Below, in pieces: positions 1 through 32,000 of a DNA stretch of 32,000 nt; the stretch's first letter is position 1, and the number at the start of each line of letters is the position of its first letter. The notes beneath the pieces are model-generated. The model had not been told where the DNA came from. It saw only the letters and a list, made by a program, of their open reading frames with translations, and made no database searches. Where the stretch lies: assembly GCA_964543385.1 (NCBI GenBank), contig CAZIYE010000001.1:240001-272000 (forward strand). Reading direction: 5' to 3'. The DNA is from an uncultured Candidatus Saccharibacteria bacterium. GTDB taxonomy: Bacteria; Patescibacteriota; UBA1384; XYA2-FULL-43-10; 1-14-0-10-43-13. The position numbers were made by a program, and so were the translations under genes.

Positions 1-87
1 TCTTCGGTGACGGTCATAAGCATATCCTTTAATGACATATGCTCATTTATAGATGTCTCGTAATGCATTTGGTCCATTCTATAAGTC

Positions 88-1602
88 TTATTTTATTATT
101 TCTTTCAATTCATCCAATTGCTTTTGCACTGCATCAATTTTTGCTTTGATCTCAGCACTCTTATCAACGGTAGCTGCGGGCTCATTAATCTTGATCTCAG
201 GCACCGCACTGCCTGTCACAACTGCTCCATTTTTAATAAATGTGTCCAGAGATGCTGCATTGTCGAAACCAGCGACCTTATTTGTCTTAGCATCAAATAA
301 TACCGTCTTCGCAATACCTGCGGCATCATTCGGTATTATCGAGAGCAACCAATAAAGATCTTTGCCAATTTTGAGCGGTCTTGGCTCTGCTAGATTAAAT
401 GCATCCCAGCTATAAGTTGGAAACTCTCTTTTAATATAATCAGCTGCCGCAACAGGACCCGTTAACTGTGAATTTTGATCATACTCAACAATTTCTCTTT
501 TGCCCGTCGTTGCATCAAAGATAAAAATCTTATAGACACCGTATGACCTGCCATATGGCTCAGCTACGACTAACTGTTTGAATCCTTCGTTTGTGGACAC
601 ATGAAATATTTTCTCACTCCCCGGTAAGGCGACTGTCTCTGTTTGATTTTTATGCAAAAACCACTTGTTTAGAAGACCACCTTTGTAAGCATATGAATCA
701 GTATAATAATTCACCAGCTCTTTTGGATACAACCGATTATTCTTAAGGAAAGAAATGTTTTGTGCTTCTTCTGGTGTGTAATCAGATATATAGCCGCCAG
801 CATCAACTAGCATCACACCTGCCCAGTAAGGTACTCGAAAAGGAAAACCCTTGTAGCCGATATAAGGCACAGCCGTTAGCCAATTGCCACTATCATCTTT
901 CAAATACACTGGTTCTGATGAATAATCAACGCCATATTTCTTTAATTTCAGTTGATAATATAAATTATCAAAAATTCCGATCCCCTCTGAGTATTTAAAT
1001 TCCTTGTCCTCAATGGCCACTTTTTTATCGATAGTATCAACTTCAACAGTCACAAAACCATTCAATTTGTTAGTAAAATATAGTATTCCGCCATCTGGCA
1101 ATCTAGGGAAAACTCTCTTTAATTTGCCATCAACCATGACGATTTGCGAATCACCCAACATCTCCTGAGGATTTTGAAAAGTATCAGCAGCATAACGCTT
1201 TGCGACCTGTTTTGGCGTCAGTCTAATTGGTTCGAAATTTGGCAAATCGACTTTTGCCTCATAGGTAACTTGTTTCGCAGTCAAAAGATATCTGATCTCG
1301 CTCTCAAAATTAAGAGCTACAAAAATAAGAATTAAAAAGACTATATAGCCAGAAATAATCAACGGTGAAACTTGATTTGATGCCTTGAATGTATAGTTTT
1401 GCATTCCCGTAGGTACCATAGTAATTTTGCCAAACTTCTTTAAAAGAAGAGCGACGCCGGCGATCAATGCAACGATCAAAATACCTTTGAGAGGGCTAAC
1501 CACAAAAAGCATATAGAAACCGTGAAAAAATGGCCTAAATAGCCAAATAAGTAGGACCAAAATAACAATCCAAATAAGAGAACGAGGATTTATCTTTTTC
1601 AT
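88..1602 (-). CDS. hypothetical membrane-anchored protein (~504 aa), function unknown
   Basis: ORF 88..1614. ATG at 1602 (MKKINPRS...) is preferred over TTG at 1614. N-terminal hydrophobic helices (LIWIVILVLLIWLF, GILIVALIAGVALLL, LIISGYIVFLILIFVAL) are followed by a ~400-aa soluble region ending in a short coiled coil (AEIKAKIDAVQKQLDELKEIIK). I cannot name a family motif. Confidence 0.7.
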   Translation of the reverse strand: MKKINPRSLIWIVILVLLIWLFRPFFHGFYMLFVVSPLKGILIVALIAGVALLLKKFGKITMVPTGMQNYTFKASNQVSPLIISGYIVFLILIFVALNFESEIRYLLTAKQVTYEAKVDLPNFEPIRLTPKQVAKRYAADTFQNPQEMLGDSQIVMVDGKLKRVFPRLPDGGILYFTNKLNGFVTVEVDTIDKKVAIEDKEFKYSEGIGIFDNLYYQLKLKKYGVDYSSEPVYLKDDSGNWLTAVPYIGYKGFPFRVPYWAGVMLVDAGGYISDYTPEEAQNISFLKNNRLYPKELVNYYTDSYAYKGGLLNKWFLHKNQTETVALPGSEKIFHVSTNEGFKQLVVAEPYGRSYGVYKIFIFDATTGKREIVEYDQNSQLTGPVAAADYIKREFPTYSWDAFNLAEPRPLKIGKDLYWLLSIIPNDAAGIAKTVLFDAKTNKVAGFDNAASLDTFIKNGAVVTGSAVPEIKINEPAATVDKSAEIKAKIDAVQKQLDELKEIIK

Positions 1603-1635
1603 AAAATCACCCAATTAATTATTGTAATTAATTTG

Positions 1636-1643
1636 ATTATACA
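1636..1643 (-). promoter_or_regulatory. candidate -10 element (TGTATAAT) upstream of the 88..1602 gene
   Basis: Minus strand reads cattgTATAATcaaatt about 35 nt upstream of the ATG. The same TGTATAAT octamer sits upstream of two other genes, at 2542-2549 (+) and 30932-30939 (-). No convincing -35. Confidence 0.35.
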
Positions 1644-1689
1644 ATGATTAACTAAAGAATCATATCGTCCGCGGATCACCGTATAATCT

Positions 1690-2049
1690 CTACTTCGAAA
1701 TAAAACTAATAGATAGAGAATTAACACAATGACGAATATTCTTAGGTGTCAGATTTTCCCCTTCGAAAATATGGCCTAAATGGGCGCCACAATTAGCACA
1801 AGTTATTTCAGTTCTAACCCCATCAGCATCAGGAATATGCTTTACTGCACCCCGAAATTCATCGTCGAAAGCCGGCCAACCACAGCCGGACTTGAATTTA
1901 GATTCTGAACTATAAAGAGGATTATTACACCTAGCACAAACATAAACACCATCATTGAAAAAATCATTATATTTGCCAGAAAAAGGTGGCTCAGTAGCCT
2001 TATCTGAAATTACTTTTTCTTGTTCCGGAGTAAGTTTGTTATATTTCAT
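1690..2049 (-). CDS. msrB: peptide-methionine (R)-S-oxide reductase MsrB (zinc-binding form)
   Basis: 119-aa ORF with SelR/MsrB hallmarks: two CxxC pairs (CARC, CANC), GCGWPAF, GHIFEGE, and catalytic RHCVNS. Confidence 0.92.
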   Translation of the reverse strand: MKYNKLTPEQEKVISDKATEPPFSGKYNDFFNDGVYVCARCNNPLYSSESKFKSGCGWPAFDDEFRGAVKHIPDADGVRTEITCANCGAHLGHIFEGENLTPKNIRHCVNSLSISFISK

Positions 2050-2083
2050 GTTTTAATTGTAAAACAAAAAAGAATAAAATACA

Positions 2084-2200
2084 TTGACTATTCTCTACAT
2101 AAGAGTAATGTTAAATGCATAGGGTACGGTTTTAAAAAGGATTCGTCTTTTCTTAGACCTACTCGGGAGAGTCGCAGCATACGGGCTCTCTCTTTTTCTT
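2084..2200 (+). ncRNA. candidate small transcript (promoter plus intrinsic terminator, no ORF)
   Basis: TTGACT (2084-2089), 16 nt, TAATGT (2106-2111). About 55 nt downstream is a 7-bp stem, gagagtc 2167-2173 / ggctctc 2184-2190 (one G-U), followed by tcTTTTTc. It lies in the msrB upstream region on the opposite strand. Confidence 0.3.
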
Positions 2201-2221
2201 GCCATTTTACAAAAAGAATAT

Positions 2222-2259
2222 AAAAAAAATACCTCTAACTTTTGTTAGAGGTATTTTTT
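2222..2259. terminator. bidirectional rho-independent terminator
   Basis: Perfect 11-bp stem atacctctaac (2229-2239) / gttagaggtat (2244-2254) with loop tttt. It is flanked by an A7 run upstream and a T5 run downstream. It sits just downstream of the 53-aa minus-strand ORF. Confidence 0.8.
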
Positions 2260-2268
2260 GTAGAGTAC

Positions 2269-2430
2269 TTACTTATCGTATTTTTCAACAAACTTTTTAA
2301 TTTCCTCAATGTTTTCCAAGACGAGCTTCGCCTTTTTCACACCAAATTGAAAAGGATATTTATCCTCTTCATCATTTTTCAGAACGATCATCTTATTACC
2401 TTTGAACTCTGACTCAGACACAATAGCCAT
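2269..2430 (-). CDS. small protein, 53 aa (below the ORF-track cutoff), tentative PC4/YdbC-like pattern
   Basis: ATG at 2430 is preceded by AAAGGAGAGAG (SD) at about 6-nt spacing; TAA at 2269-2271. Translation: MAIVSESEFKGNKMIVLKNDEEDKYPFQFGVKKAKLVLENIEEIKKFVEKYDK. It has its own promoter-like element and a downstream terminator. The EFKG..(I/V)L..../.KKAKL.L...EEI pattern recalls PC4-type ssDNA-binding domains, but this is weak. Confidence 0.55.
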   Translation of the reverse strand: MAIVSESEFKGNKMIVLKNDEEDKYPFQFGVKKAKLVLENIEEIKKFVEKYDK

Positions 2431-2456
2431 AACTACTCTCTCCTTTAATTTTTTAC

Positions 2457-2485
2457 TGAATATATCTTACCAAAACTAGTGCCAA
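2457..2485 (-). promoter_or_regulatory. candidate sigma70-type promoter for the 53-aa ORF
   Basis: Minus strand: TTGGCA (2485-2480), 17 nt, TATTCA (2462-2457). Confidence 0.4.
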
Positions 2486-2520
2486 AATTGTATGTACTTA
2501 ATGCATAAATATCTACAGAA

Positions 2521-2549
2521 TAAACAGGTATTTACAATTGCTGTATAAT
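2521..2549 (+). promoter_or_regulatory. candidate promoter for the NMO/FabK-like gene
   Basis: TAAACA (2521-2526), then a 17-nt spacer ending in TG, then a perfect TATAAT (2544-2549). It lies about 60 nt upstream of the SD-preceded ATG at 2613. Confidence 0.45.
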
Positions 2550-2612
2550 GCATTGAGGGAATGCTTCATCAGAAGCAAATTTTTCAACGCAGAAAGCAAA
2601 GGAGAGTGTTTG

Positions 2613-3692
2613 ATGAGGTCGCTACCGACCATCAGTTTTGCTGGAAAAGTAGGATCTATAGTTCTGGGAGGTATGGGTGGGTTAGTAGGAACACCAAAGT
2701 TAGCAGCAACCGTTGCAAACGAAGGTGGTGTCGGAACCGTCTCATTCGTAGCGCTAGACCGCTATGTCGAGGCAAAGACCGGCTGCAAAGCAACCCCCCA
2801 AGAAGCATCCAGATTTGCCATCGAAGAGGCAAAAGGGCTGCGCCATGACAAAGCAGGACCAATTTTCCTGAATGTTATGACCCTCATGAATGACTATAGA
2901 CCCTCAGTGTTAGGTGCTGTTGAGGCAGGAGCAGACGGGATCATTGCTGGAGCAGGTCTTCCAACCGGCTTAGCAGAGATTGTTGGCGATGCCGACATAG
3001 AGCTGTGGCCAATTGTCTCCTCAGCACGAGCCCTTGCGATCATCTGCCGTTACTGGGCAAAACGAGGCAGAAAACCAAGTGGCGTTATTATCGAAGGACC
3101 GCTCGCCGGCGGTCATCTTGGCTTCAATTTCGAAGATATCTACAAGCCCGAGTACCAACTCGAAGCAATCTTTGTAGATATACTGAGACTTTGCCAAGAG
3201 CAGGACATTCACCAAATAGTCGTCGCTGGCGGCATTTGGGATACAGCAGACATCGTTCGCTGGCTCGACTTAGGCGCCACAGGCGTCCAACTAGGAACAC
3301 GCTTCCTGGCAACAGAGGAAAGTGGTGCCTCTGACGACTTCAAGGCAGCAATTGTAAAAGCCACAGCTGCCGACATCGTAGTTGCGATGAATCCAGGATC
3401 TCCATCCGGAATGCCCTTCAGGGTCATCGCAGACTCGCCCGGTTATATCCAAGCCCTTCGGCGAGATCGACAATTCCGCTGCATGTTGAAATACATGCTC
3501 CACGATGGGTCATGCAGAGCTACACAAAGCACAGACCATTTCTGCATCTGCGACGGCCTCCTATCAGCCGTTGGCCGACATCCCGACAAGAGTGCACTAG
3601 CGCTCTATACTTGTGGCACAAACGCCGCAAGAGTTGACCGTATCATGACGGTCAAAGGCCTCATGGATGAACTCAAAGGTATCACAAAATGA
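2613..3692 (+). CDS. nitronate monooxygenase / FabK-like FMN-dependent oxidoreductase (NMO family), 359 aa
   Basis: ORF 2538..3692. The internal ATG at 2613 has AAAGGAGAG 6 nt upstream and is preferred. Motifs: GGMGG..GTPKLAATVANEGGVG, IIEGPLAGGHLG, VVAGGI.D...I...L.LGA.GVQLGTRFLATEES. C-terminal Cys-rich tail. Clearly higher G+C than neighbours: hand counts of 50% and 57% on two lines. Confidence 0.85.
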   Translation: MRSLPTISFAGKVGSIVLGGMGGLVGTPKLAATVANEGGVGTVSFVALDRYVEAKTGCKATPQEASRFAIEEAKGLRHDKAGPIFLNVMTLMNDYRPSVLGAVEAGADGIIAGAGLPTGLAEIVGDADIELWPIVSSARALAIICRYWAKRGRKPSGVIIEGPLAGGHLGFNFEDIYKPEYQLEAIFVDILRLCQEQDIHQIVVAGGIWDTADIVRWLDLGATGVQLGTRFLATEESGASDDFKAAIVKATAADIVVAMNPGSPSGMPFRVIADSPGYIQALRRDRQFRCMLKYMLHDGSCRATQSTDHFCICDGLLSAVGRHPDKSALALYTCGTNAARVDRIMTVKGLMDELKGITK

Positions 3693-3709
3693 TCCCTCGC
3701 ATCGACACC

Positions 3710-3754
3710 GTCGCCTGCCCTTCAGTTTACTGGATGGCAGGCGACTTCTTTTTC
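3710..3754 (+). terminator. rho-independent terminator of the NMO-like gene
   Basis: 10-bp GC-rich stem gtcgcctgcc (3710-3719) / ggcaggcgac (3736-3745) followed by ttcttttt. Confidence 0.8.
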
Positions 3755-3771
3755 ATAAGATCAAAAAAAAT

Positions 3772-5223
3772 TTAAACTTTACCTAGATCTAATTCATCAT
3801 CAAACCTTATTTGACTGACGAAATCAGGCATATGACTGACCATGATTAGAGCGCCCTCATATTTATCAACCGCCTTGGCAATTATTGGCAAATGACGGAA
3901 ATTAATATGATTTGTCGGCTCATCTAGAATCAAAAGCCCCGGTTGCATCAATGTCAGACGTGCAAAAGATAGCAAACCCTTTTGTCCTTCTGACAAATCA
4001 CTAACTTTATGGCCCATCAAGTCTCCACCGATTAGAAAACCGGCTGCAATAGAACGCATTGCCTGTATATCCATACTGCCGATTTTAGCACTGCAAAGTG
4101 AATCAAAAACAGTCTGGTCGAAATCAAGATTTGAAAAATCCTGACTATAATATCCGACCTTGGCTTCATCCAAGATCTTGGCATACTGATTCTTGCCGGA
4201 TACTAGCGAACGCAAGAATGTACTCTTGCCAATTCCGTTTGGCCCAGTCACAATAAAATGCATTCGTTTACGGATAATCTTTTCAACTTCTCTTACTCGA
4301 GTCTCGTGATTACGGAAAGCGGTCAAACCACTGATAGTCACAAGATCACCAACAATGTCCTGTACTGGGATATTGAATTCTTTAATAGTCCTATCCTCGT
4401 GTCTAACATCGACAATTTCCTCTTCCATTTCAGCAGCTTCATCCTTCAATTTCTGAGCTAATTTTCGCATCTTACCACCCTTATTGGAAAAGAAGTTCAC
4501 TTTTTCTTTGCGATCTATAATCGATCTTTTTAGTTGAGCGTTTTTTCGCTCCTCACTCTGAACTCGTCTCGCGATCTCTTCCACCACTGAATAATAGTCA
4601 CCGACATAATACTCAATCTTGCGACTGAAAACATTTAGATAAATTACACCTTCTGTAAAACAGTTCAAAAAGTCAGCATCATGCGAAATAACGATCACCG
4701 TCTTGTTGTATCTGATCAAAAATTCGATTAAGTGGTCAATCCCTGCCTGATCAAGATTATTGGTCGGCTCATCAAGTAGTAAAATGTCTGAATTCTGGAT
4801 CAGAGCATATGCCAACAAAAGTCTTGCTTGCTGTCCGCCAGAAAGGTCCCCTACTCGCCTACCGATTGGAATATCGAGATTTACCGCATCCATAACTTTG
4901 TGGATTTTGCTCGGCAAATCATTTGACCGAATCTCAAAGGCTTTGGCAAAATATTCTTCCACAGACAAATCAAGATCTTCACGAGCCACAACTTGGCGGG
5001 CAGTGGCGATAGTAATGTCTTTGGCAATATTGATCTGACCTGATTTCGGCTTTATTTCTCCGGTAATCATGCCAAAGAGAGTGCTTTTGCCTGCTCCGTT
5101 TTGTCCCATCAGAGTAATCTTGGAATTTCTGCGAATAGAAAAAATAGCCTCATCGAGTAGAGGCTTATCATGCTGATATTCAAAACAAACATCATCAAAT
5201 CTTAAAATAACTTCTTCACTCAT
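3772..5223 (-). CDS. ABC-F family ATPase (two tandem ABC domains, no TM domain), 483 aa
   Basis: Two Walker A motifs (GQNGAGKST, GPNGIGKST), two signature motifs (LSGGQQARL, LSEGQKG) and two Walker B motifs (LLLDEPTNNLD, LILDEPTNH). A charged linker (RRVQSEERKNAQLKRSIIDRKEK..) lies between the domains. Confidence 0.9.
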   Translation of the reverse strand: MSEEVILRFDDVCFEYQHDKPLLDEAIFSIRRNSKITLMGQNGAGKSTLFGMITGEIKPKSGQINIAKDITIATARQVVAREDLDLSVEEYFAKAFEIRSNDLPSKIHKVMDAVNLDIPIGRRVGDLSGGQQARLLLAYALIQNSDILLLDEPTNNLDQAGIDHLIEFLIRYNKTVIVISHDADFLNCFTEGVIYLNVFSRKIEYYVGDYYSVVEEIARRVQSEERKNAQLKRSIIDRKEKVNFFSNKGGKMRKLAQKLKDEAAEMEEEIVDVRHEDRTIKEFNIPVQDIVGDLVTISGLTAFRNHETRVREVEKIIRKRMHFIVTGPNGIGKSTFLRSLVSGKNQYAKILDEAKVGYYSQDFSNLDFDQTVFDSLCSAKIGSMDIQAMRSIAAGFLIGGDLMGHKVSDLSEGQKGLLSFARLTLMQPGLLILDEPTNHINFRHLPIIAKAVDKYEGALIMVSHMPDFVSQIRFDDELDLGKV

Positions 5224-5234
5224 ATCTTGGTCTC

Positions 5235-5275
5235 AAAATAAAAAAGGCGTAACCTACGCCATTGGTATTATTATA
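5235..5275 (-). promoter_or_regulatory. leader of the ABC-F gene: -10 box, 2-codon mini-ORF and terminator-like hairpin (possible attenuator)
   Basis: Minus strand reads TATAAT (5275-5270), aatacca, ATG GCG TAG, with the stem GGCGTA (5251-5246) ggt TACGCC (5260-5255) overlapping the mini-ORF, then TTTTTATTTT, only about 11 nt before the ABC-F ATG (5223). Confidence 0.45.
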
Positions 5276-5329
5276 GCACATTCATCACAAAAGTACAGAT
5301 ATTAACAACAATTGTTTCTCTTTTTATCG

Positions 5330-5361
5330 TTGCGGAGCTCTGGTTTATCAGAGCTCCGCAA
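5330..5361. repeat. perfect 13-bp inverted repeat (stem-loop)
   Basis: ttgcggagctctg (5330-5342), loop gtttat, cagagctccgcaa (5349-5361). It lies just downstream (minus sense) of the 30-aa ORF. There is no clean T-run on the minus strand; tctttt follows on the plus strand. Confidence 0.6.
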
Positions 5362-5372
5362 TCTTTTCCACA

Positions 5373-5465
5373 CTATTTACTACTTGTAAGCGGTCCAAGA
5401 CCTTTTTGTTTCTTGTTCTTCTTTGGCTTCTTGACCTCTTTTTTAGCACCCTTATCTTTTCCCAT
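5373..5465 (-). CDS. small lysine-rich basic peptide, 30 aa (below the ORF-track cutoff)
   Basis: ATG at 5465 is preceded by AAAGAGGG at 4-nt spacing; TAG at 5373-5375. Translation: MGKDKGAKKEVKKPKKNKKQKGLGPLTSSK. A stem-loop follows. Confidence 0.4.
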   Translation of the reverse strand: MGKDKGAKKEVKKPKKNKKQKGLGPLTSSK

Positions 5466-5533
5466 ATAACCCTCTTTTTATTTAATTATTTTTATTCTAC
5501 CAGAAAAAATTGATTTATTGTAAAAGATGATTA

Positions 5534-5755
5534 CTATTTTCTTTGTCTAATAAATTCTATTTCTAGCGCAATATAGCCAATCCCAAGTATGATCAATCCG
5601 CCAATCACCTTCTGACTTGGAATATTAAAAGTCGTGGTACCAAAATAATTGAACAACCAAGTTACTGCTCCAATTGCAAATATCGTTGCCCCCGCCAAAA
5701 TCAAGAACATCGCAACCCCAAGAAATGAAACTTTGTTTGGATCTCTTGAAAACAT
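5534..5755 (-). CDS. small membrane protein, 73 aa, two predicted TM helices
   Basis: Perfect AAGGAGG sits 3-4 nt upstream of the ATG. Hydrophobic segments: FLGVAMFLILAGATIFAIGAVTWLF and VIGGLIILGIGYIALEI. Confidence 0.75.
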   Translation of the reverse strand: MFSRDPNKVSFLGVAMFLILAGATIFAIGAVTWLFNYFGTTTFNIPSQKVIGGLIILGIGYIALEIEFIRQRK

Positions 5756-5945
5756 AGTCCTCCTTATAATTATTATTTGCTCTCAAATAGTTCTATGGCG
5801 AATCCAGTAGGATCTTTTATAAAAGCATAGCACTTCGTGAGTTATTCATAAAGCCAAGATAACGATCTTTATCGCTTATTATGAAGTTATCATAGAAACA
5901 TCAAGAAAAGATGAAGAAGATTCTTTATCCCATCTCTTGATCGGA

Positions 5946-6290
5946 TTAGACTTCATTATGTAATCTATAGCATTTACAGGGTTTCTGCTTCAATATCTCC
6001 ACCTGCTCCTCGGGTGTATTAATGAATTCATTCTGAATATTACTACCGGTAGCTAATTCTTCGTCCAATTCGGAATTATGTTTCCATCCTCGCCTTATAA
6101 TCTCGGCTGCTTCTTCCTGATGGCGATTATAGAGCGCTTTTAGCTTACCTGCCCATCTTTTTGTCTCAGGATGGTTAGAATATCCCTTTTTCTCTTCCGT
6201 TAGGATATTCCAGATAGCATGAAGCTCTCGATGTTCGCCAAGTAGATGATTGTCACAGAGAAGTTCTGGTTTTAGATCCCAAATACGCAT
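5946..6290 (-). CDS. pyrimidine-dimer DNA glycosylase / endonuclease V-like (DenV family) protein, 114 aa
   Basis: N-terminal pattern MRIWDL.PE.LC..HLLGEHRELHAIW.I....KKGYSNHPET.RW...L..L..RH is the one I associate with short bacterial DenV-like (Pyr_excise) proteins. No SD. It lies 22 nt downstream of the HD gene. Confidence 0.6.
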   Translation of the reverse strand: MRIWDLKPELLCDNHLLGEHRELHAIWNILTEEKKGYSNHPETKRWAGKLKALYNRHQEEAAEIIRRGWKHNSELDEELATGSNIQNEFINTPEEQVEILKQKPCKCYRLHNEV

Positions 6291-6312
6291 ATAAGTTTTT
6301 AATAAAAATTAG

Positions 6313-6840
6313 TTATTTGTTTTTAGTATATACTGCATTGAGTGTGGTGAATATTGCATCATCGAAATCAGCGGGCTTCATCTCGAGTATCATACCAGAG
6401 ACGTCGTTCAAATAATCTACTCCTGCTTGCCATTCAATAGTTGGATGATAAGTATAGTTTTCCAAGGTATCAGCAGCCTTGATTATTAGTGCATCTTGAC
6501 CGGCTTCGATACAATTGGCTACCATTTTTCTCTTGCGCTCTTTTTTGTCGGCTATACTGTCATCTTTTGTATTGGCAAGGACAAAATCAGCCACTTCTTT
6601 ACCAAATATATTAGTAATTTCGTCGATAGTTGTATCTGTATCCTCAAGCAAATCATGCATAAAGCCGGCCAAAACAATTTCTACTCTATAGCCATGATCA
6701 TATAAATAAATCCCCACGTGTATAGAGTGAAATAAAACTGGTTTTGTAAGCCCATCGGCGTTTTTGAATTTTTCGGTTATAAGAAAAATTGCTTTTTCAA
6801 TTTCTTCTCTATTTAATGTTTCCTGTTTCTTCTCTGGCAT
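6313..6840 (-). CDS. HD-domain hydrolase, SpoT/Mesh1-like (putative small alarmone hydrolase), 175 aa
   Basis: HS..HV......G......LAGFMHDLLEDT matches the RelA/SpoT-type HD motif (H...HD..ED). The size and absence of a synthetase domain fit stand-alone hydrolases. Confidence 0.7.
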   Translation of the reverse strand: MPEKKQETLNREEIEKAIFLITEKFKNADGLTKPVLFHSIHVGIYLYDHGYRVEIVLAGFMHDLLEDTDTTIDEITNIFGKEVADFVLANTKDDSIADKKERKRKMVANCIEAGQDALIIKAADTLENYTYHPTIEWQAGVDYLNDVSGMILEMKPADFDDAIFTTLNAVYTKNK

Positions 6841-6931
6841 TTTTATCCCTTATAAATTTAGTCTTCTACCACTACTTTAGCACTTTAAACCTAGTCAATA
6901 AAGTTAGCGCATATTCAACAAAACTAAGCGC

Positions 6932-7077
6932 TTGACAAACATGATGTAATATCATATTATTTATTCAATGACAAACAAGACTTTAAAAGTTAGAAGAGAA
7001 ATCACCCTTTAGCACTTGGGTCTTTTCGCATTTCTAACTTTCCAAAGATACTGCAGCCCAAGTGGCTGCTTTTTTTA
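6932..7077 (+). ncRNA. candidate ~110-nt transcript (sRNA, or leaderless 14-codon mini-ORF) with its own promoter and terminator
   Basis: TTGACA (6932-6937), 17 nt, TATTAT (6955-6960). ATG at 6968 lies at the expected TSS (MTNKTLKVRREITL, stop 7010-7012). Internal 10-bp stem aaagttagaa (6986-6995) / ttctaacttt (7032-7041). Terminator gcagcc (7053-7058) caagt ggctgc (7064-7069) plus T7. Confidence 0.4.
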
Positions 7078-7211
7078 TTTTATATTCCATAACTATCACA
7101 TGATTTACTTAGACCAAAAATTATCAAATTTGAGAAGACATGCCAGAGCTATATCGGCAGGCTATTTTCTCGTTGGGATAATCTAGGCTTAAGTGATTTA
7201 AGATATTCCAT

Positions 7212-7242
7212 AAAAAAAATAGCCCCGCCAGGGCTATTTTTT
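7212..7242. terminator. bidirectional-looking terminator hairpin immediately upstream of the GNAT/kinase ORF
   Basis: A8 run, stem atagccc (7219-7225), loop cgcca, gggctat (7231-7237), then T5-6. It ends about 25 nt before the SD of the 7268/7277 start. Confidence 0.65.
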
Positions 7243-7267
7243 AGTACTTTAAAAATCCATAAGGGGG

Positions 7268-8275
7268 ATGACAGAAATGTCAAAAATATTTCACCTGCTG
7301 TCTCTATATATGACAGCAAAACAAGTGCACCAAATAATTATGGAAGAAGCTGCTGATGGCACGCTGCTTCCGCGAACTTTCTTCAGTGTTTTCAAAGCAC
7401 TGTGGCGTGGAGATGGCTATGTCATCATTGTATGGGGCATCGCCATCGCTTACGCCGAATGCCACACCAGTAAAGCCTTTCACTCGATTCATTCGGTGAT
7501 ATCAAAGAAGGGCTATAACGGCTGGCACCTAGCAATGCTAGCGTTAGCCAATCGCCTCCAAGAATGCCAGCGTCGTGATAGAAATAAGATCATAATCCTG
7601 GCATGTGCACCAAATATAGCAAGCTGGTATCGAAAATTTGGCTTCGAAATCCAGCCAAAAGAAAGTGCACCGAAGTATATTTGGGGCGGCCGCACTGCAA
7701 AGCAGTGGGCCGTATGTAATCGAGTCTGGATGACCTGCACCAGATCGTCCTATCTCAACAAGAGGAGACAAGGTACCATGGCTAGACCCAACGCTTTTGT
7801 CAAAATTTCAGGCAATTTGCTTGAAAACGCAGCCGTTCTTGAGTGGCTGCGCGAACTTGCAAGATTCTACTTCGTCGTCATTTGTATCGGCGGCGGAGAG
7901 CAAATCAACGCCGTCTACAAAGAAAGAGGCCTGCCAATTAAATTTGGGCCTCTGGGTCGCATCACCAGATCGCTAGAAGAGCGTCAAATCGCCAGGGATA
8001 TCCTCGAGGAAAACCAGGCGATCATCCAAGATTTACTCGACGAAAAAGAGATCAATGCACGGGTAATCATCCCCGTCGAGGAAATAGGCGGGGTTCTCTG
8101 CCACATCAACGGAGATATCATGATGCTGGCAAGTTATCTCGGCTACGACAAACTGTTCATCCTGACCACGAAAGACAGAGTCGAGAAGAAGCAACTCTGG
8201 CTCAAACAAGTCGGCGAAGTCTTCACAGTTATTGAGAAGGGCACGCTCGACAAAGTCGAGGTGATCGGCTTCTGA
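7268..8275 (+). CDS. single ORF with an N-terminal GNAT-like acetyltransferase region and a C-terminal short amino-acid-kinase (PyrH/AAK)-like region; may also be read as a 165-aa protein from an internal start
   Basis: GNAT-like segment: SVISKKGYNGWHLAMLALANRLQE ... IIILACAPNIASWYRKFGFE. AAK-like segment: FVKISGNLL, VVICIGGGEQIN, HINGDIMMLASYLGYDKLFILT. AAGGGGG precedes ATG 7268 (0 nt) and ATG 7277 (9 nt, the better spacing). The in-frame internal ATG at 7778 has AGAGGAGA 9-10 nt upstream. G+C is about 48-60% on hand-counted lines. Confidence 0.6.
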   Translation: MTEMSKIFHLLSLYMTAKQVHQIIMEEAADGTLLPRTFFSVFKALWRGDGYVIIVWGIAIAYAECHTSKAFHSIHSVISKKGYNGWHLAMLALANRLQECQRRDRNKIIILACAPNIASWYRKFGFEIQPKESAPKYIWGGRTAKQWAVCNRVWMTCTRSSYLNKRRQGTMARPNAFVKISGNLLENAAVLEWLRELARFYFVVICIGGGEQINAVYKERGLPIKFGPLGRITRSLEERQIARDILEENQAIIQDLLDEKEINARVIIPVEEIGGVLCHINGDIMMLASYLGYDKLFILTTKDRVEKKQLWLKQVGEVFTVIEKGTLDKVEVIGF

Positions 8276-8311
8276 CCAGCGGCAAATGAGAATTTGGTCG
8301 CACCAACTAAA

Positions 8312-8341
8312 GCGTCCCGATGCAAATCGGGGCGCTTCTTT
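8312..8341. terminator. convergent (bidirectional) terminator between the GNAT/kinase ORF and the end of the dcw-recJ operon
   Basis: Stem gcgtcccgat (8312-8321) / atcggggcgc (8326-8335), with one G-U, followed by ttcttt. The reverse strand also has a T-rich tail. Confidence 0.7.
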
Positions 8342-8996
8342 ATTTACTCAGAGTACCAACAATCGGGTATTTAGCAAGAGCACTTTTTGCATGCCGACTA
8401 TAAAAAGCATTTGTTAATTCTTTGCCCGCATAATGAGAAAAATGTTTACCTTGTTGAAAAACACTAGAAAGATCATACACCTGACCATCTACAGCAACAT
8501 AGGCTGGCTGATCATTGACGCCATTGAATTTAGCAAGTTCAGCAACAGTAAATGTTTTAGACGCAGTATTATTTGAGGTTTGATTTTCCGATTGCGTCTG
8601 GCCATTATCAACTATATTACTATTCAAAGATTCTTTTTTATTATCGATAACATCAGATTGCACTTTGGAAGTTTCTGAATCTGTCTTCGGCGTGATATAA
8701 AAACGATCAACATAGATAAAACCTGAGACAAAAAGAAGATAGAAAAGAGCAAGTATAGTGGCAGTAAAAACATTCCAGATACACCAACGCTTAAAAGCCA
8801 AATGAATGGCATAGTAAGTATGAACCACAAAAGCAATTATCACTATGAAGGCAAGATAATTTAAATGAATTTTACTCGCTAAGGAAGAGCTAATAATACC
8901 TTTCGTCATGCCATAGCCGCTAATGAGATATAGGAGCATGCCAATCAATAAAACCCAAGCCGAGATACGATCAATTTTAATAAGAAATTTTTGCAT
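8340..8996 (-). CDS. membrane protein with a C-terminal cytochrome b5-like heme/steroid-binding domain, 218 aa
   Basis: About four N-terminal TM helices, a low-complexity N/S/Q/T linker, then FTVAELAKFNGVNDQPAYVAVDGQVYDLS....GKH..H.AGKELT..F...H......KYPIVG, typical of bacterial Cyt-b5 domain proteins. It starts 8 nt after the recJ stop. Confidence 0.75.
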   Translation of the reverse strand: MQKFLIKIDRISAWVLLIGMLLYLISGYGMTKGIISSSLASKIHLNYLAFIVIIAFVVHTYYAIHLAFKRWCIWNVFTATILALFYLLFVSGFIYVDRFYITPKTDSETSKVQSDVIDNKKESLNSNIVDNGQTQSENQTSNNTASKTFTVAELAKFNGVNDQPAYVAVDGQVYDLSSVFQQGKHFSHYAGKELTNAFYSRHAKSALAKYPIVGTLSK

Positions 8997-9004
8997 AATT
9001 TTTG

Positions 9005-10717
9005 TTAATCCTTTGCTTTTATATCAATAATATTTAGTGATAATTTTTTATCCCCTCTCCATTCTTCCTGATTCAAAGAAAAAGCGATGTTATACGATTT
9101 ATCATAATTTATCATACTTTTTTCAAATGGGAAGTTGAAATAAATAGACTTTATCTTCGAATCTTTTTCTTTTGCCATCGCAGAAAAATGATTGGAATCT
9201 TTACCCACAAAACGGAAGTTTTCAAAGGCTATATCCCCTGCCGTGAAAACCGGTCTGGGGTTAGCCAAACCGAATGGCTCAAATTGCAAAAGTTCCTCAA
9301 AGAGCTTGAAGGTCATCTCTGGAAATTTAACCTCAGCATCGATAGAAACTTTTTTGATTAGATTATCATCACTTATTTCCTTATTAGAGATATCTGTCAG
9401 AGCGTTCACGAAATCTCCAAATTTTTCCCGAGACACAGAGAGCCCTGCTGCTCCTTTGTGTCCACCGTATTTATTGATTAGGTCTTTAATTTTCTCCAAA
9501 AGTTCAACAATATTTACTCCCGAAACACTTCTGGCGCTACCAGTATAATCATCTTTACCAATTGAAAACAAAATCACTGGTCTGGCATATTTTTCCACCA
9601 ATCTGCTCGCCGTAGGACCGATAATCCCCTTGGTCCACTTGCCAGAGACAATGATGATCTTATTTTTATATAAGCCCTCTTCTTCAATCTTTTTGATCGC
9701 TTCACGTTCGAGACTATCCATTTCAGCTTGTCGTTCTTCATTTTTCTCGTTAAGAGATATGGCTAATTCTTTTGCCTCATTTGGCACGTTAGTAATTAGA
9801 AGCTCGAAAGATTTAGTCGCCGAGTCCATGCGGCCTGGTGCATTTATCCTGGGAGCTATCTGAAAACCGACTGCATATGCGCCAACATTTTCTGGCAAAA
9901 TATTCGACACTTTATAGAGTTCTTGCAAGCCTAAATTTTTTGTCTTTCTCAAAACCATTAGCCCATATTTGACCAAAGCTCTATTTTCGTCAGATAGGGG
10001 AACCACATCGGAGATCGTAGATATTGCTACCAAATCGAGATTCCACTTTAAAAACTTTTCATCCAATTCTTTTGGAAAATATTTTGACAAGGCTTGGATC
10101 AATTTATAGCCGACAGCACAACCACATAATTCTTTGAAAGGATATTTATCCCCTTCCCTTTTTGGGTTTATCACAAAATTTGCCTTTGGGATCTCTTCAC
10201 CCGGTAAGTGATGGTCGGTAATAATAAGGTCAACACCCTTTTCTTTGCAATAAGACGGCTCAGTAAGATTTCTAATTCCTAGGTCAATAGTAATAACAAG
10301 AGAACAACCCTTTCCGATAAGATTGTCTATCCCCTCTTTGGACAACCCATAGCCACCTTCACGATTTGGGATGTAAACATGCGCTTCAACGCCAATGGCC
10401 CCAAGAGCCCGGTACATCAGTGCTGCTCCTGGAATTCCGTCAGCATCATAGTCTGAAAAAATGCCAATTTTTTCTTTGTCTTCTACCGCTTTTTTGATTC
10501 TCTCAACTGCCCCCGCCATATCAGTCATTAGATAAGGGTCATATAGATCATCACTAAAATTTGGTTTAAAAAACTTAAGTTTCTTTTCCTCATCATCCTT
10601 ATCGAAAATTACTCCCCTATTATAAAGAAGCTGATCTATTAACGAGTCAAATTTACGCTCTTTTACCTCCCAAATTTTTTCCACGATCCCTCTATGATTA
10701 ACCAAATTATTAAACAA
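9005..10717 (-). CDS. recJ: single-stranded-DNA-specific exonuclease RecJ (DHH/DHHA1)
   Basis: DHH-family motifs: IFSDYDADGI, ITIDLG, IITDHH, GGHKGAAG (DHHA1). 570 aa. Confidence 0.9.
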   Translation of the reverse strand: MFNNLVNHRGIVEKIWEVKERKFDSLIDQLLYNRGVIFDKDDEEKKLKFFKPNFSDDLYDPYLMTDMAGAVERIKKAVEDKEKIGIFSDYDADGIPGAALMYRALGAIGVEAHVYIPNREGGYGLSKEGIDNLIGKGCSLVITIDLGIRNLTEPSYCKEKGVDLIITDHHLPGEEIPKANFVINPKREGDKYPFKELCGCAVGYKLIQALSKYFPKELDEKFLKWNLDLVAISTISDVVPLSDENRALVKYGLMVLRKTKNLGLQELYKVSNILPENVGAYAVGFQIAPRINAPGRMDSATKSFELLITNVPNEAKELAISLNEKNEERQAEMDSLEREAIKKIEEEGLYKNKIIIVSGKWTKGIIGPTASRLVEKYARPVILFSIGKDDYTGSARSVSGVNIVELLEKIKDLINKYGGHKGAAGLSVSREKFGDFVNALTDISNKEISDDNLIKKVSIDAEVKFPEMTFKLFEELLQFEPFGLANPRPVFTAGDIAFENFRFVGKDSNHFSAMAKEKDSKIKSIYFNFPFEKSMINYDKSYNIAFSLNQEEWRGDKKLSLNIIDIKAKD

Positions 10718-10743
10718 TTTACCTGCAATCCACTATCTACCCT

Positions 10744-11550
10744 CTACTTATAATACGCCCAGCCATCTACTCGAATATCAACATATTCTTTTATATCCTG
10801 ACGTTTAGAAACCAATACTTTCTTCAAATTTTCCAGCTGCTTTTTGCTACTTCTTAGAGTATTAAATTTTATATAGAACCCAGCATCAGTTTTCAAAACA
10901 ACATCAAATGTTGTCTCACCAACTTCAAAATCAAGCGGTTTTATATTTACAGTTTCATAAAAATTACTATTAATATTTACAATAAATGCGATGAAATTTG
11001 GAGAAACCAGTTGTGTTCCTGGTACAACCGGTAAGTTTGTCTTATCTATTATTTTTGATAAACCGGCACCCTCATCACCAACGATTCTCCGGACAACTTC
11101 ACCCTGATCACTGACGAGATAAACACTATCGCCGGATTGCCAGCTTATTTTACCCTCTCGCTCCAATAGAACTATTTTAATAGCATTTGGAATGCCTCTA
11201 TAAATTTCCACCGATTTTATCTCTGGAAACTTATTCAACAAAGTTCTCTTCGTTCCCTGAATATTAAAACGGAAGATATTTTGACCAGTCGGTATGGATT
11301 CTTTGACCAAATCTTTCGACAATAAGGAGTTACCCTCAACGATTATTTCTCCAACCCTAAACCAACTTGATAATAGAAAAACGTAGCCTAAGATACACAA
11401 CAATATAACATATAGTAATATCTTAAATCCCCACTTGGGAAATGAGTTTTGACTCTCGTCTTTAGACCTAGCGCCAAAAAGCTGAGGCGCTTTATACCTC
11501 TTGATATTGATTCCCTGTCCGCGTCTAACTTTTTTGTTGAAAGCTACCAT
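10744..11550 (-). CDS. ftsQ: cell division protein FtsQ/DivIB-like
   Basis: Basic N-terminus, a single TM (ILLYVILLCILGYVFLL), a POTRA-like start (FRVGEIIVEGNSLLSKDLV), and its position after murB in the dcw operon. ATG overlaps the murB stop (ATGGTAG). Confidence 0.75.
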   Translation of the reverse strand: MVAFNKKVRRGQGINIKRYKAPQLFGARSKDESQNSFPKWGFKILLYVILLCILGYVFLLSSWFRVGEIIVEGNSLLSKDLVKESIPTGQNIFRFNIQGTKRTLLNKFPEIKSVEIYRGIPNAIKIVLLEREGKISWQSGDSVYLVSDQGEVVRRIVGDEGAGLSKIIDKTNLPVVPGTQLVSPNFIAFIVNINSNFYETVNIKPLDFEVGETTFDVVLKTDAGFYIKFNTLRSSKKQLENLKKVLVSKRQDIKEYVDIRVDGWAYYK

Positions 11551-12482
11551 TTGCCAATATATTCGACTTCTTCGCCAAGTCTAATGTTTGATTTGCTCTC
11601 TACTAAATCCTTGGCCTTCTCGGCCAGAGAACGCACATCTGTAGCAGTCGCGTTTTTCTTATTTATTAGGAAATTAGCATGTTTCTTGGAGAATTCAGCG
11701 CCACCAACTCTAAGTCTTTTAGCCCCTGCGCTATCCAGCAAATAACCGGCTGATTGCTCTTTACCCAAACCGTTATTTTTGAAAAAACTACCCGAAGAGG
11801 CCTCACTTAAAGGCTGAGAATTCTTTTTCTTTGCGATGCTTTCCTGCATCATTCTCAATATCTCATCCTTGCGCCTTTGGACCAATTGCAAGGTTGCAGT
11901 CAGAATCACTGGTTTAAATCTAGAATCACTGTATTCTCTCTTTAACCTAGAGGAACGATACGAATGGTCCATCCAACTTGCTGAATGCTTAACAATCGTC
12001 ATTTTATCTTCGCCAGGCAACATAATAGTCAAAGATTTTACAAAATCACCGATTTCATGACCAAATGCTCCAGCATTTCCATATATGGAACCCCCTATTG
12101 TTCCAGGAACGCCGAACAGAAATTCCAATCCTCCGAGATCTCTCCCAGCCGCCAAATTTATAAGTTTACCGAGGTTTACTCCCCCATCAGCTATAACAGT
12201 AGAAAAATTTGGACTAAATACAATATTTGACGATTCATTCTTTATTACGATACCGGGAAAACCAGCATCCGATGGGACAACATTATACCCTCCTCCCAAA
12301 ACAAAGTAGGGAATCTTATATTTATAAGCAGTGGAAACAGCATTCACTAAATCTTCGATTCTTTTTGCTACATAGAAAAAGTCTGCGACTCCACCGACCT
12401 TTAAGCTAACATAGTCTTTCAACACGACATTTTGTTTCAGATCTTCCCCAAGCTCTTTGCGAAGAATTTCGTCGTTAGTCAT
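11544..12482 (-). CDS. murB: UDP-N-acetylenolpyruvoylglucosamine reductase MurB
   Basis: FAD-binding N-terminus (LKDYVSLKVGGVADFF, VLGGGYNV), GVPGTIGGSIYGNAGA, and C-terminal GGAEFSKKHANFLIN. dcw context. Confidence 0.9.
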   Translation of the reverse strand: MTNDEILRKELGEDLKQNVVLKDYVSLKVGGVADFFYVAKRIEDLVNAVSTAYKYKIPYFVLGGGYNVVPSDAGFPGIVIKNESSNIVFSPNFSTVIADGGVNLGKLINLAAGRDLGGLEFLFGVPGTIGGSIYGNAGAFGHEIGDFVKSLTIMLPGEDKMTIVKHSASWMDHSYRSSRLKREYSDSRFKPVILTATLQLVQRRKDEILRMMQESIAKKKNSQPLSEASSGSFFKNNGLGKEQSAGYLLDSAGAKRLRVGGAEFSKKHANFLINKKNATATDVRSLAEKAKDLVESKSNIRLGEEVEYIGKW

Positions 12483-13746
12483 GCGCCTCCTTCAGAATTT
12501 CATCAGAAATTTTATATACGGGAGGAATGCCAATAGTAAGAAGGACTGAATTTTTGTTTAAGTTATCTTTAAGATAATCAACTATCTCCTCATCACTCGC
12601 GAAATATTTCGCGTTGTTCGTCTTCTTGTTAATAGCTAGCACAAGATCTTCTGAAGAAATATCCAACACCTCGTCACGTCCGGGTACAAAAAATATTGGC
12701 TTAACAATCACCTCGTCAGCGTCAGCAAAAGAATCTGCAAATTCAGATAATAGAGATAAGATCCTTTTGTATTGATGTGGCCAAAAGACAACAACCCTAT
12801 GTTTATCTGTGTACCTCTCCTTAAGCGCCGACAATGTAGACTTAATTTCAGTAGGATGATGACCATAATCGTCGACTAGATCAGCGCCATTGTATTGGCC
12901 CTTCAATTCAAAACGACGGTGGGCATTTTTAAATTTAGATAATACCTTGGTAACATCCTCTTGTTTTATCTTTAGACAATCAGCAAGAGCCAAAACTGAC
13001 ATCGCATTCTGAAGATTATGTTTACCAGGGATAGCCATCTCGAAATCTATATGGTTATATTTCTCAGAATCCCTGCCGTAAAAAACAATTTCTGCCTTAG
13101 TTTTTGATTTAGTCACAACATCGAGAATATTTTTGTCATCAGCACAAGCGATGATAATTCCATCATCGGCCACATTGTTTAAATATTTAATAAAAGTCTC
13201 TTTTATCTCAGGAAGACCTCCGGGATAAGTATCAAGGTGCTCTTCTTCGATATTAGTTAGGATTAAAATATTTGGCCGAAAGTCCAAGAAACTTCTATCA
13301 TATTCGCAAGCCTCCATGACAAACCAATCTGATTTACCGAATCTTATTACATCATTATCAAATTCTTTTAGTCTATCCCCGACTAAAACAGTCGGATCAA
13401 AACCAGCTTCAATCAGCAAAAGGCCAACCATCGATGTGATAGTGGTCTTGCCGTGCATACCAGAGATTGCAATTACTTTCTTATCCTTTGTCAGCTCGCC
13501 AAGCAATTCTGATCTTTTGACAACCTTAATCCCCAATCTTTTTGCAGCCGCTACTTCAACCCAACCATCGCAACCAGGATTGACTGCTGATGTCCTAACA
13601 ACAACATCAACATCAGGAGCTACGTTAGTTGCCGAATGACCGCCACTCTTAAGATCTGATCCGGAAACCGTATGGCCAATATTTTGTAAATATTTTTTAA
13701 TGCCCCTCATCGAGATGCCCTGATCTCCGATCAAGTGATATTTCAT
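12475..13746 (-). CDS. murC: UDP-N-acetylmuramate--L-alanine ligase MurC
   Basis: N-terminal IGDQGISMRGIKKYL, Mur-ligase P-loop ISGMHGKTTITSM, DDYGHHPTE. dcw context. Confidence 0.88.
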   Translation of the reverse strand: MKYHLIGDQGISMRGIKKYLQNIGHTVSGSDLKSGGHSATNVAPDVDVVVRTSAVNPGCDGWVEVAAAKRLGIKVVKRSELLGELTKDKKVIAISGMHGKTTITSMVGLLLIEAGFDPTVLVGDRLKEFDNDVIRFGKSDWFVMEACEYDRSFLDFRPNILILTNIEEEHLDTYPGGLPEIKETFIKYLNNVADDGIIIACADDKNILDVVTKSKTKAEIVFYGRDSEKYNHIDFEMAIPGKHNLQNAMSVLALADCLKIKQEDVTKVLSKFKNAHRRFELKGQYNGADLVDDYGHHPTEIKSTLSALKERYTDKHRVVVFWPHQYKRILSLLSEFADSFADADEVIVKPIFFVPGRDEVLDISSEDLVLAINKKTNNAKYFASDEEIVDYLKDNLNKNSVLLTIGIPPVYKISDEILKEAHD

Positions 13747-14855
13747 AAAACCTCTTTCAAAATATTATCTGAGACAATTTTTAATCCACTTTGTGGAAAT
13801 ATTCTCTCATATTTTTCGGATAATGTCTCGATATTTGGTTTCTCGGCCATAATTTCATCGATTAATTTTGTCAAAACATCGGGATTCAAATCCTTATCAT
13901 GAAGGATAGGGAAACCAGTAATAGCGCTTATTTCCTTTGCGTTTTTATTTTGATGGTCACCGGATGAATGTTGATATGGCACCATAATCATTGGCTTTCT
14001 GAGGATTGCAATTTCAGCCAAAGTATTTAGGCCGCAGCGGGTTATAATCAGGTCTGCCTTTTTCATTGCTATATACATCATATTTTTGTCATCAACAAAA
14101 CTGAAAAAATCTTTTACAAAATATGAAGACTTCATATCACTGCAAAGACCATCTTTGGCGTCAGTCGCATCGTCATAAGAAAATGTTCCCGTTTGATGGA
14201 TTATATTGTATCTGGGTAATAAATTGTCCAAGGAGGCAATAACCGTATCGTTGACGATCTTTGATCCCTGACTACCACCAGTTACTAATAAAGTTGGCTT
14301 ATTATTATCAAAACCAAATTCAAAATGGCCAGTGTCAGCAGGTATTCGAACAAGCTGACCAACAAATTCTACTTTGCTAGACCATGGATACTGCTGGAAA
14401 AACTTGGCAGGAAAACCGGTGAATATCTTCTTTGCCCCATCTGCAGCTATCCGGTTAGAAAAACCCATTTCAATATCAGATTCATGAATGTAATAAGTTA
14501 TCCCAAGTACTCTAGCCCAAAAAGTAATTGGCAAAGACACGTATCCCCCTTTAGCAAAAATAACTTTTGGTCTTATGTCTATCAATAAAAACAATGCCTG
14601 AAAAAAACCAATCGTTAATTTAAATAATTCGATAATATTTTTCCAAGTTATAACACGGTGCATTTTTCCGGCAAAGATCTTATGGTATCCTGGAATCTTA
14701 CCGTAAAAATTTTCTTCGATTTCACCGCCCGCACCAACAATAGTTAGCTTTAGTCCCTCATATGTTTTAAGAATTTTATATATTTCGAAAATTGGCACCA
14801 CATGACCGCCAGAACCACCACCAACGAGTAATACATTTTGCTGAGTTTTTTGCAT
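13743..14855 (-). CDS. murG: undecaprenyldiphospho-muramoylpentapeptide beta-N-acetylglucosaminyltransferase MurG
   Basis: GGGSGGHVVP N-terminal motif, TGGSQGS, and a GT28 C-terminal half. Its stop overlaps the murC start (ATGA). Confidence 0.88.
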   Translation of the reverse strand: MQKTQQNVLLVGGGSGGHVVPIFEIYKILKTYEGLKLTIVGAGGEIEENFYGKIPGYHKIFAGKMHRVITWKNIIELFKLTIGFFQALFLLIDIRPKVIFAKGGYVSLPITFWARVLGITYYIHESDIEMGFSNRIAADGAKKIFTGFPAKFFQQYPWSSKVEFVGQLVRIPADTGHFEFGFDNNKPTLLVTGGSQGSKIVNDTVIASLDNLLPRYNIIHQTGTFSYDDATDAKDGLCSDMKSSYFVKDFFSFVDDKNMMYIAMKKADLIITRCGLNTLAEIAILRKPMIMVPYQHSSGDHQNKNAKEISAITGFPILHDKDLNPDVLTKLIDEIMAEKPNIETLSEKYERIFPQSGLKIVSDNILKEVL

Positions 14856-14857
14856 AT

Positions 14858-15976
14858 TTACCTTCTGCTTTCCATAATTTGGTGCTTCGATATATTAGTT
14901 AAAATCCCAACCGCTGCAAGTAAAACTACCAATGATGTACCACCATAACTGATGAAAGGCAACGGTATGCCCGTAAGAGGGATCAGAGAAAACATTGCTG
15001 CAATATTTATAAACATTTGGTAAAAGACCCAGATAACAATCCCTGAAGCTAAAAGCCTGGCAAAAATATCCGGAGCATTTCTTACTATTTTTAACCCCCT
15101 AAAAGCTATCAAGGTGAAAACTACGATTACCAGTGCAGCCCTCACAAAACCAAGCTCTTCGCTGACAATAGCAAATATCGAGTCGGTGTGCGCCTCCGGA
15201 AGATACAAATATTTCTGTCTACTTTGGCCAAAGCCCAAACCCCATAGTCCGCCTGAGCCGATAGCAATCAAAGCATTTTGAATATGGTATCCTGCCGCTA
15301 AATTATTATCACCGGGGTTTAAGAAAGTGAGCAGTCTCTGCATTCGATATGGCTCAATCTTGATTGCTATCCAAAGCAGTGAAGCTGCAAGCCCACCAGC
15401 ACCGACAATTTGGTATATAGGGGCACCAGCCATTATAAATATTCCAGCTGCGATAAGGGAGAAGATGGAGAGAGTTCCAAGATCTTTCTGAATTAACATT
15501 AAGAATGCAATGAATCCCACGATTCCAACAAATGGCCAAAACATTTTTTTGACTTTTTCTACACTATCACCCTGACGTGCAAACCATCCTGCGAGATATA
15601 CAAGGAAGGTTAGCTTGGCAAATTCAGCAGGCTGGAAATTTATTGGACCGATGTGAATCCACCGACCAGATGAAGCAAAACCAAAAGGATGCAGTAGTAT
15701 AGGTAACGCTAATAAGAAAATAGTAATAAAGAAACAAATGCCAGCGTATTTTAACCAATATTTGTAACTGATAGCCTGAAAGAATACCCAAACGGCTAAT
15801 CCAAGCAAAACAGTAGAAATCTGCTTTTTCAGGAAAAGTTTATCAGTGCCATTATCAGTGATCTCTAAAGAATAGTATTTAGAAACAGAATAAATCGCGA
15901 TTAATCCAAAGGCGATTAATCCAAAAACTAACAATGATAATAAATAATCTGAATGTTTTTTATTTGTCTTGTTCAT
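14858..15976 (-). CDS. ftsW: SEDS-family peptidoglycan glycosyltransferase FtsW
   Basis: About 10 TM helices with SEDS motifs: QPAEFAKL, YLPEAHTDSIFA, PLPFISYGGTS. Confidence 0.88.
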   Translation of the reverse strand: MNKTNKKHSDYLLSLLVFGLIAFGLIAIYSVSKYYSLEITDNGTDKLFLKKQISTVLLGLAVWVFFQAISYKYWLKYAGICFFITIFLLALPILLHPFGFASSGRWIHIGPINFQPAEFAKLTFLVYLAGWFARQGDSVEKVKKMFWPFVGIVGFIAFLMLIQKDLGTLSIFSLIAAGIFIMAGAPIYQIVGAGGLAASLLWIAIKIEPYRMQRLLTFLNPGDNNLAAGYHIQNALIAIGSGGLWGLGFGQSRQKYLYLPEAHTDSIFAIVSEELGFVRAALVIVVFTLIAFRGLKIVRNAPDIFARLLASGIVIWVFYQMFINIAAMFSLIPLTGIPLPFISYGGTSLVVLLAAVGILTNISKHQIMESRR

Positions 15977-17414
15977 TTTGTTTTTTTAAGCCAGCAACTG
16001 CCTGGCTAAATTTTTTTCCCCTGTCCTTATAATTCTTGAACATGTCAAAACTTGCACAGGCAGGAGAAAATATCACAATGTCTCCTGCTTTAGCAATACT
16101 CTCTGCTCGCAAGACCACATCTTCTAAGGATGAAAATCCTGAAAATATCTTCCCTTTATATTTAGCTTCTATCAAGGCAGCTTCTATTTTCGACGCTTCC
16201 ATGCCTATAAGAATAGTAGCAGTTACATTGTTATTTGATATTATCTCGGCCATTTCTTTAAAGTCTGCACCCTTAGGGCTACCACCAAGAATAAGAATCT
16301 TATCATCTCTAAATGACTTAATCGCTGCAATTGTCGGTCTAGGATTTGTTGCGAAAGAGTCATTTATATATTTTACGTCATCAATTTCAGCAACGAGCTC
16401 AAGCCGATAGGGGAGACCGACAGTATTTTTTACAGCCTCAGATATTACCGAAATATCTGCACCTAAAATATTGCCAACAATTGCGGCAGCTGCGATATTT
16501 TCAAGATTATGCCGACCAAGTAGATTTATCTCGTCCTCAGTGCAAATCAACTCTTCCCTATCATTCTCCCCTCTCAGAAAAACGCCATTTCTACCATCAA
16601 CTTCTTTTATATATGCTATCGCCTCTTGATTTGTAGAGGGAGAGAAATAGCGAACATTAGATTTCAATTGAGAAATAAAACTCTTATCAAATGATGAAGC
16701 AATGTTTAAAACAGCAAAGTCAGACTCACTCTGATAAGCTAGAATGCTTTCCTTAGCACTATGATATTCTTCAATGTTTTTGTGATAATCAAGATGGTCA
16801 ATGTCTAAATTAGTCACTACGCCAATATGTGGACTCTTTTGCATATCGGCAAGTTGAAAATTGGATAATTCAAGAACAACAAAATCTTCTTCCTTAAGCT
16901 GTGGAATCAGACCAATGGCTGGGTAACCAATATTGCCAGCCAAATAAACATCCCTCTTTGTTTCTTGTTTCTTGTTTCTTGTTTCTTGTATAAGTATTTC
17001 AGCTATAAGGTTTGCCGTCGTTCCCTTGCCCTTAGTCCCTGTAACTCCGATAACCATGGAAGGACACAAATCCAAGAAAAGCTTGATTTGACTGGAAACC
17101 TGTATCCCCTTTTCTCTAGCTTCAACTAATTTGGGATGATTAAAATATACAGACGGTGAACGAAAGATAATATCAAAGTCATCTACAACTAAATCGCAGG
17201 TATTTGTTTCTAGTTTTTTTACGATTTTGTCACTATTAAATATATTTTTTAGAGATAAAATTAATTGTTCTTCGGTAGATTGCAATAAATCTGTTTCATT
17301 TTTCTGATCAAAAACTGTAATTTTAGCAACCTTATCAGACAAAAAGTCAGCCAAAGCAATCCCCTCTATGCCCAGACCCAGAACTGCAACTCTTTTGTCT
17401 TCAAATGAAGTCAT
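15960..17414 (-). CDS. murD: UDP-N-acetylmuramoylalanine--D-glutamate ligase MurD
   Basis: Rossmann-like N-terminus VAVLGLGIEGIALADFL, P-loop GVTGTKGKGTT, and the position between mraY and ftsW. It contains a heptanucleotide repeat-encoded insertion right after the P-loop helix. Confidence 0.88.
   Translation of the reverse strand: MTSFEDKRVAVLGLGIEGIALADFLSDKVAKITVFDQKNETDLLQSTEEQLILSLKNIFNSDKIVKKLETNTCDLVVDDFDIIFRSPSVYFNHPKLVEAREKGIQVSSQIKLFLDLCPSMVIGVTGTKGKGTTANLIAEILIQETRNKKQETKRDVYLAGNIGYPAIGLIPQLKEEDFVVLELSNFQLADMQKSPHIGVVTNLDIDHLDYHKNIEEYHSAKESILAYQSESDFAVLNIASSFDKSFISQLKSNVRYFSPSTNQEAIAYIKEVDGRNGVFLRGENDREELICTEDEINLLGRHNLENIAAAAIVGNILGADISVISEAVKNTVGLPYRLELVAEIDDVKYINDSFATNPRPTIAAIKSFRDDKILILGGSPKGADFKEMAEIISNNNVTATILIGMEASKIEAALIEAKYKGKIFSGFSSLEDVVLRAESIAKAGDIVIFSPACASFDMFKNYKDRGKKFSQAVAGLKKQNEQDK
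16958..16989 (-). repeat. period-7 tandem repeat, (CAAGAAA) x ~4.6 on the coding strand, inside murD
   Basis: Plus strand has tttcttg x4 (16961-16988), and the period-7 identity extends over 16958..16989. It encodes IQETRNKKQETKRD. Confidence 0.9.
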
Positions 17415-18436
17415 TATAAATTACCGCCTCCGATTACTGCCAAAGCAAGTCCTGCAACGGCTGATACTGCACCCAGAACCCAAAATCTCATCGTGATTTT
17501 ATACTCCGGCCAACCGACTGCTTCAAAGTGATGATGAATTGGAGAAGAAAGAAAAATCTTTTTCCCCTTGCGAAGTTTTTTAGATAGAAATTGTACGATA
17601 AAACTTAAACCTTCAATAGAAAAGACTGAGGTAATAAGGAAAAGTGGTATAACTGCATTTGTTAAAAATGCGACCACGCCCAATGTCATTCCTAGGGCCA
17701 TACTGCCAGTGTCTCCCATAAAGAATCGTGCAGGCGGAATATTAAACCAAAGAAAAGCAAAAAGCGCGCCCATCACAGTGGCGCAAAAAACAGCTAGACC
17801 AGCTTGACCTTGTAGCATTGCTATAATAGCAAATGCTCCGTAAGAACATGCGAAAATTCCACCAGCCAAACCATCTAGACCATCAGTTTCATTGGAGGCA
17901 AAAGCCATCCAAACAAGAACTACAATGAATAATGGTATATACCAGATACCGATACTAAAATCACCAAGCGCTGGTATATGAATAGAATTCCATCCCAATT
18001 TGTAATAAAACCACCAAGCACCGATAGCTGCAATGGTTGCGTAGAGAGGAAACTTTTGTCTGATTGTTAACCCACCACCCTTTTCGCCAATACCACGAAC
18101 ATTCAAAATATCGTCTATTGCCCCCACTATACCAGTAGCAATTAGTGAAAATAATGGTAGCCATGTAGCGGTTCTGGACAGATTAAAAAATAAAGTTAAA
18201 AATGCTGCTGTTATCCAAATCAACAAACCGCCCATTACTGGAGTGCCAGCCTTCTTCTCATGCAATTTCGCCATTATTGGCGCAGATTTAGCATCCCTTA
18301 TAGTTTTGCCCATCTTATATTTATAAAGAAAATTAGTTAAGACTGGCGTCCACGCGATTGCAATCAAAAAAGATGCGATACCGGTCCAAAACATTCTAAA
18401 CAATACTTGAGGTTCAATGGTAAAAGTTTCCAACAT
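17414..18436 (-). CDS. mraY: phospho-N-acetylmuramoyl-pentapeptide transferase MraY
   Basis: Polytopic membrane protein with DDILNVRG, NETDGLDGLAGG and HHHFE motifs. 1-nt overlap with murD (TAATG). Confidence 0.92.
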   Translation of the reverse strand: MLETFTIEPQVLFRMFWTGIASFLIAIAWTPVLTNFLYKYKMGKTIRDAKSAPIMAKLHEKKAGTPVMGGLLIWITAAFLTLFFNLSRTATWLPLFSLIATGIVGAIDDILNVRGIGEKGGGLTIRQKFPLYATIAAIGAWWFYYKLGWNSIHIPALGDFSIGIWYIPLFIVVLVWMAFASNETDGLDGLAGGIFACSYGAFAIIAMLQGQAGLAVFCATVMGALFAFLWFNIPPARFFMGDTGSMALGMTLGVVAFLTNAVIPLFLITSVFSIEGLSFIVQFLSKKLRKGKKIFLSSPIHHHFEAVGWPEYKITMRFWVLGAVSAVAGLALAVIGGGNL

Positions 18437-18446
18437 TATCTCCTAT

Positions 18447-19709
18447 TCATTTTACATTCTTCTTCTTTAGCCAGAAATTACTTTGACGAACCAATAGCTG
18501 ACCAGCCTGACTCGTATCAAGCATAAGCTTCTTAGTTATTTCTTCAAAATAATTTTTATTTTGGCTTGCCTTGATTAATACAAGATCACCCTTCTTGATT
18601 ATTTCTTCAAGATTTTTATACAAATCCTCTTTGGAATCAAAAACTGCAGAATTTTCTTTATCCCCATATCCCTGTTGCATGATCTTTGAATTAGGCCCTA
18701 TGAAAATAGCAAAGTCGCACTTTCCTTTTGCATATTGACCAATTATTTTATGAGCCTCTTTTTCAAAGCTACCAAGCTCATTCATATTACCAATAATTGC
18801 AACTTTTCTTGAATCATACTTCATTTTACTAAGCACGTCGAGAGCAGCCTTAACTGCCTCTGGATTAGAATTATAGGTATCATCAATAATATTTATTCCG
18901 CGCCTTCCTCTGACAAGATGCATCCTGCCGCTTGTTGGCACAAGCTTCTCTAATGATTTCTTGATCTGCAAAGACTGAATACCAAATGACTGTCCGATAG
19001 CAAAAGCTATTAACTGCGAATAAACAAACTGATCGCCTAACAAGTCTGATTTAACGGCAATATTTTGTCCTGTAGTTACTATGCGATAGTTAGTACCAGC
19101 AAGATCAATCTCTATATTGTCTGCACGATAATCAACATCTTTGTTTTTGATACCAATACGGACCAAATCGTTATTATGCAACTTTGATAGTTCATGATCA
19201 TCAGCATTAATAAATATCTTTCCAGCAGGTTTCACTATATCAATAAGCGATAGCTTTTCTTTTTTGAGAGCGTCAAAATCCTTAAAGTTTGCTAGATGTG
19301 CAGGTGCAATCAAAGTAATTACTCCGATGTCTGGCCTTACAATTTCAGAAAAATAACTGATATCACCAGGATGTTCAACTCCCATCTCTAAAATGAGGTA
19401 TTTTGGATATTTCTTTTCAAGAGTCCTGAAATAAGCCTTAATCAAAAACCAAGGCCAAAGCAACTTAGAGGGAAGGCTATCATAGCCCATTATGGTTAGA
19501 GGAATTCCTATTTCTGCATTCAAGCTACCATAATTTTTGCGGACTTGTTCGCCAAATTTGTCATGAAGGACCTGAAAAACTGCTTCCTTTGCAGAACCCT
19601 TACCTGCTGATCCAGTTATGCCTATGACAAAAGGTTTATGTTTATTGATAACTCTTTTCGCAAAGCTTGCCAGAATTAAATAGATAAATTTTAAAACCAT
19701 ATTCTTCAT
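18447..19709 (-). CDS. murF: UDP-N-acetylmuramoyl-tripeptide--D-alanyl-D-alanine ligase MurF
   Basis: P-loop GITGSAGKGSAKE, DDTYNSNPEAVKAALDVL, and its position directly upstream of mraY. Confidence 0.85.
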   Translation of the reverse strand: MKNMVLKFIYLILASFAKRVINKHKPFVIGITGSAGKGSAKEAVFQVLHDKFGEQVRKNYGSLNAEIGIPLTIMGYDSLPSKLLWPWFLIKAYFRTLEKKYPKYLILEMGVEHPGDISYFSEIVRPDIGVITLIAPAHLANFKDFDALKKEKLSLIDIVKPAGKIFINADDHELSKLHNNDLVRIGIKNKDVDYRADNIEIDLAGTNYRIVTTGQNIAVKSDLLGDQFVYSQLIAFAIGQSFGIQSLQIKKSLEKLVPTSGRMHLVRGRRGINIIDDTYNSNPEAVKAALDVLSKMKYDSRKVAIIGNMNELGSFEKEAHKIIGQYAKGKCDFAIFIGPNSKIMQQGYGDKENSAVFDSKEDLYKNLEEIIKKGDLVLIKASQNKNYFEEITKKLMLDTSQAGQLLVRQSNFWLKKKNVK

Positions 19710-19752
19710 AATCTGTTCTAGCCCTAACTTTATTATTTTATAAAACTATTGA

Positions 19753-21495
19753 TCACTTTACCGGCTCTGTTGGCGGTATCCGATAATGATAATTTAACAG
19801 AAAAGAAGCAAGATCACCAAATAGAGGAGCCGCTGTTGTTTCAGCATATTTTGCCGTTTTGGGTTTGGTCAATTTTACAATCATTGCAAATTGCGGATTA
19901 TCAATCGGAGCGATACCAGCAAGTGAGTGATTATAAATGCCAAGATTGGTTTCATTGTTTTCATATCCACCTTCTGGTTTAGGAATCTGTGCAGTACCTG
20001 TTTTAGCACCAACCTTGAAACCCGGCACCCCTGCCTTTTTAGAGTGACCATTGACTACCACTGAGTAGAGCATATTCTGCAAAGACTTGGCTGACTGCTC
20101 GCTAACTACCTGCTCGCCTTCTTGTTTTGAGACTTTTTTCTCGCTGCCATCAGCGAAAATCATCTTATCAATCACATGAGGATAAATATATTTTCCGTTA
20201 TTTGCTATTGCAGCATATGCAGCAACCATCTCAATAGGAGTTACAGAAATTCCCTGACCAAATGAAATATTGGCCGTCTGGATATTTCTCCATTCTTTCA
20301 GAGGTGGTACGCGACCAGATATCTCCGTATCCAGGTCAATACCTGTTTTACTCAGGAGACCAAAAGATTTTATGTATTTGTATAATGTATCCTTGCCAAG
20401 TTTTTCTGCAAGCCAAGTCATTGCCACATTATCAGAATTTTCCAGGACCTGAGTCATAGTTTCTTCACCGAATGCCTTGTCTTCAGCCGTATGTATCTCA
20501 TAGCCGTCAACAACTGTAAAATTACTAAATTTTTCTTTGGTATCAGGCGTCACATCACCATGATCAATCGCCGATGCCATAACTATTGGTTTCATTATGC
20601 TGCCCGGCTCATAAAGATGCGATATGGCGGGATTCATAAACAAACTTGGATCTTTATCTGCTTGCTCTCGATAATTATTTGGATCATAAGACGGTAAATT
20701 TGCCATTGCAATGATCCCACCAGTTTTTACATCCATAATTATGACAGTTCCTGAATCGGCCTGATAGGTAGTTATGGCCTCGCCTAATTTTTTTTCTACA
20801 TAGTACTGGACAGCCCTGTCTATAGTAAGAACATAGCTCGTACCATCTGCCGGATCTTTTTGTTCTAATAAATTAATTATTCTCCCAAGAGTATCTTTTT
20901 CTCCCCTAACATTGCCTTCTTTACCCTGAAGCTCACTATTGTAATGTCCTTCAAAACCATAATTACCAATACTATCTGAATTCACAAAACCAAGCAGCTG
21001 AGCGGCTAATATACCTTCTGGATAATACCGACTGTATTCAGGCATGACATAAATTCCAGCAATTTTGCTGTTTTTTATCTCATTGGCCTGGTCAAGAGAT
21101 AACCCTCTTCTTATTGGCGGAATATATAATTTATCATTATTAATTTTAGAAAAGACTTCGCCTTCTGGAAGAAGCAAAAGTTTTTCAAGATTTTTTGCCA
21201 CCTCAGCCTTATTTTTGATATGTCTTGGGACAACCCAAATAGCAAACTTTTTCATATCAAAAGCCAATGGATAGTAAGATTTAGGATCAATCGCCGAATC
21301 ATGAACCAATATTTTCCCGCGCTCAGCAATCTGACTCTTTTCAAAACGCTGTTGTCCCTGTGCCAAGGCCAAATAACGAACATGATCTACGATTTGAATC
21401 CCCGCCATTTTTGACAAAAGAATAAGCGATGATAAAACAATAACCACACTCAAAGCTTTGAGTCTTGTCTCAATTGTACGTTTATATTCGCCCAT
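19753..21495 (-). CDS. ftsI: class B penicillin-binding protein / peptidoglycan D,D-transpeptidase FtsI
   Basis: N-terminal TM anchor, PBP dimerisation region, and transpeptidase motifs SxxK (SIMK), SxN (SDN) and KTG (KTGTA). Confidence 0.9.
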   Translation of the reverse strand: MGEYKRTIETRLKALSVVIVLSSLILLSKMAGIQIVDHVRYLALAQGQQRFEKSQIAERGKILVHDSAIDPKSYYPLAFDMKKFAIWVVPRHIKNKAEVAKNLEKLLLLPEGEVFSKINNDKLYIPPIRRGLSLDQANEIKNSKIAGIYVMPEYSRYYPEGILAAQLLGFVNSDSIGNYGFEGHYNSELQGKEGNVRGEKDTLGRIINLLEQKDPADGTSYVLTIDRAVQYYVEKKLGEAITTYQADSGTVIIMDVKTGGIIAMANLPSYDPNNYREQADKDPSLFMNPAISHLYEPGSIMKPIVMASAIDHGDVTPDTKEKFSNFTVVDGYEIHTAEDKAFGEETMTQVLENSDNVAMTWLAEKLGKDTLYKYIKSFGLLSKTGIDLDTEISGRVPPLKEWRNIQTANISFGQGISVTPIEMVAAYAAIANNGKYIYPHVIDKMIFADGSEKKVSKQEGEQVVSEQSAKSLQNMLYSVVVNGHSKKAGVPGFKVGAKTGTAQIPKPEGGYENNETNLGIYNHSLAGIAPIDNPQFAMIVKLTKPKTAKYAETTAAPLFGDLASFLLNYHYRIPPTEPVK

Positions 21496-21514
21496 AACGT
21501 TATATTACCAAAAA

Positions 21515-21877
21515 TTAGTTCACTTTGGCTAAATTTGTTTTATCATTAGTAAAATTTACGCTAGATACCGGCTCCATGACTTGCTTTTCAATACCACTAT
21601 CGATCACTCTGAGCGCCTTCAATCTTGTCTGTTCTGCCTCTAGACGTTCTTTTTCAAGCATCAGTTCATCTTTTTTTGATTCAATATCTCTAACTCGGAC
21701 GCTTCTAGATGCTCCTGCTGTCGATTGGCTTAAATAGACCACAGCTAAAACAGCGACGATAGTAAGTGCAATAAACTTTATTGCATTAGGTCCAACTACA
21801 AAGCCCTTACTTACTGTTTTCTTTTTTTTGCCTAATCTAATTGAATTTGAATTTGTAACAATAAAATCTCTCGCCAA
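21515..21877 (-). CDS. ftsL: FtsL-like / septum-formation-initiator-like protein, 120 aa
   Basis: Single TM (FIALTIVAVLAVVYL) followed by a coiled coil (KKDELMLEKERLEAEQTRLKAL). Located directly upstream of ftsI. TTG start with GGAGG 4 nt upstream. Confidence 0.65.
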   Translation of the reverse strand: MARDFIVTNSNSIRLGKKKKTVSKGFVVGPNAIKFIALTIVAVLAVVYLSQSTAGASRSVRVRDIESKKDELMLEKERLEAEQTRLKALRVIDSGIEKQVMEPVSSVNFTNDKTNLAKVN

Positions 21878-21903
21878 TTTGCCTCCAGGGATATTAATCT
21901 TAG

Positions 21904-22136
21904 TTGCTGCCAGCCATTTTTTGTTTTCTTGCCCCGTGAAATATTTCTTTCAAACATTATTTCAATGGGGTGTTTCTTCGCCCAAATTTTTGTTTTTGTC
22001 CCTCACCTCTCGGATTGACTAGAATCAGAAAGGTGAGGGGTTAGGCTCTGCCCCTCCTTTGTCCTCCTCCGAGCCTCAATAATGAAGCGTATACAAATGA
22101 GAACGGGTTAGAGCCTAAAGTACAGGCTGGCAGCAA
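21904..22136 (-). ncRNA. candidate structured RNA / cis-regulatory leader in the mraZ-ftsL gap
   Basis: Perfect 12-bp long-range stem (21904-21915 / 22125-22136). It encloses an 11-bp hairpin (22000-22010 / 22029-22039), a second hairpin (21932-21970), and an 8-bp pairing (22041-22048 / 22111-22118) that has a competing partner at 22071-22076. GC-enriched relative to other spacers. No ORF on the operon strand. One stem position is G-U only in minus-strand sense. Confidence 0.5.
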
Positions 22137-22213
22137 TAAAATCGATTTCCTATTTCTTGCTACAAATTGTAAATGTACTAACTTTCTACTCTCGACCCTC
22201 TACTATCTACTTT

Positions 22214-22645
22214 CTAGAAACCGATCTCTGATAATTGCTCCGCTACTTCCTCGGAATTGTTTTCCATGTCTGTTTTGAACTCATTCCACTTTTCCTCTGC
22301 CCAAATCTCCAATCTATTATGCATCCCTGTTACAACTACCTTGCCTTTTATTCCAGCATAATCAGCTAAATACTTAGGCACATTTACTCTGCCAACTTTA
22401 TCAAGTTTCAAATCCATCGCGCCGGAAAGGATAAATCTGCCAAAGCTTCGGGCATTCTTTTGCGTTATTGGTAATTGCGATACTTGCTCGGCTATCTTTT
22501 CCCATTCAGCCTCAGTATAAAGCCACAAACATCCATCAAGTCCACGAGTTAGGATCAAGCCTTTCGCTAATTCATCACGAAACTTAGCCGGCACCGACAT
22601 TCTCCCCTTCTCGTCTAAGCTGTGTTGATACTCACCAATGAACAT
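22214..22645 (-). CDS. mraZ: transcriptional regulator MraZ
   Basis: MFIGEYQHSLDEKGRMSVPAKFR plus a second SpoVT/AbrB-like half (KLDKVGRVNVPKYL). ATG 22645 is preferred over GTG 22657, because the GTG lies inside the third MraZ-box repeat. Confidence 0.9.
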   Translation of the reverse strand: MFIGEYQHSLDEKGRMSVPAKFRDELAKGLILTRGLDGCLWLYTEAEWEKIAEQVSQLPITQKNARSFGRFILSGAMDLKLDKVGRVNVPKYLADYAGIKGKVVVTGMHNRLEIWAEEKWNEFKTDMENNSEEVAEQLSEIGF

Positions 22646-22647
22646 TA

Positions 22648-22677
22648 TGTTTCCCACTTTTTACCACTTTTTACCAC
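22648..22677 (-). promoter_or_regulatory. three direct repeats phased at 10 nt (putative MraZ boxes)
   Basis: Minus strand reads GTGGTAAAAA GTGGTAAAAA GTGGGAAACA (22677-22648). This lies between the predicted -10 and the mraZ ATG. Confidence 0.7.
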
Positions 22678-22685
22678 ATGTATCT

Positions 22686-22714
22686 ATTTTATGCGTACTA
22701 TATAGATACGTCAA
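22686..22714 (-). promoter_or_regulatory. dcw (mraZ) promoter
   Basis: Minus strand: TTGACG (22714-22709), 17 nt, TAAAAT (22691-22686). Confidence 0.6.
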
Positions 22715-22744
22715 CAACCCAAAAGATACTTTTTTGTGGATAAT

Positions 22745-22786
22745 AAAAAACTGGCCTGCCTTTTAAGCAGTCCAGCCTTTTATTTT
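22745..22786 (-). terminator. rho-independent terminator downstream of glyQS
   Basis: 9-bp stem with one mismatch (22752-22760 / 22768-22776). In minus sense it is followed by TTTTTTATTAT. Confidence 0.7.
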
Positions 22787-22797
22787 TCTAATTTTAT

Positions 22798-24165
22798 CTA
22801 GCCAATTTTATTTAAAATAAAATCTTTTATTTCAACTATTTTTACTCTCTCTTGCTCCATTGTATCCCGGCTACGCAAAGTCACAGTTTTATTTTCTATA
22901 GAGTCAAAATCAACCGTGACACACCAAGGAGTGCCAATTTCATCCTGACGACGATAGCGTCGACCGACCGAACCAGATTCGTCATAAAAAGTATTAATTC
23001 CGGCCTGTTTTAATTCTTTTACGATATTGGCGGCAATTTCAGGTAGTCCCTCTTTCTTTACAAGCGGAAATACTGCAACCTTAATAGGCGCAATTTTAGT
23101 ATCAAGGCGGAGGGTTACCTCCCCTGCTTTTCGACCATCGCTACCATCAGATTCATCGTAGGCGTCAACCAAACAGGCAAGCATCGCCCTGTCGACACCG
23201 AGAGCAGGCTCGACAACAAATGGCAAATATTTCTTGCCTGTTGCCTCATCAAAATATTTCAAGTCTTGTCCAGATATTTTTTCATGCTGTCTCAAGTCAT
23301 AATCAGTTCTTTGCGCGATACCACCAAGCTCAGAAATACCAAATGGAAAATCATATTCAACATCGGATGTCCCTGCTGAATAATGAGATAATTCCTCTTT
23401 GGTATGCTCGCGGATTGATAGATTATCGTCCTTGATACCGATCTCTTGGTAAAACTCTTTCGCTTTTTCGACCCAATATTTATACCACTTCTGACTTTCT
23501 TCGAGGCTTGCTTCAACAAAAAATTCGATCTCCATCTGTTCAAATTCACGAGTACGGAATATGAAGTTTCCAGGTGTTATCTCATTTCTGAATGACTTAC
23601 CGATTTGAGCAATACCAAATGGAGGCTTGATCCTGGTTGATTGAATAACGTTTTTGAAATTTAAAAAGATTCCTTGCGCGGTCTCCGGTCTCAAATATGC
23701 AGTAGCAGCAGAGTCTTCAGTTGCACCAACGAAAGTTTTAAACATTAGATTAAATTCTCTTGGCTCAGTAAATTGCTTTGAGCCACAGGCCGAACATTGA
23801 TTCGCTTCTTTAGCCTTTCCACCAATAAATTTCCCTTCGCGCATATTGTCTTCGCGATAACGAGAATGACACTCCAAACATTCTACTAATGGATCGCTAA
23901 AAGATTTTAGATGACCAGAAGCTTCCCAAGTCTTTGGGTTTTGGATAATTGCAGAATCTAAACCGACAATATTGTCCTCACTAGTAACAAATTTCTTCCA
24001 CCAGTAATCCTTGATATTTTTTTTCATCTGACTACCAAGAGGCCCAAAATCAAAAGCATTTGCAAACCCACCATAAATCTCACTTGCCGGATAAACAAAT
24101 CCCCTTCTCTTGCAAAGAGAAATAATTTTTTCCATCAAGTCATTTTTGTTCTGTTTGTTTTCCAT
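22798..24165 (-). CDS. glyQS: glycine--tRNA ligase (class II, alpha2 GlyQS type), 455 aa
   Basis: RRGFVYPASEIYGGFANAFDFGPLG, class II motifs (FRNEITPGNFIFRTREFEQMEIEFF), and a C-terminal anticodon-binding domain. ATG 24165 (MENKQNK) with AAGAAGG 8 nt upstream is preferred over the 19-codon upstream extension. Confidence 0.9.
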   Translation of the reverse strand: MENKQNKNDLMEKIISLCKRRGFVYPASEIYGGFANAFDFGPLGSQMKKNIKDYWWKKFVTSEDNIVGLDSAIIQNPKTWEASGHLKSFSDPLVECLECHSRYREDNMREGKFIGGKAKEANQCSACGSKQFTEPREFNLMFKTFVGATEDSAATAYLRPETAQGIFLNFKNVIQSTRIKPPFGIAQIGKSFRNEITPGNFIFRTREFEQMEIEFFVEASLEESQKWYKYWVEKAKEFYQEIGIKDDNLSIREHTKEELSHYSAGTSDVEYDFPFGISELGGIAQRTDYDLRQHEKISGQDLKYFDEATGKKYLPFVVEPALGVDRAMLACLVDAYDESDGSDGRKAGEVTLRLDTKIAPIKVAVFPLVKKEGLPEIAANIVKELKQAGINTFYDESGSVGRRYRRQDEIGTPWCVTVDFDSIENKTVTLRSRDTMEQERVKIVEIKDFILNKIG

Positions 24166-24305
24166 TAATCTGCCTTCTTTATAATGAATAGAGCTAAAAA
24201 AACTATAACACCTTAACACCATATTGACAATCTATAATATTTCAACTTTTTATTAGACTACCAATATATCACCTTTCAAAACACTGTCTTGCCCAATTCT
24301 CTTTA

Positions 24306-24339
24306 TAAAAAAGACCCTGCAAATGTGGGGTCTTTTTTA
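24306..24339 (-). terminator. rho-independent terminator downstream of the GT2 gene
   Basis: Stem agaccct (24312-24318) / ggggtct (24327-24333), flanked by A6 and T6 runs. Confidence 0.7.
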
Positions 24340-24358
24340 TAATCGGCAAGCTCTCTGC

Positions 24359-25375
24359 CTAGTATCTTCCTACCTTGTTCCAGGCAAATCTTTGATGCTT
24401 CTTGATAGTTGCGGCGACCCTAAAAAGTGCATAAAAATATGAAATAATATTCATGATGTAAAATACTGGAAATAACAGGATATACGGTATTATCCACCAC
24501 TTTTTTTCAATAATTGAGATCAAAAAGGCACATACGTAGATTGTCGCAAACATCCCAGAAACGATATTTAAAATTATGGAAGGATAAAATATCGCAAGTG
24601 TCAATGAAGCTATCCAGATAAAATTATCCAGAAATAGGAAATTCAGTTCGAAATTATATTTAGAATTGATCTTGTGAAGTTTATGTTGAAAATAGTTCTG
24701 CCATGTACCCGTATTCCAGCGCAGAACTTGTCTCCAATAGTCTTTTATTGTGAGCGGGTCTTGAGTTACTACAATTGCCTTTGATACATAAACCACTTCC
24801 CCCAACTTTCTCTGATGAATCTGAATAGTGAGATCAAAGTCCTCGGTCAAAGTTCCATTTTTTAAATCTAGTTTTTTTAGTACTTTGCTGCTGTACATTG
24901 AGGCGCAACCAGGGGCAACGGTAATTACTCTGACAAAGTTCTGAGCATTTTTGTATACCCTATGAGAAAGCCCATACTCAAAGGTTCTAAATGCACTGAT
25001 AAGACCTTTTTTGCGAGACTTAACAGTCCCCACTATCAATGCAGGATTTTCAGCAAGATGAACTTTTATTTCCTCTAAAAAATTTGGGTCAAGCTCGCTA
25101 TCTGCATCGGAAAATAGCACATATTTGTATCGTTTGATCAGTTGATACTTGTCAATAATTTTCTCCTGAGCGAGAGCCTTGCCGTGGTTTTTGCCTAAAT
25201 CCAAAACAAATACTTCTTCCTTCCTTGCTAAACTCACTGTTCTATCCGTTGAACCATCGCTTACTACATAGATGTCCTTCTTATTAAAAATATTTTTTAA
25301 AGAACGCAAAGAAGAGGAAATAACCTTTTCCTCATTAAGGGCGGGTATAACCACGCAAAATTCTCTTTTGGTCAT
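24359..25375 (-). CDS. family-2 glycosyltransferase with processive-synthase signature and C-terminal TM helices, 338 aa
   Basis: CVVIPALNEE, VVSDGSTD, FSDADS (DxD), LTEDFDLT (TED), RQVLRW (QxxRW), then 3-4 C-terminal TM helices. No N-terminal TM helix. Confidence 0.85.
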   Translation of the reverse strand: MTKREFCVVIPALNEEKVISSSLRSLKNIFNKKDIYVVSDGSTDRTVSLARKEEVFVLDLGKNHGKALAQEKIIDKYQLIKRYKYVLFSDADSELDPNFLEEIKVHLAENPALIVGTVKSRKKGLISAFRTFEYGLSHRVYKNAQNFVRVITVAPGCASMYSSKVLKKLDLKNGTLTEDFDLTIQIHQRKLGEVVYVSKAIVVTQDPLTIKDYWRQVLRWNTGTWQNYFQHKLHKINSKYNFELNFLFLDNFIWIASLTLAIFYPSIILNIVSGMFATIYVCAFLISIIEKKWWIIPYILLFPVFYIMNIISYFYALFRVAATIKKHQRFAWNKVGRY

Positions 25376-25488
25376 TATTTATTTCTCAACTTTTTAATTA
25401 ATTTCGATGGTACAAAAATCACTCCCGCAAAAAAAGTAACCGCGAGGTGTCCCAAAAAACTTGGGCCAAATGCAAATGGAAAGTACAT
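25375..25488 (-). CDS. 37-aa single-TM peptide, translationally coupled to the GT2 gene (below the ORF-track cutoff)
   Basis: ATG 25488 is preceded by AAGAAGGAG at 5-nt spacing. Translation: MYFPFAFGPSFLGHLAVTFFAGVIFVPSKLIKKLRNK. Its TAA overlaps the GT2 ATG (TAATG at 25373-25377). Confidence 0.55.
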   Translation of the reverse strand: MYFPFAFGPSFLGHLAVTFFAGVIFVPSKLIKKLRNK

Positions 25489-25703
25489 GTTGCTCCTTCT
25501 TTATTACTACCTTATTTACTTGTAACGATTAAGAACTATCTTACTTTTACTGAATGGTTTTTTTAGTAGTAAATGTCCTAATCAAGCAATACTTGCAATA
25601 AGCTAAAGTTATATAAAATCACAATTACAAAATCTGGTTTTAAATGTAAAACAATAGCATAGGTAAAAATCCATACAATTAAATAACAAGCAAGGAAAGG
25701 AAA

Positions 25704-28349
25704 ATGAACAAAACGATTTTTAAATTTATTGTCATCTTCTCTGTTTTAACCTCTGGACTAGTACCGGCTCCATATTCGAGCAAGGCTAAGGCTGTAGAAA
25801 ACAATTTGGTATCCAACCCATCGGTTGAACAAATTGACAGCACCACCAATATCCCTGTCGGTTGGAAGAATGGTAATTGGGGTAGTAACATAACGTCCTA
25901 CTCGGTTAACTCCATCGGATATAACAGCGATAGAAGCCTTAGAGTAGATATCACCAATTATCAAGATGGTGATGCCAAATGGTATTTTGATAAGGTTACC
26001 GTTGATCCAACAAAAAAATATATATTCTCTGATTACTATCAATCTAATATATATAATGAAGTAGTTGCGGAACTAACAGATCTAAATAACAATGTTAGTT
26101 ACCAATGGATGGGCGGTTTACAGGCGAGCACAGACTGGACAAGATCATCGTTTGAATTCGATGTACCAGCCGGAACAGCCTACCTAACTATTTATCATTT
26201 AATTAATTCCAATGGATTTCTAACCACTGACAGTTACACAATAAATGAGGTGGTCAATGAAAATGCCACAATTACTGACAACGTACCAAATAATAGTTTA
26301 GAACAAATAAATTATCAGGATAATTCCCCTCTCTCTTGGAATAAGAATAGTTGGGGCACAAACACAGCTTCATTTGAATATTTAAACACCGGTCATACCG
26401 GTAGTAAATCAGCCAAAACTATAATATCTGACTATACTAGTGGTGATGCAAAGTGGTACTTTACACCTCAACAAATTGTCGGGGGAAAGACATATCAGTT
26501 TGCCGACTATTATCAATCCAGCATACCTTCACAGGTGATTCTAATGATCACCAAAAGTGATGGTAGCGTTGTATATCAGGAGCTAAAAAGCACCGAGCCA
26601 GCATCTGACTGGAAAGAATATAGTGATAATTTTAATATAGCTACCGATGTCTCAAACATATCGGTATTGCATGTTATTTCTGCATCAGGATTTCTCATAA
26701 CCGATGACTACTCTATTAAGGAAGTAATCCCTGAAAACGTTATCTATACCGATAATGTTCCAAATGCTGGGGCAGAGCAGGTTTCAGCAAATAGCAACTT
26801 ACCCCTAGCATGGAATAGCAACAGTTGGGGCACTAATACGGCTACTTTCGAATACCTAGATACTGGCTATAGTGGTGCAAAATCTCTCAAAACTAGCATC
26901 TCTGGCTACACAGATGGTGATGCTAAATGGTATTTTAATAAGATAGCCCTAAATCCTGCTAGATATACATTCTCTGATTATTATAAATCAGATGTGGCCT
27001 CTGATATCGTTGCCGAATTTGAAGATCAAAATGGCAATATCAGTTATCAATGGCTCGGGACATTTCCGTTATCAAGTGAATGGGCCGAGGCCTCTGTTAG
27101 CTTCGACCTGCCTAGCACAGCCAAATACTTTGCAATATTTCATCTTATTAGTCAAAATGGTTTCTTAATAACTGATGATTATTCGATCAAAAAATCAGAA
27201 GATCGATCTCCTGATTTAACTATCCCAAATGGCAATGTCGAGGAAGTTTCCACTACAGATATCCACCTTCCATCTGGGTGGTCGACAGACAAATGGGGTA
27301 CAAATACAGCTTCATTTGAGTATTTAAACACCGGATACAATAGTAACCGATCATTAAAAACCACTATTTCCGCTTACACGAGAGGTGACGCTAAATGGTA
27401 TTTCAATCACCAAAATGTTATACCGGGAACAACTTACCAATTTTCAAATTATTACCAGTCCGACATTCCCTCACAAGTAACAGTCGAGATAATAAAAGAA
27501 GATGGTAACTATGACTATCTGAACTTAAAGGTTGCCGAAGCATCGGCTACATGGCAGAAATACACCGATACCTTCTCGATACCACTTGGGGTTAGTCAAA
27601 TAACGATATTTCACTTTATCTCAGCAGTCGGTTTTCTTGTTACAGATAATTATTCGATAAATTCTTACCAGCCAACCAGTTTTAGCAGACCAATTGTAAG
27701 CTTAACTTTTGACGATGGCTGGGAGGATAATGTCACTACTGCTTTGCCGGTTATGACTCAATATGGGTTCAGATCAACTCAATATTATGCAACCACTTTT
27801 ATCAATAATAATCAGGCTGAGGCTGCCATCAAGATTGGCCAATTTGTCCTTGCGGGGCATGAAATTGGATCACATAGTATTACACATCCGGATCTGACAA
27901 CTTTAAGCGAGGCTGATTTAATTGCAGAGATAGCAAGTTCCAAGGCGACTCTAGAAGGAATTGCTGGGTTAGGCAATATCAAGGCATTTGCAACACCATT
28001 TGGTGCCTATAATGCAAATGTAGTTACGAAAATACTGGAATATTATGAATCCCATCGTAGTACTGACGTTGGCCTTAATACTAAAGATACCGCCAATATT
28101 GATAACATCCGGGTTAAGAATATGCTCTATAGCACCACTCTTGCAGAATATCAGTCATGGATCGACCAAGCTGTCCGTGATAATGCCTGGCTTGTCCTCG
28201 TTTACCATCGTGTTGCTGATAATCCTGGCGCTTATGATAGCTACATCTCGGATTTCGCCGCTCAAATGCAGTATGTTAACAATTCAGGGATAACCGTTTT
28301 GCCTGTCAGCGAAGCCTTAACCGAAATCACAACACAAATCACGCTATAA
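25704..28349 (+). CDS. secreted multidomain protein: signal peptide, four ~158-aa carbohydrate-binding-like modules, and a C-terminal CE4 (NodB-type) polysaccharide deacetylase domain, 881 aa
   Basis: Signal peptide MNKTIFKFIVIFSVLTSGLVPAPYSSKAKA. Four repeats each carry W(G)(S/T)N..., GDAKWYF, (S/A)(D/N)YY(Q/K)S and GFL(I/T)TD.Y(S/T)I. CE4 motifs: LTFDDGW and HSITHP, plus the rest of a NodB-like domain. Confidence 0.85.
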   Translation: MNKTIFKFIVIFSVLTSGLVPAPYSSKAKAVENNLVSNPSVEQIDSTTNIPVGWKNGNWGSNITSYSVNSIGYNSDRSLRVDITNYQDGDAKWYFDKVTVDPTKKYIFSDYYQSNIYNEVVAELTDLNNNVSYQWMGGLQASTDWTRSSFEFDVPAGTAYLTIYHLINSNGFLTTDSYTINEVVNENATITDNVPNNSLEQINYQDNSPLSWNKNSWGTNTASFEYLNTGHTGSKSAKTIISDYTSGDAKWYFTPQQIVGGKTYQFADYYQSSIPSQVILMITKSDGSVVYQELKSTEPASDWKEYSDNFNIATDVSNISVLHVISASGFLITDDYSIKEVIPENVIYTDNVPNAGAEQVSANSNLPLAWNSNSWGTNTATFEYLDTGYSGAKSLKTSISGYTDGDAKWYFNKIALNPARYTFSDYYKSDVASDIVAEFEDQNGNISYQWLGTFPLSSEWAEASVSFDLPSTAKYFAIFHLISQNGFLITDDYSIKKSEDRSPDLTIPNGNVEEVSTTDIHLPSGWSTDKWGTNTASFEYLNTGYNSNRSLKTTISAYTRGDAKWYFNHQNVIPGTTYQFSNYYQSDIPSQVTVEIIKEDGNYDYLNLKVAEASATWQKYTDTFSIPLGVSQITIFHFISAVGFLVTDNYSINSYQPTSFSRPIVSLTFDDGWEDNVTTALPVMTQYGFRSTQYYATTFINNNQAEAAIKIGQFVLAGHEIGSHSITHPDLTTLSEADLIAEIASSKATLEGIAGLGNIKAFATPFGAYNANVVTKILEYYESHRSTDVGLNTKDTANIDNIRVKNMLYSTTLAEYQSWIDQAVRDNAWLVLVYHRVADNPGAYDSYISDFAAQMQYVNNSGITVLPVSEALTEITTQITL
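25797..27666 (+). repeat. four tandem intragenic domain repeats (period ~474 nt) with an A-B-A-B relationship
   Basis: The GGTGA(T/C)GC(N)AA(A/G)TGG (GDAKW) codons start at 25968, 26442, 26916 and 27384, giving spacings of 474, 474 and 468 nt. Repeats 1 and 3 share SYQW(M/L)G. Repeats 2 and 4 share TYQF..YYQS.IPSQV. Boundaries are approximate. Confidence 0.85.
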
Positions 28350-28360
28350 TATACCATACA

Positions 28361-28388
28361 AAAACAGGCTAGATATCTAGCCTGTTTT
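28361..28388. terminator. bidirectional terminator between the CE4 gene and recO
   Basis: Near-palindrome aaaacaggctagat (28361-28374) / atctagcctgtttt (28375-28388). Confidence 0.75.
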
Positions 28389-28417
28389 GTTGTATCAAAA
28401 GCTATTCTTTTATGTAG

Positions 28418-29158
28418 TCATCCTACCATCTTCAAGAACTTCTTGCTCTTCAGCTCTTGCTCCAGAATGTTTTGTATATACTTCGCCAATAATTCTTCCG
28501 CCTCGTATTGAACTTCCCCGCCAAACTTCAGTAAATTAATTCTCGCAAAATCATTCTTTTCTATAAATCTCAAAAGCTTGATTGTCTCATCTGAAATCGT
28601 ATGTCCGTGATGAAATTTTCCTTGGCAATTTTCGCAGATTATGCCACCCTCAATCGCATCCCAAAAATTTTTTTCTGGAGTTATTTTTTCCTTACAGTGA
28701 ATACAATTGTAGAGTTCGGGCTTAAAACCCAGTGCCTCTATCAACTTCAGTTCGAAAGCCCTTACAAAAATAAGTCTGTCTGTTTTTTCTAATGATTCAA
28801 GAGAGGAAACAAACAGAGCAAAAACATCATTTAATCTCTGTTCTTCTTGCAAAAATTTATCAATCAATTCTCCCAGAAAAAAGGCCTGTGCGGTTTTCCT
28901 GATATCTGTATGTATATTAGAGAAATCATTCTCTATTCGTGCACCTGTTACAGTATAAAAAGTTTTCCCTTCATAAAACTGCAGATCTAATAACATAAAT
29001 GGTTCTAGTGAACCGGCTAGATGAGACTTTATCTTTCTTATACCCTTTGCAATAACTTTAACTTTTCCAAAACGTTCAGTAAAAACAGTTAATATCTTAT
29101 CAGCTTCACCAAAATTAATCCCCCTCAAAACTATCCCTTTTGTTTTGTATGTTGCCAT
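28418..29158 (-). CDS. recO: DNA repair protein RecO, 246 aa
   Basis: N-terminal OB-fold pattern (KTKGIVLRGINFGEADKILTVFTERFGKVKVIAKGIRK) and a zinc-finger pair (CIHC ... CENC). ATG 29158 is preferred over TTG 29176. Confidence 0.85.
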   Translation of the reverse strand: MATYKTKGIVLRGINFGEADKILTVFTERFGKVKVIAKGIRKIKSHLAGSLEPFMLLDLQFYEGKTFYTVTGARIENDFSNIHTDIRKTAQAFFLGELIDKFLQEEQRLNDVFALFVSSLESLEKTDRLIFVRAFELKLIEALGFKPELYNCIHCKEKITPEKNFWDAIEGGIICENCQGKFHHGHTISDETIKLLRFIEKNDFARINLLKFGGEVQYEAEELLAKYIQNILEQELKSKKFLKMVG

Positions 29159-29204
29159 ATTAGAAAAGGATAACAAAAGACGAGATAAAAGAGAAATTAT
29201 TTGA

Positions 29205-29960
29205 CTACTGATTGCGCCGCTGTAATATTTCTTCAGCTTTTTTTAGTTGCTCAGGATTATTTATACCGAGACCCTCACCAATCTCAGAGACAGGAATACA
29301 TAAGACTTTTTTGTTTTGATTTGCAGCAATTTTTATCATGTCGGTTAGGTAATATTCCCCTTGAGCATTATTGGTGCTCAATTTATCATAATTACCCCAA
29401 AACCAATCAGCATCAAAGATATAAAAGCCAGGATTACACTCCTCGATATCTAGTTGTTCCTCACTGCAATCTTTTTGCTCAACAATATCAACTACATGAT
29501 TGCTTTCATCCTTAATAATTCGCCCAAAAGCCCAAAATCGAGGATTATTAAAAACTACCGAAAGCATAGCTATTGTAGGCTTCTCCTTTTCATGGAGATC
29601 AATCAGCCTCCTAACAGTTTCCGGTTTATACAATGGATTGTCGCCATAGAAGACTATTATAGATTCTGCTTTGCCTTTAAGCACACTCCTTGCTTGGGCT
29701 GCTGCATGGCCAGTACCAAGTTGTTGTTCTTGCACTGCGTACTCAACTTCGTCGCCAAAATATTCTTCAATAAGCTCTTTTCTATATCCCACAACCAAAA
29801 CAACCTTTTTTATGCCAGCATCTTTTATTAATTTGACGCTATGATATATCACTGGCTTTCCAGCCGCCTCAAACATAACTTTTGGAATTGGCGAGGCTAC
29901 ACCCTCATTCATTCTAGTCCCCTTGCCCGCAGCAAGTATTACAGCAGCATATTTCTCCAT
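29205..29960 (-). CDS. GlmU-like sugar-1-phosphate uridylyltransferase (N-terminal pyrophosphorylase domain only), 251 aa
   Basis: AVILAAGKGTRM, EQQLGTGHAAAQA, VFYGDNPL and GEYYLTDMI match GlmU uridyltransferase motifs. The ORF ends without a left-handed beta-helix acetyltransferase domain. AAGGAG lies 6 nt upstream of the ATG. Confidence 0.8.
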   Translation of the reverse strand: MEKYAAVILAAGKGTRMNEGVASPIPKVMFEAAGKPVIYHSVKLIKDAGIKKVVLVVGYRKELIEEYFGDEVEYAVQEQQLGTGHAAAQARSVLKGKAESIIVFYGDNPLYKPETVRRLIDLHEKEKPTIAMLSVVFNNPRFWAFGRIIKDESNHVVDIVEQKDCSEEQLDIEECNPGFYIFDADWFWGNYDKLSTNNAQGEYYLTDMIKIAANQNKKVLCIPVSEIGEGLGINNPEQLKKAEEILQRRNQ

Positions 29961-30028
29961 GCGATGCTCCTTGATCTTAAAATTAGTTAACGATTCGAGT
30001 ATAGCAAAAAATTATTATAAAACGAAAG

Positions 30029-30059
30029 GGCGAAACACCTATTTTAAAGGTGTTTCGCC
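30029..30059 (-). terminator. terminator hairpin downstream of the 101-aa gene
   Basis: Perfect 12-bp stem ggcgaaacacct (30029-30040) / aggtgtttcgcc (30048-30059). Minus sense is followed by ctttcgtttta. Confidence 0.65.
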
Positions 30060-30065
30060 GGCCAT

Positions 30066-30371
30066 TCACCAAGCATAGTGAGCTCGTGTCCCCCTTTTTT
30101 TATCTTGTCCCTTGCAAATAGCAAAGAGCTGACGTGCAAACAGGATTTCGATAGTCGAAAAATCTGTAAGCTGTGCGACTAAATCCTCTTGGCAAGTCGC
30201 ACCATGATTGATCAAATTGATCACCTGTTGGGCCTTTTCGCCCAATAGAACGATCTGACCAACCGCATGAGGTCTTCTGGATTCTGGTAGCCCCATGATG
30301 GAAGCCACAAGATCAGCAGTTGCATTATCAAGCATCGATGCTTCCCCTTCTCTGCTATCTGGTTCGGACAT
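30066..30371 (-). CDS. hypothetical protein, 101 aa, GC-rich relative to host
   Basis: ATG 30371 with GGGGGG 7 nt upstream, and its own downstream terminator. I recognise no motif (MSEPDSREGEASMLDNATADLVASIMGLPE...). Confidence 0.6.
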   Translation of the reverse strand: MSEPDSREGEASMLDNATADLVASIMGLPESRRPHAVGQIVLLGEKAQQVINLINHGATCQEDLVAQLTDFSTIEILFARQLFAICKGQDKKRGTRAHYAW

Positions 30372-30400
30372 AAAATGTCCCCCCTTTTGTTTGATATACT

Positions 30401-30428
30401 GAGATCCGATAGCTACCTATCCGATCTC
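30401..30428. repeat. near-perfect 12-bp inverted repeat upstream of the 101-aa gene (operator or 5' hairpin candidate)
   Basis: gagatccgatag (30401-30412), loop ctac, ctatccgatctc (30417-30428); 11 of 12 positions pair. It lies immediately upstream of a TATATC -10-like box (30398-30393, minus). Confidence 0.5.
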
Positions 30429-30593
30429 TCCAGACAAACAAAAAACTGGCCCAAGCCAGCTATTTATTCACTATTATTAATTTATAATTCGACTACACAA
30501 AAAATGCCGGCTTTACCAGATAATCAGATTGCCACCACCAATTTTGTGAATGATTAATCATTTCTAATATATTAACATAAGCGATAATAATTT

Positions 30594-30629
30594 AAAAAGT
30601 GGGTGGGGCCGCTTATTAGGCGGCCACCC
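30594..30629 (-). terminator. GC-rich terminator hairpin downstream of the 86-aa gene
   Basis: gggtgg(gg)ccgc (30601-30612) / gcggccaccc (30620-30629), a 6+4 bp stem with a 2-nt bulge. Minus sense is followed by acTTTTTaaatt. Confidence 0.65.
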
Positions 30630-30644
30630 GGTCGAAAGAATGTC

Positions 30645-30905
30645 TTAATTGCATAATGCAATCCTCTGACATTCAAGATGATGGATTGGATAGTCCTTCA
30701 TCAGAAAATAATAACGAGTTATCGCCTTGAGGCGCTCATTCAAGATGATGCCACACCGAGCAAATGCGTCAAAAGCATCACTTTCGCTTGATGCAGCAAG
30801 AACAACTGGGGGTAAGAATTCTTTGGCTAATGCCATTAACTCTTTGCCGCTAATAACCGACCTATCCTTGGAAGAACGATCAGGACGGCAGAAATAGCTA
30901 CTCAT
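30645..30905 (-). CDS. hypothetical protein, 86 aa, GC-rich relative to host
   Basis: ATG 30905 with AAAGGAG 7 nt upstream, a TGTATAAT box about 25 nt further upstream, and its own terminator. No family recognised (MSSYFCRPDRSSKDRSVISGKELMALAKEF...). Confidence 0.6.
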   Translation of the reverse strand: MSSYFCRPDRSSKDRSVISGKELMALAKEFLPPVVLAASSESDAFDAFARCGIILNERLKAITRYYFLMKDYPIHHLECQRIALCN

Positions 30906-30931
30906 CACACAGCTCCTTTGGGGTTTTTGGT

Positions 30932-30939
30932 ATTATACA
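30932..30939 (-). promoter_or_regulatory. candidate -10 (TGTATAAT) for the 86-aa gene
   Basis: Minus strand reads gtcgcTGTATAATacc. The -35 is weak. Confidence 0.4.
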
Positions 30940-30971
30940 GCGACTTGCATAAGCAAATCGCCATAAATAAC

Positions 30972-30994
30972 AAAAAATCTGGCCTTTTGGCCAG
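30972..30994 (-). terminator. terminator hairpin (minus sense)
   Basis: ctggcc (30979-30984), loop tttt, ggccag (30989-30994). Minus sense is followed by aTTTTTTg. Confidence 0.6.
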
Positions 30995-31028
30995 CTTTGT
31001 TAAATTTTTTTTATAACTTTATGAACTT

Positions 31029-31142
31029 TTAATTAAAAATTGCTGGCCTTTGGTCAGATGTAAAGTAAAAGTAAAACCAGTTTTTAGTAGTAATAATATT
31101 CATCGATATAATCAATCTAGCAAATCATCATTTTGATGTCAA
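31029..31142 (-). ncRNA. mini transcription unit: promoter, ~75-nt transcript (sRNA or 24-codon near-leaderless ORF), terminator
   Basis: Minus strand: TTGACA (31142-31137), 17 nt, TAGATT (31119-31114). ATG at 31103 (MNIITTKNWFYFYFTSDQRPAIFN, stop 31029-31031). Hairpin ctgacc aaa ggccag (31057-31043) followed by caATTTTTaatt. Confidence 0.35.
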
Positions 31143-31160
31143 TTAAACAGCTTGGGTGAC

Positions 31161-31196
31161 GGGAGAGTGCTGTATACATGTTGCCAGCACTCTCCC
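31161..31196 (-). terminator. 12-bp GC-rich stem-loop immediately downstream of the 52-aa ORF (terminator candidate without a T-run)
   Basis: gggagagtgctg (31161-31172) / cagcactctccc (31185-31196), with a 12-nt loop. Confidence 0.45.
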
Positions 31197-31201
31197 CGAC
31201 C

Positions 31202-31360
31202 TTACATTTGAATTGTCGCCGGATCCTTTAGGCACTTGCCCTTAGGATGATGGCGACGGCACTTGGGACACCACACGGGGATGTCCACGCCATCAGATGG
31301 CGTTGAGGGGGGAATCCATGGTTGCCGCTTTCGCGGCATCTCAGAGGGGGTTGTCGGCAT
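31202..31360 (-). CDS. small Pro/Lys/Arg-rich protein with a CxxC...C motif, 52 aa (internal start of the 85-aa track ORF)
   Basis: ATG 31360 lies 7 nt after GGAG and 4 nt after the stop of the upstream 143-aa gene (GGAGTGAAATCATG). Translation: MPTTPSEMPRKRQPWIPPSTPSDGVDIPVWCPKCRRHHPKGKCLKDPATIQM. The composition is somewhat frame-artefact-like, so confidence is low. Confidence 0.4.
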   Translation of the reverse strand: MPTTPSEMPRKRQPWIPPSTPSDGVDIPVWCPKCRRHHPKGKCLKDPATIQM

Positions 31361-31364
31361 GATT

Positions 31365-31796
31365 TCACTCCAACTGATAAGAGGTGTAGCCCACCTCGGC
31401 GATACGGCGGGGAACGACGTCCCACGAGTTGGGACAGACAGTGCACTGGTAATGACCATTGCTGGTCATGATACCATTGTTCGCGCGACACTCAGTGCAG
31501 TACCTGTCGGTCAATCGGAACTTCTCACCATTTCCGATAGCATAGGCCGGGAAACGATGCCCGAAGATGTTGGGGAATACCGTTCCTCCGAAGAGACGGA
31601 CGTTGATGTGACCGTCACTGGTTTCTACGAAGGCGTCAGGGATGACCAGCATCCTGAGATGGCGATTGTGCATCCATGCATTAGTCATTACCAATTCCGG
31701 TATGTTAGGAAGACAGTCATTGAAACGCTCCCCAGAGCGAACGATGATCGAGCCGATCGGTTTGATACGGCTCTTAGGGCGGTGACGATTCGGCAT
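31365..31796 (-). CDS. hypothetical protein with a C-terminal zinc-ribbon (CxxC-x15-CxxC), 143 aa
   Basis: AAGGAG lies 7 nt upstream of ATG 31796. There is a strong C-ending codon bias in this frame: ATC x9 vs ATT 0, TTC x6 vs TTT 0, GAC x5 vs GAT 0, by my hand translation. Zinc ribbon: RYCTECRANNGIMTSNGHYQCTVCPNSW. About 55% G+C. Confidence 0.7.
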   Translation of the reverse strand: MPNRHRPKSRIKPIGSIIVRSGERFNDCLPNIPELVMTNAWMHNRHLRMLVIPDAFVETSDGHINVRLFGGTVFPNIFGHRFPAYAIGNGEKFRLTDRYCTECRANNGIMTSNGHYQCTVCPNSWDVVPRRIAEVGYTSYQLE

Positions 31797-31858
31797 AACA
31801 GGACTCCTTTGTCAGGGGATTTGACGAACAAATTCGTCTATATGAGGTATATAGCAAA

Positions 31859-31897
31859 ATAAGCAATAAATCAAGTTATGAGATAATTATTGCTTAT
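31859..31897. repeat. perfect 11-bp inverted repeat upstream of the 143-aa gene
   Basis: ataagcaataa (31859-31869), 17 nt, ttattgcttat (31887-31897). A second small IR, gacgaa caaa ttcgtc (31823-31838), lies in the leader. Confidence 0.55.
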
Positions 31898-32000
31898 GAC
31901 AATTCTTTATCGAGTTCACTAAATTTATTACCTGCCAAAAATTGGTTTGAGATTATCTGTGTTACTTCCTTGCCAAATCATTTAGGAATCTCAAAATTTC

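What the first reader, a model, noticed from the sequence alone, without database searches (positions are those of the whole stretch)
21878..22213. The rsmH slot of the dcw operon is occupied by a ~233-nt GC-enriched, multi-helix non-coding element
Context: 336 nt separate the mraZ stop (22214) from the ftsL-like start (TTG 21877), and no ORF of 60 aa or more lies on the operon strand. Canonical dcw clusters carry rsmH/mraW (~0.9 kb) exactly here. The gap is visibly more G+C-rich than other spacers in the window.

Helices I can pair by eye:
- A perfect 12-bp long-range stem, ttgctgccagcc (21904-21915) with ggctggcagcaa (22125-22136).
- An 11-bp hairpin, 22000-22010 with 22029-22039. Its only non-Watson-Crick position is G-U when transcribed from the minus strand but C-A from the plus strand. 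This argues for operon-sense RNA.
- A hairpin closed by cccc/gggg (21932-21935 / 21967-21970) with an inner 6-bp gaaata/tatttc pairing.
- An 8-bp pairing, ttaggctc (22041-22048) with gagcctaa (22111-22118). It competes with a 6-bp partner, gagcct, at 22071-22076. Mutually exclusive pairings like these resemble a switch.

Other features: the operon-sense RNA carries a purine tract, GGAGGAGGACAAAGGAGGGG, containing three SD-like cores. The element ends 17 nt before the ftsL SD.

Precedent: a conserved mraW RNA motif is known in 5' UTRs of mraW in Actinomycetales. Here the methyltransferase gene itself is absent and only a structured element remains. It could be a new cis-regulator of ftsL-ftsI-mur expression or an embedded sRNA.
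Basis: partly seen in the sequence, partly recalled or inferred. Interest (0 to 1): 0.75.

Follow-up and report, generated by a model that had tools for sequence, protein, structure and literature searches.

The report
Structured RNA between mraZ and ftsL
The gap between two cell-division genes of an uncultivated Berkelbacteria-like (candidate phyla radiation) bacterium encodes a folded RNA of about 230-300 nt. It is conserved with compensatory base changes across the whole clade and matches no described RNA family. It probably acts on expression of the division and cell-wall genes downstream, but its mechanism is not yet known.

Summary
All four helices are at the stated coordinates. The fold beats every shuffle (z = -6.2 for the spacer, -7.9 for 21875-22170). 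The core is the most G+C-rich long spacer in the window (44.6%).

It is a real RNA family. A covariance model finds it in 24 loci at E<=1e-5. Every match lies on the mraZ strand, between mraZ and an ftsL-like gene, in genomes whose MraZ is at least 63% identical. In 22 distinct sequences, 93.6% of pair cells are standard pairs, against 35-55% for slid controls, and 23 of 30 pairs show compensatory changes. G-U outnumbers A-C by 47 to 20, which favours operon sense. Rfam 15 has no match, including the mraW motif. There is no rsmH remnant.

Conserved features:
- a closing helix of 19 bp or more in 14 of 15 members
- a helix UUAGGC/GCYUAA
- an exposed optimal Shine-Dalgarno mimic, cAAAGGAGGGG
- two AAAAACAAAAA tracts

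The RNA does not replace rsmH: a simpler relative with a 16S 3'-end mimic (UUCACCUCCU) sits between mraZ and a real rsmH in other Patescibacteria.

Function is inferred, not shown: a co-transcribed intercistronic processing and ribosome-engaging element. It is a new RNA family of moderate to high interest.

The parts
22214..22645 (-). mraZ, the upstream cistron. Stop codon TAG at 22216-22214.
   Evidence: PF02381, E = 7.6e-38; ORF list.
21875..22170 (-). Whole folded domain, including the basal extension of the closing helix.
   Evidence: MFE -107.8 kcal/mol, z = -7.85, 0 of 200 shuffles as good.
22125..22136 (-). P1 core, 5' strand: UUGCUGCCAGCC. GCCAGC is near-invariant in the family.
   Evidence: Perfect 12-bp inverted repeat (I7). 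Ten of 12 pairs show compensatory changes in 22 sequences. Recovered independently by RNAalifold.
21904..21915 (-). P1 core, 3' strand: GGCUGGCAGCAA.
22137..22169 (-). 5' strand of the interrupted basal extension of P1. It includes CAAUUUGU, which also reads as a -10-like TACAAT box.
   Evidence: Duplex of 34 bp in total, -38.1 kcal/mol. Fold. Promoter-like match 22195-22166, 9 of 12, not above expectation.
21875..21903 (-). 3' strand of the basal extension. It contains the ftsL SD GGAGG (21886-21882, in a small internal loop) and the TTG start (21877-21875, paired).
   Evidence: P(unpaired) is 0.86 for the SD and 0.07 for the start codon.
22119..22124 (-). J1/2 linker UGUACU. Its length varies in the family.
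22105..22118 (-). P2 5' strand: UUAGGCUCU, then AA, then CCC.
   Evidence: P2 is 98.3% paired and 7 of 9 pairs are compensatory. CCC/GGG varies only as C-G to U-G. Recovered by RNAalifold.
22041..22054 (-). P2 3' strand: GGG, then GC, then AGAGCCUAA.
   Evidence: (I8).
22051..22070 (-). Purine tract GGAGGAGGACAAAGGAGGGG. In the modelled fold, GAGGAC (22066-22061) pairs with GUUCUC (22104-22099), and AAAGGA (22060-22055) forms the 3' side of the asymmetric internal loop. An alternative register pairs CUCAUUUGU (22101-22093) with ACAAAGGAG (22062-22054).
   Evidence: cAAAGGAGgGG is 70-90% or more conserved per column in 22 sequences. It is the only AAAGGAGG in the 32 kb on either strand. The alternative register gives 11 of 12 pairs here and 9-11 of 12 in 9 other members.
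22073..22088 (-). Apical hairpin inside P2 (GCUUCA-UUAU-UGAGGC). This is a variable region and an insertion hot spot.
   Evidence: Fold. Lengths differ greatly among members.
22000..22040 (-). P3 hairpin: CCCCUCACCUUUCUGAUU / AAUCCGAGAGGUGAGGG. An anti-SD-like strand pairs with an SD-like strand. P3 varies or is absent in other members.
   Evidence: (I2). Present in L161, L081, L008 and L164; replaced or absent elsewhere.
21983..21999 (-). A-tract 1 followed by UUUG: ACAAAAACAAAAAUUUG. Single-stranded and highly conserved.
   Evidence: Consensus cAAAAAcAAAA.uuUg. AAAACAAAAA occurs 4 times in the window against 0.7 expected, and two of those are here.
21932..21970 (-). Hairpin cccc...gggg. A lineage-specific insert.
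   Evidence: I10. Missing from L008, L081 and L161.
21916..21931 (-). A-tract 2: CAAGAAAACAAAAAAU, immediately 5' of the P1 3' strand.
   Evidence: Conserved in most members and in the variant-B relatives.
21515..21877 (-). Downstream cistron, a 120-aa FtsL-like protein, followed by ftsI, murF, mraY, murD, ftsW, murG, murC, murB and ftsQ.
   Evidence: No Pfam hit. Assigned by position and by a transmembrane-plus-coiled-coil layout (my reading of the translation). Neighbouring genes.

Best explanation
This is a previously undescribed family of structured RNA. It is transcribed in operon sense as part of the mraZ-ftsL-ftsI-mur (dcw) transcript of Berkelbacteria-like Patescibacteria.

Shown:
- The RNA folds as one closed domain.
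- A long closing helix, P1, has the core GCCAGC/GCUGGC and measures 19 bp or more with its extension in 14 of 15 members. In 10 of 15 members it starts 0-12 nt after the mraZ stop codon.
- P1 encloses a conserved helix P2 (UUAGGC/GCYUAA).
- The internal loop of P2 carries an optimal Shine-Dalgarno mimic (AAAGGAGG) with no start codon behind it.
- Two single-stranded AAAAACAAAAA tracts lie within the domain.
- Variable hairpins are inserted at three hot spots.

Inferred mechanism: the domain acts after transcription, in cis.
- The helix of about two turns is the kind of duplex RNase III cuts. Cutting it would uncouple the mraZ repressor cistron from the ftsL-ftsI-mur message.
- Folding also brings the end of mraZ and the ftsL ribosome-binding site to the two sides of one helix.
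- The conserved unpaired SD mimic and A-tracts are the functional surface. They most likely hold the 30S subunit (through the 16S anti-SD, or through an A-tract-binding protein) next to the weak TTG/GTG start of ftsL.

That it is a real, conserved RNA family I hold at 0.9 or more. The cis-acting processing and ribosome-engaging mechanism is the part rated below.
For: Family and structure:
- Models R1 and R2 find 24 sources at E<=1e-5 in 185 mraZ-centred loci. All are on the mraZ strand, directly after mraZ and before the ftsL-like gene. There is a single match in the 32-kb window.
- In 22 distinct sequences, 93.6% of cells pair, against 35-55% when partners are slid. Twenty-three of 30 pairs have changes on both sides, and 0 of 500 shuffles reach any measure.
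- RNAalifold recovers P1, P2 and CCC/GGG on its own.

Strand:
- G-U 47 against A-C 20.

Co-transcription:
- The helix begins 0-12 nt after the mraZ stop in 10 of 15 members, which leaves no room for a promoter in the spacer.
- No terminator-like site lies on the operon strand in the spacer.

Helix length:
- 19-47 bp by duplexfold, and 19 bp or more in 14 of 15 members.

Conserved unpaired motifs:
- See the consensus line.
- AAAGGAGG is unique in the window, and only about 9 of 25 genes there have any SD-like motif.

ftsL starts:
- TTG or GTG in 14 of 15 members, and AUG in L007.

The helix reaches the ftsL start in WIN, L081, L001 and L184 and abuts it in L161. It ends within 21 nt of the start in five further members.
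Against: - No transcript, cleavage or binding data exist.
- Predicted SD and start-codon accessibility is not consistent across members. Blocking the 15 nt after the mraZ stop does not systematically open the RBS.
- The helix-to-start distance reaches 45-121 nt in L003, L163, L002, L007 and L086, so any coupling or standby role cannot be purely geometric.
- One member (L086) has only a 13-bp closing helix.
- The sister variant carries an anti-SD mimic instead of an SD mimic. A simple ribosome-landing-pad model does not predict that.
- All loci were collected through MraZ, so exclusivity to this position is untested.
- The alignment used for pair counts was fitted to the model structure.
Confidence: 0.4

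Rival explanations
1. A riboswitch or protein-binding operator. The conserved junction and loop nucleotides form a pocket for a metabolite (for example a cell-wall precursor or a nucleotide signal) or a site for a protein. Binding shifts the purine tract between two registers and so sets expression of ftsL-ftsI-mur.
For: - The architecture is aptamer-like: conserved unpaired nucleotides, covarying stems, and variable peripheral hairpins at fixed insertion points.
- Two mutually exclusive registers exist for the conserved tract. GUUCUC:GAGGAC exposes AAAGGA; CUCRUUUGU:RCAAAGGAG buries it. The second gives 9-11 of 12 pairs in 10 members.
- The genes downstream form one coherent pathway.
Against: - There is no conserved expression platform. 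No terminator is present. The distance to the SD and the predicted SD accessibility both vary.
- The alternative register shows almost no covariation, because its sequence is nearly invariant.
- One subgroup (L087, L003, L002, L086, L163) lacks UUUGU and therefore lacks the second register.
Confidence: 0.2
2. An embedded small RNA. The long helix is a processing stalk, like those that flank rRNAs. The excised stable RNA of 130-300 nt then acts in trans, for example as a sponge for the 16S anti-SD, or for a GGA- or A-tract-binding protein.
For: - The closing duplex is 19 bp or more and covaries, with neither promoter nor terminator of its own.
- Sequence is conserved in loops rather than near the flanking genes.
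- The distance to ftsL is variable, which does not matter for a trans-acting RNA.
- SD-mimic and anti-SD-mimic variants are typical of RNAs that pair with ribosome-binding regions.
Against: - Strict linkage to one operon position is seen in every case, though sampling was biased to mraZ loci.
- Only one to three motif copies are present, far fewer than in known sponges.
- There is no evidence for Hfq, CsrA or ProQ in these genomes, and this was not tested.
- The only Rfam hint is a noise-level CrcZ match (E = 2.6).
Confidence: 0.2
3. A pure processing and stability determinant. It would be an RNase III or RNase Y site plus protective stem-loops that give the repressor cistron and the structural genes different half-lives, with no ribosome- or ligand-binding role.
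For: - It always lies directly after the repressor gene mraZ.
- It has a long duplex and A-rich single strands.
- By analogy, from my own knowledge, the B. subtilis cggR-gapA transcript is cleaved between the repressor gene and the enzyme genes.
Against: This does not explain the near-invariance of UUAGGC/GCYUAA, cAAAGGAGGGG and the A-tract sequences over MraZ divergence down to 63%. Known RNase III stems tolerate free sequence change.
Confidence: 0.15
4. Not an RNA element at all. It would be a decayed rsmH, a miniature inverted-repeat transposable element, or a DNA-level inverted repeat.
For: - It has terminal inverted repeats.
- The opposite strand also folds well.
- Small hairpin modules recur at different places in relatives.
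Against: - No RsmH similarity was found with 84 queries.
- It is single-copy and syntenic in every genome, with compensatory changes in internal helices as well as in the terminal repeat.
- G-U exceeds A-C.
- There is no match in plasmid or phage collections.
Confidence: 0.03

Closest known systems
mraW RNA motif (Rfam RF01746; Weinberg et al. 2010, PMC2864571)
   Same: It is a candidate cis-regulatory structured RNA in the 5' part of the dcw cluster, next to mraZ and mraW (rsmH). Its function is also unknown.
   Different: - It is listed for Actinomycetales only.
- No covariance-model match appears here even at E<=10, nor in relatives.
- The present RNA is larger, lies after mraZ, and has different conserved sequences.
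RNase III processing stalks (helices flanking 16S/23S rRNA; intercistronic RNase III sites such as rpsO-pnp). Named from my own knowledge.
   Same: A long, near-perfect helix of about two turns is formed by sequences that flank a domain within a polycistronic transcript.
   Different: In the known cases the enclosed RNA is rRNA, or the hairpin interior is free to vary. Here a small enclosed domain is itself conserved. Cleavage is untested.
Protein- or ribosome-titrating sRNAs with repeated short motifs: CsrB/RsmZ (GGA), CrcZ (A-rich AANAANAA)
   Same: It has GGA-containing purine tracts and AAAAACAAAAA tracts of the (ARN)n type exposed between helices.
   Different: - Only two or three motif copies are present.
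- It is not a free-standing gene.
- The CrcZ match is noise (15.5 bits against a gathering score of 95).
- No partner protein is known in these genomes.
Variant B element of other Patescibacteria (this study: L013, L048, L095, L125, L155)
   Same: - It holds the same position directly after mraZ, on the same strand.
- It has a closing helix; L155 even has the GCCAGC/GCUGGC core.
- It has an A-tract, then UUUGUUC, then AAAAACAAAAA next to the 3' strand.
- All five are the top R2 matches in their loci (E = 7e-4 to 0.035).
   Different: - It is 85-150 nt and has no P2 domain.
- It carries UUCACCUCCU(UUG), a mimic of the 16S 3' end, instead of the SD mimic. ACAAAGGAGG of the window type is the exact complement of CCUCCUUUGU in L013 and L095.
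- It precedes a real rsmH that has no SD.
6S RNA
   Same: Similar size (about 200 nt), a long closing stem, and processing out of a longer transcript.
   Different: There is no Rfam 6S match at E<=10. The topology is a multi-helix junction with a 1-13 nt 5' linker, not a rod with a central bubble.

Membership tests
mraW RNA motif (RF01746) | Match to the Rfam covariance model at or above its gathering score. | tested here: not met
   No match at gathering score in the window, none at E<=10 in 21700-22400, and none in 20 related loci.
mraW RNA motif (RF01746) | Occurrence in Actinomycetales, upstream of mraW. | tested here: not met
   The host is a Berkelbacteria-like Patescibacterium (source names). 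No mraW/rsmH follows. Taxon range from PMC2864571.
Any Rfam 15 family (including 6S, SRP, RNase P, tmRNA, riboswitch classes) | Covariance-model match. | tested here: not met
   Only noise appeared (MIR854, SisR1, rli43, CrcZ, SAM-II, all far below gathering score).
Riboswitch | Conserved aptamer-like core with covarying stems. | tested here: met
Riboswitch | Expression platform (terminator or SD-sequestering helix) coupled to the aptamer. | tested here: not met
   There is no terminator on the operon strand. SD and start-codon accessibility and spacing are not conserved.
Riboswitch | Specific ligand binding. | not testable with these tools
   Needs in-line probing, ITC or similar.
RNase III processing site | Roughly 20 bp or more of near-continuous dsRNA. 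| tested here: met
   19 bp or more in 14 of 15 members; 34 bp (interrupted) in the window.
RNase III processing site | Staggered cleavage by RNase III. | not testable with these tools
   Needs enzyme assay or end mapping. Presence of rnc in the genome was not checked, because only 32 kb are available.
Free-standing trans-acting sRNA gene | Own promoter and intrinsic terminator. | tested here: not met
   The helix starts 0-12 nt after the mraZ stop in 10 of 15 members. There is no terminator-like site on the operon strand. The one promoter-like match (22195-22166) is within chance expectation.
rsmH pseudogene remnant | Residual protein similarity to RsmH. | tested here: not met
   tblastn with 84 RsmH-sized proteins gave a best overlap of E = 3.0.

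The most novel reading that the evidence does not exclude
The mraZ-downstream element is a ribosome-mimicry module. Its ancestral form, upstream of rsmH, displays a copy of the 16S rRNA 3' end (UCACCUCCUUU). The Berkelbacteria form displays the exactly complementary optimal SD (ACAAAGGAGG). On this reading the family senses or titrates free 30S subunits (or a factor that reads the 16S 3' end) and links ribosome status to expression of the 16S methyltransferase and of the division and cell-wall genes. Alternatively, it is a new riboswitch class governing division in CPR bacteria.
Probability: 0.15. Interest if true: 0.85.

Novelty: new variant of a known kind. Interest (0 to 1): 0.6.

Why it matters
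CPR (Patescibacteria) make up a large share of bacterial diversity, yet almost nothing is known about how they regulate genes, and few non-coding RNAs specific to them have been described.

This work provides:
- a well-supported new RNA family with a defined consensus, a working covariance model, and public loci that carry it (L172 from GCA_002773985.1 and L006, contig JAPLVL010000032.1)
- a location at the control point of the division and cell-wall operon, in a clade where rsmH is missing from its usual place. One survey reports RsmH as retained in CPR (PMC12641178).

The pairing of SD-mimic and anti-SD-mimic variants at the same operon position is unusual. It suggests concrete experiments on how ribosomes, rRNA modification and cell division are coupled in minimal cells.

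If the element turns out to be only a processing site, it is still a clean example of how an operon keeps its organisation after losing a gene.

Tried and rejected
1. Known RNA families. Rfam at gathering score and at E<=10/5, on the window and on 20 related loci, gave nothing.
2. rsmH remnant. Rejected.
3. Small ORF. The 31-aa and 41-aa operon-strand ORFs are not conserved. L161 has a stop inside the first (my reading of the alignment).
4. The competitor sequence is changed in the closest relatives.
5. Internal promoter. The TACAAT box at 22171-22166 is conserved only in the window's subclade, and there it pairs with the ftsL start region. Most members have no room for a promoter. The promoter scan is at chance level.
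6. Translational coupling or RBS unmasking. Partition-function accessibilities of the SD and start codon, with and without a blocked 15-nt footprint after the mraZ stop, show no consistent pattern in 15 members.
7. Mobile element. There is no match in plasmids or phages and only a single syntenic copy.
8. Plain MAFFT alignment of the spacers failed, because variable inserts shifted P1 by 4 nt.
9. DNA inversion between the two variants. I considered this because the conserved motifs are reverse complements. I rejected it because UUUGU and the A-tracts keep the same order and orientation in both.
10. Literature. No paper describes the element.
11. Not done. I did not build a third model for variant B, because regex and R2 evidence sufficed.
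Full report
**Context.** The window is a low-G+C (38.7%) stretch from a Patescibacteria (CPR) genome. The minus strand carries glyS, mraZ, a 336-nt spacer, a 120-aa FtsL-like gene, ftsI, murF, mraY, murD, ftsW, murG, murC, murB and ftsQ. MraZ homologues at 63% identity or more carry source names such as Candidatus Berkelbacteria. No rsmH (PF01795) is present in the 32 kb. tblastn with 84 RsmH-sized proteins from related loci finds only noise, both in the spacer and in the rest of the window.

**Checking the observation.**
- The perfect 12-bp stem is at 21904-21915 / 22125-22136.
- The hairpin at 22000-22039 has a U-G pair that exists only in minus-strand sense.
- The cccc/gggg hairpin is at 21932-21970.
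- The ttaggctc/gagcctaa helix is at 22041-22054 / 22105-22118.
- The duplicate gagcct, the 20-nt purine tract (22070-22051), and the 17 nt before the SD are all as described.

The spacer folds at -108 kcal/mol against -77.5 +/- 4.9 for dinucleotide shuffles (z = -6.2). When the fold is allowed to run from 22170 to the TTG start, z falls to -7.85. The opposite strand also folds well (z = -5.7), as expected for a set of helices, so energy does not decide the strand. The core is 44.6% G+C. Every other spacer of 100 nt or more in the window is 29-39%.

**Relatives.** I collected 185 loci centred on mraZ from three sources:
- species-representative genomes
- JGI metagenomes
- contigs that encode close MraZ homologues

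Among the first 161 loci, 109 have an rsmH-sized gene next to mraZ, 79 of them within 60 nt. Every locus whose MraZ is at least 63% identical to the window's has an ftsL-sized gene instead, after a spacer of about 200-510 nt (143-508 nt by the automatic ORF caller). The spacers have little plain sequence similarity beyond the closest relative, but they fold into the same layout.

**Family model and covariation.** Ordinary alignment failed on the variable inserts. I therefore seeded a covariance model with trimmed core sequences, used it to align natural sequences, and rebuilt it (R2).
- R2 finds 24 sources at E<=1e-5. All are on the mraZ strand, directly after mraZ. There is one match in the window (123 bits) and nothing else there above noise.
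- On 22 distinct natural sequences, 93.6% of pair cells are standard pairs, against 35-55% when the 3' partners are slid by 1-3 columns.
- Twenty-three of 30 pairs show changes on both sides, and no shuffle out of 500 reaches any of the five measures.
- The alignment is fitted to the model, which favours the structure. However, RNAalifold run on the same alignment predicts P1, P2 and the CCC/GGG extension by itself, and the slid controls keep the relatedness of the sequences.
- G-U cells outnumber A-C cells 47 to 20. This favours the operon strand, though the model's own preference for G-U contributes.

**Anatomy** (window coordinates, minus strand).
- P1 core is 22136-22125 with 21915-21904. 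GCCAGC/GCUGGC is nearly invariant and the outer five pairs covary freely.
- P1 continues outward as an interrupted helix. It measures 19 bp or more in 14 of 15 members analysed and 34 bp in the window.
- In 10 of 15 members the helix begins 0-12 nt after the mraZ stop.
- In the window's subclade the helix begins 43-86 nt after the stop. In the window itself and in L081 it ends by pairing CAAUUUG with CAAAUUG, which includes the TTG start of ftsL.
- Inside P1 come a short linker and then P2 (UUAGGCUCU...AGAGCCUAA plus CCC/GGG).
- P2 encloses a variable apical region and the conserved tract CGGAGGAGGACAAAGGAGGGG.
- Next comes a variable hairpin P3, which in the window is an anti-SD-like strand paired to an SD-like strand.
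- Then follow ACAAAAACAAAAAUUUG, a variable region (in the window the cccc/gggg hairpin), and a second AAAACAAAAAA tract that abuts the P1 3' strand.

The conserved unpaired positions are shown in the consensus line. AAAGGAGG occurs once in the 32 kb on either strand, inside this RNA. Only about 9 of 25 genes in the window have any SD-like motif.

**What is not conserved.**
- The cccc/gggg hairpin is missing from the three closest relatives.
- A different pair of exclusive registers does exist for the purine tract. GUUCUC:GAGGAC leaves AAAGGA unpaired, whereas CUCRUUUGU:RCAAAGGAG buries it. The second register is present in 10 members at 9-11 of 12 pairs. It shows almost no covariation, and one subgroup lacks it, so I treat it as a lead only.

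**A simpler relative upstream of rsmH.** The pattern TTTG[TC]T[CT]A[CT]CTCC occurs five times in 2 x 1.03 Mb of loci. All five are on the mraZ strand, 37-224 nt after the mraZ stop.
- These elements are 85-150 nt long.
- Each has a covarying closing helix, an A-rich stretch, UUUGUUCACCUCCU (up to 11 nt identical to the canonical bacterial 16S 3' end, by my own knowledge), an optional hairpin, and AAAAACAAAAACAAAAA next to the 3' strand.
- In L013, L048, L095 and L125 the next gene is a real rsmH (PF01795, E down to 1e-110) with no SD in front of its ATG.
- L155 has this interior inside a GCCAGC/GCUGGC helix and is followed by ftsL.
- R2, which was built only from the window type, ranks all five as the best matches in their loci. 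In the large search, four of the five (L125, L048, L155, L095) were among the first sub-threshold matches.

I therefore regard the two forms as related. If so, the element existed between mraZ and rsmH before rsmH was lost from this position. The RNA is not a replacement for rsmH. Some rsmH-less operons (L020, L024, L104) have only 26-33 nt here. The conserved loop of the window type, ACAAAGGAGG, is the exact complement of CCUCCUUUGU in L013 and L095. I cannot explain this and I record it as the most intriguing feature.

**Mechanism.** Several simple models fail.
- There is no terminator on the operon strand, and the promoter scan is at chance level.
- Most members leave no room for a promoter, so the RNA is most likely co-transcribed with mraZ.
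- Predicted accessibility of the ftsL SD and start codon varies from 0.05 to 0.9 among members. It does not respond consistently to blocking the 15 nt after the mraZ stop.
- The helix-to-start distance ranges from -3 to 121 nt. A conserved RBS-occlusion switch, or coupling by unmasking, is therefore not supported.

What remains conserved is the closed domain itself, a helix of about two turns, and the exposed SD mimic and A-tracts. My best reading, at 0.4, is a cis-acting intercistronic element. The helix serves as an RNase III-type processing and insulating stalk that separates the repressor cistron from the structural genes. The exposed motifs engage the 30S subunit near the weak TTG/GTG start of ftsL.

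The rivals are a ligand- or protein-binding regulator (0.2), an excised trans-acting or titrating sRNA (0.2), a pure stability determinant (0.15), and a non-RNA explanation (0.03). None can be settled without transcript or biochemical data.

**Comparison with known systems.**
- The mraW motif (RF01746) shares only the neighbourhood. It is actinomycete-specific and its model does not match.
- No other Rfam family matches, including 6S, SRP, RNase P, tmRNA and the riboswitch classes.
- No paper in the searchable library describes the element.
- One survey reports RsmH as one of the rRNA-modification enzymes retained in CPR (PMC12641178). Its absence from the dcw cluster of this clade therefore deserves a whole-genome check, which I could not run.

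**Verdict.** The finding is real and is a new RNA family. Of its interpretations, 'conserved operon-sense structured RNA, not in Rfam' holds. 'Switch', 'takes the place of rsmH' and 'related to the mraW motif' do not. Interest is 0.6: the family is well supported, sits at a biologically central operon in a poorly understood phylum, and has an unusual pairing of SD-mimic and anti-SD-mimic variants, but its function is unknown.

Noticed in passing
window 22654-22714 (minus strand): A promoter-like TTGACG-17-TAAAAT (22714-22686) is followed by three GTGG boxes at a 10-nt period (tGTGGtaaaaaGTGGtaaaaaGTGGgaaac, 22677-22654), 9 nt before the mraZ ATG. This looks like an MraZ autoregulatory operator. 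From my own knowledge, MraZ binds three direct repeats.
   Followed up: no
L061 4433-4647; L096 497-700; L139 2933-3209; L140 2933-3140: Other Patescibacteria carry a different conserved hairpin, CAGGGTTTTATCCAGGAGAGAAATGG...ATGCTTATCCTATTTCTCTCCTGTAAAA, in the spacer downstream of mraZ; the next gene is an rsmH-sized ORF in L061 and L139, and the L096 and L140 contigs end before it can be resolved. L061 and L139 have no Rfam match. This may be a second unrelated RNA motif at the same operon position.
   Followed up: partly
L087 2975-3010; L002 4605-4640; L163 2005-2040; L091 about 3030-3065; L086 about 3165-3195; L095 1387-1420: A recurrent hairpin module of the form (G)CCCAC-UUCGCUC-loop-GAGCUACGCGGG(C) appears at different positions inside and beside the RNA in different genomes. 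It may be a small REP- or MITE-like hairpin that accounts for the insertion hot spots.
   Followed up: no
L031 4433-4754; L046 4433-4678: Near-perfect hairpins with arms of about 45 and 25 nt respectively, built on GTCATCCTGAA...TTCAGGATGAC, fill the mraZ-rsmH spacer. These are probably repeat elements.
   Followed up: no
L013, L048, L095, L125 (10-22 nt before the rsmH ATG): The rsmH genes that follow the variant-B element have no Shine-Dalgarno sequence, although the element just upstream carries an anti-SD-like UUCACCUCCU.
   Followed up: partly
window, all gene starts: Only about 9 of 25 genes have an SD-like motif within 20 nt of the start. The strongest SD-like 8-mer in the window (AAAGGAGG, 22060) is not in front of any gene.
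   Followed up: partly
window 30372-31262, 5224-5945, 2050-2537: Three further long stretches (891, 722 and 488 nt) have no ORF of 100 aa or more. There are no Rfam or tRNA matches. I did not examine them further.
   Followed up: no
L051, L079, L130: Gaps of about 960-990 nt separate mraZ from an ftsL-sized ORF. This is the size of rsmH, so these may be an rsmH interrupted by frameshifts or read in another code.
   Followed up: no

What the first reader, a model, noticed from the sequence alone, without database searches (positions are those of the whole stretch)
24359..28349. Divergent synthase-modifier module: processive GT2 plus micro-peptide facing a secreted 4xCBM-CE4 deacetylase
The GT2 carries the full processive beta-glycan synthase signature: D, DxD (DAD), TED, QxxRW (RQVLRW), plus C-terminal TM helices. 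NodC, PgaC/IcaA, chitin synthases and cellulose synthases share this signature.

Divergently transcribed from the same 215-nt AT-rich spacer is an 881-aa signal-peptide protein. It ends in a NodB/CE4 deacetylase domain (TFDDG, HSITHP), preceded by four carbohydrate-binding-like modules.

Synthase plus deacetylase is the logic of PNAG (PgaC/PgaB, IcaA/IcaB) and Nod-factor/chitosan (NodC/NodB) systems. A GlmU-type UDP-sugar pyrophosphorylase lies 0.9 kb away.

The architecture here differs from the described operons: a small 338-aa synthase without an N-terminal TM, an upstream micro-peptide, and an extracellular deacetylase with 4 CBMs. It may make a partially deacetylated GlcNAc-type surface polymer. 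Alternatively the CE4 protein may act on a host or neighbour cell wall.
Basis: partly seen in the sequence, partly recalled or inferred. Interest (0 to 1): 0.6.

Follow-up and report, generated by a model that had tools for sequence, protein, structure and literature searches.

The report
Minimal sugar-polymer synthase cassette with micro-peptide
An ultra-small (candidate phyla radiation) bacterium carries an optional three-gene cassette, a very small membrane sugar-polymer synthase, a conserved 37-residue membrane peptide and a secreted sugar-binding deacetylase, that most likely builds and modifies a surface polysaccharide; it resembles known biofilm-polymer systems but is built differently and I found no paper describing it.

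Summary
The reading is largely supported, except for the identity of the sugar.

- **Synthase.** The 338-aa GT2 has D, DAD, TED and QVLRW. Its predicted fold (pLDDT 92) best matches hyaluronan, chitin and cellulose synthases, not DPM-type enzymes. E. coli PgaC is the closest characterised sequence (25% identity), but the PgaC/IcaA model is far below cut-off and the N-terminal membrane helices are missing.
- **Micro-peptide.** It is real. Eight related loci keep a 36-43-aa ORF with a ribosome-binding site, and its stop overlaps or abuts the GT2 start. M1, Y2, G8, P9 and H14 are invariant.
- **Linkage.** The link to a secreted CBM4/22-like + CE4 protein is conserved in unrelated flanks. A same-genus genome lacks the cassette at the same site.
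- **Hydrolase.** Most relatives add a membrane-tethered GH26 about 50% identical to the Lic26A lichenase. A more distant subfamily has GH16 lichenase-like genes. This genome has neither.
- **Product.** It is most likely an exported β-glycan that is deacetylated outside the cell. GlcNAc-type and mixed-linkage glucan-type remain unresolved.

Earlier notes of this scan describe the same module on other Patescibacteria DNA. I found no paper on it. Verdict: new variant of a known kind.

The parts
24359..25375 (-). Minimal PgaC-like GT2 synthase, 338 aa. It has a GT-A domain, an interface helix carrying QVLRW, a membrane-helix hairpin, a third long hydrophobic helix and a basic C-terminal tail with W332 and R337.
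   Evidence: The motifs are invariant in 40 homologues. The AF2 model has pLDDT 91.9. The best fold matches are HAS, Chs1 and BcsA. Identity to E. coli PgaC is 25% over residues 8-332, and the two share a C-terminal tail motif.
25375..25488 (-). Micro-peptide gene: 37 codons plus a stop that overlaps the GT2 ATG. It encodes an N-terminal conserved motif, one membrane helix and a basic tail.
   Evidence: Translation is. Eight loci keep a 36-43-aa ORF with an SD, and its stop lies 0 to +11 nt from the GT2 start. M1, Y2, G8, P9 and H14 are invariant.
25489..25703 (.). 215-nt AT-rich divergent control region. Two blocks are conserved with the closest relative (25534-25551 and 25619-25631).
   Evidence: GC is 26.5%. 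Each block occurs once in the window. No Rfam family matches.
25704..25793 (+). Signal peptide of the secreted CE4 protein (about residues 1-30).
   Evidence: The N-terminus is hydrophobic and ends in AKA-VE. All partner CE4 proteins start with a similar signal or anchor.
25794..27674 (+). Four tandem CBM4/CBM22-like β-sandwich modules of about 157 aa each, in an A-B-A-B pattern.
   Evidence: CBM_4_9 hits are. Pairwise identities are 36-52%. The fold of module 4 matches CBM22, CBM4-2, CBM11 and CBM16.
27675..28349 (+). CE4 (NodB-type) metal-dependent deacetylase domain.
   Evidence: PF01522 scores 84.6 bits. The best NCBIfam hit is HfsH at 67 bits. The metal and catalytic residues of motifs 1, 2 and 5 are conserved, while the motif-3 Arg is absent. 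PDB sequence and fold matches are to acetylxylan esterases and peptidoglycan or chitin deacetylases.

Best explanation
This is an accessory, laterally movable cassette for a surface or extracellular polysaccharide.

Proposed mechanism (inferred unless stated otherwise):
- The cytoplasmic GT-A domain of the 338-aa GT2 polymerises a UDP-sugar into a β-linked chain. The chain is threaded outward through a membrane part much smaller than in any characterised synthase: a helical hairpin plus interface helices.
- The co-translated 37-aa peptide is a stoichiometric membrane subunit. It supplies a helix that PgaC, NodC and HAS carry at their own N-terminus. The synthase probably also oligomerises.
- Outside the cell, the secreted protein binds the nascent polymer with its four CBM4/22-like modules. 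Its CE4 domain then removes acetyl groups and makes the polymer cationic and sticky.
- Relatives add a membrane-tethered Lic26A-type GH26 that trims the chain. This genome has lost or never had that gene.
- The sugar is unresolved. My best guess is a gluco-configured β-glycan containing N-acetylhexosamine, possibly with mixed β-1,3/β-1,4 linkage.

Shown here: gene structure, motifs, fold class, conservation of the peptide and of the linkage, and presence/absence between close genomes.

Inferred, not shown: processivity, export, the subunit role of the peptide, the substrate of the CE4, and the biological role (adhesion or matrix for an epibiotic cell).
For: Synthase:
- The catalytic motifs are invariant in 40 homologues.
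- The AF2 model has pLDDT 91.9. Its best matches are HAS (TM-score 0.82), Chs1 and BcsA, ahead of non-processive GT2s.
- PgaC_IcaA is the best NCBIfam family. Homology to E. coli PgaC runs the full length, with hhalign probability 99.5, and includes the C-terminal KK..R..W.....R tail.

Peptide:
- It is conserved in 8 of 9 close-clade loci, always with an SD and stop/start overlap.

Linkage:
- A secreted CBM+CE4 partner lies next to the GT2 in unrelated flanks.
- GT2 and CE4 divergences are correlated (Mantel r 0.64).
- Distant relatives fuse GH18, CE4 and GT2 in one protein.
- The GH26 partners have a signal peptide, a linker and a C-terminal membrane anchor, and keep both catalytic Glu residues.
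- The CE4 catalytic and metal residues are conserved.

Accessory nature:
- The cassette is absent from the syntenic recO-glyS gap of the same-genus genome.
- It is patchy: 4 of 61 relatives and 8 of 401 genomes sampled from the phylum have it.

Precedent: PgaC activity depends on the small membrane protein PgaD (PMC8461298).
Against: - The GT2 has only two clear membrane spans plus one long hydrophobic helix, too few for a closed channel. Export is therefore an assumption.
- No expression or product data exist.
- The clues to the sugar conflict. PgaC, NodC and chitin-synthase are the best-scoring families, and no acetyltransferase is in the cassette; both favour HexNAc. Lic26A-like GH26, lichenase-like GH16 and CBM4/22-like modules favour a β-1,3/1,4-glucan.
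- The genome can make UDP-Glc, GDP-Man and UDP-GlcNAc, so the donor cannot be fixed by exclusion.
- The CE4 lacks the canonical motif-3 Arg. Its best solved relatives are acetylxylan esterases.
- In relatives the peptide's N-terminus reads like an LPxTG sorting motif, which hints at a different role for it.
- This genome has no cassette hydrolase.
Confidence: 0.55

Rival explanations
1. The machinery is the same, but the product is a plain β-glucan: mixed-linkage β-1,3/1,4, like rhizobial BgsA or Romboutsia RiGT2 products. The CE4 would then not de-N-acetylate it. It would remove O-acetyl groups added by an unlinked enzyme, or act on the cell's own peptidoglycan while the CBMs hold it in the glucan layer.
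For: - The GH26 partners in relatives are about 50% identical to C. thermocellum Lic26A and keep both catalytic Glu residues. A close relative of Lic26A was also shown to be a lichenase (PMC7157769).
- The GH16 partners in the distant subfamily best match the ExoK and BglS lichenases.
- The binding modules are CBM4/22/11-like.
- The best solved relatives of the CE4 are acetylxylan esterases.
- A GalU-like gene is present in the genome.
Against: - No cellulose-synthase or BgsA-type model hits the GT2 at E<0.01, whereas PgaC/IcaA, NodC and Chitin_synth_2 do.
- The known bacterial MLG synthases are large BcsA-like proteins with c-di-GMP domains (PMC10374906, PMC5567048).
- A CE4 is the most constant partner of this GT2 family, and no acetyltransferase is in any cassette.
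- Distant fusions carry a GH18 chitinase-like domain.
Confidence: 0.25
2. The GT2 is not a polymer exporter. It makes a glycolipid or a short cytoplasmic oligosaccharide, like GT21 or MGlcDG-type lipid glycosyltransferases or NodC. The secreted enzymes would then act on something else.
For: - There are only 2-3 membrane helices and no N-terminal ones.
- Pfam Glyco_transf_21 hits at 33 bits.
- From established knowledge, D,D,D,QxxRW also occurs in ceramide and diacylglycerol glucosyltransferases.
Against: - The best fold matches are polymer synthases, including their membrane helices (TM-score 0.82 over the whole protein).
- The conserved partners are extracellular and polymer-directed: CBM repeats, endo-glycanases tethered to the membrane, and a CE4 with a signal peptide. 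NodB, by contrast, is cytoplasmic.
- The NodC model scores 43 bits against a cut-off of 550.
Confidence: 0.08
3. The CE4 protein (and the GH in relatives) is an offensive or foraging enzyme aimed at a host or neighbour cell wall or at environmental polysaccharide. It would be co-regulated with the GT2 only because both serve attachment.
For: - CBM+CE4 and Lic26A-type GH26 architectures are typical of plant-cell-wall degrading systems (PMC7157769).
- From established knowledge, Patescibacteria are mostly epibionts.
Against: - The tight, long-conserved adjacency with the synthase, including single-polypeptide fusions, is the signature of enzymes that act on the synthase's own product, as in Pga, Bcs and Pel systems.
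- The GH26 is membrane-tethered next to the synthase rather than released.
Confidence: 0.08
4. The micro-peptide is not a synthase subunit. It would be a cargo-less sortase substrate, or only a translated leader that controls GT2 expression.
For: - Relatives read LPATG, LPSTG, LAATG, LPAAG or LPVAG at positions 4-8, followed by a membrane helix and a basic tail.
- The distant subfamily has LPxT-type micro-proteins right after the GT2 and a sortase next door.
- The genome has a sortase elsewhere.
- Relatives have a terminator-like hairpin in the leader.
Against: - In this window and its closest relative the motif is FPFAFG or SPIIFG, not LPxTG. G8, P9, H14, the helix and the tail are still kept.
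- No sortase is linked here.
- The amino-acid sequence is conserved, not merely the ORF, which argues for a functional product.
- The hairpin lies upstream of the peptide's ribosome-binding site, not after the ORF as in classical attenuators, and it is absent from the window.
Confidence: 0.15

Closest known systems
PgaABCD (E. coli) and IcaADBC (staphylococci) poly-β-1,6-GlcNAc systems
   Same: - A membrane GT2 synthase homologous over its whole length: 25% identity to PgaC, the same TED and QxxRW motifs, and the same basic C-terminal tail with W and R.
- The synthase works with a small membrane protein encoded in the same operon (PgaD or IcaD; PMC8461298).
- An extracytoplasmic CE4 deacetylase is present (PgaB-N, IcaB).
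- In relatives a dedicated glycoside hydrolase is present too.
   Different: - The synthase lacks the roughly 70-residue N-terminal part with two membrane helices and is 100 aa shorter.
- The TIGR03937 score is 83 against a cut-off of 422.
- The small partner is a 37-aa one-helix peptide placed upstream, unrelated to PgaD or IcaD.
- The deacetylase carries four CBM4/22-like modules.
- The hydrolases in relatives are GH26 or GH16 lichenase-type, not GH153.
- There is no outer-membrane porin and no sign of c-di-GMP control.
- The product is unknown.
Class I hyaluronan synthases (Chlorella virus HAS, Xenopus HAS1) and other processive GT2 synthases (Chs1, BcsA)
   Same: - These are the best structural matches to the predicted fold, including the membrane and interface helices (TM-score 0.74-0.82).
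- The D, DxD, acid and QxxRW motifs are shared.
- A conserved W-x5-R after the last helix is spaced like the HAS WGTSGR loop. That comparison rests on my recollection and was not tested here.
   Different: - Sequence identity is only 13-17%.
- HAS has six membrane helices and BcsA eight, forming a closed channel. This protein has two or three, plus a separate peptide.
- It carries TED (BcsA/PgaC type) rather than GDD/EDR.
Bacterial mixed-linkage β-glucan synthases BgsA (Sinorhizobium) and RiGT2 (Romboutsia ilealis)
   Same: Each is a single GT2 synthase making an extracellular β-glucan that lichenase cleaves (PMC5567048, PMC10374906). The lichenase-type partners of this cassette in relatives suggest a similar backbone.
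   Different: Those enzymes are large BcsA-like proteins with c-di-GMP-binding or PilZ domains, and have no CE4 partner. No sequence-level family match to them was found here.
Acidobacteriota and Rhizobiales fusion proteins of about 1170 aa: GH18-like + CE4 + PgaC-like GT2 (uncharacterised)
   Same: The same triad of hydrolase, CE4 deacetylase and PgaC-like synthase, here in one polypeptide. The GT2 part is 26-32% identical to the window's.
   Different: - The domains are fused rather than split.
- The hydrolase is GH18 (chitinase type).
- The synthase part has N-terminal membrane helices.
- There is no micro-peptide.

Membership tests
PgaC/IcaA PNAG synthase (NCBIfam TIGR03937 equivalog) | Whole-protein HMM score at or above the curated cut-off (422.3 bits) | tested here: not met
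   82.9 bits, E 2e-23. It is the best-scoring family but far below the cut-off.
PgaC/IcaA PNAG synthase (NCBIfam TIGR03937 equivalog) | GT2 catalytic motifs D, DxD, TED and Q(R/x)xRW, with full-length homology | tested here: met
   The motifs are invariant. BLASTP against E. coli PgaC gives 25% identity over residues 8-332 versus 79-431, E 2e-20. hhalign probability is 99.5.
PgaC/IcaA PNAG synthase (NCBIfam TIGR03937 equivalog) | N-terminal membrane helices before the GT domain, and a PgaD/IcaD-type partner encoded downstream | tested here: not met
   The GT domain starts at residue 4. E. coli PgaC has about 70 extra N-terminal residues. No PgaD-like match was found in the loci scanned with it; the window itself was not scanned with PgaD. 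The partner here is an unrelated 37-aa peptide placed upstream.
PgaC/IcaA PNAG synthase (NCBIfam TIGR03937 equivalog) | The product is β-1,6-linked poly-GlcNAc made from UDP-GlcNAc | not testable with these tools
   This needs biochemistry. Context clues conflict.
Processive membrane-embedded GT2 polysaccharide synthases (BcsA/HAS/chitin synthase type) | GT-A domain fused to interface and membrane helices with the synthase fold | tested here: met
   Foldseek gives HAS 8snc TM-score 0.82, Xl-HAS1 0.74-0.78 and BcsA 0.68-0.70. Non-processive GT2s score 0.42-0.63. The model has pLDDT 91.9.
Processive membrane-embedded GT2 polysaccharide synthases (BcsA/HAS/chitin synthase type) | A complete transmembrane channel within one polypeptide (six or more helices) | tested here: not met
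   Only three helices follow the QxxRW helix, and the charge distribution suggests two true spans. A channel would need the peptide and/or oligomerisation.
   QVLRW is present and invariant. PcManGT, DPMS and GtrB rank below the synthases by fold and by profile.
NodC/NodB chito-oligosaccharide system | NodC and NodB equivalog scores above cut-off, with a cytoplasmic NodB | tested here: not met
   NodC scores 42.9 against 550, and NodB 46.7 against 240. The CE4 protein has a signal peptide and four CBMs.
Carbohydrate esterase family 4 (Pfam PF01522) | HMM score above cut-off, and the catalytic set Asp-Asp (motif 1), His-x3-His (motif 2) and His (motif 5) | tested here: met
   84.6 bits against a cut-off of 23.1. 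TFDDGW, HSITH and LVLVYH are conserved in all partner proteins.
Carbohydrate esterase family 4 (Pfam PF01522) | Motif 3 R-P-P-Y/F with the conserved Arg | tested here: not met
   The window reads FATPFG and the relatives FAxPYG or FSVPYD. The Arg is absent throughout this subfamily.
CBM4/CBM9/CBM22-type carbohydrate-binding modules (Pfam PF02018) | HMM score above cut-off, and a β-jelly-roll fold like CBM4/22 | tested here: inconclusive
   Module 4 scores 34.8 bits against a cut-off of 25.9. Modules 1-3 score 16.8-20.4 bits, below it. The fold of module 4 matches CBM22, CBM4-2, CBM11 and CBM16. Ligand specificity cannot be tested here.
Sortase sorting signal (LPXTG, hydrophobic span, basic tail), considered for the micro-peptide | An LPXTG-type pentapeptide before the hydrophobic span | tested here: not met
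   The window reads FPFAFG and its closest relative SPIIFG. Six other relatives read LP/LA-x-T/A/G-G, and only LPATG and LPSTG are canonical. The hydrophobic span and basic tail are present.

The most novel reading that the evidence does not exclude
The cassette encodes a previously undescribed class of two-part minimal polysaccharide synthase. The GT2 would have only a helical hairpin. A micro-peptide descended from a cargo-less sorting-signal-like protein would complete its channel or its anchoring. The product would be a new mixed-linkage, partly de-N-acetylated hetero-glycan that ultra-small epibiotic bacteria use as glue. In relatives that keep LPxTG and a sortase, the polymer or synthase would be coupled to the wall by sortase chemistry.
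Probability: 0.12. Interest if true: 0.8.

Novelty: new variant of a known kind. Interest (0 to 1): 0.55.

Why it matters
Patescibacteria have tiny genomes and live attached to other cells, yet how they stick and what coats them is largely unknown. This cassette would matter for four reasons.

- It is portable and only three or four genes long, and it would give such a cell an adhesive or protective polymer. It is a concrete, testable candidate for that role.
- The 338-aa synthase plus its 37-aa peptide would be about the smallest known machine of the hyaluronan/chitin/cellulose/PNAG synthase class. That makes it attractive for structural work on how a chain is polymerised and threaded through a membrane.
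- It shows a conserved micro-protein that gene callers often miss: it was left uncalled in some public gene calls here (for example L100 and L106).
- The mismatch between a PgaC-like synthase and CE4 on one side and lichenase-type hydrolases on the other suggests a polymer chemistry not yet catalogued.

Tried and rejected
- **Genome-collection scan.** Neighbourhoods were obtained through the genome search, the fetch from genomes and the look-up of encoding contigs instead.
- **Known RNA families.** Rfam found nothing credible in the spacer of the window or of L098. The promoter and terminator scan of the window was at shuffle level.
- **Fixing the donor sugar by exclusion.** This failed. The genome has GalU-like, ManC-like and GlmU-N-like nucleotidyltransferases.
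- **A cassette hydrolase elsewhere in this genome.** None was found with a relative's GH26.
- **Natural peptide-GT2 fusions.** None occurred among 122 homologues.
- **Remnants of the cassette in the empty site of the same-genus genome.** None were found.
- **Literature.** No paper holds Patescibacteria together with polysaccharide deacetylase and glycosyltransferase. The candidate-phyla-radiation plus PNAG hit read (PMC9530719) concerns other phyla; the other two were judged from title and abstract only.
- **Complex model.** A model of GT2 plus peptide could not be run, because the structure tool takes one chain. I did not build an artificial fusion.
- **GlmU-like gene as a cassette member.** Rejected. 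It is part of the conserved glmU-recO-glyS-mraZ neighbourhood, which is also present where the cassette is absent.

Full report
**What is there**

The window is G000:C1:240001-272000 of a 0.9-Mb, 98.7%-complete genome. The nearest database proteins are named Patescibacteria or Berkelbacteria.

- On the minus strand, 24359-25375 encodes a 338-aa GT2.
- Directly upstream, 25378-25488 encodes a 37-aa peptide. It has an AAGAAGGAG ribosome-binding site, and its TAA stop overlaps the GT2 ATG.
- A 215-nt spacer follows, at 26.5% GC.
- The plus strand then encodes an 881-aa protein (25704-28349). It has a signal peptide, four modules of about 157 aa and a C-terminal CE4 domain.
- All details of the observation hold.
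- The flanks are housekeeping genes: glyS, mraZ, ftsL and a PBP on one side, recO and a GlmU-N-type nucleotidyltransferase on the other.

**The synthase**

- D40, D90-x-D92, T-E178-D179 and Q216-x-x-R219-W220 are invariant in 40 homologues. So are P155-G156, Y161, W225-Q226 and a C-terminal W332...R337.
- Pfam gives general GT2 families plus a marginal Chitin_synth_2 hit. NCBIfam ranks PgaC_IcaA first (82.9 bits, cut-off 422) and NodC third (42.9 bits), after an arsenosugar-biosynthesis glycosyltransferase (44 bits). No cellulose-synthase model hits.
- An AlphaFold2 model built on the family alignment is confident (pLDDT 91.9). It shows a GT-A domain, the QxxRW interface helix (210-230) and three long helices (239-263, 265-290, 293-326).
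- Foldseek against the PDB puts Chlorella-virus and Xenopus hyaluronan synthases first (TM-score 0.74-0.82 on the query), then yeast Chs1 and BcsA. The DPM-like PcManGT reaches 0.63 and soluble GT2s 0.42-0.5.
- E. coli PgaC aligns over almost the whole protein (25% identity, E 2e-20; hhalign probability 99.5). Both proteins end in the same basic tail, with a Trp followed five residues later by an Arg.
- PgaC has about 70 extra N-terminal residues with two membrane helices, which this protein lacks.
- Charge distribution suggests that only 239-263 and 265-290 cross the membrane. The third helix would start and end on the cytoplasmic side (inference).
- On its own the protein cannot form the closed channel seen in HAS or BcsA.

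**The micro-peptide**

- The close clade has GT2 identity of 46-67% to the window. In it, eight of nine loci have a 36-43-aa ORF immediately upstream.
- Each ORF has an SD-like site, and its stop lies 0 to +11 nt from the GT2 start.
- M1, Y2, G8, P9 and H14 are invariant. A hydrophobic span and a basic tail follow.
- Public gene calls list it in some contigs and miss it in others.
- No fusion to the GT2 exists among 122 homologues.
- This is a real, conserved, translationally coupled gene.
- Its layout is N-terminus out, one helix, basic C-terminus in, encoded just before the cytoplasmic GT domain.
- PgaD for PgaC is a precedent for a small obligatory membrane partner (PMC8461298), although PgaD is unrelated and encoded downstream.

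A complication came from following a lead in earlier notes about sortase-signal micro-proteins.

- Positions 4-8 read LPATG, LPSTG, LAATG, LPAAG, LPVAG and LPMGG in six relatives.
- The 33-38%-identity subfamily has LPxT-type micro-proteins directly after the GT2, and a sortase next door.
- The window (FPFAFG) and its closest relative (SPIIFG) have lost that core but kept everything else.
- I therefore favour a structural subunit role here, and list sortase processing as a rival.

**Linkage**

A secreted CBM+CE4 protein (409-881 aa, one to four modules) lies divergently next to peptide+GT2. This holds in the window, L100, L097, L098, L099, L103 and L105. The flanking genes are otherwise unrelated.

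- L107 has peptide, GT2 and GH26 but no CE4 within 6 kb. L108 has the GT2 alone.
- In the more distant subfamily, four of five loci again have a CE4, with CBM-like modules in L111 and L112.
- GT2 and CE4 divergences are correlated (Mantel r 0.64, p about 0.002). Shared ancestry also contributes to this correlation.
- The distant homologues returned by the genome-collection scan are mostly proteins of about 1170 aa. The two checked against Pfam (L083, L051) combine a GH18-like domain, a CE4 and a PgaC-like GT2, and 37 of the 80 loci gave a CE4-domain match. This is a fusion-type argument for functional coupling.

The cassette is accessory.

- It was found in 4 of 61 relatives and 8 of 401 genomes sampled across the phylum.
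- The same-genus genome has glmU-recO, then 792 nt with no remnants, then glyS-mraZ-ftsL at the syntenic site.
- In the closest carrier the cassette sits on the other side of recO.
- The GlmU-like gene belongs to this conserved neighbourhood, not to the cassette.

**What the partners say about the product**

- The CE4 keeps the metal and catalytic residues of motifs 1, 2 and 5. It lacks the motif-3 Arg throughout the subfamily.
- Its best NCBIfam hit is the holdfast deacetylase HfsH. Its best solved relatives are acetylxylan esterases, followed by peptidoglycan and chitin deacetylases.
- The modules are CBM_4_9-like by sequence, and CBM22/CBM4/CBM11/CBM16-like by predicted fold.
- Six relatives have a GH26 right after the GT2. 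It is about 50% identical to C. thermocellum Lic26A, a β-1,3-1,4-glucanase, and keeps both catalytic glutamates.
- This GH26 has a signal or anchor, a Ser/Thr-rich linker and a C-terminal membrane anchor.
- A close relative of Lic26A has also proved to be a lichenase (PMC7157769).
- Two loci of the distant subfamily have GH16 genes that best match the ExoK and BglS lichenases.
- Two unrelated hydrolase families of the same known specificity, plus CBM4/22-like modules, point to a β-1,3/1,4 gluco-type backbone.
- Against a plain glucan stand three facts. The best-scoring synthase families all transfer GlcNAc. A CE4 is the most constant partner. No cassette contains an acetyltransferase, so an N-acetyl sugar is the simplest source of acetyl groups.
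- The genome can make UDP-Glc, GDP-Man and UDP-GlcNAc.
- I therefore leave the sugar open. A HexNAc-containing β-glycan, possibly of mixed linkage, would reconcile the clues.
- This genome has no GH26 homologue.

**Mechanism and comparison**

The best-supported model is a synthase-dependent exopolysaccharide system.

- The GT2 with its peptide polymerises and exports the chain.
- The CBM-CE4 binds the chain and deacetylates it outside the cell.
- In relatives, a tethered endo-glycanase trims it.
- The system works like Pga/Ica but is not a member of that family: the model cut-off is not met, the N-terminal helices are absent, the small partner is different and the hydrolases are different.
- The known bacterial mixed-linkage glucan synthases are large BcsA-like enzymes with c-di-GMP modules (PMC10374906, PMC5567048).
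- Mycoplasma synthases show that other reduced genomes also rely on single synthase-type GT2s for capsules (PMC11658790, abstract).

**Novelty and limits**

- I found no paper describing this module.
- Earlier AI notes of this scan describe the same or sister modules in other Patescibacteria genomes. It is thus recurrent in the scan, though it appears unpublished.
- Everything about activity, export, product and the peptide's role is inferred.
- A two-chain structure prediction could not be run.

Noticed in passing
L097:3951-4030(-), L098:9147-9226(-), L099:9144-9223(-), L105:7797-7876(+), L107:5810-5889(+); absent from window 25489-25568: Five relatives have a conserved GC-rich hairpin (core GAGGG...CCCTC) followed by a T-run. 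In L097 and L098 it lies between a good TTGACA / TA(G/C)TAT promoter and the micro-peptide's ribosome-binding site. It looks like a leader terminator or attenuator. The window and its closest relative lack it.
   Followed up: partly
window 25534-25551 and 25619-25631 (minus-strand sense): Two non-coding blocks of the divergent spacer (AGTAAAAGTAAGATAGTT and TTTGTAATTGTGA) are identical in the closest relative L100, although the proteins are only 60-67% identical. They are probably promoter or operator elements.
   Followed up: partly
L012-L089 (e.g. L083:3583-7140, Bryocella elongata; L051:3658-7110, Rhizobium albus): A large family of proteins of about 1170 aa, mainly in Acidobacteriota, with Rhizobium, Methylobacterium and Janthinobacterium members. 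It fuses a GH18-like domain, a CE4 deacetylase and a PgaC-like GT2 in one polypeptide.
   Followed up: partly
L112:6723-6914(-), L113:1361-1544(-), L111:about 4040-4230(+): In the 33-38%-identity GT2 subfamily, an ORF of about 55-60 aa directly after the synthase reads LPATS, LPATA or LPLTG, followed by a membrane helix and a basic tail. It looks like a sorting signal with almost no cargo. A sortase gene is adjacent in L112, L113 and L110.
   Followed up: partly
L125 (G001:C9) 5340-6131 versus window 24223-28417: The same-genus genome has recO and glyS separated by 792 nt of unrelated, GC-richer (41%) sequence where this genome has the 4-kb cassette. In the relative L100 the cassette lies on the other side of recO.
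   Followed up: yes
L098:4825-6588(-): One relative carries a second CBM+CE4 paralogue downstream of the GH26. This paralogue, not the divergent one, looks more similar to the window's CE4 in the domain alignment, so two CE4 lineages may circulate with the cassette.
   Followed up: no
window 29205-29960 (-): The GlmU-like gene encodes only the N-terminal uridyltransferase half (251 aa; 248 bits against a full-length cut-off of 450) and has no acetyltransferase domain. The same short form is kept in relatives.
   Followed up: no

What the first reader, a model, noticed from the sequence alone, without database searches (positions are those of the whole stretch)
30066..31900. GC-rich island of four small unknown genes, each with a strong SD, interleaved with an unusual density of terminator hairpins
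Immediately after the GlmU-like gene, the coding composition jumps to about 55% G+C by hand count at 31561-31620. The spacers stay very AT-rich.

The island holds four ORFs of 101, 86, 143 and 52 aa, all on the minus strand. All have strong SDs (GGGGGG, AAAGGAG, AAGGAG, GGAG). I recognise no family in any of them.

Between and around them I count six minus-sense hairpins: 31161-31196, 31043-31057, 30979-30994, 30601-30629, 30446-30459 and 30029-30059. There are also two candidate operators: a 12-bp IR at 30401-30428 and an 11-bp IR at 31859-31897.

Several terminators are separated by stretches without any ORF, so there are more transcription units than proteins. This pattern fits an accessory or foreign insert such as a prophage or plasmid remnant, a defence or toxin-antitoxin-like locus, or host-derived cargo. 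The window ends before its right boundary, and no integrase, tRNA or direct-repeat boundary is visible.
Basis: partly seen in the sequence, partly recalled or inferred. Interest (0 to 1): 0.65.

Follow-up and report, generated by a model that had tools for sequence, protein, structure and literature searches.

The report
Attenuator-gated orphan gene islet
A 1.9-kb fast-changing stretch of a tiny Berkelbacteria-like genome holds four small genes with no known relatives, and its "surplus" terminator hairpins are parts of two leader-peptide switches from a conserved family I could not find described, which probably turn two of these genes on when aromatic amino acids or tryptophan run short.

Summary
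The four ORFs, their Shine-Dalgarno sites, the hairpins and the inverted repeats are real. Terminator-like hairpins are denser here than anywhere else in the 0.9-Mb genome. Only ORF143 and ORF52 (31202-31796) are truly GC-rich (GC3 0.60-0.65 against 0.34). ORF101 and ORF86 are only mildly elevated.

The island fills a variable slot between Fpg plus a decayed CYTH gene and the NTP-transferase/RecO genes. I found no integrase, att repeat, phage, plasmid, defence or toxin-antitoxin signal.

The extra hairpins belong to two paralogous leaders. Each has a promoter, a (near-)leaderless 22-24-codon mini-ORF with an aromatic or Trp run (NWFYFYF, NWWW), a hairpin at the mini-ORF end, a terminator, then SD and gene.

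A covariance model finds this leader in 36 of 151 genomes of the class. The reading frame is kept in 34 of 34 copies. Covariation preserves both hairpins and the 2:3 antiterminator. Some copies carry Leu, Ile or Asn runs instead. Two relatives show cognate cargo: a Leu leader before a LeuA allosteric domain, and an aromatic leader before chorismate mutase.

Best reading: ribosome-mediated attenuators gating orphan small proteins. This scan noted a similar leaderless aromatic attenuator family earlier in Saccharibacteria-like DNA.

The parts
31912..32000 (-). 3' part of a decayed CYTH gene. The pseudogene runs to about 32369, beyond the window. It marks the right border of the island; fpg follows.
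   Evidence: tblastn with CYTH proteins of relatives gives 46-49% identity spread over three frames with two in-frame stops. An intact paralogue lies at C1:52993-53478.
31859..31897 (.). 11-bp perfect inverted repeat with a 17-nt loop. It is followed by TGCTATATA (-10-like) about 50 nt upstream of the ORF143 SD. It may be an operator or a 5' hairpin; its function is unassigned.
31365..31796 (-). ORF143, an orphan protein with a C-terminal CxxC-x15-CxxC zinc ribbon. SD AAAGGAG lies 7 nt upstream. GC 53%, GC3 0.65.
   Evidence: No family or homologue was found. A codon-shuffle test favours this strand over the public 193-aa call on the + strand.
31202..31360 (-). ORF52, a Pro-rich CxxC...C micro-protein. 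Its GGAG SD overlaps the end of ORF143, so the two are probably co-transcribed and coupled.
31161..31196 (-). 12-bp GC-rich hairpin after ORF52 with no U-run. It marks the end of the ORF143-ORF52 unit.
31114..31142 (-). Promoter of leader 1: TTGACA, 17 nt, TG-n-TAGATT. The ATG of the mini-ORF lies 10 nt after the -10 box.
   Evidence: 10 of 12 matches, with TG. The same promoter-ATG arrangement occurs in about 30 of 34 family members, although the promoter was not part of the model.
31029..31103 (-). Leader peptide 1: MNIITTKNWFYFYFTSDQRPAIFN, with six consecutive aromatic codons.
   Evidence: It is conserved upstream of the ORF86 homologues of G007 and G008.
31043..31057 (-). Leader 1, regions 1:2 (CUGACC/GGCCAG). 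This is a weak hairpin with a conserved A.C mismatch, followed by a U-run, inside the end of the mini-ORF.
   Evidence: -2.1 kcal/mol
30979..30995 (-). Leader 1, regions 3:4 (GCUGGCC/GGCCAG plus AUUUUUUGUU), the terminator. Region 3 is perfectly complementary to region 2 (antiterminator, -13.4 against -10.3 kcal/mol).
30939..30962 (-). Hairpin C of leader 1 (10 bp), followed at once by TATAAT and then the SD of ORF86.
   Evidence: Analogous hairpins are seen in G007 and G008.
30645..30905 (-). ORF86, a small helical orphan. Distant homologues sit in the same slot in G007 and G008.
30601..30629 (-). GC-rich terminator hairpin of ORF86.
30493..30561 (-). Leader peptide 2: MINHSQNWWWQSDYLVKPAFFV, with three Trp codons. 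TATATT lies 4 nt before the ATG. There is no good -35 box.
30507..30519 (-). Leader 2, regions 1:2 (CUGGU/GCCGG plus U-run).
30444..30461 (-). Leader 2, regions 3:4, the terminator (AGCUGGC/GCCAGUU plus U-run). Region 3 pairs with region 2 (GCCGGC:GCUGGC, one G.U).
30401..30428 (.). Hairpin C of leader 2 (12-bp inverted repeat), followed by TATATC and then the SD of ORF101.
30066..30371 (-). ORF101, an orphan with a predicted four-helix fold. SD is GGGGGG.
30029..30059 (-). Terminator of ORF101 (12-bp stem plus U-run). It marks the left border, before the NTP-transferase gene at 29205-29960.

Best explanation
The island (about 29961-31900) is the current content of a fast-turnover slot between fpg plus a decayed CYTH gene and the NTP-transferase/recO genes of a Berkelbacteria-like CPR bacterium. 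It holds three minus-strand units.

Unit 1 is ORF143-ORF52, two GC-rich orphan zinc-ribbon proteins without a leader. They were probably imported recently.

Units 2 and 3 are ORF86 and ORF101. Each lies behind a copy of one conserved leader. The leader consists of:
- a sigma-70-type promoter;
- a (near-)leaderless 22-24-codon mini-ORF with a run of aromatic codons (WFYFYF) or Trp codons (WWW);
- region 1, directly after the run;
- region 2, about 10 nt before the mini-ORF stop codon;
- region 3:4, a terminator with a U-run.

Inferred mechanism (not shown). A ribosome that reaches the stop codon covers region 2, so 3:4 forms and transcription ends. A ribosome stalled on the aromatic or Trp codons covers region 1 only, so region 2 pairs with region 3 and RNA polymerase reads into the SD-led gene. 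ORF86 and ORF101 would then be induced by shortage of charged aromatic tRNAs or Trp-tRNA.

Shown here: the anatomy, the family, its covariation, the conserved reading frame and the cognate cargo in relatives.
Inferred: the response to amino-acid supply. The function of the four proteins is unknown. They are most likely small binding or regulatory proteins.
For: Slot.
- The order fpg, NTP-transferase, recO is conserved in the family and order, but the gap is 35 bp to 7.8 kb with unrelated cargo.
- The CYTH gene is a pseudogene.

Leaders.
- The two spacers align better than all 500 shuffles (z = 5.6).
- Of 6812 mini-ORFs in the genome, the strict scan kept two with a Trp-containing aromatic run plus a hairpin. 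Only the focal one also has a second terminator.
- ORF86 homologues in G007 and G008 carry the same leader: MKILIAQNWFSFFFTPDQTASTF and MEYAKNNYFFFWFYSDPSASSF.

Family.
- Model R1, built from 4 leaders, finds 30 full-length hits in 27 of 151 class genomes.
- Model R2 finds 46 hits in 36 of 151.
- Every one of 34 aligned copies starts with ATG and stays open in that frame. The other two frames are open in only 1 and 6 copies.
- The run ends a median 3 nt before region 1. The stop codon ends a median 9.5 nt after region 2.

Covariation.
- Hairpins A and B: 11 of 12 pairs show changes on both sides, and 0 of 500 shuffles reach this.
- The 2:3 antiterminator was not in the model. It is 81.5% paired against 21-49% when slid, and column pair 102-169 is AU in 14 copies and GC in 13.
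- Energies for leader 1: 1:2 is -2.1, 2:3 is -13.4 and 3:4 is -10.3 kcal/mol.

Features outside the model.
- A TTGACA/extended -10 promoter with the ATG 6-8 nt after the -10 box occurs in about 30 of 34 copies.
- An SD-led ORF follows about 50-80 nt downstream.

The same scaffold senses several amino acids.
- Runs seen: LLLLLL, IIVIIII, IITIIISIII, WWW, INININ, LLLVLL.

Cognate cargo.
- The Leu leader of G003 precedes a stand-alone LeuA allosteric domain (PF08502, E = 6e-15).
- The aromatic leader of G289 precedes chorismate mutase (PF01817, E = 2.5e-18).
Against: - There are no expression data of any kind.
- The regulated genes in the window are orphans with no visible link to aromatic amino acids.
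- Hairpin 1:2 is weak (-2 to -3 kcal/mol), so termination without translation is not assured.
- Each gene also has an inverted repeat followed by a -10-like hexamer just upstream of its SD. Independent promoters could therefore bypass the leader.
- Leader 2 has a poor promoter.
- The ATG and the U-rich run were part of the covariance model, so part of the uniformity of the hits comes from construction.
- Similarity of hairpins A and B within a leader could partly reflect concerted evolution rather than selection for 2:3 pairing.
Confidence: 0.7

Rival explanations
1. The mini-ORF units are independent small genes or small RNAs: aromatic micro-peptides, type-I-toxin-like peptides or about 70-130-nt sRNAs with tandem terminators. 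ORF86 and ORF101 would be driven only by their own proximal promoters, with the inverted repeats as operators. The island would then hold five or six autonomous moron-like units.
For: Each large ORF has an inverted repeat followed at once by TATAAT, TATATC or TATATA about 30-50 nt before its SD. Both leader hairpins carry U-runs, so most transcripts should end there. The N-terminal part of the peptides (M-K/N-x-I-x-x-K/Q-N-W-F) is fairly conserved.
Against: The runs switch between aromatic, Trp, Leu, Ile and Asn on one scaffold, which fits codon sensing and not one peptide function. Four-way covariation keeps 2:3 pairing. The leader is always followed on the same strand, at a fixed 50-80 nt, by an SD-led gene. 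Cargo is cognate in G003 and G289. The hydrophobic runs are too short for a membrane helix.
Confidence: 0.15
2. The island is simply decaying foreign DNA: a prophage or plasmid remnant, or a defence or toxin-antitoxin locus. Its hairpins would be leftovers without regulatory logic.
For: Codon composition of ORF143 and ORF52 is deviant. A pseudogene lies next to it. Slot content varies. All four proteins are orphans.
Against: There is no integrase, att repeat or tRNA. There are no PHROG or PADLOC hits and no phage, plasmid, viral or metagenome relatives. The leaders are conserved with covariation across a class. The DNA is identical in several independent assemblies.
Confidence: 0.08
3. The GC-rich 600 bp (31200-31800) does not encode ORF143 and ORF52. 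It would instead encode the publicly called 193-aa protein on the + strand, or a structured non-coding RNA.
For: Gene callers chose the + strand ORF at 31281-31862. That frame has G1 = 0.40, a classical coding signature. The segment folds better than shuffles, with z = -3.7 on the minus strand and -2.8 on the plus strand. AlphaFold gives no confident fold for ORF143 (pLDDT 33).
Against: The two frames are phase-aligned antisense partners. Codon shuffles of the + ORF give an antisense ORF of at least 143 aa in 0.7% of trials, and a CxxC...CxxC motif in the longest antisense ORF in 0.08%. Shuffles of the minus ORFs give a + ORF of at least 150 aa in 54% and of at least 193 aa in 4.7%. Both minus ORFs have SD cores at 7 nt, and all neighbouring genes are on the minus strand. 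There is no Rfam match. The 193-aa protein has no homologue either.
Confidence: 0.1

Closest known systems
Classical ribosome-mediated leader-peptide attenuators of Proteobacteria (E. coli trpL, pheL-pheA, pheM-pheST, leuL, ilvL). The comparison with these rests on my own knowledge; only the Rfam search was run here.
   Same: A short ORF with a run of regulatory codons, four pairing regions with mutually exclusive 2:3 and 3:4 helices, and an intrinsic terminator before the regulated gene. A ribosome stalled at the run would mask region 1 and a ribosome at the stop codon would mask region 2. One scaffold is used for different amino acids.
   Different: No sequence or structure match to any Rfam family, so none to the leader families I recall being in Rfam. 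The mRNA is leaderless or nearly so. Region 1:2 is very weak, with a conserved A.C mismatch. The stop codon lies after region 2. The cargo is mostly orphan, GC-rich small proteins instead of biosynthetic operons. The host is a CPR bacterium.
Polycysteine-encoding leaderless short ORFs of mycobacteria, cysteine-responsive attenuators (bioRxiv 10.1101/834739)
   Same: A leaderless mRNA begins with a short ORF whose codon run senses supply of one amino acid and controls downstream genes of the same transcript.
   Different: The amino acid, the phylum and the cargo all differ. I read only its title and abstract start, so I did not compare mechanisms. Here a canonical terminator/antiterminator pair is conserved with covariation.
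Leaderless aromatic-codon attenuator family noted earlier by this scan in Saccharibacteria-like genomes (note e1-2184611). That note names the aroR-aroF leader of Corynebacterium glutamicum as closest.
   Same: A promoter, a leaderless aromatic-rich micro-ORF of about 25 codons, and a terminator hairpin, in a CPR genome.
   Different: A different class. I could not test whether it is the same RNA family. My narrow model R1 hit only 2 of about 143 genomes of the phylum outside the class. That copy gates a racemase and a TyrRS/TrpRS-like orphan, not islet genes.
Small horizontally acquired islets and phage 'morons'; genomic islands of aquifer Patescibacteria (PMC12455944)
   Same: Self-contained promoter-SD-ORF-terminator units of deviant composition wedged between housekeeping genes, mostly of unknown function. 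In that study 61.6% of genes in acquired regions of Patescibacteria had no assigned function.
   Different: No mobile-element hallmarks. Two of the three units are wired to a conserved amino-acid-sensing leader, which I have not seen reported for morons or for these islands.

Membership tests
Leader-peptide (ribosome-mediated) transcription attenuators | Short upstream ORF with a run of codons for the sensed amino acid | tested here: met
   The window has WFYFYF and WWW. In the family 34 of 34 copies are open in frame. Runs of aromatic residues, Trp, Leu, Ile and Asn occur.
Leader-peptide (ribosome-mediated) transcription attenuators | Intrinsic terminator (3:4) between the leader ORF and the regulated gene | tested here: met
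   Hairpin B plus a U-run. It is 87% paired across 34 copies, with 5 of 6 pairs changed on both sides.
Leader-peptide (ribosome-mediated) transcription attenuators | Alternative antiterminator (2:3) mutually exclusive with the terminator | tested here: met
   81.5% paired against 21-49% when slid. There are 21 cells with changes on both sides, reached by 0 of 500 shuffles. It is as stable as 3:4 or more so.
Leader-peptide (ribosome-mediated) transcription attenuators | Geometry: the stalled ribosome masks region 1 and the terminating ribosome masks region 2 | tested here: met
   The run ends a median 3 nt before region 1. The stop codon ends a median 9.5 nt after region 2.
Leader-peptide (ribosome-mediated) transcription attenuators | Cognate link between the sensed amino acid and the regulated gene | tested here: inconclusive
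   Met in two relatives: Leu leader before LeuA_dimer and aromatic leader before CM_2. Not visible for ORF86, ORF101 or most cargo, which have no Pfam families.
Leader-peptide (ribosome-mediated) transcription attenuators | Read-through responds to supply of the charged tRNA | not testable with these tools
Rfam leader families (Trp_leader, Phe_leader, Leu_leader and others) | Match to the covariance model | tested here: not met
   No hit at gathering score in the window. Nothing relevant at E <= 1 in 29900-32000.
Integrated mobile element (prophage, ICE or plasmid remnant) | Integrase or recombinase, att direct repeats, tRNA target, phage or plasmid genes | tested here: not met
   Flanks are fpg, HAD, PadR, HD and rRNA on one side and NTP-transferase and RecO on the other. 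There are no flanking direct repeats. There are no PHROG hits. There is no phage, plasmid or viral match.
Anti-phage defence or toxin-antitoxin locus | Match to a known defence or TA protein family | tested here: not met
   PADLOC, Pfam and NCBIfam give no hits for any of the four proteins.
Zinc-ribbon small proteins | Two CxxC pairs about 10-20 residues apart | tested here: met
   ORF143 has C-x2-C-x15-C-x2-C. The Pfam A2L_zn_ribbon hit is weak (E = 0.14). ORF52 has CxxC-x8-C. There is no fold support (pLDDT 33).

The most novel reading that the evidence does not exclude
Berkelbacteria-like CPR bacteria may use one modular, leaderless leader-peptide attenuator scaffold, retuned to aromatic residues, Trp, Leu, Ile or Asn, as a general amino-acid-shortage switch. 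It would drive a fast-evolving pool of GC-rich, Cys/His/Arg-rich small proteins. The 'orphan GC-rich islets' seen again and again in CPR genomes would then be starvation-induced accessory genes, perhaps used to act on the host that supplies the amino acids. The leader would be the conserved docking point at which new cargo genes are captured or exchanged.
Probability: 0.3. Interest if true: 0.85.

Novelty: new variant of a known kind. Interest (0 to 1): 0.68.

Why it matters
CPR/Patescibacteria cannot make most amino acids and live off other cells. How they sense supply is largely unknown, and their many GC-rich orphan islets have had no regulatory context.

If these leaders work as inferred, they show that classical ribosome-mediated attenuation exists in this radiation, in a leaderless form. 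They give a testable condition, aromatic or Trp limitation, under which otherwise uninterpretable orphan genes should be expressed. They also provide an RNA model that can be used to find further starvation-controlled genes.

I found no paper that joins leader-peptide attenuation with CPR or Patescibacteria in the searchable library.

The analysis also corrects a probable strand error in the public gene call, a 193-aa shadow ORF.

Tried and rejected
**Homology and family searches**
- Family searches (Pfam, PHROGs, NCBIfam, PADLOC) for all four proteins and the + strand ORF gave nothing.
- Word-index homology searches found only the query itself for ORF143, the 193-aa ORF and ORF86.
- A full HMMER search of ORF101 against 1.84 billion representatives found only a 99% strain variant and a 2854-aa repeat protein. 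The latter's E-value of 3e-10 is summed over 11 low-complexity repeats, and I reject it as spurious.
- tblastn-type scans of viral and metagenome contigs for ORF143 gave nothing.
- DNA searches against phages and plasmids gave nothing.
- A PDB sequence search gave nothing.
- There are no paralogues of the four ORFs in the genome.

**Structure**
- AlphaFold single-sequence prediction of ORF143 is uninformative (pLDDT 33).
- ORF101 is predicted as four helices (pLDDT 63), with no Foldseek match at E < 1.

**Ideas tested and dropped**
- CTGGCC...GGCCAG as a genome-wide repeat family: it is not one.
- Direct repeats as att sites: none found.
- Small zinc-ribbon ORFs in the same slot of relatives as homologues of ORF52 or ORF143: no significant similarity.
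- Cargo proteins strongly depleted in aromatic residues: the depletion is mild (7.2% against 9.1%) and is explained by GC content.
- The leaders replacing a missing stringent response: dropped, because the genome has a RelA/SpoT homologue.

**Tool unavailable**


Full report
**Setting**

The window is C1:240001-272000 of a 902,808-bp, four-contig genome with 38.3% GC. Its closest named relatives are uncultured Candidatus Berkelbacteria and 'Patescibacteria group' MAGs.

Extending the sequence to the right shows what borders the finding:
- a 92-aa ORF;
- fpg/mutM, a HAD hydrolase, padR and an HD protein;
- 5S and 23S rRNA.

To the left lie an NTP-transferase (GlmU-N-like) gene and recO.

**Check of the observation**

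- *ORFs and SD sites.* The four minus-strand ORFs of 101, 86, 143 and 52 aa exist. Each has an SD core 7 nt before its start codon. The 16S rRNA has the canonical anti-SD. Only about a third of long ORFs in this genome have such a core.
- *Hairpins.* All the listed hairpins and inverted repeats are present. One more hairpin, at 30507-30519, was missed. Terminator-like sites number 8, against 1.8 +/- 1.2 in shuffles. In my own genome-wide scan this locus is the densest of the whole genome, with 8-9 per 2.1 kb against 2.2 +/- 1.6.
- *Composition.* The GC claim is only partly right. The stretch 31201-31800 is 51-58% GC. GC3 is 0.646 for ORF143 (z = 4.9) and 0.604 for ORF52. ORF101 and ORF86 (GC3 0.40 and 0.41) are about one standard deviation above the genome mean of 0.342.
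- *Uniqueness.* The genome contains 64 segments of at least 50% GC over 300 bp, so a GC-rich islet is a recurrent feature here and not a singular event.

**Boundaries and turnover**

The order fpg, NTP-transferase, recO is conserved across the family and order. The gap between fpg and the NTP-transferase gene varies widely:

| Genome | Gap |
|---|---|
| G004 | 35 bp |
| G013 | 46 bp |
| G011 | 0.44 kb |
| G001 (same genus) | 1.4 kb |
| G015 | 2.8 kb |
| G008 and G010 | 7-8 kb |

The cargo in these gaps is largely unrelated between genomes.

In this genome the 2.46-kb gap holds the island plus a CYTH gene. That gene has decayed: it is spread over three frames with two in-frame stops, at about 31912-32369. 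An intact paralogue sits at C1:52993-53478.

The same DNA is present, letter for letter, in independent Logan and JGI assemblies, so it is not an assembly artefact.

I found no integrase, tRNA or att-like repeat, and no phage, plasmid, defence or TA signature.

**Are the genes real, and on which strand?**

Public gene calls place a 193-aa gene on the + strand across 31281-31862. That frame and ORF143 are phase-aligned antisense partners.

I tested the two readings with codon shuffles.
- If the + ORF were real, an antisense ATG-ORF of at least 143 aa would arise in 0.7% of shuffles. A CxxC...CxxC motif would appear in the longest antisense ORF in 0.08% of shuffles.
- If the minus ORFs are real, a + ORF of at least 150 aa arises in 54% of shuffles and one of at least 193 aa in 4.7%.

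Other points also favour the minus strand:
- two correctly spaced SD sites;
- the tight ORF143-ORF52 junction;
- the minus-strand orientation of all neighbouring genes.

I therefore read the 193-aa call as a shadow ORF, with about 10% doubt.

None of the proteins has a detectable family, homologue or confident fold. The exception is ORF86. It has distant homologues in the same slot in G007 (E = 2e-7 in the genome search; pairwise E = 5e-11) and in G008.

**The surplus terminators**

The two spacers are paralogous (local alignment z = 5.6) and share one architecture. In the ORF86 spacer the elements run as follows.

1. A near-consensus promoter, TTGACA-17-TGnTAGATT, at 31142-31114.
2. Ten nt later, a 24-codon ORF, MNIITTKNWFYFYFTSDQRPAIFN, at 31103-31029.
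3. Region 1 (CUGACC), 4 nt after the aromatic run.
4. Region 2 (GGCCAGC), 14 nt before the stop codon.
5. Forty-eight AU-rich nt.
6. Region 3 (GCUGGCC) and region 4 (GGCCAG plus a U-run).
7. A third hairpin, then SD and ORF86.

Region 2 is perfectly complementary to region 3. The folding energies for this leader are -2.1 kcal/mol for 1:2, -13.4 for 2:3 and -10.3 for 3:4.

The ORF101 spacer repeats the design with MINHSQNWWWQSDYLVKPAFFV at 30561-30493.

In a genome-wide scan of 6812 mini-ORFs, only two met the strict criterion of a Trp-containing aromatic run followed by a hairpin with a U-run at the ORF's end. Only the focal one also had a second terminator within 120 nt. Mini-ORF 1 fails the strict stem rule only because of its A.C mismatch.

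**Comparative support**

The ORF86 homologues of G007 and G008 are preceded by the same cassette, although the proteins are only about 30% identical:
- a TTGACT promoter with an extended -10 box;
- an ATG 7 nt after the -10 box;
- the leader peptides MKILIAQNWFSFFFTPDQTASTF and MEYAKNNYFFFWFYSDPSASSF;
- the hairpins.

*Distribution.*
- A covariance model from the four leaders (R1) found 30 full-length hits in 27 of 151 genomes of the class.
- The model rebuilt from 34 copies (R2) found 46 hits in 36 of 151, concentrated in the window's own order, where 18 of 32 genomes have it.
- Model R1 hit only 2 of about 143 other genomes of the phylum.
- R2 also found further copies just downstream of fpg in named Berkelbacteria MAGs.

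*Reading frame and geometry.*
- All 34 aligned copies begin with ATG and are open in that frame to a stop near region 2. The other two frames are open in 1 and 6 copies.
- The codon run ends a median 3 nt before region 1. The stop codon ends a median 9.5 nt after region 2.

*Covariation.*
- Hairpins A and B show changes on both sides in 11 of 12 pairs, which 0 of 500 shuffles reach. They are 83% paired, against 14-48% when slid.
- The 2:3 helix was not part of the model. It is 81.5% paired against 21-49% when slid. Column pair 102-169 is split AU 14 and GC 13, so regions 1 to 4 change together.
- A conserved A.C mismatch keeps 1:2 weak.

*Features outside the model that recur.*
- A strong promoter with the ATG 6-8 nt after the -10 box, which implies a leaderless mRNA, occurs in about 30 of 34 copies.
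- An SD-led ORF of 55-170 aa follows about 50-80 nt downstream. It is usually more GC-rich than its locus, at 0.45-0.64.

**Link to amino acids**

The same scaffold carries other codon runs:

| Codon run | Where |
|---|---|
| LLLLLL | G003 |
| IIVIIII | G030 |
| IITIIISIII | G026 |
| WWW | G009 |
| INININ and LLLVLL | a second tandem pair in this genome, C1:223292-224014 |

Two copies have cognate cargo:
- The Leu-run leader of G003 precedes a stand-alone LeuA allosteric (leucine-binding) domain protein (PF08502, E = 6e-15).
- The aromatic leader of G289, from another class, precedes chorismate mutase (PF01817, E = 2.5e-18).

Most other cargo proteins have no Pfam family. As a pool they are enriched in Cys (3-fold), His and Arg, and several are zinc ribbons.

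**Mechanism**

Shown: the anatomy, its conservation, the covariation of both alternative structures, the conservation of the reading frame, the diversity of codon runs and the cognate examples.

Inferred:
- A ribosome that translates to the stop codon masks region 2, so 3:4 forms and transcription terminates.
- A ribosome stalled on the run masks region 1 only, so 2:3 forms and polymerase reads into ORF86 or ORF101.

This is the logic of classical trp/phe-type attenuation (my own knowledge of the E. coli systems), here on a leaderless mRNA. A precedent for leaderless codon-run attenuators exists in mycobacteria (10.1101/834739).

Weak points:
- there are no expression data;
- 1:2 is weak;
- proximal -10-like boxes preceded by inverted repeats could give leader-independent transcription;
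- leader 2 has a poor promoter;
- the cargo in the window is uninterpretable.

**Comparison with what is known, and novelty**

The mechanism is of a known kind. The RNA matches no Rfam family. I found no paper that joins leader-peptide attenuation with CPR, Patescibacteria or Saccharibacteria.

Acquired regions with mostly unannotated genes are documented in Patescibacteria (PMC12455944).

This scan has noted many GC-rich orphan islets in CPR genomes. It also noted one leaderless aromatic-codon attenuator family in Saccharibacteria-like DNA (note e1-2184611). Neither element is therefore new to the scan. The new point here is the connection between them: a multi-amino-acid leader scaffold that gates orphan islet genes. 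I rate this a new variant of a known kind.

Noticed in passing
window 31912-32000 and on to about 32369 (L002 3912-4369): A CYTH-domain gene has decayed into a pseudogene, with frameshifts over three frames and two in-frame stops. An intact paralogue lies at G000:C1:52993-53478. Gene callers report only a 79- or 92-aa fragment.
   Followed up: yes
window 31281-31862 (+): The public gene call here (193 aa, + strand) is probably a shadow ORF antisense to ORF143 and ORF52. The exact ORF143 and ORF52 sequences are absent from the 15-billion-protein collection.
   Followed up: yes
G000:C1:223292-224438 (outside the window): A second tandem pair of the same leader family sits in this genome. The mini-ORFs are MKNYRNTINININHPSAANY (Asn/Ile run) and MKQNHKNLLLVLLISPTQRW (Leu run). 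Each has a consensus promoter and is followed by an SD-led orphan of 110 or 124 aa (GC 0.45-0.47). A stand-alone chorismate mutase gene lies convergent at 224557-224796.
   Followed up: partly
L077 (G003:C5:5250-5384 and downstream): A Leu-run leader (MINKYLQNLALLLLLLHSSGGDFVLR) precedes a 115-aa stand-alone LeuA allosteric domain protein (PF08502). A free-standing leucine-binding domain under a Leu attenuator is an odd pairing that deserves its own look.
   Followed up: partly
L079 (G289:C12:8918-9047 and downstream): In a genome of another class of the phylum, an aromatic leader of the same family (MQNLINKIWFSFYFYTDY) lies upstream of a chorismate mutase type II gene.
   Followed up: partly
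whole genome G000: There are 64 segments of at least 50% GC over 300 bp in a 38% GC genome. Apart from the rRNA genes, many coincide with hypothetical ORFs, some with lipoprotein-like signal peptides. Nine of the ATG-ORFs of at least 150 aa have GC3 >= 0.6.
   Followed up: partly
L064 (G039:C71, about 190 nt after the leader): A GIY-YIG nuclease gene (PF01541, E = 5e-19) sits where the leader's cargo gene would be expected. It may be a selfish insertion into a cassette.
   Followed up: no
L053, L056, L052, L048, window 30645-30905: Cargo proteins of several leaders share a C-terminal motif ((R/K)-(Y/F)-x..-P-R-Y-H / H-H-L, as in ...VSRFLVSMTKPRYHRLFP and ...ITRYYFLMKDYPIHHLE). This suggests an ORF86-like superfamily wider than BLAST shows.
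   Followed up: no
window 30939-30962, 30401-30428, 31859-31897: All three transcription units have an inverted repeat of 10-12 bp followed within 1-5 nt by a -10-like hexamer (TATAAT, TATATC, TATATA) about 30-50 nt before the SD. The repeat sequences differ. Analogous hairpins occur in G007 and G008. Their role is unexplained.
   Followed up: partly
window 30066-30371: The ORF101 coding RNA folds much better than shuffles (z = -4.4 on the minus strand), including an 18-nt imperfect inverted repeat at 30131-30198.
   Followed up: no
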